Shown here piece after piece: positions 1 to 64,000 of a stretch of DNA of 64,000 nucleotides (its first letter is position 1; every line of letters begins with the position of its first letter). Origin of the DNA: an uncultured Gemmatimonadales bacterium (lineage in GTDB: Bacteria; Gemmatimonadota; Gemmatimonadetes; Gemmatimonadales; Gemmatimonadaceae). Under the pieces are notes generated by a model, which ran no database searches, was not told where the DNA came from, and worked only from the letters and a program-made list of their open reading frames with translations. The position numbers were made by a program, and so were the translations under genes. The stretch lies in assembly GCA_963793305.1 (NCBI GenBank), contig CAWBZV010000002.1:832001-896000 (forward strand). The letters run 5' to 3'.

Positions 1-341
1 GGCACATCAATGCCACCTTCGATCGCAACATAAATGAAGCGTCCAAAGAAGTGGATCGGTGGCGCAAGCGCGACCGAGTCGCCGACTCGCGCCGTCATGG
101 GCCGCGGCGCGCGGACGGCGCCCGTGACGACGTATTGGAGTGTGCGCCGGAAGATCAACGATCCGCCGCCGAGCGCCCACTCGATCACCGCCGCGTCGGG
201 AGGGTTGCCGACGAGGAAGTTGGCGAGGCGCATCGAGTCCGGGTCCATTGCGCCGGAGACTGGTACCCCAGAGGCACGATGGCCGAACCGACCTAGGTCC
301 TGCACCGTGGCAAACGGTGGCGCGGTCAAGATCTCGATCAT
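1..341 (-). CDS. pxpC: 5-oxoprolinase subunit C (runs off window start)
   Basis: Manual translation from ATG 341: MIEILTAPPFATVQDLGRFGHRASGVPVSGAMDP...LANFLVGNP, typical PxpC N-terminus; ATGA overlap with pxpB stop. Confidence 0.9.
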   Translation of the reverse strand, partial: MIEILTAPPFATVQDLGRFGHRASGVPVSGAMDPDSMRLANFLVGNPPDAAVIEWALGGGSLIFRRTLQYVVTGAVRAPRPMTARVGDSVALAPPIHFFGRFIYVAIEGGIDV

Positions 342-962
342 TCGGATGATGGGACGAAGCGAACGCGATCGCCGGCCGCGAGCGTGGCCGGCGGATTGGC
401 CTGCGGGTCGAACATCGGCATGCTGGTCTGGCCGATCAAGTGCCAGCCGCCGGCCGTCTGGAGGGGATAGACCCCGGTCTGACGTCCGGCAATGGCGACC
501 GAGCCGGCCGGCACGCGCGTGCGCGGCTGATCGCGCCGCGGAAGCTCGAGCGCGGGATCGAGCTCGCCCAGGTAGGCGAAACCTGGCACGAAGCCAATGA
601 GATAGACCGTGTACACGCGCGAGTGATGAAGCTCAATCACCCGCGCCACGGTCATCCCGGTCCTGTCGGCGACGTCCTGCAGGTCCGCGCCGTCATAGCG
701 CACCGGTATGACGTGCTCCGGACCGGCGGCTGGCTCCGCGTTCGCCGTCGCTATCACTGGCTCGACCGCCGAACGCATTGAATGCGTAGTCGGCCTCATA
801 GAAAACAGTCACCGTGGCGTATGCCGGCACGGCCTCGCGCACGCCTGATATCCCGCGGAGGCGGGCGGCGAGTCCGCGCGCCAGCGCGGCGAGTCCGGCG
901 TCCATCCGATCGCCGAGGCGAATCGTCAGCGCGCGATCACCCAGTGGCTCGATATCAGGCAT
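338..962 (-). CDS. pxpB: 5-oxoprolinase subunit B, split by a 1-nt insertion near 781 (probable sequencing error)
   Basis: N-part MPDIEPLGDRAL...VPAYATVTVFY (ORF 693-1091) and C-part IGFVPGFAYLG...PRTRVPAGSVAIAG...GGWHLIG (ORF 338-799) in different frames. Confidence 0.88.
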
Positions 963-1710
963 TGGCAAATGGACGCAGTGTGAGGCCATGTTCGGTGAGC
1001 GCGCGGCGCACGGCGCGGACGATCTCCAGCGCTCCCGGCGTATCCCCATGGACGCAGAGCGAATCGGCGTGCAATCGAATCGTCGAGCCATCGAGTGTTT
1101 CGACGTCGCCCACCGTCATCATGCGTACCGCCCGCGAGGCGACGACCGCGGGGTCGGTCAGGACCGAACCGGGGATGGAGCGAGAGACGAGGGAGCCGTC
1201 GGCCGCGTAGGCGCGGTCCGCGAACGCCTCTCGAGCCGCGACCAAGCCGGCGTCTCGCGCGACGTCGAGCATGAGGCTCCCCGCGAGGCAGAGCAGCACA
1301 AGCAATGGATCGGCGAGCCGGACGGCCTCGGCGATCGCCTTGGCAGCCGCCACGTCCTTGGCCGCGCGATTGTACAGCGCGCCATGCGCCTTCACGTACC
1401 GAACGCGCGTGCCGGCAGCATGACAGACCGCCTGCAGGGCGCCGATTTGATAGAGCACGTCGGCCGTGATCTCGGCCGGCGACGCCGCCAGATCGCGCCG
1501 CCCAAATCCGCGAGGGTCGGGGTAGCCGGGATGGGCGCCGACGACGATGCCGGCGCGGACGGCCGCATCGACCGTGGCCCGCATGGTCATGGGGTCGCCG
1601 GCGTGAAAGCCGCAGGCGACATTCGCCGAGGTCACGAGACCGGCGAGTGTCGCGTCGTTCCCTTGAACCTCACCCATGTCCGCGTTGAGGTCGACGGTGC
1701 GCCTGGGCAT
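955..1710 (-). CDS. pxpA: 5-oxoprolinase subunit A (LamB/YcsF family)
   Basis: DLNADMGE, SANVACGFHAGDP, GAHPGYPD, YVKAHGALYN, LCVHGDTP motifs. Confidence 0.95.
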   Translation of the reverse strand: MPRRTVDLNADMGEVQGNDATLAGLVTSANVACGFHAGDPMTMRATVDAAVRAGIVVGAHPGYPDPRGFGRRDLAASPAEITADVLYQIGALQAVCHAAGTRVRYVKAHGALYNRAAKDVAAAKAIAEAVRLADPLLVLLCLAGSLMLDVARDAGLVAAREAFADRAYAADGSLVSRSIPGSVLTDPAVVASRAVRMMTVGDVETLDGSTIRLHADSLCVHGDTPGALEIVRAVRRALTEHGLTLRPFANA

Positions 1711-1730
1711 GGTGAAGCATATCATAGGGC

Positions 1731-2987
1731 ATGCGATATCTCACAGTCGGTTGCTTGCTCGCCCTATCCGGCGCACTGCGGGCACAGGATACCACGACCT
1801 ACGTGCTCCGCCCGACCGCGGTGTTCGACGGCGTGGCCATGCATCCCGGTTGGTCCGTGCGCGTGCACGGGAACACCATCGTCGCCGCGGGCCCCACGGT
1901 CGACGCGGCTGGCGCGACCGTCATCACGCTGAGCGGCGCGACGGTCCTGCCAGGGCTCATCGACGCGCACTCGCATGTGTTCTTGCATCCGTACAATGAG
2001 ACCTTGTGGAATGACCAAGTGCTCAAGGAGCCATTGGTCCTTCGTGCTGCCCGGGCCGTCATGCACGCTCAGCGGACGCTCATGGCCGGGTTCACGACGC
2101 TACGGGATCTCGGGACCGAGGGCGCCCTCGACGGCGACGTCGCCATCAAGCAGGCGATCGAGCAAGGCATCATCCCAGGGCCACGTATGATCGTCGTCAC
2201 ACGCGCGATCGTCGCGACCGGTGCGTACGGACCGCCACGGTGGGCCTACTCGTTCGATCCGCCGCAGGGAGCGCAAGAGGCCGATCTCGCCACCATTCAG
2301 CACGTCGTGCGCGAGCAGATCGGGCACGGCGCCGATTGGGTCAAGCTGTACGCCGACTATCGCGTCGGCATGCATGGCGAGGAGGTCGCGACGTTTACGC
2401 AGGAGGAAATGACGCTGGCGACGAAAACGGCGCACGAGTACGGGCGACCCGTCGCGGTGCACGCGCAGACGGCCAATGGGATGCGACACGCCATCAACGC
2501 CGGCGTCGAGACCATCGAGCACGGCGACGGCGGTACACCCGACGTATTCCGCGAGATGGCCGCGAAGCACATTCCGTTGTGCCCGACGCTCGCGGCCGGC
2601 GAGGCCTACGCGCAGTACTTCCAGCACTGGCACAAAGGGGTCGATCCGGAGCCCGCGTCGGTCAAAGCCAAGCGGCAGAGCTTCAAGGCGGCGCTCGATG
2701 CCGGCGTGACGATTTGCAACGGCAGCGACGTGGGCGTCTTCGCGCACGGCGAGAATGCGCGCGAGGTCGAGCTGCTCGTCGATTACGGCATGACGCCCAT
2801 CGACGCCCTGCGCTCGGCAACGTCGATCGACGCGGACATTCTCAAGATGGGCGACAAGATCGGCAAGGTCACGCCGGGGCTCAAGGCCGATCTCATCGCC
2901 GTGAGCGGCGATCCCACGAAGGAGATCGCCGCTATCCGGCGGGTCGTGCTCGTGATGAAAGACGGCGTGATCTACAAGAAGCCGTAG
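1731..2987 (+). CDS. Secreted metal-dependent amidohydrolase (Xaa-Pro dipeptidase-like)
   Basis: Signal peptide; PGLIDAHSH, WVK, VAVHA, IEHG, GSD, ADLIAV motifs. Confidence 0.9.
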   Translation: MRYLTVGCLLALSGALRAQDTTTYVLRPTAVFDGVAMHPGWSVRVHGNTIVAAGPTVDAAGATVITLSGATVLPGLIDAHSHVFLHPYNETLWNDQVLKEPLVLRAARAVMHAQRTLMAGFTTLRDLGTEGALDGDVAIKQAIEQGIIPGPRMIVVTRAIVATGAYGPPRWAYSFDPPQGAQEADLATIQHVVREQIGHGADWVKLYADYRVGMHGEEVATFTQEEMTLATKTAHEYGRPVAVHAQTANGMRHAINAGVETIEHGDGGTPDVFREMAAKHIPLCPTLAAGEAYAQYFQHWHKGVDPEPASVKAKRQSFKAALDAGVTICNGSDVGVFAHGENAREVELLVDYGMTPIDALRSATSIDADILKMGDKIGKVTPGLKADLIAVSGDPTKEIAAIRRVVLVMKDGVIYKKP

Positions 2988-2988
2988 C

Positions 2989-4467
2989 CTACCTGAGCCC
3001 CATTGCCAGCACGATGTAGAAGCCGGCGGCGAACGTCGCGGCGCCGAGGAAGACGCAGACCGGCAAGGTGAGCACCCAGGCGAGCAGCAGGTTCCGCAGG
3101 GTGTCCATCTGCAGACCCGATCGATTCGCGGCCATCGTTCCGGCGACTCCGGACGACAGCACGTGGGTCGTCGAGACGGGGAGGCCGAAGTAGTCGGCGG
3201 CGCCGATCGTGCACATCGCGACCAGCTCGGCCGACGCGCCTTGCGCATACGTCAGGTGGCTCTTGCCGATCTTCTCGCCGACGGTGACGACGATGCGCTT
3301 CCACCCGATCATCGTGCCGAGACCGAGCGCGACCGCGACCGCGACTTTCACCCAGTTGGGGATGAACTTCGTCGCGTGCTCCATCCCTTTCTTGAGATCG
3401 ACGAGCTGCTTCTTCTCGGTGGAGTCCGGCAGCTTCTTCTGCTTGACGAGCTTGTCGATCGAGCTCTGCACGAGATACATCTCGGTGCGCACCGTCTTGC
3501 GATCGTCGCGCGAGAGATCGGCGAACTTCGTCTTGCCCTGCAGCTGACCGACGAGGATGTTGTTCTCCTCGGCGAGCGCGGCGAACGTCGTATCGCTCGC
3601 CTTCCCGCTCGTCTTGAGGAACGCCGAGAGCGCCTCGGCCGCCGCTTGCGGAGTAATCGGATCGCCGGGAGCGTGCTTCTGGAGCACCGGCTGAGACGCC
3701 TGAGCGTTCGCGACGATAGCGGAAATGTCCTTCTGGTTGTCGGCGGAGTTGAGCGCGTACGTGGCGGGGAGGATGCCGATCAAGATCAGCATGATGAGTC
3801 CCATGCCCTTCTGCCCGTCGTTCGAGCCGTGGGCGAAGCTCACACCCGTGCACGTCAGAATCAGCAAGCCACGAATCCAGTGCGGCGGGCCCTTTTCCGG
3901 ATCAGGCGGAGCATACAGCTCGGGACGTTTGATCAACGCCTTCGCGAGTAAGAGCAAGAGACCAGCGCAGCAGAATCCGACGACCGGCGAGATGAGCAGC
4001 GAGCTCCCGACCTCTTCCGCCTTCGCCCAGTTCACGCCTTCGCCGAAGACGTGCGACGACAGCATCGAGTTCGCGATGCCCACGCCCATGATCGAGCCGA
4101 TCAGCGTGTGCGAGCTCGACGCCGGCAGACCGAGGTACCAGGTGCCGAGGTTCCACAGAATCGCGGATATCAGCAGGGCGAATACCATTGCCCAACCCGC
4201 GCCCGAGCCGACGTTGATCACCAGCTCCACCGGCAACAACGCCACCACGGCAAATGCCACCGCGCCTGTCGACACGAGCACGCCGGTGAGGTTCCACAGT
4301 CCCGACCAGATGACCGCGATCCACGGCTTGAGCGAGTGCGTGTAGATGACCGTCGCGACCGCGTTCGCGGTGTCGTGAAAGCCGTTCACAAATTCGAAGC
4401 TCAGGGCCAACCCCAGCGCGAGCATCAGGAACAGCCCAGTCACCATCGAAATCGGTTCGCCAAACAC
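2989..4467 (-). CDS. pitA: Inorganic phosphate transporter, PiT family
   Basis: FEFVNGFHDTANAVAT, HGSNDGQKGMG, GLPVSTTH signature motifs. Confidence 0.95.
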   Translation of the reverse strand: MFGEPISMVTGLFLMLALGLALSFEFVNGFHDTANAVATVIYTHSLKPWIAVIWSGLWNLTGVLVSTGAVAFAVVALLPVELVINVGSGAGWAMVFALLISAILWNLGTWYLGLPASSSHTLIGSIMGVGIANSMLSSHVFGEGVNWAKAEEVGSSLLISPVVGFCCAGLLLLLAKALIKRPELYAPPDPEKGPPHWIRGLLILTCTGVSFAHGSNDGQKGMGLIMLILIGILPATYALNSADNQKDISAIVANAQASQPVLQKHAPGDPITPQAAAEALSAFLKTSGKASDTTFAALAEENNILVGQLQGKTKFADLSRDDRKTVRTEMYLVQSSIDKLVKQKKLPDSTEKKQLVDLKKGMEHATKFIPNWVKVAVAVALGLGTMIGWKRIVVTVGEKIGKSHLTYAQGASAELVAMCTIGAADYFGLPVSTTHVLSSGVAGTMAANRSGLQMDTLRNLLLAWVLTLPVCVFLGAATFAAGFYIVLAMGLR

Positions 4468-4526
4468 GAAACCCCCTGTCAGTTATGCGTAGCGCTGCGT
4501 TCTCTAGCGGAGCACTAGGTTCGGCG

Positions 4527-4559
4527 TAGAAAGGCCGCGCCACCAGCAGTGGCGCGGCC
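4527..4559 (-). terminator. Putative intrinsic terminator after DUF2723 gene
   Basis: GGCCGCGCCAC-N5-GTGGCGCGGCC perfect stem followed by TTTCT on minus strand. Confidence 0.55.
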
Positions 4560-4587
4560 CGTTACAAAACTGAAACGCCGATCTGAC

Positions 4588-6970
4588 CTAGCGCCGAGCC
4601 GGGGGTGCCGGTGTGGGCGTGCGGCGTGGACCCGGGAGCGTGATGCCAGTATCGCCAAATGGAGTTGGCGGTGGCGGCGCGGCTGGCGCAGGTCCAAGGA
4701 GCTCATTCAAGTGCGAGGCCTTGGCGACGTTCTGCGCGGTCTCGAACACCGTATGTGCGTCCTTGGTGTCGCCCGTTTGCGTCAATGCCTCAGCAAGGAA
4801 ATATCCGTTCATGACGTACAGCGCGGGAATGTTTACCGACGGCTTGTCGATCCAGTCGCCGCGCTTGATCAGCGACTTCGGCGCCTCGAAATCCTGTTGC
4901 CAGAGCGCAAGCGACCGGTTGACGTCGAACCAGCCCTCGCCGGGCACGTTGATCGTGTCCTTGGTCGTCTTTGGTACGGTTGGCAGGATCTTCCGGGCAA
5001 GACCCTGGCTCAGCAGGTAGTCTTGCAGTCCCAGCTGCCGGCCGTAGTTGCCCGACGTGCTGCTCAAGTAGACCGTTCGGGTGTCATTGTCGAGGATGAG
5101 ACGCAACACAAACACGTCGGCGCGCTCGAGCAACCCGTGCTGGAGGTTGCGCGGGTCGATCGTCGCGACGATGTCGGTGCCGGCTTTCTTGAAGATCTGC
5201 GGGCCCGGCAGCTCGACCGCGAGCGGGACGGCGTCGGCGTCGGCGATAGACATCTTGAGCACGGAACCCGTCGGCTTGGGCCATGCATGCCCGCGATAGA
5301 CCGCTGGGCCCTTGAGCGAGTCGTACGTGTACACGGGCCGGCGGATCATCTGGCGGGTGAACCAGTCGGTATTGAGGAGCGAGGTATTCGCGATGATGAC
5401 GTCCTTGCGAATCCCCTCGACCTCCTGGGCATACCACAAGGGGAACGTGTCGTTGTCACCGACCGTCACCAATACACCGTAGGGTTCAACGGAGTCGAGC
5501 AAATCGTGCGCGAAGTCGCGCGTGTCCGTCTGATGCGCGCGTGATGCCGCGTGCCAGTTCGTGAACAGCGGGATACACGCGATCGCGAAGACTGGCGTCG
5601 TCACGAGCCAGCTGAACTTCTTGGGCACGGCGCCCGCGCCGCGCGGGCCGGGTTCCGTGCCGACGATGGTGGCGACGGATTCCCACAAGAACACGAGGCC
5701 GAGGGCGGCCCACACGCTCCACGCCGAGTAGCTCCACAAGTAGAAGTAGTCTCGGTCACGCACCTCTCGTGCGACCGAGTCCCCGAGCTCCGGCGACTCC
5801 GAGTACCCGTACTTGAAGTTCAGGTACACGATGAGCGCGATCGTCACCGTGAAGATGAGTGGCCCGAAGAACCAGAAACTTCGTCGGTCATACTTCCAAT
5901 GGGTGTAGGCCCCCAACAGACCGAGGAAGAAGAACGTCACCGCCAGCGCGGCTTGCCATCCCTGATTCTGGTCGTGCGGATCACGGATCCACTGCCACTT
6001 GAAGTAGAGCCACCACATGTTGACCTGGGCCGGGAACGGCGCCTGCCGGTCGCTCACGTCGGGCTTGCCGTACTGCACGCGGTTGACGTTGTCCATCAAC
6101 CGTTGATAGGTGACTTTGTCGAACGTGCACTTCGCCGTGATGGTGGTCGTGCAGGCCGTGGGCTCGCCTTCGTTGATCGCCGGGAAGTGCGCGGCGCGGA
6201 GCGGCTCGAAGATGAACGGCGTGAGCCCGATCCCGGCCGCCACGACGCACGAGAGGATCAGCTGCCAGCGGATCAGCGTTTTCGGCCGGCGCACGAGCAC
6301 GGCCACGACAACCGCCGGCGCGACGAGGAACCCGGCCGGGTGGTTCGCGTATCCGAGCCCGCAGAGATACGCGCAGAGCACGAGCAGCCGGTCAGCCTTG
6401 GGACCGTCCGGGTCATCGCACCAACGGACCGTGAGCCACGCGACGATGGCGAAGAACAACAGCGCGACCGTGTACACCTTCTCGTTCACGACCGATTGGT
6501 TCCAGACCGTGAATGCCGTCGCGCCAATGAGCACCGCGGCGGACGCGCCGAGGATGCGCTGCCAACGGTAGGGCAGCCAACTGGCGAGCACGCGCTCCGT
6601 GATGAGGAACCACATGCCGGCCGAGGCGGCGCTGCAGGCGGCTGCCAGGAGGTTGATGCGGGAGGCGAAGTTCGGCCCGATCGGGAGGATGCCGATCGTG
6701 TGGCCGAGGATCACGAAGAACGGGTTGCCCGGCGGGTGGGGAATGCCGAGGACGTACGCGGCCGCAATGTACTCGCTCGTGTCCCACATCGCCGTCGACG
6801 GCGCGAGCGTGAGGATATAGAGACCGAACACGAGGACAGCGGCGATCGCCGCCGCGCCGTACGACGGTCGCTCATCTATCTCAGCCGCGGCTGGGGCCCG
6901 CCGTGTGCTGGCGGAGGGACGGTAGTCGAACGTCCCGGGCCTTGCCGCTCTTGACGGTCGAAGATGCCAT
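4588..6970 (-). CDS. DUF2723 (TMEM260-like) multi-TM GT-C glycosyltransferase; start uncertain
   Basis: WDTSEY, GIPHPPGNP, EVRDRDYFY, GDNDTFPLWYAQEVEG motifs; nearest plausible ATG (6970, MASSTVK) needs a 1-nt correction to join the frame. Confidence 0.85.
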
Positions 6971-6992
6971 AGCCCAATAATTTGACACTCGG

Positions 6993-8526
6993 CTAGTGCC
7001 TGAACAACCGTCGCCCGGTCAGGATCATGGCGATCCCGTGCTCGTCGGCCGCCGCAATGACCTCGGCGTCCCGGACAGAGCCCCCGGGCTGGATCACGGC
7101 GCTGACGCCCGCCTGGGCTGCCTGGTCGACCCCGTCGCGGAACGGAAAGTAGGCGTCCGACCCCAACACCGCCCCGGCGGTCTCGAGGCCTGCCGCCCGG
7201 GCTTTGTGCACCGCCAGGAACGACGCGTCGACCCGCGACATCTGCCCGGCGCCGATGCCGATCGTGGCGCCGTCGCGGGCCAGGACAATGGCGTTGCTCT
7301 TCACGCTCGCCACGGTGCGCCAGGCGAACTCGAGATCCCTCCGCTCGGCCTCCGTGGGCGAGCGCTTGGTCACGACCTTCCACTCGTCGGAGACGGCCGG
7401 AGGCGCGACGCGATCCTGGACGAGGATGCCGCCGCGCACGCGCTTGATGTCGAGGCCCTTGGCGCCCCACGCCGCGCGGCCGGCGAGGATCCGCAGATTT
7501 TTCTTGCGGCCCAGCACCTCGATCGCGCCGTCGCTGAACGCCGGCGCCACGATGCACTCGACGAACAGTGAGGCGATCGCGTTCGCGGCCTCATCGTCGA
7601 CGATCGTCGTGAAGGCGATCACCGAGCCGAACGCCGAGACTGGGTCGGTGGCGAGCGCTTTCTTGTAGGCTTGCACCGCCGTCGCGCCGGTCGCCAGCCC
7701 GCTCGGCGTCGTGTGCTTGATGATCGCGCAGCACGTCTCACCCAAGAACGGCTCGATGGCCATGAGCGCGCCATCCAAGTCGAGCAGGTTGTTGAACGAC
7801 AGCTCCTTGCCGCCGAGCTGCTGCAGAGCGGCGAGGCCAGCGCCCGCGTGTTCGACGTAGTATGCCGCGTGCTGATCCGGGTTTTCGCCGTACCGAAGCG
7901 TCTGGGCTCGCTCGAATGCCAACGTCAGTCGCTCGGGGAACGCATCGCCGCGTCTGTTCCGCAAACCATTTCGCGACCGCCGCGTCATAGGCAGATGTGT
8001 GCTCGAACACTTTCTCGGCCAACCGCCTCCGCAGCGCGCCGTCCACTTGGTTGGCGCGAAGCGCGGCCAGGATGGCTCGATAGTCACCGGGGTCGACCAC
8101 GGGCAACACGTGCGCGAAATTCTTGGCGGCCGAGCGGAGCAGGGCAGGGCCACCGATGTCGATGCGCTCGATGACCTCATCGGGCGAGATCCCGGCCGTC
8201 GCTGCCGCGGCGGCGAATGCGTAGAGATTCACGACCACGAGATCGATCAGTCGAAACCCGGCGCGTGATACCTGTTCCATATGAGCGGGATCGTCCCGGC
8301 GCGCGAGAATGCCGCCATGGATCGCGGGATGCAGCGTCTTCACGCGACCATCGAGCATTTCCGCCAAGCCAGTCTCCTGGCTTACTTCGCGAACCGTGAG
8401 GCCGGCATCGCGCAGGAGCGAGGCCGTACCACCGGTGGAGATCAATTCCCATCCGAGATCGGCCAACCCGCGGGCGAAGTCGACGAGTCCGGTTTTGTCA
8501 GTGACCGACAGGAGCGCAATCGGCAT
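6993..8526 (-). CDS. purH: Bifunctional AICAR transformylase/IMP cyclohydrolase, 1-nt frameshift near 7953
   Basis: [24 protein letters not shown] in ORF 7738-8550; [36 protein letters not shown] in ORF 6993-8180. Confidence 0.95.
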
Positions 8527-8527
8527 G

Positions 8528-10552
8528 TTACTTGGCCGGTGCGACGGCAACCGCCGCGATCAAGAGTCCCAGTGCGTGCAGATCCGACAGGTCGATGACC
8601 TCGGCCGGCGAGTGGCTGTACCGGAGCGGCCATGCCAGCGGTACGTCGATCGCGCCGTAGCGCACGAACTCGGAGCCGTCGTTCCCACCGTTCGTTGTCC
8701 CGATCTGCAACGGGATGTGCGAAGCCTCGGCGATCCGCCGCACACGCTCGACCTCGGCCGCCGGGGTGACGCTGGAGTTGTCGTGCGCGCGTTCGACGGC
8801 GCCCGCGCCTATCGGTGCGTAGGCGAAGCGCTGCGACTCGAGTGGGGAGTCTGATGACACGAACGTGTCGACCGCGTGAACCCGTTTGACGCTCGTGCCG
8901 AACTCCGCCGCCAATGCCGCCGCACCATTGAGTCCGACCTCTTCTCGGGTGGAGAACGCAAAGATGACCGTGTGATCCAGCTTCGTCGGATCGATTTGCT
9001 GCATGGCGAGCAGGAGCGAGGTCACACCTGTCCGGTCATCCAGCGCTCGCACGGTGTAGCGCGTCGGCCCGAGGCGGGTCGGGTGCTTGGTTGATGTCAC
9101 ACCCTGCCCGACGTGCACACCACACGCCACCAGCGCCGCGGAGTCGACGCCAAACCAGGCCGAGAGCGTGTCGGGCTGCTTCACGGTCGCCTTGTCTCGC
9201 GGGATAAAGACGCCGCGCATGGGCGTGTCGCACTTCGTCACTTCATGCAGAAGCGCGCGCTGGCCTTCCCACAAGGACGGGTAAAATCCGCCCAGTGGTT
9301 TGAGCACCACGCGGCCGTCGTGCTCGATGCGGACGATGTCGAATCCGAGCTCGTCGAGATGCGCGACGAAGACGACGGTGTCCTTTGGAGGGCCAGCGAC
9401 GACGAACAGGTTGCCGGCGGTATCGACAGCGGGGCCGAGTACGTTCCAGGCGCGCGGAATCAGGCCACGAACGGTGCGGCGGACGTCGGCTTCATGACCG
9501 GACGGCCCGTAGACGGTGCTGACCTGCGTCAGAAGATCGGCGACAGGAGTGAGGCTGTCAGCGGTCGCGGGAGCAGCCGGTGGCACCGTCGGCACCCCGT
9601 GCAGCGCCGCGGGGGCCGCCGACGCGACACCGGCAGACTGCGCCACGGCGCCCGCGAGCGAGGTGATGTCGCTCGCTCGTAAGGACTCGACGAGCGTGCC
9701 GGGATAACGCGCGCGGACGCCGATAGCGATCGTAGTGCCGACGCGAGGCGTGGCCGGTGCGTCGGCGCGCATCACAGCAAACGTCGTGTCGGCCGGCGTG
9801 AGTCCTGGCTCGACGAGGACGAGCGTGTCGACTCGGCCCAACCGGGCGAGCACGGACTGGAGGCCGGTTCTGGCATAACTGTGCTGGACGGCCAGCACGA
9901 AGATGGTCTCGCCACCCCGGGTGGGCTTTGCGCTCGCAGCGCCGGCGACGACCGCGCAGCTCGCCCGCGCGGCGGCCTCGGGTCCTGCGACGTACTCACC
10001 GTACCGCCAAGGTGCCCACTGCTTCGCGACCGGGTCGAGGATCACGATCCCCATCTGCGCGACCTCGGCGCGCGACCGTGCGCCGACGTCGAGCCAGAGG
10101 TCATCGATGGTGACCGGCGCTTCCGGCGTGCTCCGACGGCGCCAGAGGTGTGTGCTCTTGACCGCGATCACGCCCGGGAGCGCGCCGTTCTTGGTCAGCA
10201 CGCGGACGCGCTGGCCCTCGTGGAACTGGTCCCACAATGGCGAGTGGCGAGACCGCTCGGGTGCCGCCAGTCGCAGATAGCCCGCATCCGTGATCTCGGA
10301 GACGATGTAGCCGCCATCGTCCAGCCCGCAGGCGACGACACGGCGAGGCGAGCCGCTACCCACGCGCTTGACCAGGTTGCCGAGCGCGTCGGTCGTCCAG
10401 CCTGGGAGGCTGGCCGAGATGATCTGCGTCGCGCTGCCTTCCTGGCCTGGCGGCGCATCGAGCGCGATCCAATCAGAGATCGTCTCCGTCACCTGAGCCG
10501 TCGCGGATGTCGCGACGACGCACAAGGCGGCCAGCGCGGCTAGTGTGCGAAT
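8528..10552 (-). CDS. Secreted two-domain M42/M28-type metallopeptidase (degenerate N-domain + catalytic C-domain)
   Basis: Signal peptide RTLAALAALCVVATSATA; domain 1 has CGLDD in place of HxD; domain 2 has AHLDE, ALDDRTG, STREEVG, YSHSP; start placed at an ATT with GGGAG 8 nt upstream. Confidence 0.85.
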   Translation of the reverse strand: MRTLAALAALCVVATSATAQVTETISDWIALDAPPGQEGSATQIISASLPGWTTDALGNLVKRVGSGSPRRVVACGLDDGGYIVSEITDAGYLRLAAPERSRHSPLWDQFHEGQRVRVLTKNGALPGVIAVKSTHLWRRRSTPEAPVTIDDLWLDVGARSRAEVAQMGIVILDPVAKQWAPWRYGEYVAGPEAAARASCAVVAGAASAKPTRGGETIFVLAVQHSYARTGLQSVLARLGRVDTLVLVEPGLTPADTTFAVMRADAPATPRVGTTIAIGVRARYPGTLVESLRASDITSLAGAVAQSAGVASAAPAALHGVPTVPPAAPATADSLTPVADLLTQVSTVYGPSGHEADVRRTVRGLIPRAWNVLGPAVDTAGNLFVVAGPPKDTVVFVAHLDELGFDIVRIEHDGRVVLKPLGGFYPSLWEGQRALLHEVTKCDTPMRGVFIPRDKATVKQPDTLSAWFGVDSAALVACGVHVGQGVTSTKHPTRLGPTRYTVRALDDRTGVTSLLLAMQQIDPTKLDHTVIFAFSTREEVGLNGAAALAAEFGTSVKRVHAVDTFVSSDSPLESQRFAYAPIGAGAVERAHDNSSVTPAAEVERVRRIAEASHIPLQIGTTNGGNDGSEFVRYGAIDVPLAWPLRYSHSPAEVIDLSDLHALGLLIAAVAVAPAK

Positions 10553-11168
10553 GGGTCGTTCTCCCTCAGATGGTGAAGGTCGCCTATGACTCGTCCGTCC
10601 GCCCCAAGTGTAATGCGTCCGGCCGCGACCGCGGCGACGGAGTGGGGATAGATCTTGTGCTCGACTTCTAACGTGCGAGCCGCCAACGTCGCTGGCGTGT
10701 CGTTGGGCTGCACCCAGACTGGCGCTTGGGCGATGATCGGGCCACGGTCGTAGTCGGCGTCGACGAAATGCACGGTCGCGCCAGTGATTTTCACGCCGGC
10801 TGCCAGGACCGCCGCGTGCACGCGCTCGCCGTACATGCCCGCGCCGCCGAATGCGGGCAGAAGCGACGGATGAATATTGACTATGCGCCCGCGAAACGCG
10901 CGGGTGACGGCGTCGGGCACATGCTTGAGGTATCCCGCCAACGCGATGAGCTCGATGTGATGGCGCCGGAGCATCGCCAACATCGCCTCGGCATTGGACG
11001 GCTGCTCTATCAACCCGGTCGGGATGCCGCGAGCTCTGGCCTTCGCGAGCGCGCCGGCATCGGCTCGATTCGACGCCACAAGGGCTAAGGGCATTCTGCT
11101 CGGCGATTGCTTGCATGTTGCTGCCGCCGCCCGAAGCAAATACCGCGATGCGTGCCTGAAGCGCCATG
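10540..11168 (-). CDS. purN: Phosphoribosylglycinamide formyltransferase, 1-nt insertion near 11094; in frame with upstream gmhB-like domain
   Basis: RIAVFASGGGSNMQAI, LAGYLK, NIHPSLLPAFGG, GATVHFVD..YDRGPII motifs. Confidence 0.92.
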
Positions 11169-11668
11169 GTGGCCGCTGCGTCGAGCGTGGCTGCTTGGAC
11201 CGTCGCCCGTTCGCGGTCCTCTGCCGGTGTCTCCGCCGACGGTACGAGGATTCCGTAGCCGCCGAGTGCGTCGGCCGCGGCGATGTCCGACCACTTGTCA
11301 CCGATCAGCACGACCCGAGCACCTTCGAGTCCCAGATCGCGGATGGCCCTCTGGTAGAGTTCCAGCCCGGGCTTACGGCACTCGCACGGCCCGCCGATAT
11401 CGGGGTGATGCGGACACACGTACGTCGCATCGACTTCCACGAACGAATCGAGACGAGCACGGACCGCTTCATACTGTGCGGGCGTGATCATGCCGCGCGC
11501 GATGCCGGATTGGTTCGTGACGACGACAACCGCCAGGCCCGCTTCGCGAAGGCGGCCGATCGCGTACGCGGCGCCTTCCAGGAGCGCCACGCGATCGGGG
11601 TCGGCGAGGTAATGCTCGTCGCGAATGATCGTCCCGTCGCGATCGAGGAATACCACGGCCTTCATCAT
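11169..11668 (-). CDS. gmhB: HAD-IIIA phosphatase (GmhB/HisB-N type); no stop before purN
   Basis: FLDRDGTI, VTNQSGIARG, CPHHP....CECRKPG, IGDKWSDI motifs. Confidence 0.85.
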
Positions 11669-13014
11669 GCGAATCCGAGCGCGCGGGTCACGGTCTCGAT
11701 GAGCGCTGCATCGTCTGACTCGGGCACCGAACGGAGGTCGAGGATGCAGCGGCCGTCGGCGATGCGACCGATAACGGCGGGATCACTCGCTCGGAGTCGA
11801 CGCTCCGCCGTTTCGGCGTCACCCTTGATCGCCAGAGCCGCCGAGGGGATCCTTGCGGTCGGGAAGGCGCCGCCGCCGACGGTGGCCTCCGACTCAATGA
11901 CCTCCGCGGCGATGCGCCGCGCGGCCAGGTGCGCGCGCTCGCGAATGCGCGCGACGGGTGCGGTCAGCATCGCCAACGCGGGGATGGTGCGCACGGCGGT
12001 CGCCGGATCCCTGTACAGCGTCAGCGTTGCCTCCAGGGCGGCCAGCGTCAGCTTGTCGACGCGGAGCGCTCGGGCAAGAGGATTGCGACGGGCAGCCGCG
12101 ATAGCGGCGGCCGTGCCGAGTATGATGCCAGCCTGGGGTCCACCGAGCAGCTTGTCGCCGCTCATCATGGTCAGCGTCGCTCCGGCGCGTACCGAGTCTG
12201 ACGCCGTGGGTTCGCCGGTCAGGCCGTAGGCGTCGAGCGAGATCATGAGCCCACTGCCGAAGTCATGCAGCAGCGGCAGCTCGTGCTCCTCGGCCAGAGG
12301 CGCGAGATCAGCGAGGGTCGCTTCGCTCACGAATCCATCGATGGCGAAGTTGCTCCGGTGCACTTTGAGCAGCGCGCCGGTGTCGGGCCCGATTGCCGCG
12401 GCATAGTCGCCGCGATGCGTCCGGTTCGTGGTGCCGACTTCGACGAGCCGGGACCCGCTCTTGGCCATGATGTCCGGCACGCGGAAGCTGCCACCGATCT
12501 CAATCAGCTCGCCGCGCGAAACGATGGTCGTCTTGCCCTCGGCCAGCGTGTTGAGCGCGAGCACCAGCGCCGACGCGCAATTGTTGACGACGATCGCGTC
12601 CTCGGCGCCGGTCAGCTCCGTGAGCAGTGATACGCAGTGCGTATATCGCGATCCACGCGCACCGCGCTCGATATCATACTCGAGATTCGTATAACCAGCG
12701 GCGGTCGCGGCGATCGCGTCGATGGCGGCGCGGGCCAATGGTGCGCGACCGAGATTCGTGTGGAGGACGACGCCGGTCGCATTGAACACCGGCCGGAGCG
12801 ACGGTCGTGATCTGGCCGCGAGGGCGTCGCCGATCGCTTCCGCCCACTCGTCTTCGCCGTGCGGCGCGGCGCCCGGGTTCGTCCGTGCGCGCGCAACGGC
12901 ATCGCGAACGGCGTCGACCACCACCGCGCGTGGGGCGAGCGCCATGAGCCGGCCGACGGCCGCGCTCTCTAAGAGCGTGCTGACCGATGGCAGGTCGCGG
13001 CGAGGGTCACTCAT
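11665..13014 (-). CDS. selA: L-seryl-tRNA(Sec) selenium transferase
   Basis: NATGVVLHTNLGRAPL, SRGELIEIGGSFRVPD, EVGTTNRT, SGDKLLGGPQAG motifs. Confidence 0.96.
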   Translation of the reverse strand: MSDPRRDLPSVSTLLESAAVGRLMALAPRAVVVDAVRDAVARARTNPGAAPHGEDEWAEAIGDALAARSRPSLRPVFNATGVVLHTNLGRAPLARAAIDAIAATAAGYTNLEYDIERGARGSRYTHCVSLLTELTGAEDAIVVNNCASALVLALNTLAEGKTTIVSRGELIEIGGSFRVPDIMAKSGSRLVEVGTTNRTHRGDYAAAIGPDTGALLKVHRSNFAIDGFVSEATLADLAPLAEEHELPLLHDFGSGLMISLDAYGLTGEPTASDSVRAGATLTMMSGDKLLGGPQAGIILGTAAAIAAARRNPLARALRVDKLTLAALEATLTLYRDPATAVRTIPALAMLTAPVARIRERAHLAARRIAAEVIESEATVGGGAFPTARIPSAALAIKGDAETAERRLRASDPAVIGRIADGRCILDLRSVPESDDAALIETVTRALGFA

Positions 13015-14320
13015 GGGACTGAATCTCGCTGCGGGATGGAATCTCGCCGCGGGACTGAATCTCGCTGCGCCGGTAGGCGACCGCGAAGGCCGCGTCGGCC
13101 GTGCGTGCTATCAGCCTTGGTCGTGTCGCGTTTGGGAATGGTGAAGACCAAAAACGAAGTCCGCGGATGCCCAAGGAGATTACGCAGACCGATCGACGAT
13201 GCACGGTAGAACGCACCCGGCGTCAGCGGCAATCCGAGCGAGAGCACGGCGTCCGTGACCGGGCTCGACTTGCTCGGCTTGATCAGCCGGGCTTCGCGGG
13301 CCGAGTCGCGCCGCGACTGACGCTGGATGTTGCGGGCGCGCTGGGCAGCGGTGTCTCGTGCGCCGACGCCGCCGGCCGCGGCGCGTTTCGCCGAGTCGGC
13401 GCGCAGCAGCGAGTCGTCCCGCGCCCGGTTGCGGGTGGTGAGGACGGAGTCGTAGGTGCGGCCAGAGACGGCGGTCGTGATGGGGATCGCGGTCGAATCC
13501 TTCGCTTTCAGCGTGAAGAGCGCCGGCGTGATCGACTGGTTGACGTCGACGCCCTTATCGAATGTGAGCCGCAGCGTGACGCTGTCGACGATGCGCGTCT
13601 CGGCGATGCGCGGGCCGATCGTGTCATGGATGAAGGTCAGGAGCTCGACGTTCGCGCTATCCGTCAGCTTGACTCCGACCGAGTCCCACAGCTCGCGCTG
13701 ATCCAATCGGCGGTTGTTGTTCTGATCGATGTAGCCCCGGACCGTGTACGGTCCGCCCGGCAAGTGGGGCAGGACAAACCGGCCGTTGCTGTCGGAGACC
13801 GCGACCCAGATCGTGTTCGTGTCGGACGGGACCCATGCTTCGATCAAGGCTTTCGGCGCGATGCTGCCTTTCACCCAGTCGAAGATCACACCGCGAATGG
13901 CGGTCGGGGGGATCGTCGAGCCGGTCGAGAACGTGAGTGTCGTGTCGCGCTTGATCGAGTTGCCGCGCAGGTCGGTCATCCCCGGCAGCATCGTGATCGT
14001 GTAGACCGTGTTCGGACGGAATCCGTGGCGCGGGCTCAGCGAGATATGCGTACGGTGCCAGGCGGCGGAGACGGGCGCCTTGCGCTCGTTCGGCGAGACG
14101 AGAAAGAGCTTGTCGAGGCTCTCAACACCTGACGGCAGCTCACTCACGACTTCGTCGAACCGGAACACCGCGCGGTTGGTGGTCACGTTGACGGCGTTTG
14201 TTTCAGGGATCAGCTCGATCAGCCTCGGCGGAGCGTGACGCTCCGGGCCACCCGGCGGGAACTGCTCCGAAGCGCACGCGGCCAGGGCTGCCATCGCGAC
14301 GAGCGCGGCAGCCCATCGCG

Positions 14321-14333
<13 letters not shown>
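13011..14333 (-). CDS. Ig-like domain lipoprotein (start approximate)
   Basis: Lipobox ALAAC followed by PPGGP; beta-rich repeats; DQNNNRRLD Ca-binding-like motif. Confidence 0.75.
13015..13068. repeat. 3 x 18-bp tandem repeat encoding (Q/R)RDS(V/I)P
   Basis: gggactgaatctcgctgc / gggatggaatctcgccgc / gggactgaatctcgctgc. Confidence 0.9.
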
Positions 14334-17056
<2,723 letters not shown>

Positions 17057-17081
17057 CGGGTCAAGATAACGATGGCGGCGG

Positions 17082-17687
17082 TCATGCGGATGGCGGGCCT
17101 TCCGTGCGCAAATCCTGCGCCGTATGCGTGTCTACCGGCCTTGGCGGCAGCGGATCGGCCACGTCCTCTTCGCCCCAATCGCTCTCGGCGTACTGTGCAT
17201 TTTCTTCCGCGTCATCCTCCGCGTCATCGTCGACGAGTTCATCCGTCTCCTCAGCCTGCTCATCCTGACGCACGCTCAGGCGGTTGACGACCGTCTCGAC
17301 GCCTGGCACGCCGCGGGCGATGACGCTGGCGTGGTCAGACTCGCGAACGGTGAACACGTGGCCGGTGAGCTCGATCGTATGCTCGGCCACGGCGCCGATG
17401 TCGACCGCGCGCTCGCGAAGGGTGGGATCGTTCGTGAAGGCCGAGAGGACGCGTTCCTCGAGCTCCTCATTGGCGCTCTCGAACGCCTCTTCGTCGAGCT
17501 CCTCGTGGTCCTCCTCGTCGTACTCTTCCTTTTGCTGCTTGGCCTGGGCGCCGAATCGCACGCCACCGAACCGTTGTGATAGATACACCCCGGCCGCAAG
17601 CCCGGCGAGCGCCCCAGCGGCCAGCAGGAGCAGGCCGTTAGGCGAGCTCTCGTCGTCGTCGTTGACGCGGATCCGATACCGAGACAT
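17082..17687 (-). CDS. BON-domain membrane-anchored protein with acidic linkers
   Basis: One TM helix, then IELTGHV...ARGVPGVETVVNRL BON pattern. Confidence 0.8.
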   Translation of the reverse strand: MSRYRIRVNDDDESSPNGLLLLAAGALAGLAAGVYLSQRFGGVRFGAQAKQQKEEYDEEDHEELDEEAFESANEELEERVLSAFTNDPTLRERAVDIGAVAEHTIELTGHVFTVRESDHASVIARGVPGVETVVNRLSVRQDEQAEETDELVDDDAEDDAEENAQYAESDWGEEDVADPLPPRPVDTHTAQDLRTEGPPSA

Positions 17688-17918
17688 AGGGAGACTCCCG
17701 TGGCGAGGCGTGGATCGGAACGATTAGCTTCCAAGTCCGTGGCGGGCAAGAACAAGGCCACTTTTTCGGACCCGTGAACGAGCCGAATCCTACCCCGCCG
17801 CGACCACGACTACGGTACGTAATATGGCTGACTGTCGCTATCGTGACGGTCGCCGGCGTGGTGTTCTATTTCCGCTATCAAACCGCACTCGCGCCGATGC
17901 TCGGCGGGGGTAAGTAGT

Positions 17919-19880
17919 GTGACCACAAGCGCTCCGCCCCGAATGCTGCGATTGACTCTGCCAGACGGCTCCTTGCGTGAAGTACCCGAAGGGACCCTTC
18001 CCCTCCCGGTAGTCGAGTCCATCGGACCGCGCCTGGCGAAGGCCGCTATTGCGGTTGTCGTAAACGGACAAGTGCAAGATCTCGTTACACCTCTCCGGGA
18101 GGACGGCGAGTTCCTGGTCTTGACCGAAAAGGACCCGCGTTCCCTCGGTGTGCTCCGCCACTCGGCGGCCCATATCCTGGCGACCGCGGTCCGCCGCTTG
18201 CGACCATCGGCCGAGATCGGGTTCGGCCCTGCCATCGAGGACGGCTTCTACTACGACTTCGGGGTCGCCGAGCCATTTACGCCCGAGGACGTAGCAACCT
18301 TCGAGGCGGAGATGCAGCGGGTCGTGGCCGAGGGCTACCCGTTCGTGCGCAGAGAGGTGTCGCGCGAACAGGCGTTGGACGAGTTCGCCGATGACCCGCT
18401 CAAGCTCGAGCGCATCGCCGATCTGGGGCCTGATGAGGTGATCTCGACCTATACCGACGGGCCGTTCACCGATCTCTGTCGTGGGCCGCACGTGCCCGAC
18501 ACCGGGTACCTCAAGCACTTCAAGCTGTTGCACACCGCGGGTGCGTACTGGCGGGGTGATGAGAAGCGGCCGATGCTCCAGCGCATTTACGGGACCGCGT
18601 TCTGGTCGAAGCCGGCGCTCGATGAGCATCTGCATCGGCTCGAGGAGGCCAAGCGGCGCGACCATCGCGTGCTCGGTGCGCAGCTCGACTTGTTCTCCAC
18701 CGACCAGCGGGTGGGACCCGGCCTGATCCTCTGGCACCCGAAAGGTGCGATCATCCGGAACGAGATCGAGAACTTCGAGCGACAGTTGGTCTTGGATCAC
18801 GGTTACGATCTCGTGTACACACCGCACATCGCCAGCGAGCGTCTGTTCGAGATCTCTGGTCACTTGCAGACGTTCCGCGAGAACATGTTCGGCGCCATGG
18901 ACGTTGAAGGCGCCTTGTATCGGCCCAAGCCGATGAACTGCCCGGGCCACATCGCGATCTTCCAGTCCAAGCCGCGCTCGTATCGTGATCTCCCGATTCG
19001 CTACGCGGAGTTCGGCACCTGCTACCGTTACGAGCGGAGCGGCGTGCTGCACGGGATGCTCCGCGTGCGCGGATTCACACAAGACGACGCGCACGTGTTC
19101 TGTACCCCGGAGCAAGTGCGCGTAGAAATCGGCCGCCTCCTGGATCTGGTAGACGAAATTCTCGGCGTATTTGGCTATGAATACTTGATCGAGCTGTCGA
19201 CCCGCCCCGAGAAGTCGCTCGGCAGCGCCGAGGTGTGGGCTGAGGCTGAGAAGACCTTGGCCGACGTGCTCGAAGCGCGTGGCCAGAAGTACAAGATCGA
19301 CGCGGGTGGTGGCGCGTTCTATGGTCCGAAGCTCGACTTCAAGCTCGTGGATGCGATCGGGCGATACTGGCAAGGTCCGACGGTCCAGCTCGACTTCAAC
19401 TTGCCGGAGCGATTCCAGCTCGAGTACACCGGCGCGGACAATCAGCCGCACCGACCGATCATGTTGCACCGGGTGCTGGTGGGCTCGATGGAGCGGTTCG
19501 TCGGTGGCTTGATCGAGCACTATGCCGGCGCATTCCCAGTGTGGCTCGCGCCCGAGCAGGTGCGCGTACTCCCGCTGACCGACGACGTCGCATCGGTTGC
19601 GTCGGCAGTCCATGATCGACTGCGGGCCGCTGGTATTCGCTCGCATCTCGACGCGCGCGCCGAGACCTTGCAGTACCGCGTGCGAGAGGGGAACCTCATG
19701 AAGGTGCCGTATCTCGCGGTCATCGGTCCGCGCGAGGCGCAGGCCGATAGTGTCGCCGTGAGCGTTCGCGGGGCAGGCGAGAAGCAGCGTCCGACGCCGG
19801 TCCCAGTCGCCGATTTTATCGCGCGCGTCAAACACGAGATCGAGACCCGGTCTCTCACTCTTTCGTCATCCAATGCCTGA
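17919..19880 (+). CDS. thrS: Threonine--tRNA ligase
   Basis: TGS domain, RHSAAH, DLCRGPH, RDHR, KPMNCPGH, RVRGFTQDDAH. Confidence 0.98.
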   Translation: MTTSAPPRMLRLTLPDGSLREVPEGTLPLPVVESIGPRLAKAAIAVVVNGQVQDLVTPLREDGEFLVLTEKDPRSLGVLRHSAAHILATAVRRLRPSAEIGFGPAIEDGFYYDFGVAEPFTPEDVATFEAEMQRVVAEGYPFVRREVSREQALDEFADDPLKLERIADLGPDEVISTYTDGPFTDLCRGPHVPDTGYLKHFKLLHTAGAYWRGDEKRPMLQRIYGTAFWSKPALDEHLHRLEEAKRRDHRVLGAQLDLFSTDQRVGPGLILWHPKGAIIRNEIENFERQLVLDHGYDLVYTPHIASERLFEISGHLQTFRENMFGAMDVEGALYRPKPMNCPGHIAIFQSKPRSYRDLPIRYAEFGTCYRYERSGVLHGMLRVRGFTQDDAHVFCTPEQVRVEIGRLLDLVDEILGVFGYEYLIELSTRPEKSLGSAEVWAEAEKTLADVLEARGQKYKIDAGGGAFYGPKLDFKLVDAIGRYWQGPTVQLDFNLPERFQLEYTGADNQPHRPIMLHRVLVGSMERFVGGLIEHYAGAFPVWLAPEQVRVLPLTDDVASVASAVHDRLRAAGIRSHLDARAETLQYRVREGNLMKVPYLAVIGPREAQADSVAVSVRGAGEKQRPTPVPVADFIARVKHEIETRSLTLSSSNA

Positions 19881-21075
19881 CGCAGTCATTCTCTCCGCGG
19901 CCCGCACGCCGATCGGCCGCTTCTTAGGTGGACTGTCACCGTTGACCGCTCCACAACTGGGCGCGGTCGCGATTCGTGCCGCGGTTGAACGTTCTGGTAT
20001 CGATGCGAGCGACATCTCCGACGTGATTTTCGGGAACGTCGTTCAGGGTGGCGTCGGCCAGGCGCCCGCACGGCAGGCCGCCATTCACGCTGGTCTTCCC
20101 GCCGGCGTCTCGGCGCTCACGATCAACAAAGTCTGCGGCTCGGGTCTGGCCGCGGTCATGCTCGCGGCGCAGGCCATCAAGGCCGGCGATGCCGAGGTGA
20201 TCGTGGCCGGCGGTCAGGAGTCGATGTCGAATGCGCCGTACTACAACTACGGTATGCGCAATGGCGTCAAACTCGGCAATCAGACGCTGACTGATGGCGT
20301 GATCAAAGACGGCCTGTGGTGCTCCTTCTGCGACGTGCACATGGGTGGCCACGCCGAGTACACCGCCAAGAAGGCCCACGTAACCCGCGCGGCCCAGGAC
20401 GAATTCGCGGTCGAATCACACCGTCGCGCGGTCGCGGCGATGGAGGCGGGCAAGTTCAACGACGAAATTATCCCCGTCGAAGTACCAGGCAAGAAGGCCG
20501 CGACCACGATTGCAGTTGACGAAGGCCCGAGAAAGGACGCGTCGATTGAGTCGCTGGCCAAGCTTCGACCGGCGTTTGCCTCGGACGCTCGCGGCATATC
20601 GGCCGCTGAGTTGACGGTGACCGCGGGCAATGCCTCGACGCTGAACGATGGCGCCTCGGCGCTCGTCGTGGCGTCAGCCGAGTATGCGAAGGCCCATGGC
20701 TTGCCGATCATGGCGAGGATCACGGGCTATGGGACGGGCGCCGTCGAGCCGCAAGAGCTGTTCTTTGCGCCGGTCATTGCGGTGCGCGCCCTCATGAAAA
20801 AGGCCGGCACAAAGATCAGCGACTACGACCTGATCGAAGCCAACGAGGCGTTCGCCTCGCAAGCGCTGGCGGATGGCCAGGAGCTCGGTTGGGACTGGGC
20901 GCGGGTGAACGTCAACGGTGGCGCGATCGCCATCGGCCACCCGATCGGCGCGAGCGGCGCGCGCGTGCTCACGACGCTGCTCTACGCGCTCCGCGATCGC
21001 AACAAGCGCACCGGCTTGGCCACGCTCTGCCTCGGTGGCGGTGACGCGGTGGCCCTCTCGGTCGAGCGCGTGTAA
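19873..21075 (+). CDS. atoB: Acetyl-CoA C-acetyltransferase (thiolase)
   Basis: [27 protein letters not shown] motifs. Confidence 0.93.
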
Positions 21076-21923
21076 TGATCGAACGCGCGGTCGTGATCGG
21101 CGCTGGACAGATGGGCAACGGGATCGCACACACGCTGGCGCTCGCCTCGATCCCCGTCACGATGGTCGATGTGTCCGAGGACGCGCTCGCGCGCGGCCAG
21201 ACGACGATCGGGGCGAATCTGGACCGCCAAGTGAAGAAGGGCACGATCCCTCAGGACGTTCGTGACGCCACGTTCGCCCGCATCGGCGCCTCCACGGACC
21301 TCTCCGCTGCCGGAAACGCCGACATCGTGATCGAGGCCGCGTCGGAGAACGCGGGACTGAAGTTCGAACTGTTCAAGCGCATCGACGACATCGCCCCGCC
21401 ATCGGCGATCCTCGCGTCCAACACGAGCTCGATCTCCATCACCGAGATCGCGGCCAAGACGCGCCGGCCCGCGCAAGTGATCGGGATGCACTTCATGAAC
21501 CCTGTGCCGGTGATGAAGCTGGTGGAAGTCATCCGAGGTCTCGCAACGTCCGACGGCACCACCGCCACGGTCATTGCTCTGGCGAAGCATCTCGGCAAGA
21601 CGCCGGTGGAAGTCCGGGATTACCCGGGCTTCGTGTCGAACCGGGTGCTCATGCCGATGATCAATGAGGCGGTCTATTGCCTCATGGAGGGCGTCGGGAC
21701 GCCGGAAGCGATCGACACCGTCATGACCCTCGGCATGAATCACCCCATGGGTCCCTTGGCGCTCGCCGATCTCATCGGCCTCGACACCTGTGTGTCGATA
21801 CTCAATGTACTGAGAGATGGCCTGGGCGATCCCAAGTATCGCGCCTGTCCGCTCCTCAGAAAGTACGTCGCCGCGGGCTGGCTCGGACGAAAGTCCAAGC
21901 GCGGCTTCTATCAATACGATTGA
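21075..21923 (+). CDS. hbd: 3-hydroxybutyryl-CoA dehydrogenase
   Basis: GAGQMGNGIA, SNTSSISIT, GMHFMNP, HPMGPL motifs. Confidence 0.93.
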   Translation: MIERAVVIGAGQMGNGIAHTLALASIPVTMVDVSEDALARGQTTIGANLDRQVKKGTIPQDVRDATFARIGASTDLSAAGNADIVIEAASENAGLKFELFKRIDDIAPPSAILASNTSSISITEIAAKTRRPAQVIGMHFMNPVPVMKLVEVIRGLATSDGTTATVIALAKHLGKTPVEVRDYPGFVSNRVLMPMINEAVYCLMEGVGTPEAIDTVMTLGMNHPMGPLALADLIGLDTCVSILNVLRDGLGDPKYRACPLLRKYVAAGWLGRKSKRGFYQYD

Positions 21924-23080
21924 TGCAAGAGTTCTTGTCTCTCAGCGAGGAGCAGCGCGAGGTGCAGCGTCTCGCGCGCGAGTTCGCGGCCGAATCCCTG
22001 GCGCCGTTCTCCGCCAAGTGGGATCAGGAGGGAGAGCCCGATCCCAACGTCATTCCCCGCCTGGCTGAGTTGGGTTTCTTGGGGATGTTGATCCCGCCGG
22101 AGTACGACGGGCTGGGGGTCGACACGGTGACGTACTTGCTGGCGCTGGAGGAGATCGCGGCCGCCGACGCGTCGACGGCCGTGTTGCTCTCGGTGCACAA
22201 CTCGCTGCCGGTGCAGATGCTCCTGGAGCACGGGACCGAGGCGCAGAGGGAGCGCTTCCTCAAGCCAATGGCGCGCGGCGAGCTCCTCGGCGCCTTCGCG
22301 TTGTCGGAGCCCGACGCCGGGTCGGATGCCGCGGCGCTTCGGACGCAGGCGGTGCGCGATGGCGACTGCTGGGTCCTGAATGGGACGAAAGCCTGGGTCA
22401 CAAACGGGAATCGCGCCGGCGTGATTCTGGCGATGGCAAGGACGGACCAGGGCGAGAATCGGCAGGGCGCGCGGGGGATCTCGGCGTTCGTTATCACGCC
22501 GGACCTGCCGGGATTCCACGTCGGGAAGCTGGAGGACAAGATGGGCCTCCGCGCCTCGCCGACGGTGCAGCTCACGTTCGACAATCTCCGCGTCCCCACG
22601 GATCGGCTGCTTGGAACCGAGGGGGAGGGTCTCGTCTATGCATTAGGGTCGCTGGAGCACGGGCGGCTCGGTATCGCGGCTCAGGCGCTGGGCATCGCCC
22701 GTGCGGCGCTCGAGCACTCGATTCGTTACGCGGGCGAGCGGCGCACTTTTGGGCAGCCGATCCGGGCCCATGGTGCGATTCAGTTCAAGCTGGCGGACAT
22801 GGCGACCCGTTACACAGGCGCGCGGGCGCTCCTGTTCGCCGCGGCCGCGGCCAAGGACCGGGGCGAGCGGGTGACGCAGCTGGGTTCCATGGCCAAGCTG
22901 ACGGCGAGCGAGATGGCGATGTGGCTCACGACACAGGCCGTCCAGGTGTTCGGAGGCTACGGGTACGTGAAAGAGTTTCCGGTCGAGCGGCTATTTCGTG
23001 ATGCGAAGGTGACCGAGATCTACGAGGGGACGTCCGAGATCCAGCGGATCGTGATCGGCCGATCCCTCTATGAAGATTAA
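21923..23080 (+). CDS. Acyl-CoA dehydrogenase (butyryl-CoA type)
   Basis: [36 protein letters not shown] overlaps hbd stop. Confidence 0.93.
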
Positions 23081-23109
23081 GAGTGGCGTTGTATGATGGG
23101 GCTATCGTG

Positions 23110-24396
23110 ATGAAATGGTGGAATTGGGACCGCTGCCCGCCGGGCACGGCACTGAATGAGACGGACCCCGAGATCGCGCGGCTCATCGAGCGCGAGATCG
23201 AGCGGCAGTCTGATGGCTTGGAGCTCGTCGCCAGCGAGAATTTCGTCTCGCCGGCGGTGATGGAAGCCATGGGCACGCCGCTGACGAACAAGTACGCCGA
23301 GGGCCTGCCGGGCAAGCGCTACTATGGCGGCTGCGAGTTCGTCGACCAGGTCGAGCAGCTCGCGATCGACCGGGCAAAGTCGCTCTTCCACGCCGAGCAT
23401 GCCAACGTCCAGCCCCATTCCGGCGCGCAAGCCAACCAAGCGGTCTTCTTTGCCCTGTTGAAACCCGGCAATGTGTTCCTGGGCCTGGACCTGTCGCAGG
23501 GTGGCCATCTGACGCATGGCTCCGCGGTGAACTTCTCCGGCATTCTGTACAAGGCCGTGCACTACGGAGTGACGGACGAAGGCTGGATCGACATGGACGC
23601 GGTGCGCGCGCTCGCGCGTGCCAATAATCCACGCATGATCATCGCGGGTGCGAGTGCCTACGGGCGCACGCTCGATTTTCCGGCGTTCGCCGAGATCGCG
23701 AAAGAAGTCGGCGCCTATTTCATGGTGGATATGGCGCACATCGCCGGTCTCGTCGCCGCGGGTGTCCACCCGTCTCCGGTCCCATACGCCAACGTCGTCA
23801 CGACCACGACACACAAGACGCTCCGTGGTCCGCGTGGGGGCCTCATCCTGTCGAGAGAGACCCACGCCAAGGCCATCGACAAAGCGGTCTTCCCGGGTCT
23901 TCAAGGCGGCCCACTGGAGCACGTCATAGCCGCGAAGGCCGTGTCATTGAAAGAAGCGGCAGATCCGGCCTTCGTCGTCTACGCCCGTCAGATTGTCGCC
24001 AACGCGAAAGCGCTCGCGGCCGCATTGGTCGAACACGGGTATCAGATCGTGTCCGGCGGCACTGACACGCACCTGATGCTGGTTGACTTGCGCAACAAGG
24101 GCCTGACGGGGAAGGCGGCTGAGAAGGCGCTCGATCTCGCGGGAATTACCGTCAACAAGAACACGGTCCCGAAGGAGACGCAGTCGCCGTTCGTCACGAG
24201 CGGCATTCGCATCGGCACGCCCGCAGTCACGACGCGGGGATTCAAAGAGCCGGAGATGCGCCGCGTAGCGGGCTTTATCGATCGAGTATTGTTGGCGCCG
24301 ACAGACGAGACCGTGGCGCGCTCGGTGCGCGAGGATGTGCGCGAGCTGACGACCACGTTCCCGCTGTATCCTGTGCCAGAAGGTGTGAGGCAGTAG
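23110..24396 (+). CDS. glyA: Serine hydroxymethyltransferase
   Basis: [35 protein letters not shown]. Confidence 0.97.
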
Positions 24397-24397
24397 C

Positions 24398-24784
24398 GTG
24401 GCCGAGCTCGCGTTTCGTGACGGGATCATGGACCAGATCCGGCTACGAGAGCGCCGCTTTCATGAGTGCGCCTATCTCTTTGTTCTCTCCGCGCTCGAGT
24501 TCTGTCAGGCGCGGTTGACTGAGCGGCGCCACATCACCGGTCGCGAGCTGGCGATCGCATGCCGCGATCTCGCGCTCGACCGCTACGGTGTGTTGGCGCG
24601 GCTCGTGCTGAACTACTGGGGTGTCCGTTCGACGGGCGACCTGGGCGACATTGTGTTCACGCTCGTCGAGCTGAACTTGCTGATCAGTCAGCCCACGGAC
24701 ACGCGCGATGATTTTCTCGCCGTCTTCGATTTCGACGAGGCGTTCGAGCAGAACTATCCGTGGAACGCCGCCCAGCGGGCGTAG
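24398..24784 (+). CDS. Minf_1886-like conserved protein
   Basis: AYLFVLSALEF...HITGREL...WGVRSTGDLGDIVF pattern. Confidence 0.75.
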   Translation: MAELAFRDGIMDQIRLRERRFHECAYLFVLSALEFCQARLTERRHITGRELAIACRDLALDRYGVLARLVLNYWGVRSTGDLGDIVFTLVELNLLISQPTDTRDDFLAVFDFDEAFEQNYPWNAAQRA

Positions 24785-26313
24785 CCGTCACGACGGCTGC
24801 TGAGAGCGCCGAACACGATTCCAAGGCAATCGCGGGCGGCATACCGTCCCGTGCGCTCATGCGAGCCGCCGGTCTCGCGGCCGCGGCTGAGATCATCCGC
24901 CGCTATCCCGTTCGCGCGTCGCGCGGTGTGTCCGTCTTCGCCGGCCCGGGGAACAACGGCGGCGATGCGTGGGTGGTGGCGGGGGCTCTCGCGCGCGCGG
25001 GTATTTCCGTTCGTGTCACCGAAGTCATGCCGCCGCGCACGCCGGACGCCGAGGCGGAGCGTGCCGCTGCCGTGTCGTTGGTATCGGTCGGCCGACCGTT
25101 GGGCTTTGAGCGTCTCATCGTCGATGGCCTGCTCGGGACCAGCAGCACGGGAGCGCCACGCTCGCCTATCGCCGAGGCAATCGACTCGATCGCCGCGCGC
25201 CGCGCAGCGGGCGCGCTCGTTGTCGCCCTCGACATCCCGAGCGGTGTCGACGCCACGACTGGTGCTGCGGAGCACGCGGTAGGAGCGGATCTCACGCTGA
25301 CATTCGGCACGATGAAGACGGGCTTACTTGTCGCACGCGGATCCGCTGGCCGCGTAGCGGTGCTCGACATCGCCTTGCCGCTGCGCGACGGCGGTCCGAC
25401 GCTCGTCGATGCCCCATGGGTCCGCCTGCATACGCCGGCGATCGCGGCTGACGCGAACAAGGGTACGCGCCGTCGACTCGCGATCGTCGCCGGTGGGCCA
25501 TCGATGATGGGCGCTGCCGTACTTGCCGCGCGCGCCGCGCATGCGAGCGGAGTTGGGCTCGTGCGTCTTTTCGTGGCGCCGGAGAACGTGTCGGTCGCGC
25601 AGACGATCGCGCCGGAGTCGCTGGCGTTTCCGTGGCCCACGGACGACGCGACAGTGGACCGCGAGATTACCGGGTACGCCCACGCGGTCCTCATCGGTCC
25701 TGGGCTGGGCACCACCGACGCCGCGCGCGCAGTGCTGGCACGCGTGCTTTCGCGTTGGCATGGTCCGACGGTTGTCGATGCCGATGCGCTGAATATTTAC
25801 GCCGGTCGGGTAAGCGAGCTGGCTACCGCACTCGGAGGCCGCCCGGCGTTGCTCACGCCACACCCGGCCGAGTTCGGCCGCCTGGTCGGACGTACGGTCG
25901 ATCAGGTGCTCGCCGAGCGCTTTCAGACAGGCGCTACTCTGGCGCGTAACCTCGGCGCAGGGACGACGGTGCTGCTCAAGGGCGTGCCGACGGTCATCTC
26001 GTCGGCCTCGGGCGATCGCATCGTGAGCGCCGCCGGCACGCCAGCGCTTGCGACGGGTGGCAGCGGCGACCTCCTCGCCGGGATAGCGGGCACGTTGCTC
26101 GCCCAGACGGAAGATCCATTCACGAGCGCCGGCATCGCTGCCTGGATCCACGGGACGGCGGCCGAGATCGCCAACGCCGATCGCACCACGCGCGCGGTCA
26201 CACTCGACGACGTTGCGGCATCCCTCAGCGGTGCGTGGGAGCGAGCGTTCTCGCCGCAGGTGCCGAGCTACCCGGTTCTCGCCGAGCTTCCGTCGGTCGG
26301 CGATCACTTGTGA
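24760..26313 (+). CDS. nnr: Bifunctional NAD(P)H-hydrate epimerase/dehydratase
   Basis: GPGNNGGD, DIPSG, VDADALN, LTPHPAEF, TGGSGDLLAG. Confidence 0.93.
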   Translation: MERRPAGVAVTTAAESAEHDSKAIAGGIPSRALMRAAGLAAAAEIIRRYPVRASRGVSVFAGPGNNGGDAWVVAGALARAGISVRVTEVMPPRTPDAEAERAAAVSLVSVGRPLGFERLIVDGLLGTSSTGAPRSPIAEAIDSIAARRAAGALVVALDIPSGVDATTGAAEHAVGADLTLTFGTMKTGLLVARGSAGRVAVLDIALPLRDGGPTLVDAPWVRLHTPAIAADANKGTRRRLAIVAGGPSMMGAAVLAARAAHASGVGLVRLFVAPENVSVAQTIAPESLAFPWPTDDATVDREITGYAHAVLIGPGLGTTDAARAVLARVLSRWHGPTVVDADALNIYAGRVSELATALGGRPALLTPHPAEFGRLVGRTVDQVLAERFQTGATLARNLGAGTTVLLKGVPTVISSASGDRIVSAAGTPALATGGSGDLLAGIAGTLLAQTEDPFTSAGIAAWIHGTAAEIANADRTTRAVTLDDVAASLSGAWERAFSPQVPSYPVLAELPSVGDHL

Positions 26314-27233
26314 GTGAGTTTGATGTAATCCGTACCATGCTGGCCCGTTGGGGGCAGTCGGCGGTGGGGATCGGCGGCGATGCCGCGGAGCTCGTGGTGC
26401 CGGACGGCCAACGACTGCTGGTGAGCACAGACACGAGCGTCGAAGGCGTCCACTTTCGTCGCGACTGGCTGTCGCCGACCGAGATAGGTTATCGCGCGAC
26501 GGCCGCCGCCTTGAGCGATCTCGCAGCCGTCGCTGCCACACCGCTCGCTCTCCTCTTGGCGCTCACGCTGCCCGATTCGTGGCTCGCGGCCGTGCCCGAC
26601 ATTGCGAGTGGCGTTGGCGAAGCCGCGCGCGCAGCGCGCGCTCATATAGTAGGCGGCGATGTCGTTCGCGGAGACGCACTGTCGCTCACGATCACAGTGC
26701 TCGGCGTCGCCGCTCACCCCTGGTCGCGCGCCGCTGCCCGTCCCGGCGGCCGAGTCTACGTCACCGGCGTGCTCGGCGGCCCCTCGGTCGCACTGCGTTC
26801 GCTGTCCGCGGGTCGTACCCCGGACCCAACATTGCGCATGCGTTTCGCGCACCCGGAGGCGCGCCTATTGGAGTCGCGCTGGCTCGCGAATCACGGCGTC
26901 GTTGCCGCGATCGACATCTCCGATGGGTTGGTCGCAGACGCTCGCCACATTGCCGCCGCCAGCCATGTCCAACTCACGCTCGACTTGTCTCACCTGCCGC
27001 ACGTCGATGGCATTGAGCCACTCGACGCCGCAGCGTCGGGCGAGGAATACGAACTCCTGGTTGTCACTCGCCCGGATGCCGAGCTCGACGCAGCGGCATT
27101 CACTCGCGCTTTCGGCCTTCCACTGACCGAGATCGGCACGGTCGACGCCGACGAGGCGGAGGGCCGCGTCGAGGTAACGCTCGGCAGTACCCGCGTTGAC
27201 CCGCCTGGTGGCTACGATCACTTTTCAAGTTGA
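26310..27233 (+). CDS. thiL: Thiamine-monophosphate kinase
   Basis: SEFDVI, GDAA, VEGVHF, LSDLAA, DISDGL, GEEYELL, GYDHF; GTG overlaps nnr stop. Confidence 0.93.
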   Translation: MSEFDVIRTMLARWGQSAVGIGGDAAELVVPDGQRLLVSTDTSVEGVHFRRDWLSPTEIGYRATAAALSDLAAVAATPLALLLALTLPDSWLAAVPDIASGVGEAARAARAHIVGGDVVRGDALSLTITVLGVAAHPWSRAAARPGGRVYVTGVLGGPSVALRSLSAGRTPDPTLRMRFAHPEARLLESRWLANHGVVAAIDISDGLVADARHIAAASHVQLTLDLSHLPHVDGIEPLDAAASGEEYELLVVTRPDAELDAAAFTRAFGLPLTEIGTVDADEAEGRVEVTLGSTRVDPPGGYDHFSS

Positions 27234-28012
27234 TGGCCTGGATCCGAACGCTGTGCGTCGCCGCCGTTATAGTCGTTCTGACGCCGCCCTACGCGGCGTT
27301 AGCCGTCATTGCCGCGGCCTTGGGCGTCAAGGACCGCCCTGGCGGGGTCTACGACTGGATCGCGCATACGTGGACACTCGCGATCGTCTCCGCCGCCGGG
27401 ATCCGCGTTCGCGTGCATGGCGCCGAGCGCCTCGCCGAGTCGAGGACGGCCCCGCGGATTTTCGCGTCGAACCATGTGAGCTGGTTCGACGTGTTTGTGT
27501 TGGGGTCGATCCTCCCGCGTTTCGCGTTCGTGGCGAAGGCGGAGATCCTCAAAATTCCGATCTTCGGCCCCGGCGCGCGCGCGATCGGCACGGTGCCGAT
27601 CGACCGCAACAATCGGAAGTCCGCGTTTGCATCGTACGAAGAAGCGGCCACCCGGATCGCCCGGGGGCGCTCGGTGATCGTGTTTCCCGAGGGGACGCGC
27701 GGCACCGCGTATCCGCTTCGTCCGTTCAAAAAGGGGCCGTTCGTACTGGCCATCGCGGCGCAGGCGTCGGTCGTGCCGACGGTTGTGTACGGGACCCTGC
27801 CGATCTTTCCGCGTGACGCGTACCGCATGCAGACGGGTGGCGGGGTCGTCGACGTCGAATTTCTCGAGCCGGTGCCGACTGAGGGGCTGGATTACGAGGC
27901 GCGTGACGCGTTGAGCCAAACGGTCTACGACCGTATGGCGGAAGCGCTCGCCAGGCATGGTGTCGAGCCCCTGTCGGTCACCGCGCCTCGGGTCATGACG
28001 CCCGACGATTGA
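27230..28012 (+). CDS. plsC: 1-acyl-sn-glycerol-3-phosphate acyltransferase
   Basis: NHVSWFD (HX4D), FPEGTR, PFKKG. Confidence 0.9.
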   Translation: MMAWIRTLCVAAVIVVLTPPYAALAVIAAALGVKDRPGGVYDWIAHTWTLAIVSAAGIRVRVHGAERLAESRTAPRIFASNHVSWFDVFVLGSILPRFAFVAKAEILKIPIFGPGARAIGTVPIDRNNRKSAFASYEEAATRIARGRSVIVFPEGTRGTAYPLRPFKKGPFVLAIAAQASVVPTVVYGTLPIFPRDAYRMQTGGGVVDVEFLEPVPTEGLDYEARDALSQTVYDRMAEALARHGVEPLSVTAPRVMTPDD

Positions 28013-28020
28013 CCGGCTAG

Positions 28021-29319
<1,299 letters not shown>

Positions 29320-29322
29320 CTG

Positions 29323-29634
29323 ATGCTCGCGCGCGTGGGCTGGGGATTCGCGGCGCTGGTCGTGCTGCTCTACGCGATCGAGGGTGGCGAGTACGGCACC
29401 TCGGACCTCATTCACCTGCATTCGCGCCACCGCGCCCTCGTGGCGCGGATCGACTCGCTGCAGCATCGCATCGACTCCTTGTCCACGCTCGCGCACGCCA
29501 TCGAGACCGATCCCGCGGTGCAGGAGCGTATCGCGCGAGAAGAGTTCGGCATGGTACGCGGTGCAAAGGAGTTGCTCTACCGGTTCGCGCCGCCCTCAGT
29601 GCACGAGATGCCGCACGACCACGAACTCCGGTAG
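29323..29634 (+). CDS. ftsB: FtsB/DivIC septum formation initiator
   Basis: TM + coiled coil + ERIAREEFGMV; canonical position after eno. Confidence 0.8.
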   Translation: MLARVGWGFAALVVLLYAIEGGEYGTSDLIHLHSRHRALVARIDSLQHRIDSLSTLAHAIETDPAVQERIAREEFGMVRGAKELLYRFAPPSVHEMPHDHELR

Positions 29635-30058
29635 ATAGAAGGGCGGCAACTCGTCATCGGGCAGATCCTTGATGCGCCGGATGAATTCCCGGAAGCCGCG
29701 CGCGTACATGTTCCCGTCGGTCGTGATGATATCGTATTCGTTCATCGCGGCGTGCTCGAACACGGCGCGGTCGGCGCGTGGGACGAGGTGTGGTTGCCAC
29801 GCCAACTTGCGCGGGCCGGCGGCGAACGAGTTGAGATATTTGTCGAACCCGATGACGCGCTTGGTGACGTCTTTCCGGATATGGAATCGCCCGAGCACGG
29901 CGTCCGGTGCGGGATTGCACTCGTCGAGGACTTCCTGGATCGTGAACAGCGATCCGGGGTGGGCGCGAAGCGCCATATGCATGGAGCCGTCGCGTGCCGC
30001 GAGCTCCTTGCCGAGTCCCTGCAGGACTCCGGCGTCGATCATGTATTGCGTGCCCATG
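29596..30058 (-). CDS. Hypothetical protein
   Basis: Globular-looking ORF with GC3-biased codons; no recognised motif. Confidence 0.55.
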
Positions 30059-30132
30059 TGCCCTCGCACTCGGTGACTGGGCCAATGTATATGGCAGGGC
30101 TCAACTTGAACGCTCTGGCACGTTGAGTTCCC

Positions 30133-30160
30133 TTGACTTCATGTAACACCCCAGTACCTT
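30133..30160 (+). promoter_or_regulatory. Putative sigma70 promoter of tRNA-fMet
   Basis: TTGACT (30133-38), 16 nt spacer, TACCTT (30155-60), 12 nt before the tRNA. Confidence 0.55.
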
Positions 30161-30172
30161 TGACCACACTGA

Positions 30173-30246
<74 letters not shown>

Positions 30247-30261
30247 TGGTCCTTGAATACG

Positions 30262-30302
30262 AATCCGCGCGGCTAACTCACTTGAGTTGGTCGCGCGGAT
30301 TT
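30262..30302 (+). terminator. Long hairpin after tRNA-fMet
   Basis: AATCCGCGCGGCTAACTCA-CT-TGAGTTGGTCGCGCGGATT. Confidence 0.65.
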
Positions 30303-30669
30303 GCATTGGGTGTCAGCAGGTACGGTCGGGGTTGCGCTTTGTACCGCAAAGGAAGGCGAATGCCGCGCGATCCCTCGTCGTCCGGGGCACGTAACGCGAC
30401 GATTGCCGCCTGGGTGTCGGAGACGCGGATAGGTGGATCGTCATTGGTACCGTTCCGCATATCAGCCGCTGCGTTCTTGGACGTTGCGGCTTTGTTCACC
30501 GCAAGCCGCCGCCGCCACGGCATTGGCGGTGCTCGCGGACGGGCGGCCATTCGTGCCTTCGCCGCGAGTGCATTAGCATTGGCAGTGTCATGGTATGTGG
30601 AGGTGACTAGCCGTCCAACTGACTGCGTCAGGTGGCACGTGCTCCGGTACCAAGAGCGCGCCCCGCCCT

Positions 30670-30930
30670 CTACGTGCGCTTACGACGTTGTTTCGTCGAA
30701 GGGGTTGGCTTCTTCTTCTCTGGTCCTGACGCGACCGGGGTCACATCAAATGGTCCGAGCCGCCCGCGCTCTGCCAGCCATGCATACTCGACCGGATGCC
30801 GATTGCGACGCATGCCCCCGAGGTCGATCCGACTGGCGGCTTTCTGGACCGCATCACGGACGCTCGCCCAACGAGCCTCGAGCTCCCGAAGGTCCCACGT
30901 CTTATAGTCGGTTGGATTGATCTTGGTCAT
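30670..30930 (-). CDS. Small basic hypothetical protein coupled to the nucleotidyltransferase gene
   Basis: ATGA overlap with the upstream ORF at 30927-30930. Confidence 0.55.
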   Translation of the reverse strand: MTKINPTDYKTWDLRELEARWASVRDAVQKAASRIDLGGMRRNRHPVEYAWLAERGRLGPFDVTPVASGPEKKKPTPSTKQRRKRT

Positions 30931-31658
30931 TGGGGCGGCCCACGCCGGCGAGTTGGTTTCTTCTGTAGGGTCGCATCGGTGCCCTGATGTCGCAACTCCG
31001 GCGGTCGTCTACGCAACTGCTCACGGGCCTCGATGAGCGCCTCGTCGGTGACAGTCGCCTCGGGCCTGTCAGCGAATGCGCGGAGCACTTCGTACGCCGC
31101 CGCCGCCCGCTCGCGGCGCAGCAGATCTGCCAGTAGGGCCTGATCGATCCGATCTCCAAGGGCCTGGAGCAGGAGAATCGCCTGCTTGGCATGAGGCAGG
31201 TTGCCTGTCTGATCGTACTCGACGATGCGTCCGACGATGACGGCTTCCTTCACCACGACCCGCAGTCGATACGGTCCGACCTGAGTCTCTTCCACTGGAT
31301 CTTCCAGCAGACTACCAGGCACCTCGACGAATATATCCTCGCGAGCCCAGTGTCGCGCGGGCAGTTTCTTGAACCCCAACGCCCCAAACACAGGATCGAG
31401 CACGAGGCGCGGGGACGACTTCACCAGGGGCTCGACGACGAGGTCGATGTCCTCCGTCTCGTAGGCGCCGGGCGCGTAGAACTCGATCGCACCGCCACCC
31501 ACCAACGTGGCACGACACTCATATCGGCGGAACGCCTCCGACAGCAAGGCTGTGATCAGCACGAGACGCCTGGCGTGCTGAGTGTCGTCCTGGAGCTTCG
31601 GATCCGCGGCAATGGCGTCCAGGGTCTGCCGCAGGTCTGACAGGTCGATATCGGTCAT
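30927..31658 (-). CDS. Pol-beta-superfamily nucleotidyltransferase-like protein (DUF6036-like)
   Basis: LVGGGAIEFY....ETEDIDLVV (GG...DxD) plus helical C-terminus. Confidence 0.7.
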   Translation of the reverse strand: MTDIDLSDLRQTLDAIAADPKLQDDTQHARRLVLITALLSEAFRRYECRATLVGGGAIEFYAPGAYETEDIDLVVEPLVKSSPRLVLDPVFGALGFKKLPARHWAREDIFVEVPGSLLEDPVEETQVGPYRLRVVVKEAVIVGRIVEYDQTGNLPHAKQAILLLQALGDRIDQALLADLLRRERAAAAYEVLRAFADRPEATVTDEALIEAREQLRRRPPELRHQGTDATLQKKPTRRRGPPQ

Positions 31659-31903
31659 CGCGCAGCGCAGCAACGTCCGGGCATAGGCAAACAGTACCAG
31701 CCCGCGTCAGTCGAGTCTAGTCGCGCTGCGGGTTTCTCGGGATGCGCTGGCGAAATCCCGATCGGCAACCCGAGCGAGAAGATCCGTCGGCCTTATGCCC
31801 AATTCTATATCTGGTCCTTTGTTCTTCGAGCGCCCTCAATACAGCGCCACACCGCTCTCGGGCGTGTCGACCCGAGAGCACCCCAACGTCATTCGGACGG
31901 TCC

Positions 31904-33040
31904 CTACGGAGCAGGTCGCCACCATTGCAGCACGCGCAGGGCATTCCCAAAGCATATCTGATCGGCCGGACCCTGATGATAGTGCGCGATGAGTCGCTTG
32001 CGCACCTCCTTGAATACCGCGGGGCTCTTGAGCCCCTTCAAGGTTGGTTGGATAAAACCATCCATGTCGGACCCGATGGCGATGTGGTCGTACGACCCGC
32101 CCGTCGTATCGTGAATGAGATCGATGTGACGAAAGATCAATGCCATTGTTTCGTCAAACGTCGTGGGCCTTTTGAGCTTGCCCTCTGTCATCCAATGCTC
32201 GCACGCTATCAGCCCGACCACGCCCCCGCGGGCAGCCACCGCTTGAATGTGCTCTGGTCGAATATTGTATTCCGGCGCGTCATGGGTCAGTGCGCACGCG
32301 GCGTGCGTCGCCATGAGTGGGACACCGGGATCCAGATAGTCCAACGTCCGTTGGATCGAAGTGTAGCTCATGTGCGTGATGTCGATCAGGATCCGCTGCT
32401 TCACCATTTCGTCGATCAACGCAAAGCCAAGCTCTTGTAGGCCATCAGGTGGTTGAGGGCAGAGAAAGCGATAGACGTTGTCAGAGACCACTGGAATCGC
32501 CGGCGCGTTCGTGGCCACCTGGCGATAGAACAGATGCGCCACAGTGATGTAAGCCACCCCCAACCCGGCCAGGGTTCGCACGCTGTCGCGTATCTCGTCG
32601 GGGTTGCTTCCCATGTAGATGCCGCCTTCGATCGCGTGGATGAGCGCGACCTGGTTGGCGGCCATCGCGTTATCGAGCTCGGCGTGGTCGTGGACGACGA
32701 TCCCACCGTTGGCTTTCACGTCCTTCTCGACCGCAGTTATGAGCTTGCGGAGATGATCGACGTAGCGTTCGTCTGGTGGCGCTCCGTAGTGTTTCGACAA
32801 ATCGATTTCGTCGAATGGTTTCAGCAGAACTGAGAGTGACACCATCACTCTCCCCTTGCGCAGGCTGTCGATGGTGACGACCGTCGAGTTGAAGAGCTTC
32901 TGGGCCAAATAAAAGACGAACTGGCGAAGCCAGTCTCGCGGTCCGGCATTCGGGTTATGAAGTTCTCGCGTGTTGAAGGATTTCGCCCGCGGTGTCTCCG
33001 CGAGGTGCATCGGGTAATGGCAGTGGAGGTCGACTACCAT
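31904..33040 (-). CDS. Membrane dipeptidase family (M19) metallohydrolase
   Basis: DLHCH, AIEG, IDITHMS, ATH, IGSDMDG, NALRV. Confidence 0.85.
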   Translation of the reverse strand: MVVDLHCHYPMHLAETPRAKSFNTRELHNPNAGPRDWLRQFVFYLAQKLFNSTVVTIDSLRKGRVMVSLSVLLKPFDEIDLSKHYGAPPDERYVDHLRKLITAVEKDVKANGGIVVHDHAELDNAMAANQVALIHAIEGGIYMGSNPDEIRDSVRTLAGLGVAYITVAHLFYRQVATNAPAIPVVSDNVYRFLCPQPPDGLQELGFALIDEMVKQRILIDITHMSYTSIQRTLDYLDPGVPLMATHAACALTHDAPEYNIRPEHIQAVAARGGVVGLIACEHWMTEGKLKRPTTFDETMALIFRHIDLIHDTTGGSYDHIAIGSDMDGFIQPTLKGLKSPAVFKEVRKRLIAHYHQGPADQICFGNALRVLQWWRPAP

Positions 33041-33509
33041 ATCGGGCGATTGCCCCGCACCCTTACGTCGCCCGCTCGTCGCGAGCCGTGACCTAATCCG
33101 GTGAGGCAACACGGGTTCCTCGAGGTGGAGGTGACGCAACTATTCAGCTGGCCATGCGCCCGGGAGCGTCGCCTACAATCGTAACGCGTATCGCCGCCGC
33201 CGTTCCACGCAAAGGGTGTGTGATTCCGATTGCGTGTGCCTTCTGCCGAACGCCGTGGCATTGGCAGGTGTCGTGACTTGAAGTCGCTTGCCAGAGTATT
33301 GGCGAACGCGGCTGCGCGGAAGGGCGGATTTGCGACGCGAACATGCACTATTCTGACATTGTCTGCACGTGCTTCGCTCTGGCGGTTACGGTTTCAGTGA
33401 CGGTTTTGCACGCGAATTGAATGCATTCGCTAGTTGTTCCGTCTCTTTTTTCACCTGTAAATCCATATTTTGGCGCGAGATGCGATCAGGCATATCGGAT
33501 CTGCCCGGC

Positions 33510-33542
33510 AAGGTCGCGGGTTCAAGTCCCGCCCCCGCTATG
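33510..33542 (+). repeat. attR-like duplicate of tRNA-fMet 3' end
   Basis: aaggtcgcgggttcaagtcccgcccccgctatg vs aaggtcgcgggttcaaatcccgcccccgctatg. Confidence 0.9.
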
Positions 33543-33558
33543 CGAGTTGAACAGAGAT

Positions 33559-33598
33559 CCGCCGAGTTAACTCCTTGGAGTTGGCTCGGCGGTTTTTT
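33559..33598 (+). terminator. Intrinsic terminator, probably the original tRNA-fMet terminator
   Basis: CCGCCGAGTTAACTCC-TT-GGAGTTGGCTCGGCGG then T6. Confidence 0.8.
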
Positions 33599-34106
33599 GC
33601 GCACTGTGGGCCAGGATGCGACCTGCGATAACGACGGAAGCCATGAGAACCCCCACGGCAAATGTGCGGACCAACCCCGCCAGGCGCGTGTCGTAAGGAA
33701 GCATGTGCATGCTGTCCAGCAGGTAGTGCCAGTCGTGCAACGGGTCGTCGGAGAAGCCGACCAACTGCAGGGCCATGGTCCGCGCGTCGCCGATGTAGTT
33801 CGCGAGATTCGTCAGGCTGTAGGCGAGCCATGTGCCGACGACGGCAACGCCATAGCGATCATCCTGGCGCAGCAGCATCAGGGCCGCGGCGATGGGAGCC
33901 GCCACCTGAGTGACACTGCCGCCGGCGATGGTGAGCCACTGTCCGAACGGGCTGAAGAGCAGGTGACCGCCCTCGTGGATGGCGAGCGTCAGGCCGCCAA
34001 ATACGTTCCACGTCTCGCTATCCACCATCGTGCGCACATCGCCCCATACGAGGGCTACGAGCAGCGTGACGCGTGGAAGGAGCCAACTCCAACGGATCGT
34101 GGGCAT
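33567..34106 (-). CDS. Membrane protein with HExxH motif (M50-like)
   Basis: LAIHEGGHLLF in a TM segment; YIGDAR; HDW. Confidence 0.7.
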   Translation of the reverse strand: MPTIRWSWLLPRVTLLVALVWGDVRTMVDSETWNVFGGLTLAIHEGGHLLFSPFGQWLTIAGGSVTQVAAPIAAALMLLRQDDRYGVAVVGTWLAYSLTNLANYIGDARTMALQLVGFSDDPLHDWHYLLDSMHMLPYDTRLAGLVRTFAVGVLMASVVIAGRILAHSAQKTAEPTPRS

Positions 34107-34144
34107 CCTGATGGGACGACTACGACGGCGCCGAGGTCGCGCAT

Positions 34145-34876
34145 CTAACGAAGAAGCCGCGTCGCGAGGAAGACACCCCATAAGATGAGGACCACTCCGG
34201 CGCCGCGATCTAGGCGCCAGCTCGCCGGCGCGATTTTCTCGCCGAGCATGAACAAAGAGAGCGCTCCCATCCACGCCAGGTTCATGGCGCCGAAGACGAA
34301 CATCAGTCCCATCAAGGCCCAGCAGCAGGCGACACAATAGCTCCCGTGCCGCACGCCGAGCACGAATGCAGCCCGATCGCCGTCGCGCCAGTTGGCGAGA
34401 AAGAAGGGGAAGGGTGACCGGCACTGCGTCAGGCACGCATCCTTGGCCGACGTGAACTGGAAAGTGCCGGCCAACAACAGCAGCGCTGCGCTGAGCACGA
34501 CGCTGGTACTGTGCAGCGTGGGAGCGAGGAGGGACGCGCGCGAGAGCGCCACTTGGCCCGCTGCCGCAAAGGCGGAATATGCGGTCCATACGGCGACATA
34601 GCCCGAAACGAACAAAGCCGTCGCCGGTGCTGAACCAACCGCGGACATGCGCTTTCGCGCAAAACCGCCAAAGACGTTGATCGCCCGAGCCGCCGTGGGT
34701 AGCATCATCGCCACCATCATGACGGTCCATAGCAGGAAGGCGGCCGCAAATTGTTCCACGGGCGCGCCGCTCCCGTGGCGCGGCATGTTCATGCGGGCGA
34801 GATACAACCAACTCAGCGCGATCACCGCAATGAGACCGCCCATTGCGAGGATGCGGTCACGCCACCATGCCACCAC
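34145..34876 (-). CDS. DUF2182 metal-binding membrane protein
   Basis: WTVMMVAMMLP, KDACLTQCRSP, YCVACCWALM, EK motifs. Confidence 0.88.
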   Translation of the reverse strand: MVAWWRDRILAMGGLIAVIALSWLYLARMNMPRHGSGAPVEQFAAAFLLWTVMMVAMMLPTAARAINVFGGFARKRMSAVGSAPATALFVSGYVAVWTAYSAFAAAGQVALSRASLLAPTLHSTSVVLSAALLLLAGTFQFTSAKDACLTQCRSPFPFFLANWRDGDRAAFVLGVRHGSYCVACCWALMGLMFVFGAMNLAWMGALSLFMLGEKIAPASWRLDRGAGVVLILWGVFLATRLLR

Positions 34877-34878
34877 GG

Positions 34879-35482
34879 TCAGGCGCCGCTATAAGAAAAA
34901 TCGGAGAGATATCCGTTGCGGCCAGAAAGCTTCCAATCGTACCCATAGTCCGATAACCGGAAATGCTTGGAGCGCGCGACCATCGCGGGCACACCTGGTG
35001 CGATGCAAACCGGATGGTTCTCGATAGTGATCGGTTTGCCGTCTTGGCCTTCGAGCACCTCGAGCTCGGCGTCGACGATCCCGGGAATCTCCAGGCTTCG
35101 ATTCTTGCCGTTGCCCTGATAGCGCATCGGGACGCTCTTCGTGCCCAATAGCTCGCCGACAAAAGAATGCCAGCACCGCCGGGTGACCGCCGGCGTGTCC
35201 AGAAAAAATCGTCAGCAATGCGTTCTTTTGAGCCTCGCTGGCCTTCTCATCTATATAGGCTGCCGCCTTCCATTTGCTCTCGACCATGTTGCCCGTCGCA
35301 TCCACCAGGAGGGCGACATTCAAACCGTCGAGCGCGAGGTCACCGAACGTGCCATGCTTGATGTTCCACGCCACGATGGCGGTGCAAAAGCCCTCGGTCG
35401 GCGGGCTGGCGAACGCGCATGGACAACCGACGTTGCAGTTGCACGTCTCGAAGTAGGTGCCGGTGAGCTTCCATTGCGTCAT
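34879..35482 (-). CDS. DUF1326 protein, 1-nt insertion near 35166
   Basis: FETCNCNVGCPC...PTEGFC; usual partner of DUF2182; C-part in ORF 34879-35148. Confidence 0.85.
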
Positions 35483-35548
35483 GACGCCGACGGTAACGAC
35501 CGGCAACGGGCTGGTATTGTAAAAATGCGGCGCGCTGGCGAGCCGCCA

Positions 35549-36373
35549 TCACACCACGGGCTGCAGCTCCAGCAAGCCCGAGAACCGAATGGTCGGGGAG
35601 GCTCGCATCTGCGGATAGAGCGCGTCAGGGCTCATTCCGTACAGCTCGAGACAATCATGGATCATGTGGCTCTGATCGTAGTAGCCCACCGCATGGGCCA
35701 CTTCCGCCCAGCTCAGCAGGCGTTGCTTCTGGGTGATGGCGTGACGCAATCGGATGACACGGGCGAATTTCTTCGGGGTGGCGCCGATATGATTGACGAA
35801 ACGACGCTCGAGGGCGCTCTTGCTGAGGCCGAGATGTCGGGCGAGGTGGGCAATCCGGTAGTTGCCCCGAGCGACCGTGAGCTCTTCGCAAGCTCGCCTG
35901 ACTAGCCCGTCCTCGTTTCGAGGGCTGAACGTCGACAACAGAAAGCGCTGGATGTACACCACGCGATCTTCCGCGGTCGCGATGCGAGCCAGCGCATCCT
36001 CGATCCGTTCTATCGTGTCCTTAGGAAAGAGATCCCGACAGTCGACCCGCTTCTCGGCGCACTCCTTCGCAACGCCTCGACGGAAGACGTTGACTCCCCA
36101 GGGGGTCAGGCGCGCCGACACGCCGGAGATGGTGCCGCTCCCCCGCAGGTCGCTACGGAAACTCTGAAATCCCGCGAGACCGCTCCGCGTGCGATAGGTC
36201 GCGGTCCGGTGCGCCGTGAGGAGCGGGTCCTGGTAGAGAAAGCAGAGATAGCTCGCGGTGTCGGGCAGGATCGAGAGGGACGAGGTCTCCTTGCCCGTCA
36301 GGTCCTCATAGTCCCAGAACGCGTCGATGTACGGCGCAAGCGGCGGGCAGGGACGGAACGTTCGGAGACTCAT
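35549..36373 (-). CDS. AraC-family transcriptional regulator
   Basis: PCPPLAPYIDAFW, ILPD, LERRF..HIGATPKKFAR, GYYDQSH. Confidence 0.9.
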   Translation of the reverse strand: MSLRTFRPCPPLAPYIDAFWDYEDLTGKETSSLSILPDTASYLCFLYQDPLLTAHRTATYRTRSGLAGFQSFRSDLRGSGTISGVSARLTPWGVNVFRRGVAKECAEKRVDCRDLFPKDTIERIEDALARIATAEDRVVYIQRFLLSTFSPRNEDGLVRRACEELTVARGNYRIAHLARHLGLSKSALERRFVNHIGATPKKFARVIRLRHAITQKQRLLSWAEVAHAVGYYDQSHMIHDCLELYGMSPDALYPQMRASPTIRFSGLLELQPVV

Positions 36374-36509
36374 CGGGCGTGTCCTCGACGGAGACGTGCG
36401 CGGAATATCCGCAGGCGTCGCGCGGAGCGGAAGGGCACTGACCCGACGCGCACCCTCCAGTTGACCGCGGGGCGTTGACCATTGGGGTTTTACCGTTTTT
36501 CATCCGCAC

Positions 36510-37448
36510 ATGCAAGTCGCTGAGCCTCAGATGGTGGCGGCGCCGCTGACGCGCGCGGCGCTCTTCGTGGTCGTTACGCTGAACCGCACGCCCGCGGCCC
36601 GTTCCGCGGTTCGGGGTCTCTCCGGCGACCTGTCGGCACTCCTCCGAACGGTCGGCACGCGCGATCTCGACGGCCGTCTCTCGTGCGTGATGGGGGTCGG
36701 CTCTGACGCATGGGACTTCCTCTTCGGCCCGCCGCGCCCCGCCGGCTTACACCCGTTCCGCGAGATTCGCGCGGGGAACCGTATCGCCGTCGCCACGCCG
36801 GGCGACCTGCACTTTCACATCCGCGCGCAGCGCCAGGACCTCTGCTTCGAGCTCGCGACGCTGATCATGTCGCGCCTCGCAGGTACGGTGACGGCGCAGG
36901 ACGAGGTGGTGGGGTTTCGGTACTTCGACGACCGCGATCTGATCGGGTTCGTCGACGGGACAGAAAATCCGCGCGATCAGGCGGCCGTCGACGCGACGGT
37001 GATCGGCGACGAGGATCCCGCGTTTCGCGGCGGCAGCTATCTCGTGGTGCAGAAATATTTCCACGACCTCACTGGCTGGAACGCGCTGTCGGTCGCCGAG
37101 CAGGAGAAGATCATCGGTCGGGAGAAGCTCTCCAACGTGGAGTTGGATGACAGCGTCAAACCCGCCTCAGCCCACAACGCGTTGACGACGATCGAGGTCG
37201 ACGGCCGCGAGATCAAGATCTTGCGCGACAACATGCCGTTCGGCTCTCCGTCCCGGAGCGAATTCGGAACGTATTTTATCGGCTACGCGCGATCACTCGG
37301 CACGATCGAGCAGATGCTCACGAACATGTTCGTCGGCCGCCCCCCGGGGAACTACGATCGCCTGTTGGATTTCAGCCGCGCGGTCACCGGCTCCCAATAC
37401 TTCGTGCCGCCGGCGACGTTCTTGGAGAACGTCTCGCCCGAGTCGTAG
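36510..37448 (+). CDS. Dye-decolorizing peroxidase (DyP)
   Basis: GFVDGTENP, proximal AH, ILRDNMPFG, YDRLLDFS. Confidence 0.92.
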   Translation: MQVAEPQMVAAPLTRAALFVVVTLNRTPAARSAVRGLSGDLSALLRTVGTRDLDGRLSCVMGVGSDAWDFLFGPPRPAGLHPFREIRAGNRIAVATPGDLHFHIRAQRQDLCFELATLIMSRLAGTVTAQDEVVGFRYFDDRDLIGFVDGTENPRDQAAVDATVIGDEDPAFRGGSYLVVQKYFHDLTGWNALSVAEQEKIIGREKLSNVELDDSVKPASAHNALTTIEVDGREIKILRDNMPFGSPSRSEFGTYFIGYARSLGTIEQMLTNMFVGRPPGNYDRLLDFSRAVTGSQYFVPPATFLENVSPES

Positions 37449-37526
37449 CGCGTGACGCCCCCGCCCGCGCGCCCTGAGCCGCCGTTGGCCCGTGCTGGCG
37501 GGGCCGCTAGATTACGTCGCTCGCAC

Positions 37527-37600
37527 GGCAGGGTAGCTCAGCTGGTTAGAGCACGGCACTCATAATGCCGGGGTCGCGGGTTCGAGTCCCGCCCCTGCTA
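37527..37600 (+). tRNA. tRNA-Met (CAT), elongator type (tRNA-Ile2 not excluded); CCA not encoded
   Basis: GGCAGGG/CCCTGCT acceptor stem, TAGCTCAG D arm, CTCATAA loop, GGTTCGAGTCC T arm. Confidence 0.93.
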
Positions 37601-37606
37601 CTTCCG

Positions 37607-37641
37607 AAGTCGCGCAATCCGAGAGGGTTGCGCGATTTTTT
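37607..37641 (+). terminator. Element-supplied terminator for tRNA-Met
   Basis: AAGTCGCGCAATCC-GAGA-GGGTTGCGCGATTTTTT. Confidence 0.8.
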
Positions 37642-37668
37642 CTTGGTGATTACACCGTTCACCCGCGG

Positions 37669-37693
37669 CTTGGTACAAGAAATGGTACAAGAC
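37669..37693 (+). repeat. Putative integrase arm-type sites, left
   Basis: cttggtacaagaaatggtacaagac (TGGTACAAGA x2); 24/25 match to 59097-59121. Confidence 0.75.
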
Positions 37694-37694
37694 G

Positions 37695-39534
37695 TTAAGG
37701 ACGCGCCGACGCGGCGCTCAGCTGGTACAGCAACGACAATGCGAGACCCGCCATCTCGGCCGAACACTGGCCGAGGCGTGCTAGGCCATGCGCGAAATCG
37801 TTGCGGAGGTTCAAGCCAGTCTGTGAGTCGAGGACCGAATCAATGTGGTCCCAGAGATCGGAACCTAGATATGCTTTTACGGTCCTTCCGTCCGGAAGCG
37901 TGCGCCGCATGAGGGTCGCCAGTGTGGCATCATCGGTTCTGGAGGTACCATCGCCGACGTTACGCCGAAAGTCGGTCGTGTCCACGCCAAGCGATCGAAG
38001 ATGCTGCCGTAGGCTGTCCTCGAATGTGGGGCACCAAGATATGTGTCGCTGATACAAAATCTTCCGCGATCAGACGTTCACATCCGCGGTGAAGCATCGT
38101 GATCGTGTCTTGGTCAAGTGCGAGTGGCATGATCGGGACGATCAGGTCATCGGGCGTGAGCCCAACTGTCGCAGCCGCGCCGATGACGGTCGTAGCCACG
38201 GCGGCGCCGAGCAATCGCGCGTCCAGCATCGCTCGTTGCTCTACATCCAATGCGACGTTGCCAGCTGTTGTGCCGCTTTCGCCAACGACCTTGCTGGTGG
38301 TGATGACTGTGCGTCCAACAAGCGCTTGCAACGGCGCTTCGGCGTTTGCTTCGAGCACACGTGTCGTGAGGCTGGCCCGGTCCGGCACGGACGCCGTCAC
38401 GCGCTCAAGTAGAGCGGTCATGGTCGCGCCGGCTGTGTCGCGGGTGTAGTCCATTAATTCCTTCGGGATCTCGATTGGCATAGTTATCACGTTGAATTCG
38501 CCGCCAGTGATCGCCTTCTTCAGAGCCGACTGCTCGCTGACACGCAGCTTAGATACCTGGTCGGCCGTGTAGTATTGCCGCTCGGTTTCTGCGAGGCGCA
38601 GCGCCTCACGATAGAAGTGGGCGGCCAAAACACCCTCGCCGCGCGAGGCGTGCAGATCGGCTCGCAATACCAGCGCGTCAAAGTGGGTGCGGACTCTGCG
38701 CTCGTGTGTGCCTTGCTCGCCCCAATGCTTTCGCAATATCGCGTCGATCTCGGCGGTCTTCCGCACGAAGTCATCGGCAATGTGTCGAGCTTGATAGAAG
38801 GCGAGCGCATCCGCGACCAAGGTCAGTGTCCGCAACCGAAGCGCCTCTGAAACGGCGTCTGCTGGTATCACTGCCAAATGGGCCAGGTAAGGTGCAACCC
38901 ACCGGTGCCGCATGAACTCCCGCTCGCTCGGATCACGTACCGGAAAGGTGCGCGAGCTGTCGGCGAGGTTGACGAGCCACTCAGTCCACTCCTTCTGTTC
39001 GTTCGGCTGTAGGACACCTTGCCGCGAAAGAAGCGTGGAGACGCGAGTCAATGCTCGGTCGATAAAGACACCGGCGAAAGCGTCGGGGTCGTTGGCGGCA
39101 TCTGTCCTGCAACTATCAATGTAGCGTCGGTAGATGGTCAGTAGTTGTTGCTGTCGTCGGATCCATTCCTTTCCACGCTGCTCGGACCGCAGGAAAACGA
39201 ACTCGAGATAGTGCAGCTCGAGTACGATGTCGCGGGTCTCCTTGGCGCGCTCCTCAGCGTACGCTACGGTATCCGCCGTCAACCGATAATGTGTCGCATA
39301 TGGCTCATATGGTGCCCCGCCGTAAGGGGAGTTTCCATCGGCCGGTGTGATAATGAGATCATGGAGCCCGAGCTCCCAATAAGCCAACCGTACGGATACC
39401 GGGTCCGCTGCGGCCTCGAAGCGTTGTAGAGCACTGAGTACAATGCTTCGCTTCGCCTCATAGTAGTGTAAACTCGCTGGGAGCTTGGCAGGAGCATCGT
39501 ACTGGGGGCCCAGCAGCCCAGGCGTCAGCGCCAT
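37695..39534 (-). CDS. DUF4209-like protein with C-terminal HEPN-type RxxxxH motif; 1-nt insertion near 38023
   Basis: Helical N-region; repaired junction LVPHIEDSLR; GLNLRNDFAHGL. Confidence 0.75.
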
Positions 39535-39636
39535 GGCCTAAACTTAGTGCGTCGACAAGTCGTCCACGGGACCAAAGCTTAGACACGCCGAAAATCGCGG
39601 ATGCGAGATCTCCTCATTCCTTTGTCGCCGGCTCCA

Positions 39637-40782
39637 TCAGCTGCCAGTGTGCGACACGTCGTGCGCCGCGGCGATTCGCTCCCACTTATCACGCTCCTGC
39701 TGTGACGGCATGAATCGCCCATAGATCTTGAGCACGAGGATGGCGTTCGCGTGCCCGAGCTGGCGGGCGATGAGCTCTGCCGGCGTGCCGGCGCGGGCGG
39801 CGCGTACTGCGTACGAGTGCCGCTGGTCGTGGATACGGTAGTCCTCGATCCCGAGCGCCGTGCAGGCGGACTTGTGGTGATCCTGTGCGCGCCAGCGGTC
39901 GCAATGCGGGAATAGTGGCGCGTTCGGCGTCAGCAGCGCGCACTGTTTCTCGACGTAGGGCCACGCCCATTCGGCAACGCGCACGATTCGGTCGCGGGCG
40001 TGGGTCTTCGTGCCGGCCGCGCGAATCTCGCGGCGCGGGGCGTCAATGTCGCGGGCGCGCAGCGCGAGGGCGACCGAGACCTCGATCCCCGTGCCGCCGA
40101 GCAGCGCGGAGAGTGTCCGGTAAGGTGCCGGCTGGGCGTCGGCGAGGCGGATCAAATCCACGACTTCGAGCCAGCGACACCGCGGCGCAGCTGGTCGCGG
40201 AGCGCTAATGTCGCGCAACGGGTTTGCCGACAGCACGTGCCGGCGAACGAGATACCGGGCGAACTGTGACATCGCGGCGTGCGCCTTTCGCCGGGTGCCG
40301 GATTTCCCCTTGTAGTGGGCTAGCCAGTCTTCGAGTCTGGCTGCCGTGAACTCCGAGCGAGGAAAGGGCTTTCCCTCGGGCAGCAGGGTGCGGACGGCGA
40401 AGCGGTAGTGCGCCAGTGTGTCGGGCGCGACGTTCGGCGCATGTACTTCGAGCCAGGCGGCAATGTGGGGCTCGAGATCAACGTCGTTCAGGCGATCGCG
40501 TAGCGCGTCGACGCTCTGCGATCGGACCGCGTCGTAGAGATCGCCAACCGTCAGGCGATCGTCAGCCATGGCATTCAAGAGATCCCACTCGCGGCGGTCG
40601 ACGAGCTGTCGCAGCGCGCGCTCGATCGCGCACGCCGTCGAGCGGTTGGGCGTACCGCTCGACTTCCGAACCGAGCCACCAGGTGTCGGTAGCTCAATGT
40701 ACCAATGAGGGCGGTTCGGGCGACGAAAGGGCACGCGGTGAGAGAGAGTAGGAGGGGCGCAATTTAGCAACGCATCGCTCAT
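39637..40782 (-). CDS. int: Tyrosine recombinase/integrase
   Basis: GTKT, IHDQRHSY, QLGHAN..LVLKIY motifs; box I reads TGIEVSV (no Arg). Confidence 0.9.
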   Translation of the reverse strand: MSDALLNCAPPTLSHRVPFRRPNRPHWYIELPTPGGSVRKSSGTPNRSTACAIERALRQLVDRREWDLLNAMADDRLTVGDLYDAVRSQSVDALRDRLNDVDLEPHIAAWLEVHAPNVAPDTLAHYRFAVRTLLPEGKPFPRSEFTAARLEDWLAHYKGKSGTRRKAHAAMSQFARYLVRRHVLSANPLRDISAPRPAAPRCRWLEVVDLIRLADAQPAPYRTLSALLGGTGIEVSVALALRARDIDAPRREIRAAGTKTHARDRIVRVAEWAWPYVEKQCALLTPNAPLFPHCDRWRAQDHHKSACTALGIEDYRIHDQRHSYAVRAARAGTPAELIARQLGHANAILVLKIYGRFMPSQQERDKWERIAAAHDVSHTGS

Positions 40783-40799
40783 GGAGCGTCATCGATATC

Positions 40800-41105
40800 T
40801 CACGGTCCAAATCTCTTCGTTGCGCGACGTTGTTCCGCCCATCCGCGAACGTCCGCGGGACTGTAGCGGACGAGCGGCTTGCCGCGCGTCCCCGTGCCTG
40901 GCAACAGGATCTTGGGGCAGCTGGACGCGCGCAGATATCTCTGGCTGACGCACAGGTATTCGGCGGCCTCAGCCTGCGTCCATAGCCTTTCGCTGTGGCG
41001 AGTTGTCGGCTGCGCATGTGCGGCATGGCTGGGGTCAGATGCGCTCGCTGGCGGCGACGGAGTCCATATTCGGGCCTTCTGACGTGTCATCTCTGTGCGA
41101 GGCAT
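40800..41105 (-). CDS. Excisionase-like HTH protein (start may be internal)
   Basis: LWTQAEAAEYLCVSQRYL...VRYSPADVRGW; directly upstream of int. Confidence 0.75.
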   Translation of the reverse strand: MPRTEMTRQKARIWTPSPPASASDPSHAAHAQPTTRHSERLWTQAEAAEYLCVSQRYLRASSCPKILLPGTGTRGKPLVRYSPADVRGWAEQRRATKRFGP

Positions 41106-41315
41106 TGAGAGCTCTCCTGGTGAGGGTCGGTTCCTCTCTGTTGATCATCTCAAGGCCATTGGCGGTCTATATAAGTAGGGGAGCGATATCTCCCGGACGT
41201 GCACAGAACTGTGAGAGATGCCTATGAGAAACATTGACCGTTGTGATGTGTACCGTGAGCCCCACATTCTGCCACATGCGGCAATGCGAGGCGACGAGGA
41301 ACCGCACAGACGAAC

Positions 41316-42092
41316 ATGGGAGGCGACATGACTGATGGGGTGTCGGAGCAGGGAAGTGGATCAGGTGCGGATGGAGAGAGTCGATCGATGGTGGGCCACT
41401 ACGCAATGAGAGTGGCGCGTGACGCGGCGCTAGCCCTGCGCATTCGTGCGGGCAATGACGAAGCGTACACGGAGCTTTACAACCTCTATTGGGCGAGCCT
41501 GTGCCGAGCTGCGGCCTCGGTCGTGGGCGATGAGGCGCCCGATGTCGTGCAGCGGGTGTTCCTGAAGATTTGGCTCAAACGCGAGCGCTGGACGGTGAGA
41601 GCAACGGTGGTGGCCTACTTGTTCACTGCCGTTCGGAATCGTGCGCTTGAGCTCATCGGTGAGGACAAGCATCGGCGGTGCAATGAGCGACACTTCGCGG
41701 ACGGATCGCGTCGGTTAGATCGCGCTGACCGGCAGCGGGAAGACGAAAGTCCCGATTGGATCGCTGAGATCGATGAGCAAATCGCCGCCATCTTCGCGAG
41801 CGGCGAGGCTCGCGCGATGCGCGGTGACGTGGAGCATGCCCTCAACGCCGCGGTTGTGGCAATGTCTCCGCGCTGCCGGGAAGTGTTCACGATGTACTGG
41901 GAGATGCAGCCTGAGCACGCGTTCTCTTACCGCGAAATCGGTAAGGCCTTGGGAATGAGTTCGTCCACAGTGCGGCAGCACTTGATCAAAGCACGTGGAA
42001 TCCTCGAGGAGAGCCTTGAGCGTGCGGGCTGGGTCAACGTCCTCAAGCGCCAGTCGACGTGTGCCCGCGAAGGTGGTCAGGATGCCGCGTAA
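41316..42092 (+). CDS. ECF-type sigma-70 factor
   Basis: AYTELYNLY, DVVQRVFLKIW, YLFTAVRNRAL, SYREIGKALGMSSSTVRQHL. Confidence 0.85.
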   Translation: MGGDMTDGVSEQGSGSGADGESRSMVGHYAMRVARDAALALRIRAGNDEAYTELYNLYWASLCRAAASVVGDEAPDVVQRVFLKIWLKRERWTVRATVVAYLFTAVRNRALELIGEDKHRRCNERHFADGSRRLDRADRQREDESPDWIAEIDEQIAAIFASGEARAMRGDVEHALNAAVVAMSPRCREVFTMYWEMQPEHAFSYREIGKALGMSSSTVRQHLIKARGILEESLERAGWVNVLKRQSTCAREGGQDAA

Positions 42093-42396
42093 GGCTCGGT
42101 TGAGAGCCTCGGCTCCGGGCTCGCGCGACCTATGGAGCCGCCGACGGGACTGGCATCAGCCGAACGAGATGTGCTTGGCGGAGCTCCGGCGGGGCATGGC
42201 CGTGATTGAGCGCAAGCGGTTTGCGCGTGAGCTGCGAGCGATCCAACGACGCCGGCGATGGATGGCGGGCCTGATCTTCGGGCTTCTGAACGGTGCGGAG
42301 TACAATGCCGCACTTGCTGCGGCACCTCTGGCTCGACGCGCGGCGCTGTCAGTCGTAGCCGCGCTGGCTGCCCGAACGCCTCAGTGTCAGAATTGA
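42082..42396 (+). CDS. Hypothetical Arg-rich protein
   Basis: Overlaps sigma stop; 3' part overlaps a non-coding repeat, so coding status is doubtful. Confidence 0.35.
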   Translation: MPRKARLRASAPGSRDLWSRRRDWHQPNEMCLAELRRGMAVIERKRFARELRAIQRRRRWMAGLIFGLLNGAEYNAALAAAPLARRAALSVVAALAARTPQCQN

Positions 42397-42401
42397 TATA
42401 T

Positions 42402-42608
42402 CTACCCGTCGTGGCGGACGCCACGCTCAAGCTCCTCCCACGGACAGTGTTCGTCCTCGTACGCCTGGACGAGCGTCGATAGGAACTCCAGGCGCTCGTA
42501 CTCCTCGCTGCCGCGTCTGGGGCCGGCATCGAGCAGCGCGTCGATCTCATGGACCGCAGACCAAAATTCCTGAGGTGTGCTCAGGACGTGCGGTTTCTTT
42601 GAGTCCAT
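42402..42608 (-). CDS. HigA-like antitoxin N-terminal fragment (no HTH)
   Basis: EIDALLDA..GSEEYERLEFLSTLVQAYEDEH. Confidence 0.65.
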   Translation of the reverse strand: MDSKKPHVLSTPQEFWSAVHEIDALLDAGPRRGSEEYERLEFLSTLVQAYEDEHCPWEELERGVRHDG

Positions 42609-43039
42609 CAGCCGCGCAATAGCGCTCGGAAGCCCGCTTGCTCGAAATTGCGATCGGCAGTCAAAGCGTCGCCGAGGCCGAGCTCAGTCATCGTCACGAA
42701 TGAGAGGCAGTCGACAAGGCCCCACGCCTTGTCAGTCCGGTTCTGATACAAGGCGAGCGCTCTATCGTAGCTCAGTCCCGTCACTTCGACGATCTGCGCC
42801 TGCGGGTCGTTGGGGATGAGGGCCAAGAAGCGAGCGGCCTGCTGTCGCGAGGTCGGTCCGGCCAGCCCGTTCCCGATTTCCAGCATGACGGCCCGTGTAA
42901 TGACGTAGCCAGTCCGAGTCTCCTGTAAGACTCGTGCGAGCTCGACGGCCTGGGCGTGATGGACATCGGCAGGAGACAGCAATGCAATCGCGTACGACGT
43001 GTCGACGAGTACTCGACCCGCCAGGCGTGGAATTGTCAT
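42608..43039 (-). CDS. vapC: PIN-domain (VapC-like) toxin
   Basis: LVDTS, V..E, GLVDCLSF, ALTADRNFEQAGF. Confidence 0.9.
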   Translation of the reverse strand: MTIPRLAGRVLVDTSYAIALLSPADVHHAQAVELARVLQETRTGYVITRAVMLEIGNGLAGPTSRQQAARFLALIPNDPQAQIVEVTGLSYDRALALYQNRTDKAWGLVDCLSFVTMTELGLGDALTADRNFEQAGFRALLRG

Positions 43040-43059
43040 TGTCGATCTGGGCGACGTGG

Positions 43060-43314
43060 TCAGTTGCTGCGCCGCCGCTCGTCTTCGGCCAGGTACTCTT
43101 CCCAGCGTTCCGACCAATCGGGCGGGCCGCTCACCTGGGCGGACTCAAGGTACGCGAGAGCCGACCCCCACTCGCCGGGTGCGGTGCGTGCTCCCGATGC
43201 GCCGTTCTCACCGGCGCTGGCGACTGCGGTGCGGACCTGGGCGAGCACGTCGTCTGGCGTGGCCCCGTCAGGAAGGGCCTGTACGGCGCGGAGCACCCGT
43301 TCTTTGACTGTCAT
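43060..43314 (-). CDS. Putative antitoxin
   Basis: Small ORF upstream of the PIN gene, ends GPPDWSERWEEYL. Confidence 0.65.
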   Translation of the reverse strand: MTVKERVLRAVQALPDGATPDDVLAQVRTAVASAGENGASGARTAPGEWGSALAYLESAQVSGPPDWSERWEEYLAEDERRRSN

Positions 43315-43452
43315 CTAGACCTCCGGAGCCACTTCATGTTCGCAGCAACGCAATGGGTCAACATAGTAGTATCGAGGGTTTGCGGTCGCCCGTCCACGGT
43401 TGATCGAGAACGGTCCGGTCTCCAAGTACTGACGCTCGCCAACAGGTGGGAG

Positions 43453-44134
43453 TCAGAGCCAGCCCTCTTCCTTGAAGCTGATATAGCGGTCGCGCCCGAT
43501 GATCACGTGATCGTCGACGGGTATGCCTATCATGTTCCCGGCAGCCGCGCACTGTTCTGTTAAGCCGCGATCCTCGCGTGACGGCGTGGGGTCGCCACTT
43601 GGGTGGTTGTGGACCAGGATGATCGATGAGGCTGGCGCGCCAACGACCTGACGGAATAGTTCGCGGGGGTGGATTGCGACGTAACCGAGTATTCCCGTCG
43701 CGACCCGAATCGTGCGCTCGAGGCGGCGCTGGCGGTCGAGCACGCCGACGTGAAACTCCTCGACCGGTAGATCCTGCAGCTGCGGTGCGAACACGACCGC
43801 GATATCGCCTGAGTGATGCATGGGGGGCCGATAGGGCAAAGACTCCGCGGCCCAACGCCGGGCGAGCTCGAACGAGGCGACGATCTGGCCGGCGCGCACC
43901 GGGCCAATGCCGCATACCCTCGTGAGCGCGCTCGGCGGCGAGCACCCCATGCGCCGCAGCGAGCCGCTGCAGCTGGCGAGTAGCTCACAGCCGATCCCGA
44001 TCGCGGCATCCTGCCCAGTGGCCGCGCCCACGAGGATCGACCAAGAGCTCGGGAACCGTGAGGACTCCGGCCCCCAGGCGGAGTAGCCGCTCACGCGGCC
44101 ACTCCGTTCGGTGTAGATCGCCGATAGTGAGCAT
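43453..44134 (-). CDS. radC: RadC/JAB-domain protein, 1-nt insertion near 44041
   Basis: PRERLLRLGA..L...ELL; HPRE; HNHPSGDPTPSRED; DHVIIG. Confidence 0.9.
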
Positions 44135-44481
44135 CACACTTCCGCGTGAGTGGCGCGGTGCTCGGCGATGTAGTCTGCCATATCGTCGTCGAACTCCTGG
44201 GCGCACCGGAGCTCGTCGGTGTCGTGGAGGAGGCGGCCGTCGATCTCGCGCGACTCCTGGTTCGGCTTGATCGCGCAGCCGCACCAGGCGCATGGCGGCT
44301 CGACGCGGATGTAGCGGCGAAGGAGCGAGGCCTCGGCGACGGCACGCTGCGCGAGGTTGTGGCGTGCGAGCTCTGCCTCGATGTAAGAGGTGAACGGGGT
44401 GTCGTCGACCGACCATAGCCCTTCAGTGGCGATGATACCGACTTCGACGGCGCGGATGGCGCGTGCTTCCGATGGTGACAT
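44134..44481 (-). CDS. Hypothetical protein with CxxC...H...C
   Basis: GGAGG RBS upstream; stop overlaps radC start; CAWC. Confidence 0.6.
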   Translation of the reverse strand: MSPSEARAIRAVEVGIIATEGLWSVDDTPFTSYIEAELARHNLAQRAVAEASLLRRYIRVEPPCAWCGCAIKPNQESREIDGRLLHDTDELRCAQEFDDDMADYIAEHRATHAEV

Positions 44482-45066
44482 GCGACCTCCCGATGATGGC
44501 CCGGGAGGAGCACGCGGTTACCATGCGCGTGCCCCTTCGGGGGTGATTGGAGGAGCCAGTCCCGCGACTCGGCGATGGGGAGCGGGCTGGCTCTGTTTTT
44601 GGTGGGAGGAATTTTAGCGACAGAGAGTGAGCTAAACCGTTACCACTGGCTGGCTTATCTAATCGTTAGCCATCGAGAGCCGAGGCGCGTCGTGGGAGCC
44701 GACTGCCAGCCCGGGCTGTCCACGCAAAGGGCCGTTGCTCTCAGAGGGTGGGGCATGCTGAGCAGCATCGAGAGGCGCGATCAAGGCTCTAGCTGGCAAC
44801 ATGAGACAGAGCGCGTAGCGCAGTCCGATGCAGTACATCGGCGGAGCGAAGCGGAGCTGATGTGGCGGAGCCTGCGCACGCGCAGCGTGCGCACGGGTGG
44901 CGCACGCTGGAGGATCGGGTGATGCGCGCACGACCGAATCGTTGCGGAGAATCGCTGTATCGCCGCTTGACGGACCGATTTGCGGTTGGGTCGGTCTAGC
45001 CGTGTGAGACTAGTGCGAGGCGAAGCCCAATGCGCCACATCGCCGAATGGCAACGCCAGCGATCGG

Positions 45067-45675
45067 TCATCGCGTGCAGGTAAGCTGCACGCCTTGGAGC
45101 TGGACTTGCTTCTCCGTGAGCAAAGAGAAAGCGTTGGAGATTACGAGCGCATACTTGCCACCACCAGTCATGTTGACGTTGAGTGGAATCGCGGTTTCGC
45201 GACCAGTGGAGAAATAGACCTTCGACTGGTGGTTGTTCTTCCAGTTGAGGTATTGGTCCCACGTTGTCACAAGGACCATGATATCCTTGGCGCCACCTGA
45301 GAGTGCTTCAATGTGTCCGATCATGTGGCAATTCGGGCGGTCCGGTGGTACGACGAAACTCCACACCCAGTATGTGCCCGCTTTTACTTCTTGCGTCCCG
45401 TCCTGGGCCGTGATGGTAAGTGGGCCGCCCATCTGGGTTGGCACGGCGGCACTCGATCCACTGCGAGCCCAGAACACCACTGCGCCGATCATTGCCAGTA
45501 CGACAAGGAACGCTGGACTGCCAATGCTGCGCTTCTTAGCCGGCGCCGGTGCAGGCTTCGAGCGACTCGATTGCGCTCCGGATGCCGTGTTCGTGGCGCT
45601 GAGGTCTCGGCCGCAATGTTTGCAAAGGACTGCGGCGTTCTGAATCTGCTCTGCACAGAAAGGGCAGTTCTTCAT
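45067..45675 (-). CDS. Zinc-ribbon + TM + beta-sandwich protein
   Basis: CPFCAEQI..AAVLCKHCG, single TM helix. Confidence 0.75.
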   Translation of the reverse strand: MKNCPFCAEQIQNAAVLCKHCGRDLSATNTASGAQSSRSKPAPAPAKKRSIGSPAFLVVLAMIGAVVFWARSGSSAAVPTQMGGPLTITAQDGTQEVKAGTYWVWSFVVPPDRPNCHMIGHIEALSGGAKDIMVLVTTWDQYLNWKNNHQSKVYFSTGRETAIPLNVNMTGGGKYALVISNAFSLLTEKQVQLQGVQLTCTR

Positions 45676-45826
45676 CGTCGGCACTCGTGTCGAAGTGTTC
45701 TCTTGAGCATTCGTTTACACATTGACGACGAGTCCGACAGATCGTCAGTCCGCCACTGGGCAGCGCTTGCAGTCTCGCAAGTTGCCGCAGTGTTCTCGCA
45801 CCAGGGCTGAAGCTCGACGGGAGCAG

Positions 45827-45973
45827 GGGGCACGGAGCGGCTGCAAGGAGCGAAGCGACTTGCAGTCGCGGAGTGCCCCACCTCGCCGCCGCTAACAACT
45901 GCGAGGCCCGCGTCCGAAGGATGGGGGCCGGCTGCGGCTGACTGAACACGCAAAACGGGAGGTGGCTGCTCCA
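45827..45973. repeat. 147-bp structured direct repeat, copy 1
   Basis: Colinear with 48520-48666; three hairpins. Confidence 0.92.
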
Positions 45974-46107
45974 GCCGCGTCGCGCCAATCCTTTGCCGTT
46001 CGTTAGTTCGAGCCGGGGGGCGCGGGAGTCCCGAGATTGCGAAGCGCCCCCTTGTGCTGGCGCTTCAGAAGAGACCGTGGGAGCCGACGTTGGCTGAGTG
46101 CACCTTC

Positions 46108-47649
46108 TTAGTGCGGTAGACTCACAAGCCGCTCTTGGATATTCAGAAGAAATTGATGCAGATCAGTACCAGCGATATCGTCGAGAGTCATAGCTGATAC
46201 GATATCGCGATTCCTACGTTTCGGATTGCAGCCGATTTGGCGCTCCACCAATGTGTCGGGATCCAGCCTGTCGATCTGAGATTGTATCCGGGATCCCAGT
46301 ACTCGGCGCAATGCCGACATGGAGAAGTAATTCTCTAAGGCCCTTCGCTGGAGACGATGTGCGTAAATCCCTGCCTTGTTGCATTGTTCCATGAATTCAA
46401 GTCGCACTTTGTCGCTTTCCGGATCGCCATCGATGAGTGCGATGACATTGCGATTCTCGACGACAACGGTGAGGTCAAGTTGCAACATGGCGTCACCGCA
46501 GAGCGGCCACATCTTGATCAAGCACCGCTCCGGTAGTTGCATTTTGGCTAGAAAGGCCTCGAGCGCGGCCTTGTCACTTGGCCCTTCGACGAGCAGTAGG
46601 AGGTCTGCCACCAGATTGTCGGCGACCGAATACCCGAGATCGGTCAAAACTTTCGCCCTGCTCGTCTCATCGTTGACGACGATCTCGGCGTCAGAAGTGC
46701 AAAGGAAGACACGATCCACGTGCGCAATATCCAGGCACACGCTTGAGTGCGTTGTGAGAACGTATTGTTTATCAGTGCGCGAGCGGAGAAAACCGAGCAA
46801 GCGCCGCTGAAGGTCGGGATGCAAATGACTCTCTGGTTCCTCGATGCACAGCACATCGATCGAGGGGTCCAGCGCGAAATACACTATCAAGAGGAGGTCC
46901 TGCAGGCCCAAACCGCAATCGTCAGCGTTGAGCGTCACGCCACGCGGACGCGATAGGCTGTCCGGCAGCGTAAACCGCAAATGCAGGAAATTTTGCCGAT
47001 CGGGTGTAATCTCGACTGCGTGACCATCCGATAGTGCGCTAAATGCACCAACGACGTTGTTATAAAACTGCCGCTCATCGGAGTACTTATCTTGATTCAG
47101 TGAAAACGAAAGGGTATTGACGATACCGGAGCCAGCAGGATCGGGGGCAAGGCTGAAATTCAAGCTGTCGGTCGTCTTAAGTCGGCGCTTCGCTGGAAGC
47201 AGCTTAACTCTAGGCGGAGGCCCTACTAAAGACGGCCACGCGGTTCCCGCGACTGCAATCTGAAAGGGGTATTGAGTGAACAATGGGTGCCGGTTGTAAC
47301 GCTCGGCAAAACCGCTAAACAGAATCCCATCGTCAGTCGCATACCAAATGCCTTCTCGATCCGCAACGGTGGCCTCAACCATTCGATCGAATGGCTCCGT
47401 GTAGTTCGTGCTCATGCCCTGTGGCAGAGCGACTGCTTTACGTAGAGCGTCTCGCAATGCATTGAACTTAGAACCGCTAAAGGTCACGCCCCGCACGTTC
47501 TTAGTCTGGTCAGCTATGCATTCAACGATCGTGGATTTCCCACTGTTGTTGCGACCAGAAAGCACATTGATGCGGTCTAAGCTGCGGAGGACTCCTTGAT
47601 TGAGGCCCTTGTGAGGCCCAATGCGAATGTGCTCAAAATGGTTCGTCAT
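46108..47649 (-). CDS. OLD-family-like ABC ATPase + TOPRIM nuclease
   Basis: Walker A GRNNSGKS, signature CGLG, Walker B IEEPESHLHP, TTHS, TOPRIM VEGPSD and DGD, LENY. Confidence 0.85.
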   Translation of the reverse strand: MTNHFEHIRIGPHKGLNQGVLRSLDRINVLSGRNNSGKSTIVECIADQTKNVRGVTFSGSKFNALRDALRKAVALPQGMSTNYTEPFDRMVEATVADREGIWYATDDGILFSGFAERYNRHPLFTQYPFQIAVAGTAWPSLVGPPPRVKLLPAKRRLKTTDSLNFSLAPDPAGSGIVNTLSFSLNQDKYSDERQFYNNVVGAFSALSDGHAVEITPDRQNFLHLRFTLPDSLSRPRGVTLNADDCGLGLQDLLLIVYFALDPSIDVLCIEEPESHLHPDLQRRLLGFLRSRTDKQYVLTTHSSVCLDIAHVDRVFLCTSDAEIVVNDETSRAKVLTDLGYSVADNLVADLLLLVEGPSDKAALEAFLAKMQLPERCLIKMWPLCGDAMLQLDLTVVVENRNVIALIDGDPESDKVRLEFMEQCNKAGIYAHRLQRRALENYFSMSALRRVLGSRIQSQIDRLDPDTLVERQIGCNPKRRNRDIVSAMTLDDIAGTDLHQFLLNIQERLVSLPH

Positions 47650-47934
47650 TGGCGGGTGAGGGTTACCGCGGATGCGGTTCGGGTACTCGCTAGGTAAGTG
47701 GCGTGAATTCGACCGAATTCGCCAGCGTGTTTTGGTCGCCGGTAATTACCTCTCGAACTAGACACGGATCAGGCAAATTCCTGACGTTGAAAGGGCAAGA
47801 TTCTGACGTTGGTTGGCGCAGTACCAACGGGTTACCTGAGTCGCCCTATATTCGCGTCATCACACTCATGGCTCGTATTCCTGGGTAGCGCATGCTTCAG
47901 CCAGGAGTCACGCGACTGTCAAAGGGATGGGCTA

Positions 47935-48516
47935 ATGGTACCTCGCAAGGGCAAAGTGGAAGAGGCTCCCATCACAGGAAGAACGATCTGGGATGTGGTG
48001 TGGGCGCTCCTGGGTCAGCCGATCGTTGGCGGGGTCGCGCTCACGACTGTACTAGTCCTTCTTGTGTTAGTAGTGGCTGGCAAGATCAGTGTTTCATTGA
48101 GCGAGACGGGCCTCCGGCTGTCGCCAGTCGTACCAGCCGACGTGAACGTAGCAGGCTCTTGGGCCGCCGACGCGAAAGACGAGGAGGATGCGAATCATAC
48201 AATCGTAGCCCGCTACTCGTATGCGATCCAAGCGACACTCTCACAGAGTGGATCGGAGGTGACGTTTACAGGGCGGTATCGGATCAAGGAGGACCCCGGT
48301 GCGGCAGAGCGAACGGTTTCGGGGCACGGCACGTTGAACGGAGGCTATCTGTCGTTGCCATATGACATATCGACGCAATCGCAACCAGTAGAGACGACGC
48401 ACGGGGTCCTTTTCATTCATTTTCAGCCGTCGGGTACAAGCGCCACGGGCTACTATCTTGCGCGAAGTATGAAGGACGACGGCTTCGTGTTTGGCTCGAT
48501 GTCGCTACGACGGTGA
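47935..48516 (+). CDS. TM + beta-barrel protein (Cap15/S-2TMbeta-like)
   Basis: Hydrophobic N-terminus then NVAGSW...LSQ...Y...HG...GYY..R...GSMSLRR. Confidence 0.55.
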   Translation: MVPRKGKVEEAPITGRTIWDVVWALLGQPIVGGVALTTVLVLLVLVVAGKISVSLSETGLRLSPVVPADVNVAGSWAADAKDEEDANHTIVARYSYAIQATLSQSGSEVTFTGRYRIKEDPGAAERTVSGHGTLNGGYLSLPYDISTQSQPVETTHGVLFIHFQPSGTSATGYYLARSMKDDGFVFGSMSLRR

Positions 48517-48519
48517 TTT

Positions 48520-48666
48520 GGGGCACGGAGCGGCTGCAAGGAGCGAAGCGACTTGCAGGCGCGGAGTGCCCCGCCTCGCTGCCGCTCGCGACTGCGAGGC
48601 CCGCGTCCGAAGGACGGGGGCCGGCCGCCGCTGACTGAACGCGCAAAATGGGAGGTGGCTGCTCCA
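48520..48666. repeat. 147-bp structured direct repeat, copy 2
   Basis: Colinear with 45827-45973. Confidence 0.92.
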
Positions 48667-48794
48667 CCTGCGCGTCAGGTCCCATGCGAGTCGTCGGACC
48701 GCGATTCGGCGCACTCCATTTCAGGTCCTATAGACCGATCGGCGCATAGCTCCGTCAGAACCCAGTATGCACACCTCTCTGGGTTCTCACTGAT

Positions 48795-50636
48795 ATGGCG
48801 CCTCCAGCTGTCGATACGCTCGAGGAGCGCCAGCTCTGGCTGCTGTTTGCGGCCGACGTAGTCTTTGCGGCGGGATGCGCGACGCAGTATTTCGCGTGGC
48901 GCTTGGAGTTTCACAGGAACCTTGGACATTGGCTGTTCGAGGCAACGCCGGATCAACGACATGCGCTGATCGCGTTGGCGGTCGCACTCGGGTTAGGCGC
49001 AGCCGCTACCCTGGCATCTGGCCGATGGTGGCGCGCTGCCCCCGCCTGCGCGTTGCTCGCAGTCGGTTGTGCTCTCGCCGGCCTCACCCCGATCTATCCG
49101 CCGTACAACGTGGTCCTGTGGACTGTCGCGTATCACCGACACGCCCGACTGATCCCGATTGTGCGCCAGTCGCTAAGTGTGCTCGCGGCGTGCGCTGTCG
49201 CGGCGATCGGAGCAACCTTCGGCGTACGTCGAGGGCGGCGACCGAAATCGGTGTCGGACTCTTACGGCACGGCGCGGTGGGGTGACAGCGGCGACCTCGT
49301 ACGCGAAGAGGGCCTGTGCATTGGGCGCGATGCGCGAGGCCGAGTGCTACGGTACTCCGGTGACGGACACCTAGTAACGATTGCTCCGACGCGGTCAGGC
49401 AAGGGCGTAGGCATCGTCATCCCGAACTTGCTCACGTACCCAGGACCGATCGTCGTCACCGATCCAAAAGGCGAGAACTACGCGGTCACAGGAGCTCGTC
49501 GCCGCACGATGGGCGTGCCGGTACACGCGTTCGACCCTTTCGACGTTGCCGGCGGTCGCGCGGGCTTCAACCCGCTTGATCTCATCAAGGCGGATGCGGA
49601 CGAGGCCAACGACGAGTCCTGGGGCATCGCCGATATGTTAGTGGTTTCTGACGATCGAGGGCAGGAGCAAGCATTCTGGGACCGAGAGGCGAAGGCCATG
49701 CTCGCGGGGTTGGTCCTGTACGTGGTCGCGCACGAGGAGGGACCACAGCGTACGCTGGCCAGGGTTCGCGCCCTGCTGTCAACCACGCCTGAGCAGTTCG
49801 AAGGCTTGCTCAAAGACATGACGTCGAGCTCCGCGGCGCACGGCCTTGTCGCTCGGCACGCGAACCAGATGCTGAGCATGGAGACGAGACTCCTGTCCAA
49901 CGTGATAACGGCGGCGCGCAGTCATGTGCACTTTCTTGATAGCCCGGCGATCGCCAAGATCACTGGAACGTCGACTGTCGATCTGCGCTCCATTGTGAAT
50001 GAGCGGGCGAGCGTCTATTTGATCGTGCCGCCGGAGCGCATACAGACACATTGCGCCTGGCTGCGCCTGATGATCGCCTCGGCCCTGCGGTGCGCGATGA
50101 GCTCAAGGCGGCGGCCCGAGGTTCGCCCACTCTTCTTGCTCGACGAATTCGCGAACCTTGGACGCATGACGCCCGTTGAAGATGCGATCTCGCTCGCTGC
50201 CGGATACGGCATCACGTTCTGGCTGCTGGTTCAGGATCTTGGGCAGCTGCGCCACGCGTACGGTGACGGTGCGTCGTCATTTCTGTCGAACTCCGATGTC
50301 CTTCAGGCGTTCGGCGTGACCGACTTCGCGACGGCTGAGCATCTCTCGCGGCTCGCCGGCGAGCAGACGGTTATTGCAACCAGCGAGAGCCGCAGCTCAG
50401 GCGTGACGCGAGGCCGGAGCGGAAGCTCGCAGGAAGGGGCAGGGGAGACGGTGTCCGAGCATGCGCGGCGGTTGATCACGGCCGACGAGGTGCGGCGAAT
50501 GCCGGCTTGGGAGCAGCTGCTGTTCCTGCGTTCACGCGCGCCGATCAAGGTCGCGCGATTGGACTACAGGCTAGACCGGGAGTTCGCGGGGTTGGCGGCA
50601 CCGAATCCGCTCTTTCGACCAAGTCCACAGAGCTAA
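48795..50636 (+). CDS. virD4: Type IV coupling protein (VirD4/TraG)
   Basis: N-terminal TMs, YGTARW, APTRSGKGVGIVIPNL, DPKGEN, LLDEFANLG, QDLGQL..YG. Confidence 0.93.
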   Translation: MAPPAVDTLEERQLWLLFAADVVFAAGCATQYFAWRLEFHRNLGHWLFEATPDQRHALIALAVALGLGAAATLASGRWWRAAPACALLAVGCALAGLTPIYPPYNVVLWTVAYHRHARLIPIVRQSLSVLAACAVAAIGATFGVRRGRRPKSVSDSYGTARWGDSGDLVREEGLCIGRDARGRVLRYSGDGHLVTIAPTRSGKGVGIVIPNLLTYPGPIVVTDPKGENYAVTGARRRTMGVPVHAFDPFDVAGGRAGFNPLDLIKADADEANDESWGIADMLVVSDDRGQEQAFWDREAKAMLAGLVLYVVAHEEGPQRTLARVRALLSTTPEQFEGLLKDMTSSSAAHGLVARHANQMLSMETRLLSNVITAARSHVHFLDSPAIAKITGTSTVDLRSIVNERASVYLIVPPERIQTHCAWLRLMIASALRCAMSSRRRPEVRPLFLLDEFANLGRMTPVEDAISLAAGYGITFWLLVQDLGQLRHAYGDGASSFLSNSDVLQAFGVTDFATAEHLSRLAGEQTVIATSESRSSGVTRGRSGSSQEGAGETVSEHARRLITADEVRRMPAWEQLLFLRSRAPIKVARLDYRLDREFAGLAAPNPLFRPSPQS

Positions 50637-50683
50637 CCTGACAGCGGCGCTTAAGCTCGGTGCCGAAACATGGTTTTTGTCTG

Positions 50684-51574
50684 CTACTGCTTTATACCCA
50701 GCCGGAATAAGAGAATTGCCACCAGTACGGCAGCTGCAAAGCCGAGCAGCGTCTTCACCCATTCTTCTCGAAGTGACGATTTGGTTTGCTCCCAGATCGT
50801 TGGTGCCGCGCCTTTAGTGCAGAACAGGTCGTACCCGAGCTTGTGCACAATGCCTGCGGGCGAATGAGGATCGCTGGATGAGCCAAGCCAATCCTTCTTA
50901 AGCACGGCGACGAGATCCAGAGCTTCGTGCTCGACACCATTCCGACGGGCGATATCTCGGCAGTACGAGCAGAGAAACGCCTGTAAGGCTTTGTAGCGCA
51001 CATTGACCAGCCTGTCATTAAAGTCTCCGACGCACCCTTTGGTGCCGATGTGTGACTGTCCTCCCTCATTCCGTGGAGAGATGACAAATAGGGCATCGCG
51101 GATCAGGAGGGTCAGGATGAATTCCAAGAGCGATGGTGGCGCCATATAACGCTGCCAATCACCGAGAAATATTCCCGTGACCGCTCCGATGTTCGCGAGG
51201 TAATACTGATTCGAGAGTTTCGCTAAGGACACGATGACGATATGCGGAGGCCAAGTTTCTGAAAGGTCGTACTGAGCGTTGATTTCATCGCGGGCTTTTC
51301 TCAGACGCAGCACGAGGCCGACCATGTCTTGTTCACATGATGACCACTCAATGCGGGCGTTGGGCTTGAGTCGAGCGACGAGGGGATCGTTCGTGGCATC
51401 AAGAAGTTCGAACTCCACATGAGGCTGGAGCGTATTGAGATGCAGAATCAGATATTCAAGCGCAGCCACGCGCAGGCGTCCCAAATCAGCGAGCACCACT
51501 CCGATGCGGGCAGGTGTGCGCATGCCGGAGGAGGCGTGAGGATCCCGAGGAATATCGTACTGCACCGTGGTCAT
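50684..51574 (-). CDS. Hypothetical cargo protein with Cys/His cluster and C-terminal TM
   Basis: SHIGTKGCVGDF...LCSYC; AT-richer codons than host genes. Confidence 0.7.
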   Translation of the reverse strand: MTTVQYDIPRDPHASSGMRTPARIGVVLADLGRLRVAALEYLILHLNTLQPHVEFELLDATNDPLVARLKPNARIEWSSCEQDMVGLVLRLRKARDEINAQYDLSETWPPHIVIVSLAKLSNQYYLANIGAVTGIFLGDWQRYMAPPSLLEFILTLLIRDALFVISPRNEGGQSHIGTKGCVGDFNDRLVNVRYKALQAFLCSYCRDIARRNGVEHEALDLVAVLKKDWLGSSSDPHSPAGIVHKLGYDLFCTKGAAPTIWEQTKSSLREEWVKTLLGFAAAVLVAILLFRLGIKQ

Positions 51575-51764
51575 ATCAGCTCTCTCTTAAGTTGCGAATG
51601 AGCGGTGGGCGCTTTAGGGCCCGGAATCTTGCGGGCAATAGAAAACGCGCACTCGTGGTCCCTGGTCGAGACCCCATAGTGCACGGGGAGATGCGCTAAG
51701 GCAACGACGATCACATCGACAGCCGAAAAGGTCTGGTGGCTATCGGCCGTATGTGGTGAGATGG

Positions 51765-53123
51765 CTATCGTTCGCGATCGCCGAGCGTGTCGCCCATAGC
51801 GCGACCGATCTCCTTAATTGGCAGAGGAATCGTCTGCGTCAGACTCCGGGCCGGAGACTCGGGAGAGAGACGGGTTACGAGCTCGCTGGTTCTTTCGCGT
51901 AACGTCGCGATCCCATTGCGCACGGCGTCTACGGAGGCATCTGGTTGAAGATCCAGTAGGTCCCGGACTTGACGCCTGTGGCCGAGCCACTCGCGCGCCA
52001 GGCTCGCAGCCTCAGTGGCGGCGGTGCGCGCGGGCGTGTCGTCTCTCGTGCTCCACAGGCCAAAGAGGTGCTTACGCTCGGCCTGCACCAATGTCCCGAA
52101 CTGCTCGGGGTGACCGCGCAACGTATCAACGGCCCGCTCATCGCCATGCTCGGCGGCGTGGCCTGAGAATGCGAGGGCGGCCGATTGTGAGTCAACGTAC
52201 GTGTCGCCCAACGCCCGGCCGACGTTTGCGGCGCTGCGCTCAGCGCGCTGAAGGGCCCATTCCGCGTGACGTAGGCGTTGCTTGGCCCCGTCGATCTCTC
52301 GCTCGACTTCAAAGGGTGACCGGCTGGGCTCCTTGTCCTTCGACAACTCCGGTGAGACTTCCGCGGTGTAGGGGCCAAGTCGGGATTCGAGTCGAGAGAG
52401 GGAGACATTGGCCGCCAGGCTCGAGGCTTTCGTTCGAGATGTCCCGTCGCTGAGCACCAGACCGTGAGCCCGGCGCTCCAACTCGAGCCCGTGTGCGCGA
52501 AGGTGGTCGCGCAGCTCGCCCCACGACTGGGCGGAACGAATTTCCGGCAGTAGTGAGCGAAGGCGCGTTGCGAGGTCGCGATCTGTGGCTGTTCGATCGT
52601 GAGATTGCTCCCTCGCCTGTGCGAGCGGGACGGCGCGATCAGCCAGGCGTTGGTCGCGCTCGACGACCCGGCGGAGGCCGAATTCGACTTCGACCTCCGC
52701 CAAGACCCGATCCAGGACCGCGCGATCCTGCCAACGATCCCAAGCCGCGAAGGTCTCGGGGTGGATCCGGTTCACGAGAGCATGGACGTGCTGATGCTCG
52801 CGATCGTGATGCGCGACTAGTACCGTTTGGTGTTCGGCCAATCCGAGCTCCGACAGGACCCGGTCGGCAACCTGCTCCATCAGCTCCCGCGTCGGGTTGT
52901 CCTCCGGAGCGAAGCTGAGACTGAGTTGGTAGGCGGGAGCGTCGACGCGACGATTCTGGCCCGCCGTAGCTTGCATCAGATCCGCGGAGAGGTGCGGGTC
53001 ATCCGTGACGAGGTTCCGCGATGAGGTCCAGGCAACGCGGGCCGGGTCGACTCCACGCTCTCTTCCCGCCAGGTACCTCGCGATGCGTGCGAATGATCGC
53101 CCGGTCCTTGTCCTGGCGATCAC
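51765..53123 (-). CDS. MOBP-type (VirD2-like) relaxase
   Basis: N-terminal ARYL Tyr, AYQLSLSF, HHDREHQHVHALVNRI (3H motif). Confidence 0.92.
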   Translation of the reverse strand: MIARTRTGRSFARIARYLAGRERGVDPARVAWTSSRNLVTDDPHLSADLMQATAGQNRRVDAPAYQLSLSFAPEDNPTRELMEQVADRVLSELGLAEHQTVLVAHHDREHQHVHALVNRIHPETFAAWDRWQDRAVLDRVLAEVEVEFGLRRVVERDQRLADRAVPLAQAREQSHDRTATDRDLATRLRSLLPEIRSAQSWGELRDHLRAHGLELERRAHGLVLSDGTSRTKASSLAANVSLSRLESRLGPYTAEVSPELSKDKEPSRSPFEVEREIDGAKQRLRHAEWALQRAERSAANVGRALGDTYVDSQSAALAFSGHAAEHGDERAVDTLRGHPEQFGTLVQAERKHLFGLWSTRDDTPARTAATEAASLAREWLGHRRQVRDLLDLQPDASVDAVRNGIATLRERTSELVTRLSPESPARSLTQTIPLPIKEIGRAMGDTLGDRER

Positions 53124-53437
53124 GAACTACGGTGCTCAGTCGTGAGCTGCTGAAGAACGGATACCAGTTCGCCGAGGACGCGCTCGGCGCGCAGCCGGGT
53201 TGCGGAATCAGCCCCGGAGCGGGCAATTGCCTTGAGGTCAGCGCCAATCGCTCCGAGCGAGTGCAGCAGCTCCGGGCTTGCAAGGTTGCAAGGGGCCGGT
53301 GGCGCCGCGCCCGTTAGGCCGGCATTCCGTAAGTAGCGCGCCGGCAGCTGCCCGGCGGCTTTGGCGCGCTGCTCAATCTCCGTGAATTCCTCGGGCGTGA
53401 GGCGAACCAGCTTGGAACGCGTACGGCGGGCGGGCAA
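53120..53437 (-). CDS. mobC: MobC-like RHH relaxosome accessory protein
   Basis: VRLTPEEF.EIEQRA..AG....YLR; LGAIGADLKAIAR; overlaps relaxase start. Confidence 0.85.
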   Translation of the reverse strand: MPARRTRSKLVRLTPEEFTEIEQRAKAAGQLPARYLRNAGLTGAAPPAPCNLASPELLHSLGAIGADLKAIARSGADSATRLRAERVLGELVSVLQQLTTEHRSS

Positions 53438-53439
53438 TC

Positions 53440-53600
53440 GACTCTCCTGGCGACGTTGACAGTACGGCGGCGGGAGTACAGATATCCCGTCGGGTTACTT
53501 CCCCGATCGCGACCGATATCCGATCACTACCTTGGTTGCTGGTTGCGAGGGGAAGCGTGGCAGGAGAGAGACGGCGCGGATATACGGGCGGTCTACGAAG
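53440..53600. other. Candidate oriT region
   Basis: Upstream of mobC; GATATCCCGTC (53481-91) resembles the MOBP/T-border nic core ATATCCTG(T/C). Confidence 0.45.
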
Positions 53601-53722
53601 GCCATCACGGGTGACTCAGACGTTAGAGATGTGACGCATTCTGTCAGAACCATGCCCTTTGCGAGTGCGGCCAATGGGCATATCGTTGCGCGCAACTATA
53701 CGCGCCGCCTGCGATTGGAAGG

Positions 53723-54755
53723 GTGATTTTGTTGACTATCACAATCCCGTACGAGCGCGTTGTCGCTGAGTTCTACGCGGCCAAGCCGCCGCACATTTTA
53801 CTCGGCAACGGTTTTAGCCGTGCTTGTCGCGATGATATTTTCGACTACGGTGCGCTGTTTGATCGGGCGGACTTCTCGAGCCTCTCACCAAGCGCGAGAA
53901 GTTCCTTCGATGCACTTACGACGACTGATTTTGAAGTAGTGATGCGAGCACTGCGAAATGCTTCGGCACTAGTACGTCTGTACTCACGAGAGTCCACAAC
54001 TCTGATCTCGCAGCTCGAGGAGGACGCGAACGGACTTCGGGAGGTCTTGGTCAAGGCCATTGCCGAGAGTCATCCGGAGCAGCCAGCTGAGGTTGCTGAC
54101 GAGGCGTACTCAGCTTGTCGCCGGTTTCTAGTGCCCTTTAAGCACATTCTATACTCTGAATTATGACTTGTTGCTTTACTGGGCGTTGATGCACAACGAC
54201 GTTGACCCTGCAATCAAGTTTGACGATGGATTCCGGACTCCAACTGGCGGGCCGCAGGAGTACGTCACTTGGGACATTGAGAACACAAATCGGCAGACGC
54301 TCTTCTACCTCCATGGCGCGCTGCATCTCTTCGACGGCGGGGATGAGTTGCAGAAGTACACCTGGATCAACACCGGAGTGCGGTTGATAGAACAGGTCCG
54401 TCGTGCGCTAGCAGCGAACCTATACCCTTTGTTCGTGGCGGAAGGAGAGAGCGCCCAAAAAATGGATCGTATCAGACACAGCGATTTCTTGTCTCGCAGT
54501 CTACGAAGTTTCGCTAACATCTCAGGCACGCTCGTAGTATACGGCCACTCGTTCGCGCCCAACGACGAGCACGTCATAAGGCTGATCGAAAGGGGTAAGG
54601 TGGCGACGATACTCGTCAGTCTGTACGGCGACCCCGACTCATCGGACAATAGGGCCATTGTCGCGCGAGTGAATCGCATGCAAGCTGCCAGACATCGAAG
54701 TCGGCCGCTTGAAACCGTCTTTTTTGATGCCGCCACGGCCAAAGTGTGGGGATAG
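53723..54755 (+). CDS. DUF4917-like (SIR2-fold) protein, 1-nt insertion near 54147
   Basis: LLGNGFS, repaired YTLNYDLLLYW, DGF, YLHGALH, YGHS...NDEH. Confidence 0.8.
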
Positions 54756-54858
54756 ATGGCGGGTTGGGCAGGCGAAGTAGCCGCACAAATGAGCACAAGG
54801 GTGCCCGTGTGAATCAATCCAACCAGCTTCATTAAGCTCTGCAAATTGACGAAGGATC

Positions 54859-55509
54859 ATGACTCTCATTGTAGCCAAGTTGGTCGGAGACGATTATCTC
54901 ATCGCCGGCGCGGACTCCCGCCTGACGAGCGGGGATGGCAATTCCAACCGTGACGGGGTTGTCAAGCTTTTCCTCGTAGGAGCGCAGCCGGATCAGTTTG
55001 CGATTACGGCTCGTGGTGACTTCGTGAGCTTCTTGCCGAGCTGGACGTCAACATCACTCAATATTGGTGGGTGGCTGGCCGAATGGACGGGGCGAATGAG
55101 AGACGACCATCGTTCAATGGATATGCAGCTCGCAGTGCTTCAATCGGAGTTGGCGGTACCGCTTGCCAATGCAGAGTCCAAACGTTGTGGCGAGTTGATC
55201 GCGCTGGGATGGGTGTCTGGCGGACTGCAGGCAAGAGTCGTGCAGGTCAGACAGCATAGCGACGGGCCACCAGAATTCGTAGTGCAACCAAGTCCAGGCT
55301 TGACCAGAGGGTGTGTGTGCAAGTGGCCTCCGACTCAAGCGATCTTATGCGAGGCGGAAGGCACGATTATCGACGTGACCACCATGCGAGGGTATATCGC
55401 GAAGCAAGCGCGATCAGATCGCACAGGCCTCATAAGCCAGGATCCACAACAAACGACGGTTGTGGAGTTGTGGCCTGGCCGTAGTGTCTTTCACGATCTG
55501 AGCCTCTGA
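54859..55509 (+). CDS. Ntn-hydrolase (proteasome-beta/HslV-like) protein
   Basis: M-T-LIVA...GADSRLT...D...KLF pattern; AAGGA RBS. Confidence 0.65.
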   Translation: MTLIVAKLVGDDYLIAGADSRLTSGDGNSNRDGVVKLFLVGAQPDQFAITARGDFVSFLPSWTSTSLNIGGWLAEWTGRMRDDHRSMDMQLAVLQSELAVPLANAESKRCGELIALGWVSGGLQARVVQVRQHSDGPPEFVVQPSPGLTRGCVCKWPPTQAILCEAEGTIIDVTTMRGYIAKQARSDRTGLISQDPQQTTVVELWPGRSVFHDLSL

Positions 55510-55619
55510 TGTTAAGCCAACTGGGGGACAGTCCATTGCAGAGTCCCAGGTAGTCTGAGTGCCTCACCGTGCGGTACAAGAGATGGTGCAAGGCTTTTGC
55601 TTCAGGACGGCTCTTCTCG

Positions 55620-56840
55620 ACGCCTCGCCGGAAGTCGCGACACGAGGATGGTGCAGTAGGGATTTTGCAGATATGGCCGAAGCCTAGTCCTGGCCACTGG
55701 TTCGGACCCTGGCAGACGACGTTACACTTCCACACGGGGCTTACTCTTAGGGAACTCAATTTGGAGCGGCTTGCCACGGTGCCAGGTGAAGTTCTATCGC
55801 AATCGAGAATGGAAGACGCTGAATGGGATCGGGCCGTTCTTGGTGAGAGCTTTGAACTATATGAGCGGCTCATGCGTGGCGAGGTGCCCAAACGGCTCGA
55901 GGTGCCGGAGCTCTCGCCGCTTCCGCAGATCCTGCTCGCTAACGCAATCGGCAACGTTGACATGCCGATCACGAGCAATCTTCACACGATCGGTAGGGCG
56001 TCGAGCGGCGCAAACTCCATTCTGTCAACTGCCATTGGCCGGTATCGGGGCGAGGAACAACTACCCATCCCTTGGCTCACGCACGCTCCCGAGTCTTCAT
56101 GGGCGATTGTGAATGCCCTTTATTTGGCTCAACTGACAGCGCGTTTTGATGATAGTGTTTCCGTACTGCTGCACTTCGCGAATGCCACAGGTACTCTGTC
56201 GTCTCTGCAACGTCAGCAGTTGAATGGCCTTCTGTTTCATCCCCTCCAGAATGCAGATCAACATGGTCGGCATGCGGATCCGAAGCGTACATTCGCCGGC
56301 GTATCCGCGCGGATAGTTAGCGGTCCTGAGCCTGAGACGCCGAGTATCACGGAATACCTAGCAGCGTTGGACGCGACGTGGCCGGCTCGACCTCATAGTC
56401 GGCGCGAGATGCTTGAGCTAATCGTACATGACAATGGACTGGGCATCGCGGCGCATTTCTACAACGCCACGCGTAAGCCCGGAGACCCTGATTTCAACGA
56501 TCTGTCTCTTTTCGGTGAATGGCAACGGCTGAATAACGCCTTCGAAAGACATCAGACGAGTAAGCGGGTGACCTTCCGCAGAGCGACTGGAACGCTGGCG
56601 ATGCCTGGGGTAGGCCTGGCCGGATTGCTCAACGCCACGAAGCAGCTGCGGGCATTTCTTGAACTTCGAACTGGCCGGCTGCGCGCATTTCAGTGGTACC
56701 GAGCCGATGATGTGATCGCTGACCGGAACCTGCTCCGCCCGGACGGACTTCCGGCGGCAGCGCCCCGGCTTGTCGGAACCATTTTCCGCTTCTTTGTGCC
56801 GCTTTATGGTCCCAGCGATGCGGTTAGGTCCGTGGAGTGA
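55620..56840 (+). CDS. GHKL (HATPase_c) ATPase/kinase-like protein; start uncertain
   Basis: N box HPLQNADQHG, G1 HDNGLGI, G2 GVGL, G3 GTIFRF. Confidence 0.75.
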   Translation, partial: TPRRKSRHEDGAVGILQIWPKPSPGHWFGPWQTTLHFHTGLTLRELNLERLATVPGEVLSQSRMEDAEWDRAVLGESFELYERLMRGEVPKRLEVPELSPLPQILLANAIGNVDMPITSNLHTIGRASSGANSILSTAIGRYRGEEQLPIPWLTHAPESSWAIVNALYLAQLTARFDDSVSVLLHFANATGTLSSLQRQQLNGLLFHPLQNADQHGRHADPKRTFAGVSARIVSGPEPETPSITEYLAALDATWPARPHSRREMLELIVHDNGLGIAAHFYNATRKPGDPDFNDLSLFGEWQRLNNAFERHQTSKRVTFRRATGTLAMPGVGLAGLLNATKQLRAFLELRTGRLRAFQWYRADDVIADRNLLRPDGLPAAAPRLVGTIFRFFVPLYGPSDAVRSVE

Positions 56841-59046
56841 GCGCCGAGCTTCTCTACGCTCGGTTTGGGCTGCGCGAGACTCGGATCTATGCAAGTTCAT
56901 GGTCCGATCCGGCCAGGCGCGTGCTTGTATTCGACGTAAACGGAGATATTCGCACGCCCACTCTACGCGATCGACTTCTTTCCCTTGAACTCAGTAGACA
57001 GCTAGACCACGTAGTACTTCGCGGAGTTTCAGAATACCTGGAAGCGGACATACTTACTGGAGACGGTCGCCGCGAGCTGGCCGATCGTTTTGGCAGTGCG
57101 GCTGTGTCGGTCGTCGATAGAACTGATTCCCGAAAGCTTCAAGCCGTTGTACTACAGGGACCGATAGACGAGGAAACTGCGCGTTCGTTGTTGACGCTGA
57201 GTGCGCAGGCTGAGGTGGAAGCCGCACTCGCTTGGAGCAACGCGATTTGGTCCGACTCATCCCACCATTTTATTGTGCCATCCGGCCACCACGCCGACAA
57301 GTTCGTTCGGGTCGCGGCCGTGTTCGCAGAGGCAACAAATGTCCTTCGGATAGCGGACTGGGTTGAGCACAGAGCGGCGCCGCCCTGCGTATTAGTAGCC
57401 GACACATATACTTTGCTGCCGCTGTTGCAAGAGATTCAACTGCAATGGATGCGACGGGCGAGAGTAGAGCTTCCACGATTCATACTGCCGCTCTACGGAG
57501 AACCCAGCGACAGTGTACGAGATCGGCTAGCTGAGATTGTGCCGATCGCCCGCGACTCGGGCGCCCAGATCTTGGCTTTAGTCAGTGTTACGGCGACGGG
57601 TGGGTACGTTGCCGCGCTGCAAGAGGGCCTCAAATCATTTGCGGAGCAGCCAGCGCTTGATGTGTGCGCCGTGTGCGCAACCCTGGGCGAAGGGCCTTTG
57701 TCTCTCGATTCTGCCTTGTGTCGGATACCGAGCAAGAGCTTCCCTGATCGTGCCTCCTGTGAGATGTGTCAGGTCAAGCATTCCACTCCGATTCCCATCG
57801 ACCAACATCACTTCACTACTCGTCTCGGCACCCATGTTCTGACGCTTCCTAAAGCGCCAGCGTTAGAGAACGTGGCGTTAGTTATTCGCGACGCCGATCA
57901 GTACGGCGCCCTTCGAGTGCATGTGGGTCGCAGCGATCGACACGGACACCTGGCAATATTCATCGATACCGCCCAGCTCCTGAAAAGCAAAGTATTTCAA
58001 GCGATCGCCACGGTTGGCTTCTATAAGGCGTGTACGGGCTTCACGCCGGACCTTGTGCTAATGCCATCGCATGACGGCACTGAAGCCGTCCGAGATTGGA
58101 TTACCGAACATACGCGTGCACCCATTGAGGTCGTCTCTGAAGGTCGGAGTATGGGGGACCTTGACGACCGAATCCGACGTGCGCGCCGAATCTTAATTGT
58201 CGATGATGCTGTTATCTCAGGAAGGACGCTAATAGGGCTTCTTGAGCGCGTACAGCGAGCGAAGGCGGCCGCGATGGACACCGATTACCAGATTCGCGGC
58301 CTGATACTGATAGCCCGTCCCGCGTATTCGACCGTTTGGCAAGGGCTTGTCGATCGCTTTTATATCAACAAACAGTATTGCCTAACTGGTGCTTGGGAGT
58401 TGAGACTGCCAGATATTGTCTCAGGCGGTCGCAATGCCTGCCCTTGGTGCGTCGAGTTGCGGTGGTTGCGCAGTGCTCTACCCGGCTGTCCTGACAGCGC
58501 CCGTCCGTACATCGAAAGTCGGATCAGGCGCCTTGAAGACTCGAACGGACTCAATGAGCGACTCTACCTTGGCACAGAGAATGCGCCCGAATATGCCGAG
58601 GCCAACGGATGGGATCCCAGCGTGCATACGACGCCCGGATCATATCTCGGCGATCTTTCGATGTGGGTGCATTCGTCGGCGCCTCAGCGTCTCTTCAAGC
58701 CATGCGAGATGAATGGAATTCCGACGCAAGGCGTTGGTCGATGAAGAGCGCCCTTCCGTTAGCTAAAGCGCTGCAGCGTTTTACGGATCCGGTAATAGTC
58801 GCTGCACTCCTGCGGGGAGTAGCCGCAGCGGAGCTCGCGTGTGAAGAAAATGAAGCCGAGTTGCCTCACGTCCTTGAGCGAATGGCGAACAACTCACTCG
58901 AGCCCATGCTAGCCGCAGAGGTCTTGTCAGCAGAGCAGCAACGCAAGCTGCCGCGTGGAGTATCCACAGCGGCCTTTCGTGGGGCTTTGACGAAGTTTTC
59001 ACCTGAAACGTGCGCCGGCCTGGAGTATTTGCTGGGAGATAAGTGA
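56837..59046 (+). CDS. Tandem PRTase-domain protein with two CxxC motifs; 1-nt deletion near 58660
   Basis: HFIVPSGHH, degenerate loop LALVSVTATGG, CEMC, intact ILIVDDAVISGRTL, CPWC; C-terminus continues in ORF 58609-59046; GTGA overlap with GHKL gene. Confidence 0.78.
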
Positions 59047-59096
59047 AAGTGTACGGCGCGAGAAAGGACTGGATTACACGTAATCCATGCCCAGAC

Positions 59097-59121
59097 CTTG
59101 GTACAAGAGATGGTACAAGAC
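59097..59121 (+). repeat. Putative integrase arm-type sites, right
   Basis: cttggtacaagagatggtacaagac. Confidence 0.75.
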
Positions 59122-59205
59122 AGTGCCTCAAATCTGCTCCTTTCGCTGCTTCTGTACGCCTCTTGTTCGCTCTAGAGATGGCCGGACTACAGGCGTCTGA
59201 ATCGA

Positions 59206-59248
59206 ACTCATAATGCCGGGGTCGCGGGTTCGAGTCCCGCCCCTGCTA
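59206..59248 (+). repeat. attR: duplicate of tRNA-Met 3' half
   Basis: actcataatgccggggtcgcgggttcgagtcccgcccctgcta identical to 37558-37600. Confidence 0.97.
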
Positions 59249-59252
59249 TTTG

Positions 59253-59287
59253 ACAAGGCACGCGACCTACGGTCCTGCGTGCCTTGT
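59253..59287 (+). terminator. Hairpin after attR
   Basis: ACAAGGCACGC...GCGTGCCTTGT 11-bp stem. Confidence 0.65.
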
Positions 59288-59420
59288 TCGTTCCCGCGCG
59301 GTACGTGGCTAGGGAGCCCCGGAGTCAGCTTGGAGGGAAGCAGGCATGGGCGTTCGCTCCGAGTAGCGCCGTAATTGCTGCCCCTGATTCTTCGCCACCT
59401 ATTGTGATCTAGGAGCGCTC

Positions 59421-59858
59421 TCACCGCTCGACCAGATGCACGTCTACCGTCAGCCCCAAAGCGTGGGCTACGCGTTCGAGTGTGCCCACTTGGAGATCCT
59501 TGCCTGGGCGCTCGAGCTTCGAGACTGATTGACGGCTGACGCCGATACGCTTGGCGAGGGCGGCCTGCGACAATCCCATCGCCTCGCGCGCCCATCGCAA
59601 CTCGATGCGCGCGGCAAGGACGGCGGGGACCCGCACGGCGAGCAGCTCGCCTGATGCGGGGGCACGAACGGATCGACGTGGCCGCGGAGGGCCTTCGTCT
59701 TCATCGACGAGCCATGCTTCGAGCCATCCGATCAAGGCGTCAGCTGCCACCGCGGCGACATCTTCGTTCGGCTCAGCGAACGTCTGACACCCGGGCGCGT
59801 CGATGAAGTCAACGAGTCGGCGCTTGCCGTCGCGCGTAACGATGGCGTGATACTGCAT
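59421..59858 (-). CDS. HicB-like antitoxin fused to Xre HTH
   Basis: VDFIDAPGCQTFA...ADALIGWL; LRWAREAMGLSQAALAKRIGVSRQSVSKLE. Confidence 0.85.
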   Translation of the reverse strand: MQYHAIVTRDGKRRLVDFIDAPGCQTFAEPNEDVAAVAADALIGWLEAWLVDEDEGPPRPRRSVRAPASGELLAVRVPAVLAARIELRWAREAMGLSQAALAKRIGVSRQSVSKLERPGKDLQVGTLERVAHALGLTVDVHLVER

Positions 59859-59951
59859 GTCCTGCTCCTGGTCCTTGGTATTCTGGAGCGCCGAGCTGGA
59901 TTGCGTTCTGCTACCACGGCACGCCCACGCCACCATCGGCCACGACCGCAT

Positions 59952-60414
59952 TCAACCCTTCTCAGCACCAGCGGCTCTCGCATAGCGCAGCGCTTGCGGG
60001 AATGTCCTCTGGTTCGAGCTCCGGGTACTCCCGCCGGATCTCGTCGACCGTCAACCCATTGGCGACGAGATTGACGATCAGCGACACCGTGACCCGAAAG
60101 CCGCGAATGCACGGGCGTCCTCCCATGACTCTGGGGTCGCACGTGATGCGCTCGAATGGCGGCGCTTGCGCGCCTGGCGCCACGATTTGAGCGGCATCAC
60201 GCTCGTCGTCATCGTCTGGATCCGATATCTGATCGGCCGGAATCCAAACGACACGATTCTCGAGCCATGACCACACGACGATCGGGCGTCCTCTTCGCTT
60301 ATGATCGCGGATCGCATCGGCAACACCTTCACGCAAGGCGCGATCGATCTCAGTACCTTCCGCGAACATTCTCGATAGGTCAACGGGTCGTCTGCCGCGA
60401 GTCGGCTGAGTCAT
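59952..60414 (-). CDS. DUF433 antitoxin-like domain with extra N-terminal module; 1-nt insertion near 60001
   Basis: RITCDPRVMGGRPCIRGFRVTV...YPELEPEDI; repaired end PQALRYA. Confidence 0.75.
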
Positions 60415-60647
60415 ATGCGGTCCCATCCAGTGCTGAAGCGCGTGGTGGCGTCGAGCGGTTACTGCTTCGAGAAAGTATCAAGCATCGCGTGGCGTCACGT
60501 CCACGTTGAGTTGTGAACGTGGCACGCTGCACCGTGAGCATCTGTGCGTAGAGCGGCGCGCTCGAGCGGCGTAAATTCTCGCCACTATCCAACCACAATC
60601 ATTCGCCAGGAGGCTGTCATGACGTAGTTCACTTATCCGGAGAACTG

Positions 60648-61034
60648 ATGGCCCATGGATCAAAACGGTGGATCATCGCCGTCGATGCCCGGCTCGCCCG
60701 CCGTCTCAAACGCTCCCGGCACCGCACGAGTAACGACCTCCTCGGCCCGCTCGTGCCATTCTCATGGCGACTAGGGCGCGACTGTCCCGAATGCGCCGGA
60801 CTATGGACCCTGTGGGACGCGTGCCGTCGCTGCCGAGAAGTGCGACGCACCGAGGCACGTCTGCGCGGTCGCACGTGGCCTGGTAGGGGAGTGCCTCACT
60901 GGTTCCGACGGCAGCTCGAGCGCCAGTACCGGGCCCGCGTGCGGCACATCCTCGCGATGGCCCGATACGACGGTGCGCGCTACGAGTTGCTACCTGGGAC
61001 ACGGCGCAAGGACGCTGCCTGGTTGTTCTGGTGA
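60648..61034 (+). CDS. Hypothetical Arg/Trp-rich protein with two CxxC
   Basis: GGAG RBS before ATG; CPEC, CRRC. Confidence 0.5.
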   Translation: MAHGSKRWIIAVDARLARRLKRSRHRTSNDLLGPLVPFSWRLGRDCPECAGLWTLWDACRRCREVRRTEARLRGRTWPGRGVPHWFRRQLERQYRARVRHILAMARYDGARYELLPGTRRKDAAWLFW

Positions 61035-61113
61035 CCCTAGCGGTGGTGCCGCACTTGGCACCGCGCCTCTGGCTCGACGCGTGGCGCTATGAGTCCTAGT
61101 GCGCGCGCTCGCT

Positions 61114-61152
61114 TATGTCAGAATTGACATATTCCCATTCACAACGTAAATT
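61114..61152 (+). promoter_or_regulatory. TA promoter with palindromic operator
   Basis: TATGTCA-GAAT-TGACATA overlapping TTGACA (61124-29), 17 nt spacer, TAAATT (61147-52). Confidence 0.7.
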
Positions 61153-61156
61153 CTCT

Positions 61157-61498
61157 ATGTTCGATCGCGATAAGCGTGTCATTTGGCTGCGTGGCGAGGT
61201 GAAGACTCCGCCGTTCTCGTCGTCGGCGCGGATCGAAGCCGGCCTCCTGTTGCGTCGGCTGCAACGCGGCGAGTCAATGTCCCTGCCGCATTCGCGGCCG
61301 ATGACGAGTATCGGTCAGCGTTGTCATGAGTTGCGTATCGTCGACGAGCAAGTAGAGTGGCGGATCGTGTACCGGATCGATTTGGACGCCATCCTTGTTC
61401 TCGAGGTGTTCGAGAAGAAGACGAGGCAGACGCCGCAGCACGTCGTCAATTCGTGCAAGCGCCGATTGCGAGTTTATGATGGGGCGGGGCGTAAGTGA
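61157..61498 (+). CDS. RelE/ParE-family (Gp49/HigB-like) toxin
   Basis: LPHSRPM..IG.RCHELRI...WRIVYRID...LEVFEKKT..TP. Confidence 0.9.
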   Translation: MFDRDKRVIWLRGEVKTPPFSSSARIEAGLLLRRLQRGESMSLPHSRPMTSIGQRCHELRIVDEQVEWRIVYRIDLDAILVLEVFEKKTRQTPQHVVNSCKRRLRVYDGAGRK

Positions 61499-61512
61499 CG
61501 CGGGAGGAATGT

Positions 61513-61824
61513 ATGGATAGGGCAAAGCAGAAGCGGCTCGAAGCGGCGGGATGGGCGGTTGGCTCCGCCGCCGAGTTCCTTGGACTGTCCGAGGAGGAGG
61601 AGGCTATTGTTGAGATGCGCCTGCGTCTCAGCGACAGCGTTCGGCTACGGCGCACGCGATTGGGACTGAGTCAGTCCACGGTTGCTAGGCGCCTCGGATC
61701 GAGTCAGTCGCGCGTAGCGAAGATGGAAGCGGCGGATCCGAGCGTATCGTTGGACTTGCTATTGCGAGCGCTCCTAGCGCTTGGAGCGACGCGTCGCGAG
61801 ATCGCGCGAGCCATCGCTGCGTAG
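61513..61824 (+). CDS. Xre-HTH antitoxin (HigA-like)
   Basis: AGWAVGSAAEFLGL, SSQSRVAKME; GGAGG RBS. Confidence 0.9.
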   Translation: MDRAKQKRLEAAGWAVGSAAEFLGLSEEEEAIVEMRLRLSDSVRLRRTRLGLSQSTVARRLGSSQSRVAKMEAADPSVSLDLLLRALLALGATRREIARAIAA

Positions 61825-61941
61825 CGACGCGCGTCTCTGTGGGTTCGAGCCACTGCGATTTGACTAGGCGAAATAGGAGAGCATCGCGGCGGCGCCGTAT
61901 TCCGACCGCATTGGGGCGCCGAGTGATGCCCTCGGGTCGCG

Positions 61942-62794
61942 CTATAACGAGCCGACGAAGGTGTGGATCAACTCGGCGATCTCGTCCGCGCTGGTATCCA
62001 ACGCGAAATGCCCGCCGTCGAGGATGTGCACCTCAGCGCTCGGCACATCCCTCCGATACGCCTCCGGCTCCGAGAATGTCGAAGGAGAGCTCGTACTTGC
62101 CCCACAACACCAAGAGTCGGGGCTGCCGCTCGCGCATCCACGCCTGCCACTTCGGATAAGCGTCGACGTTGGTGCGGTAGTCGTAGAACAAGTCGCTCTG
62201 AATGTCCGCCTGCCCGGGCTGGCTCAGAAATCGAAACTCATCGGTCCAAAGATCCGGGTCGTACCGTTCCACGTTGGGATCGCTCCCAACATGGCGCGTC
62301 CGCGTTGCCGCCAGCGACAGGAGATTGGTGCGAAGCGTAGATTCGTTCGCCGCGCGGTCCGCCCAAAAAGCCCGCCGCGCCTTCCAGTTGGCGCCCAACC
62401 CTTCGTTGTGCGACACAGCGTCTTGAACGATGAGCGCCTGGATCCGCTCCGGGTGCGCGAGCGCCATCCGAAATCCTACCGGGCCCCCGTAGTCCTGCAA
62501 GTACAGGATATAACGTGACAAGCCGAGCGCTTCGGTGAAGTGATTCATGATCTCGGCGTAGTGATCGAACGTGTACGCGAACTGCTTCGGATCCGGCCAA
62601 TCACTGTGCCCGAACCCCGGGTAGTCCGGCGCCACGAGGTGGTAGCGATCGGAGATTCGCGCGAAGAGCGGCTCGAACATCCGCGACGACGACGGGAGAC
62701 CGTGCAGCAACAGGATCGTCGGCGCGCCTTTGGGTCCGGCCTCCCGGTAAAAGATCGACACGCCGTCGATCTGCTTCGTATGATAGGCTGTCAC
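61942..62794 (-). CDS. Alpha/beta hydrolase (epoxide hydrolase/dehalogenase-like), 1-nt insertion near 62075
   Basis: LLLHGLPSSS, APDYPGFG, QDYGGP; repaired C-terminus LDGGHFALD. Confidence 0.88.
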
Positions 62795-63256
62795 GAGCTC
62801 ACCTCGAGAGTGATTTCCAGCTCGACGGGAACGCCAAGCGGCAGACTGGCGACACCGTACACCGAACGGCACGGCTGCTTGTCGTCGCCAAACACGTCTC
62901 GCAGCAACTCCGAGGCCGCGTCGGCAATGCGCGGCTGATCGCGCACATCGCCGGAATGTCGCGACCGACACGACGAGGCGCACCAGCCGTGTCACTCGGT
63001 CGAGTGATCCCAAATGCTTTCGCGTCACGGCGAGGACATTGAGGGCCGCGAGATGAGCGGCCTTGCGTCCCCCCTCGACATCCAACTCAGCCCCGACGCG
63101 CCCAACGACTTTCGCCGCGCGCCCTTCGGTGGGAAGCATGCCCGTCAGGAACAGCAGGTTGCCGGTTTGTACTGCCTCGGCATACGCGCCGAAAGGCTCA
63201 GGCGGCGCCGGCAGCGTGATCCCAAGCTCCTTCAACCGCTGCTCGGCGCTCGTCAT
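62791..63256 (-). CDS. RidA/YjgF-family protein, 1-nt insertion near 62955
   Basis: RLKELGITLP...GAY...GNLLFLTGMLP; repaired C-terminus GVASLPLGVPVELE. Confidence 0.88.
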
Positions 63257-63267
63257 AATCTCGCAAG

Positions 63268-64000
63268 CTATCTCGGCGCATACAGGAACGTGAGGGCCGC
63301 CGGCAGCCGCGCGGCCCAGGCTGCGTGCGTATGCGTGGCGCACGGTGCCACGACGACGCGAAGGCGCGAGGAGTCGAGTCCCGCGCCGCGGAGCATCGTC
63401 TCGAACTGCCGCACGTGATGAACCATGAACCGTCCGCTATTGTCGGGTGGATCGAGGATGGTCGCATCGCACGTCCGATCACCGCCCTCGTTCGTACCCA
63501 CTCCGAGGTAGATGCGCTGCGGCCAGGATCGGAATGTCGCCGCGTCGGCAAAGAACTGGTCACCATAGACGTCGAGCGTCGGGCTCTCGATGAGCGCGCG
63601 GCCGAACACGCCCGGCCGCACCAGTATGACGTACGCGCTGATGAGCCCTCCGTACGACGAGCCGCCAATGCCGCTGTTGGCCGCGTCGGTGAGCGTGCGG
63701 TAGCGTGCGTTGATAAATGGCATCACCTCGCGAACCATGAAGTCAGGATAGCGCTTGCCTTGCGGATTCGTCTCCGATGAGTGCGCGAGCGTATCCGGCC
63801 ACGGCAGATACTCGTGCGCCCGCGCCTCGGCGCCGGCATCGTCGACGCCGACAACGATGAGCGGCGCGATGCGACCTGCCGACACGAGTTGGTGCACGGT
63901 CTCGTCTACGCGCCACTCCGAAGGACCGAAGACGGACGTGGCTGGATCAAAGAGGTTCTGGCCGTCGGCCAGGTACAGCACGGGATAGCGGCGGTCGCGG
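63268..64000 (-). CDS. Alpha/beta-fold esterase (5' end outside window)
   Basis: YPVLYLADGQNLF, GGSSYGG nucleophile elbow, H..AAWAARLP. Confidence 0.88.
   Translation of the reverse strand, partial: RDRRYPVLYLADGQNLFDPATSVFGPSEWRVDETVHQLVSAGRIAPLIVVGVDDAGAEARAHEYLPWPDTLAHSSETNPQGKRYPDFMVREVMPFINARYRTLTDAANSGIGGSSYGGLISAYVILVRPGVFGRALIESPTLDVYGDQFFADAATFRSWPQRIYLGVGTNEGGDRTCDATILDPPDNSGRFMVHHVRQFETMLRGAGLDSSRLRVVVAPCATHTHAAWAARLPAALTFLYAPR

Follow-up and report, generated by a model that had tools for sequence, protein, structure and literature searches.

We identified, on a mobile island in a 64,000-nucleotide stretch of a Gemmatimonadales contig (the window), a two-gene cassette that is kept paired across many bacterial phyla, with gene A coding for a GHKL protein and gene B for a protein with two phosphoribosyltransferase (PRTase) repeats. 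Profile matches relate both families, remotely, to PDC-M65, a candidate system in PADLOC. The pair often lies close to defence genes and probably acts in defence, by whatever mechanism.

Genes A and B share a GTGA overlap at window positions 56837-56840 (plus strand), as an earlier note on this DNA had stated. Its description of the genes as cargo of a mobile element with a codon bias below that of host genes also holds, with a GC3 of 0.57-0.59 for the pair vs 0.80-0.86 in five host genes, and with an island that runs from a tRNA-Met gene to a 46-nt partial copy of it and includes integrase, VirD4, relaxase and NikA genes (Table 1). The same island carries a PDC-S21/DUF4917 gene and an ABC ATPase-TOPRIM gene. 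Scanning the locus for promoters and terminators gave a signal no better than chance.

Table 1. Features of the locus, in window coordinates
Feature	Position	Strand	Basis or remarks
tRNA-Met, left end of island	37527..37601	+	ARAGORN
Copy of tRNA-Met 3' end, right end of island	59206..59251	+	45/46 nt identical to 37558-37603
Gene A, 353 aa	55779..56840	+	start inferred from relatives
Gene A architecture			~100-aa N-terminal part, then GHKL (Bergerat) ATP-binding domain; kinase branch, no H-box
Gene A N-box (H154...N158...H162)	56238..56267	+	N158 73/73, H162 61/73
Gene A G1 box (D218-G220-G222)	56430..56444	+	D218, G220 73/73; G222 72/73
Gene A G2 box (G277-G279)	56607..56615	+	G277 72/73; G279 73/73
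Gene B, ~736 aa across one missing base near 58657-58661	56837..59046	+	
Gene B N-terminal alpha/beta domain	56837..57172	+	secondary structure
Gene B repeat 1, OPRTase-like fold	57188..57826	+	4fym match, Z 10.1, rmsd 4.6, 189 aligned
Gene B repeat 2, type I PRTase fold	57848..58471	+	Pfam Pribosyltran, E 2e-4
Repeat 2 DD loop (D456, D457), intact in window	58202-58207	+	
Gene B C-terminal domain, second frame	58660..59046	+	aligns with the C-terminal end of many relatives (best E 1e-39)

Homologous pairs are co-conserved: of the 67 loci with a B gene, which come from ten phyla, 64 have an A homologue directly upstream, spaced by -20 to +30 nt in 54 of the 64, and the distances of A and B are correlated (Mantel rho 0.78, 57 pairs). 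There is no conserved third gene, and no other gene is common to more than 13 loci. No A without B was seen, with two A-selected loci only, one of them cut by a contig end. A close intact pair (L132; 356 and 743 aa, 58% identical to A and 47% to B) has the same overlap. At two loci (L013 and L034), a gene that we named by eye as ThyX-like is coupled upstream of the pair. Searches of 400 other genomes of the phylum found no real copy of the pair; a protein-pattern scan of metagenomes confirmed 0 of 600 stretches, and a DNA pattern search gave five loci, two of which are true A. INPHARED phages gave no match, nor did viral contigs to the B motif; BFVD fold matches are generic PRTases only, the ESM Atlas holds unnamed clusters of matching size only, and NCBIfam has no named system for the pair.

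The start of gene A is most likely GTG 55779, not 55620 as first given, because the relatives (338-394 aa) begin there. All of the GHKL N, G1 and G2 boxes described earlier are found, in a Bergerat fold of the kinase branch, and N158, D218, G220 and G279 are invariant among the 73 A rows. In a fold comparison (VIA) of the predicted model (pLDDT 88.7), SpoIIAB comes first (Z 9.8, rmsd 3.3, 139 aligned), level with CA domains of histidine kinases, and the best profile match is CheA P4 (E 1.5e-5). The replacement of the N-box Glu stands for the gene A of the window, which has His at position 154, but it is clade-specific, with Glu in 46, Gln in 14 and His in 12 of the 73 rows; its use as a mark of an odd or dead enzyme is weakened, because CheA has His at the same position, and we see no defect in it. 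Neither HisKA nor receiver families are matched, in agreement with the earlier reading, and HATPase_c families alone match the 73 rows, in which no His other than H162 is conserved. Gene A is shown to keep its kinase-type ATP site intact and to have no His that is conserved for self-phosphorylation. Outside the window's clade the N-terminus is weakly STAS-like (hhalign E 0.055, and E 0.002 for one row), and within this clade hhalign finds no STAS likeness. Among proteins of 792-2260 aa there was no extended or fusion version of A, which is weak evidence.

Relatives of gene B, 700-830 aa long, match both of its frames, including P0004 (744 aa, 56% identical), so that the repair of one indel suggested earlier, with a product of about 735 aa, is well founded. 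Seven of 106 receiver domains in the source assembly are frameshifted; at that rate a gene of this length would contain an error with a probability of 36%, and we regard an assembly error as the most likely cause of the break. The N-terminal domain has no informative match among PDB sequences, and hhalign gave no support for a REC or STAS domain there (probabilities <1%). The duplicated PRTase unit is confirmed in that both repeats match PRTase folds, with hood and PRPP loop, and that hhalign aligns one repeat with the other (E 8e-6). A His2Cys2 zinc site is probable in both, the putative ligands being H144/H152/C308/C311 in repeat 1 and H362/H371/C535/C538 in repeat 2. The phosphate-binding loops of both repeats and the first His2Cys2 motif are retained in all B clades.

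Repeat 1 lacks both PRPP-loop aspartates and retains D189, Y220 and the S250-G255 phosphate loop; hhalign gave no support for its being a REC domain (probability <1%). Among 125 relatives collected with phmmer, H144, H152 and W175 are present in all, D189 in 124, C308 and C311 in 123 each, G255 in 121 and S250 in 115. We rely on these counts; in the GTDB set H144, P148, H152, W175 and D189 are invariant too, but circularly so, because those residues formed part of the search pattern. Repeat 2 also gives a good fold match (VIA; Z 11.9, rmsd 2.8, 130 aligned), and no polar residue is conserved in its flexible-loop region. Its DD is present in 113 of the 125 phmmer-set relatives, at ~25% identity, and absent in 12; it is absent in 34 of the 58 GTDB-set rows. 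In a deep clade of 34 rows, repeat 2 has lost its DD together with its His pair and its CxxC; two further lineages lack the DD only. The His pair and CxxC are retained or lost jointly, although this co-loss in the GTDB set (30/0/0/28) is not counted as independent evidence, because one clade accounts for it. Since the DD has been lost in at least three lineages, all of which retain the A-B pair, the family as a whole cannot have PRPP chemistry in repeat 2 as its output. The division of gene B into a pseudo and an active half is weakened: repeat 1 has no acidic pair and repeat 2 has an intact DD in the window, but it is repeat 1 that holds the residues that are always kept, and the rows counted above include many without the DD.

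The earlier suggestion that the system is undescribed is not supported, since both families match PADLOC PDC-M65A and PDC-M65B. PDCs are predicted candidates picked by their embedding in BREX, DISARM or type I RM loci (Payne et al., bioRxiv 10.1101/2024.01.29.577857), and the profiles of PDC-M65 have 398 (A) and 763 (B) positions. PDC-M65B is matched by 20 of 23 B rows (best 2e-16), with relatives of B reaching E 7e-24 over positions 134-730, and PDC-M65A by 14 of 73 A rows (best 2e-12); these 14, at E <= 0.001, include P0159 and P0160, which are ~55% identical to the window's A. The window's own matches are weak: gene A has E 0.077, and gene B has E 2.9e-7 for an alignment that covers 37 of the 763 positions. 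The likeness lies in adjacent genes of the same sizes (here 353 and ~736 aa with a 4-nt overlap) whose families hit the matching profiles; unlike PDC-M65, the pair in the window has no BREX, DISARM or type I RM locus around it, and its matches are remote. The pair is unlikely to be called PDC-M65 under PADLOC's own thresholds, because the profile match is short. Searches of 301 + 401 genomes gave no high-scoring PDC-M65B member, and the literature searched gave no paper on PDC-M65 by name.

Full-length defence neighbours across the loci include Druantia, BREX, Shango, Thoeris, Hma, AbiL, AbiE and RM. In Cupriavidus necator H16, an intact pair on pHG1 (H16_RS32265 and H16_RS35355) is adjoined by Avs1 and an AbiJ_NTD3 gene; elsewhere BrxC adjoins the pair (L036), a type I REase does so (L021), and two HmaB copies flank it (L060). 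A strict gene-level count supports a defence association, with 30 of 335 neighbours vs 2 of 91 controls (p 0.026), under a rule that was chosen after the tables were seen and with many loci from related Acidimicrobiia. At the locus level the strict rule gives 21/67 vs 2/13 controls (p 0.33, not significant), and a loose rule that accepts every PADLOC hit at 1e-15 gives 33/67 vs 7/13, with no enrichment. The enrichment of defence neighbours is thus modest and depends on the threshold. Conserved metabolic neighbours are absent from the loci.

Several known systems combine some of these parts. Nicastro et al. in 2023 reportedly described PRTase-CE and HisKin-conflict systems. Neither HisKin-conflict nor iREC, both named in PMC13712802, is matched by the pair; of the 58 B rows, 3 match PF24390 (PRTase-CE), weakly (best E 0.0013), and the window does not. 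Type III retron effectors such as that of Retron-Eco11 (PRTase-CE, PF24390) share the PRTase fold and lower PRPP when activated, Retron-Eco11 halving it, and this type of effector tolerates a non-canonical loop (PMC12746101); unlike those loci, the island has no reverse transcriptase among the ORFs scanned. ShosTA likewise defends with two genes, one of which encodes a type I PRTase whose DD loop binds PRPP, and ShosT D331A/D332A loses toxicity (PMC11961720), but ShosT has one PRTase and a pyrophosphatase domain, its partner is not GHKL, and neither window protein matches the ShosT or ShosA profiles. Ophion (rSAM, PHP and PRTase) and DS-32 (PRTase and NADAR) are also validated defence systems with a PRTase; they have other partners, and what is available of their descriptions includes no GHKL protein or tandem repeat. 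The defence papers searched hold no pairing of GHKL and PRTase in anti-phage defence. Like SpoIIAB/RsbW and CheA P4, A is a GHKL protein without its own H-box and with a His four residues past the N-box Asn, and it shares the N-box His of CheA; it differs in having no conserved neighbouring STAS, sigma factor, HPt or receiver, its constant partner being a tandem PRTase. The pair also differs from two-component systems, in that A has no HisKA or H-box and the N-terminal domain of B gives no match to REC.

We tentatively propose that the pair is a two-protein immune switch on mobile islands, as a remote branch of the PDC-M65 family, in which A would control B, itself a putative phosphoribosyl-binding protein. 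A would act in trans on B, by phosphorylation or by SpoIIAB-like nucleotide-dependent binding; B is the sole constant partner of A and hence its proposed target. Repeat 1 would be the indispensable ligand-binding or regulatory half, and repeat 2 may bind Mg-PRPP in the window's lineage. Upon infection the control would change, and B would disturb PRPP or nucleotide pools and lead to cell arrest, as the effectors ShosT and Retron-Eco11 do. A narrower and unlikely version has the H-box-less kinase use a zinc-bound pseudo-PRTase, and not a STAS domain or receiver, as phospho-acceptor in immune signalling. A Ser or Thr in the phosphate loop of repeat 1 (S250, or 253-254) would be phosphorylated, mimicking a nucleotide 5'-phosphate, and a fused PRTase pseudo-dimer would be switched on or off upon infection.

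It is possible, if somewhat doubtful, that B is instead a ligand-binding sensor or scaffold that restrains A until infection, the output being the kinase or ATPase activity of A on host or phage targets. The ATP site of A is the only recognisable catalytic set retained family-wide, with its residues intact in 28/28 loci without the repeat-2 motifs and in 6/6 without the DD alone, and regulatory PRTase folds (PurR, PyrR) are among the structural and profile matches. SpoIIAB-type domains usually have a dedicated partner as their target, however, which speaks against this reading, as do the DD of 113/125 relatives and the lack of any A without B, albeit among two A-selected loci only. Those DD counts, the canonical loop in the window and the dependence of ShosT toxicity on its DD would suit a dead scaffold in repeat 1 and a sole PRPP-consuming effector in repeat 2, an arrangement that we think improbable given a deep clade and two lineages that have dispensed with the DD and retained repeat 1 and A.

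The pair might also have no anti-phage role, and act instead in the upkeep of mobile islands, as an addiction module, or as a stress switch by which growth is slowed when nucleotides run short. Its place on islands and megaplasmids, the weak locus-level enrichment and the many loci without a defence neighbour agree with such a role, but we hold it to be unlikely in view of the recurrent placement beside unrelated defence systems and the kinship to a family chosen by embedding in RM, BREX and DISARM loci (10.1101/2024.01.29.577857). A metabolic role, in which a PRTase of salvage or biosynthesis is paired with a regulator, would fit a fold near OPRTase, APRT and HPRT and the coupled ThyX-like gene; this is highly improbable, as there are no conserved metabolic neighbours, the distribution is patchy and the DD is recurrently lost.

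If the pair defends, a candidate catalogue entry would become a broad family, represented in ten phyla by the loci collected here and all but missed by present profiles, and a kinase-type GHKL switch would be coupled to PRTase folds. The parts that are always kept are the ATP site of A and the 'dead-looking' repeat 1, rather than the canonical DD loop.

Gene A, coding for a GHKL (Bergerat) protein, and gene B, coding for a tandem PRTase-fold protein, are arranged as the earlier note described, with the A stop codon overlapping the B start, and they are mobile-element cargo, at the right end of a 21.7-kb island. Their codons are indeed less GC3-biased than those of five host genes (0.57–0.59 vs 0.80–0.86), and the island also codes for a tyrosine integrase, RadC, VirD4, relaxase, NikA, an ABC ATPase-TOPRIM protein, and DUF4917/PDC-S21. 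The longest open frame of A begins at 55569; however, its likely start is a downstream GTG, because nine relatives (338–394 aa) begin near residue 71 of that frame.

Features of the island and its right flank (window positions)
Feature	Position	Strand	Observation
tRNA-Met	37527-37601		Island left end
ABC ATPase-TOPRIM	46108-47649	-	Single protein; OLD/GajA/AriAB-like matches; probable defence gene
Membrane-protein gene	47809-48516	+	Membrane segment(s), then beta-rich domain; Cap15-type membrane effector-like by eye; no real Pfam match
296-aa ORF	50684-51574	-	Between VirD4 and relaxase; C-terminal hydrophobic segment, low GC3, no family match
DUF4917/PADLOC PDC-S21	53723-54755	+	Weak SIR2 match; frameshift near 54150; further defence candidate
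216-aa ORF	54859-55509	+	Immediately 5′ of A; no Pfam, PADLOC or NCBIfam match; start resembles N-terminal-threonine (proteasome-beta-like) hydrolase by eye
Gene A	55779-56840		Likely GTG start, 353 aa; TGA stop 56838-56840
Gene B	56837-59046		GTG start; ends in second frame
tRNA-Met 3′-end copy	59206-59251		46 nt; island right end
Toxin-antitoxin-like genes	59421-61824		Just beyond island; HTH protein, DUF433, Gp49-like gene coupled to HTH gene

The first frame of B stops at 58744. P0004 (744 aa), the closest B relative among the matches listed, aligns with this frame to residue 608 and then with the second, a comparison by which B is short of one base near 58657–58661. Receiver domains are split across frames in 7 of 106 cases in this assembly (~2e-4 indels per base), a rate at which a gene of B's length has a 36% chance of an indel; the island has the same rate, with about four probable frameshifts (B, DUF4917, RadC, and probably DUF4209); and a close pair on a metagenome contig (L132) is intact. 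The B frameshift is therefore quite likely an assembly error. B is also split in four of the 67 related loci.

Among 73 aligned rows of A, N158, D218, G220, and G279 are invariant, and H162 is present in 61. Kinase-branch GHKL domains have His at N+4, and GyrB/Hsp90/MutL ATPases have Asp at N+3. Position N−4 of the N-box is Glu in 46 rows, Gln in 14, and His in 12, and thus the Glu replacement reported earlier is true of the window but is a clade-specific change. Among PDB profiles, A matches the CheA P4 domain best, and this domain also has an N-box His at N−4. The best fold match of the A model is SpoIIAB (Z 9.8, rmsd 3.3, 139/141 residues), tied with histidine-kinase CA domains lying within 1 Z; a Foldseek search with A gave nothing below E 0.001. 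Because the family alignment has no conserved His in A other than H162, any phosphotransfer by A would be in trans. Outside the window's clade the A N terminus shows a weak resemblance to STAS (E 0.055); within that clade it shows none.

The B model (pLDDT 89; last 27 residues off-frame) has an N-terminal alpha/beta domain and two PRTase folds, and the proposed duplication of a PRTase + CxxC unit is borne out by the alignment of H144 on H362 and H152 on H371. Each repeat has two histidines in the hood, together with one CxxC (C308/C311 and C535/C538). In 125 rows from the phmmer matches listed, the repeat-2 His pair and CxxC are kept together in 115, lost together in seven, and discordant in three (30/0/0/28 in the GTDB set, where the losses are one clade), which fits a probable His2Cys2 zinc site in each repeat. 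Repeat 1 lacks both PRPP-loop aspartates, and in the same 125 rows it retains D189 (124), Y220 (112), S250 (115), and G255 (121). The repeat-2 acidic pair (D456/D457 in the window; DD, DE, or ED) is present in 113 of these rows vs only 24 of the 58 GTDB-set rows. A tree of the B N-terminal half (FastTree, midpoint root) places a single loss of the repeat-2 motifs, shared by a 34-row clade, and two further losses that affect DD only, one in a Pseudomonas/Rheinheimera clade and the other inside the window's own branch. DD is under selection in most lineages, the window's included; nonetheless, since the clades with repeat-2 losses retain the A ATP site, repeat 1, and the repeat-2 [TS]G, DD cannot, on this pattern of residues, be the family-wide output.

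Searched with phmmer, B has 462 representative matches at E ≤ 0.001 (150 of them listed); in GTDB genomes, a degenerate pattern for repeat 1 matches 113 times. Of 80 pattern loci with flanks, the B profile confirms 67 as true B and leaves 13 as chance matches; it also matches 24 of the remaining 33 short loci. In a four-round iterative profile search with A over the 1626 ORFs of the flanked loci, the gene directly upstream of B is an A homologue in 64/67 loci, bearing out the expected conservation of the pair, and the chance loci have no A-profile match; of the three exceptions, two are at contig ends and one, L040, has B split. In 54/64 pairs the genes are spaced by −20 to +30 nt, and A and B identities correlate (Mantel rho 0.78, 57 pairs, 0/999 permutations). 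Record titles and tree labels of the loci represent ten phyla, and a search of 400 further genomes from the window's phylum gave a single match, a weak one to the PRPP loop. The 67 loci share no conserved third gene; at most 13 of them share a neighbour cluster, several members of which have the generic mad3 ATPase profile as their sole match. B is present in two or three divergent copies in some genomes (L019, L040, and L057 on one chromosome; L044 and L080 on one contig). At L013:1838-2773 and L034:11628-12587 the gene that overlaps the A start is ThyX-like by eye, and QatC-like and KAP-NTPase-like genes lie downstream at L034.

Enrichment near defence genes received mixed support in a PADLOC scan of the three nearest genes per side (335 of ~840 called neighbours, 67 loci); the controls were 91 proteins taken from the 13 chance loci and from the host part of the window. 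Counting any match at 1e-15 by hand, there is no enrichment (33/67 loci vs 7/13). Under a stricter rule set after the tables were seen (E ≤ 1e-30 and at least half of the profile), 30/335 proteins match vs 2/91 controls (p 0.026), but p is 0.14 against only the 64 chance-locus proteins and 0.33 by locus (21/67 vs 2/13). The two strict control matches resemble generic housekeeping domains; those near the pair include full-length BrxC, Shango, ThsB, HmaB, AbiL, AbiEi, Dsr1, and RM proteins. An intact pair that did not come from the motif scan lies on the C. necator megaplasmid pHG1, adjoining Avs1b/c and an AbiJ_NTD3 gene. This H16 pair (L128:7404-10821; H16_RS32265 and H16_RS35355), beside Avs1, is annotated as hypothetical. 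At L060:1580-15018 a pair is flanked on both sides by HmaB methylase genes, and an AbiL-like gene is next to it. Overall the defence association is suggestive, not strong; related Acidimicrobiia account for many of the loci.

The system is not undescribed, as had been supposed, in that both families match the PADLOC candidate PDC-M65: window A matches PDC-M65A at E 0.077 and B matches PDC-M65B at E 2.9e-7 over 37 residues, and their relatives match more clearly. By its profile matches, the window pair is a remote, DD-retaining variant of this candidate. According to Payne et al. (bioRxiv 10.1101/2024.01.29.577857), PDCs are predictions entered in PADLOC without tests. ShosT (PMC11961720), Retron-Eco11 (PMC12746101), Ophion, and DS-32 offer working analogies, not membership. 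The name PDC-M65 is absent from the readable portions of the DefensePredictor supplements. PRTase conflict effectors were reportedly described by Nicastro et al. in 2023. The family names HisKin-conflict and iREC suggest that related architectures may already be described there, and the pair could therefore be less new.

A defence role by some mechanism is probable. We infer the A-B interaction, zinc, ligand, trigger, and output from a pair whose coupling, folds, motifs, and mobility are observed, and tentatively prefer an immune switch, in which A would be a kinase-type ATP-binding protein acting on B, repeat 1 would be the indispensable ligand-binding or regulatory half of B, repeat 2 would bind PRPP in the window's lineage, and activation would disturb PRPP or nucleotide pools and arrest the cell. 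The reverse polarity, with B as sensor and A as output, is somewhat unlikely, and a non-defence addiction or stress module is unlikely. The earlier proposal, in which repeat 1 is dead and repeat 2 the sole effector, correctly describes the aspartates of the window's two repeats, but the supposedly dead repeat is the conserved one and DD has been lost in several lineages that retain repeat 1 and the A site; in its strict form we consider it improbable. That the pair is a metabolic enzyme is very improbable. The pair itself is a real, widespread, and uncharacterised two-gene system, to whose description the probable His2Cys2 sites and the conservation of the 'dead' repeat 1 are useful additions.
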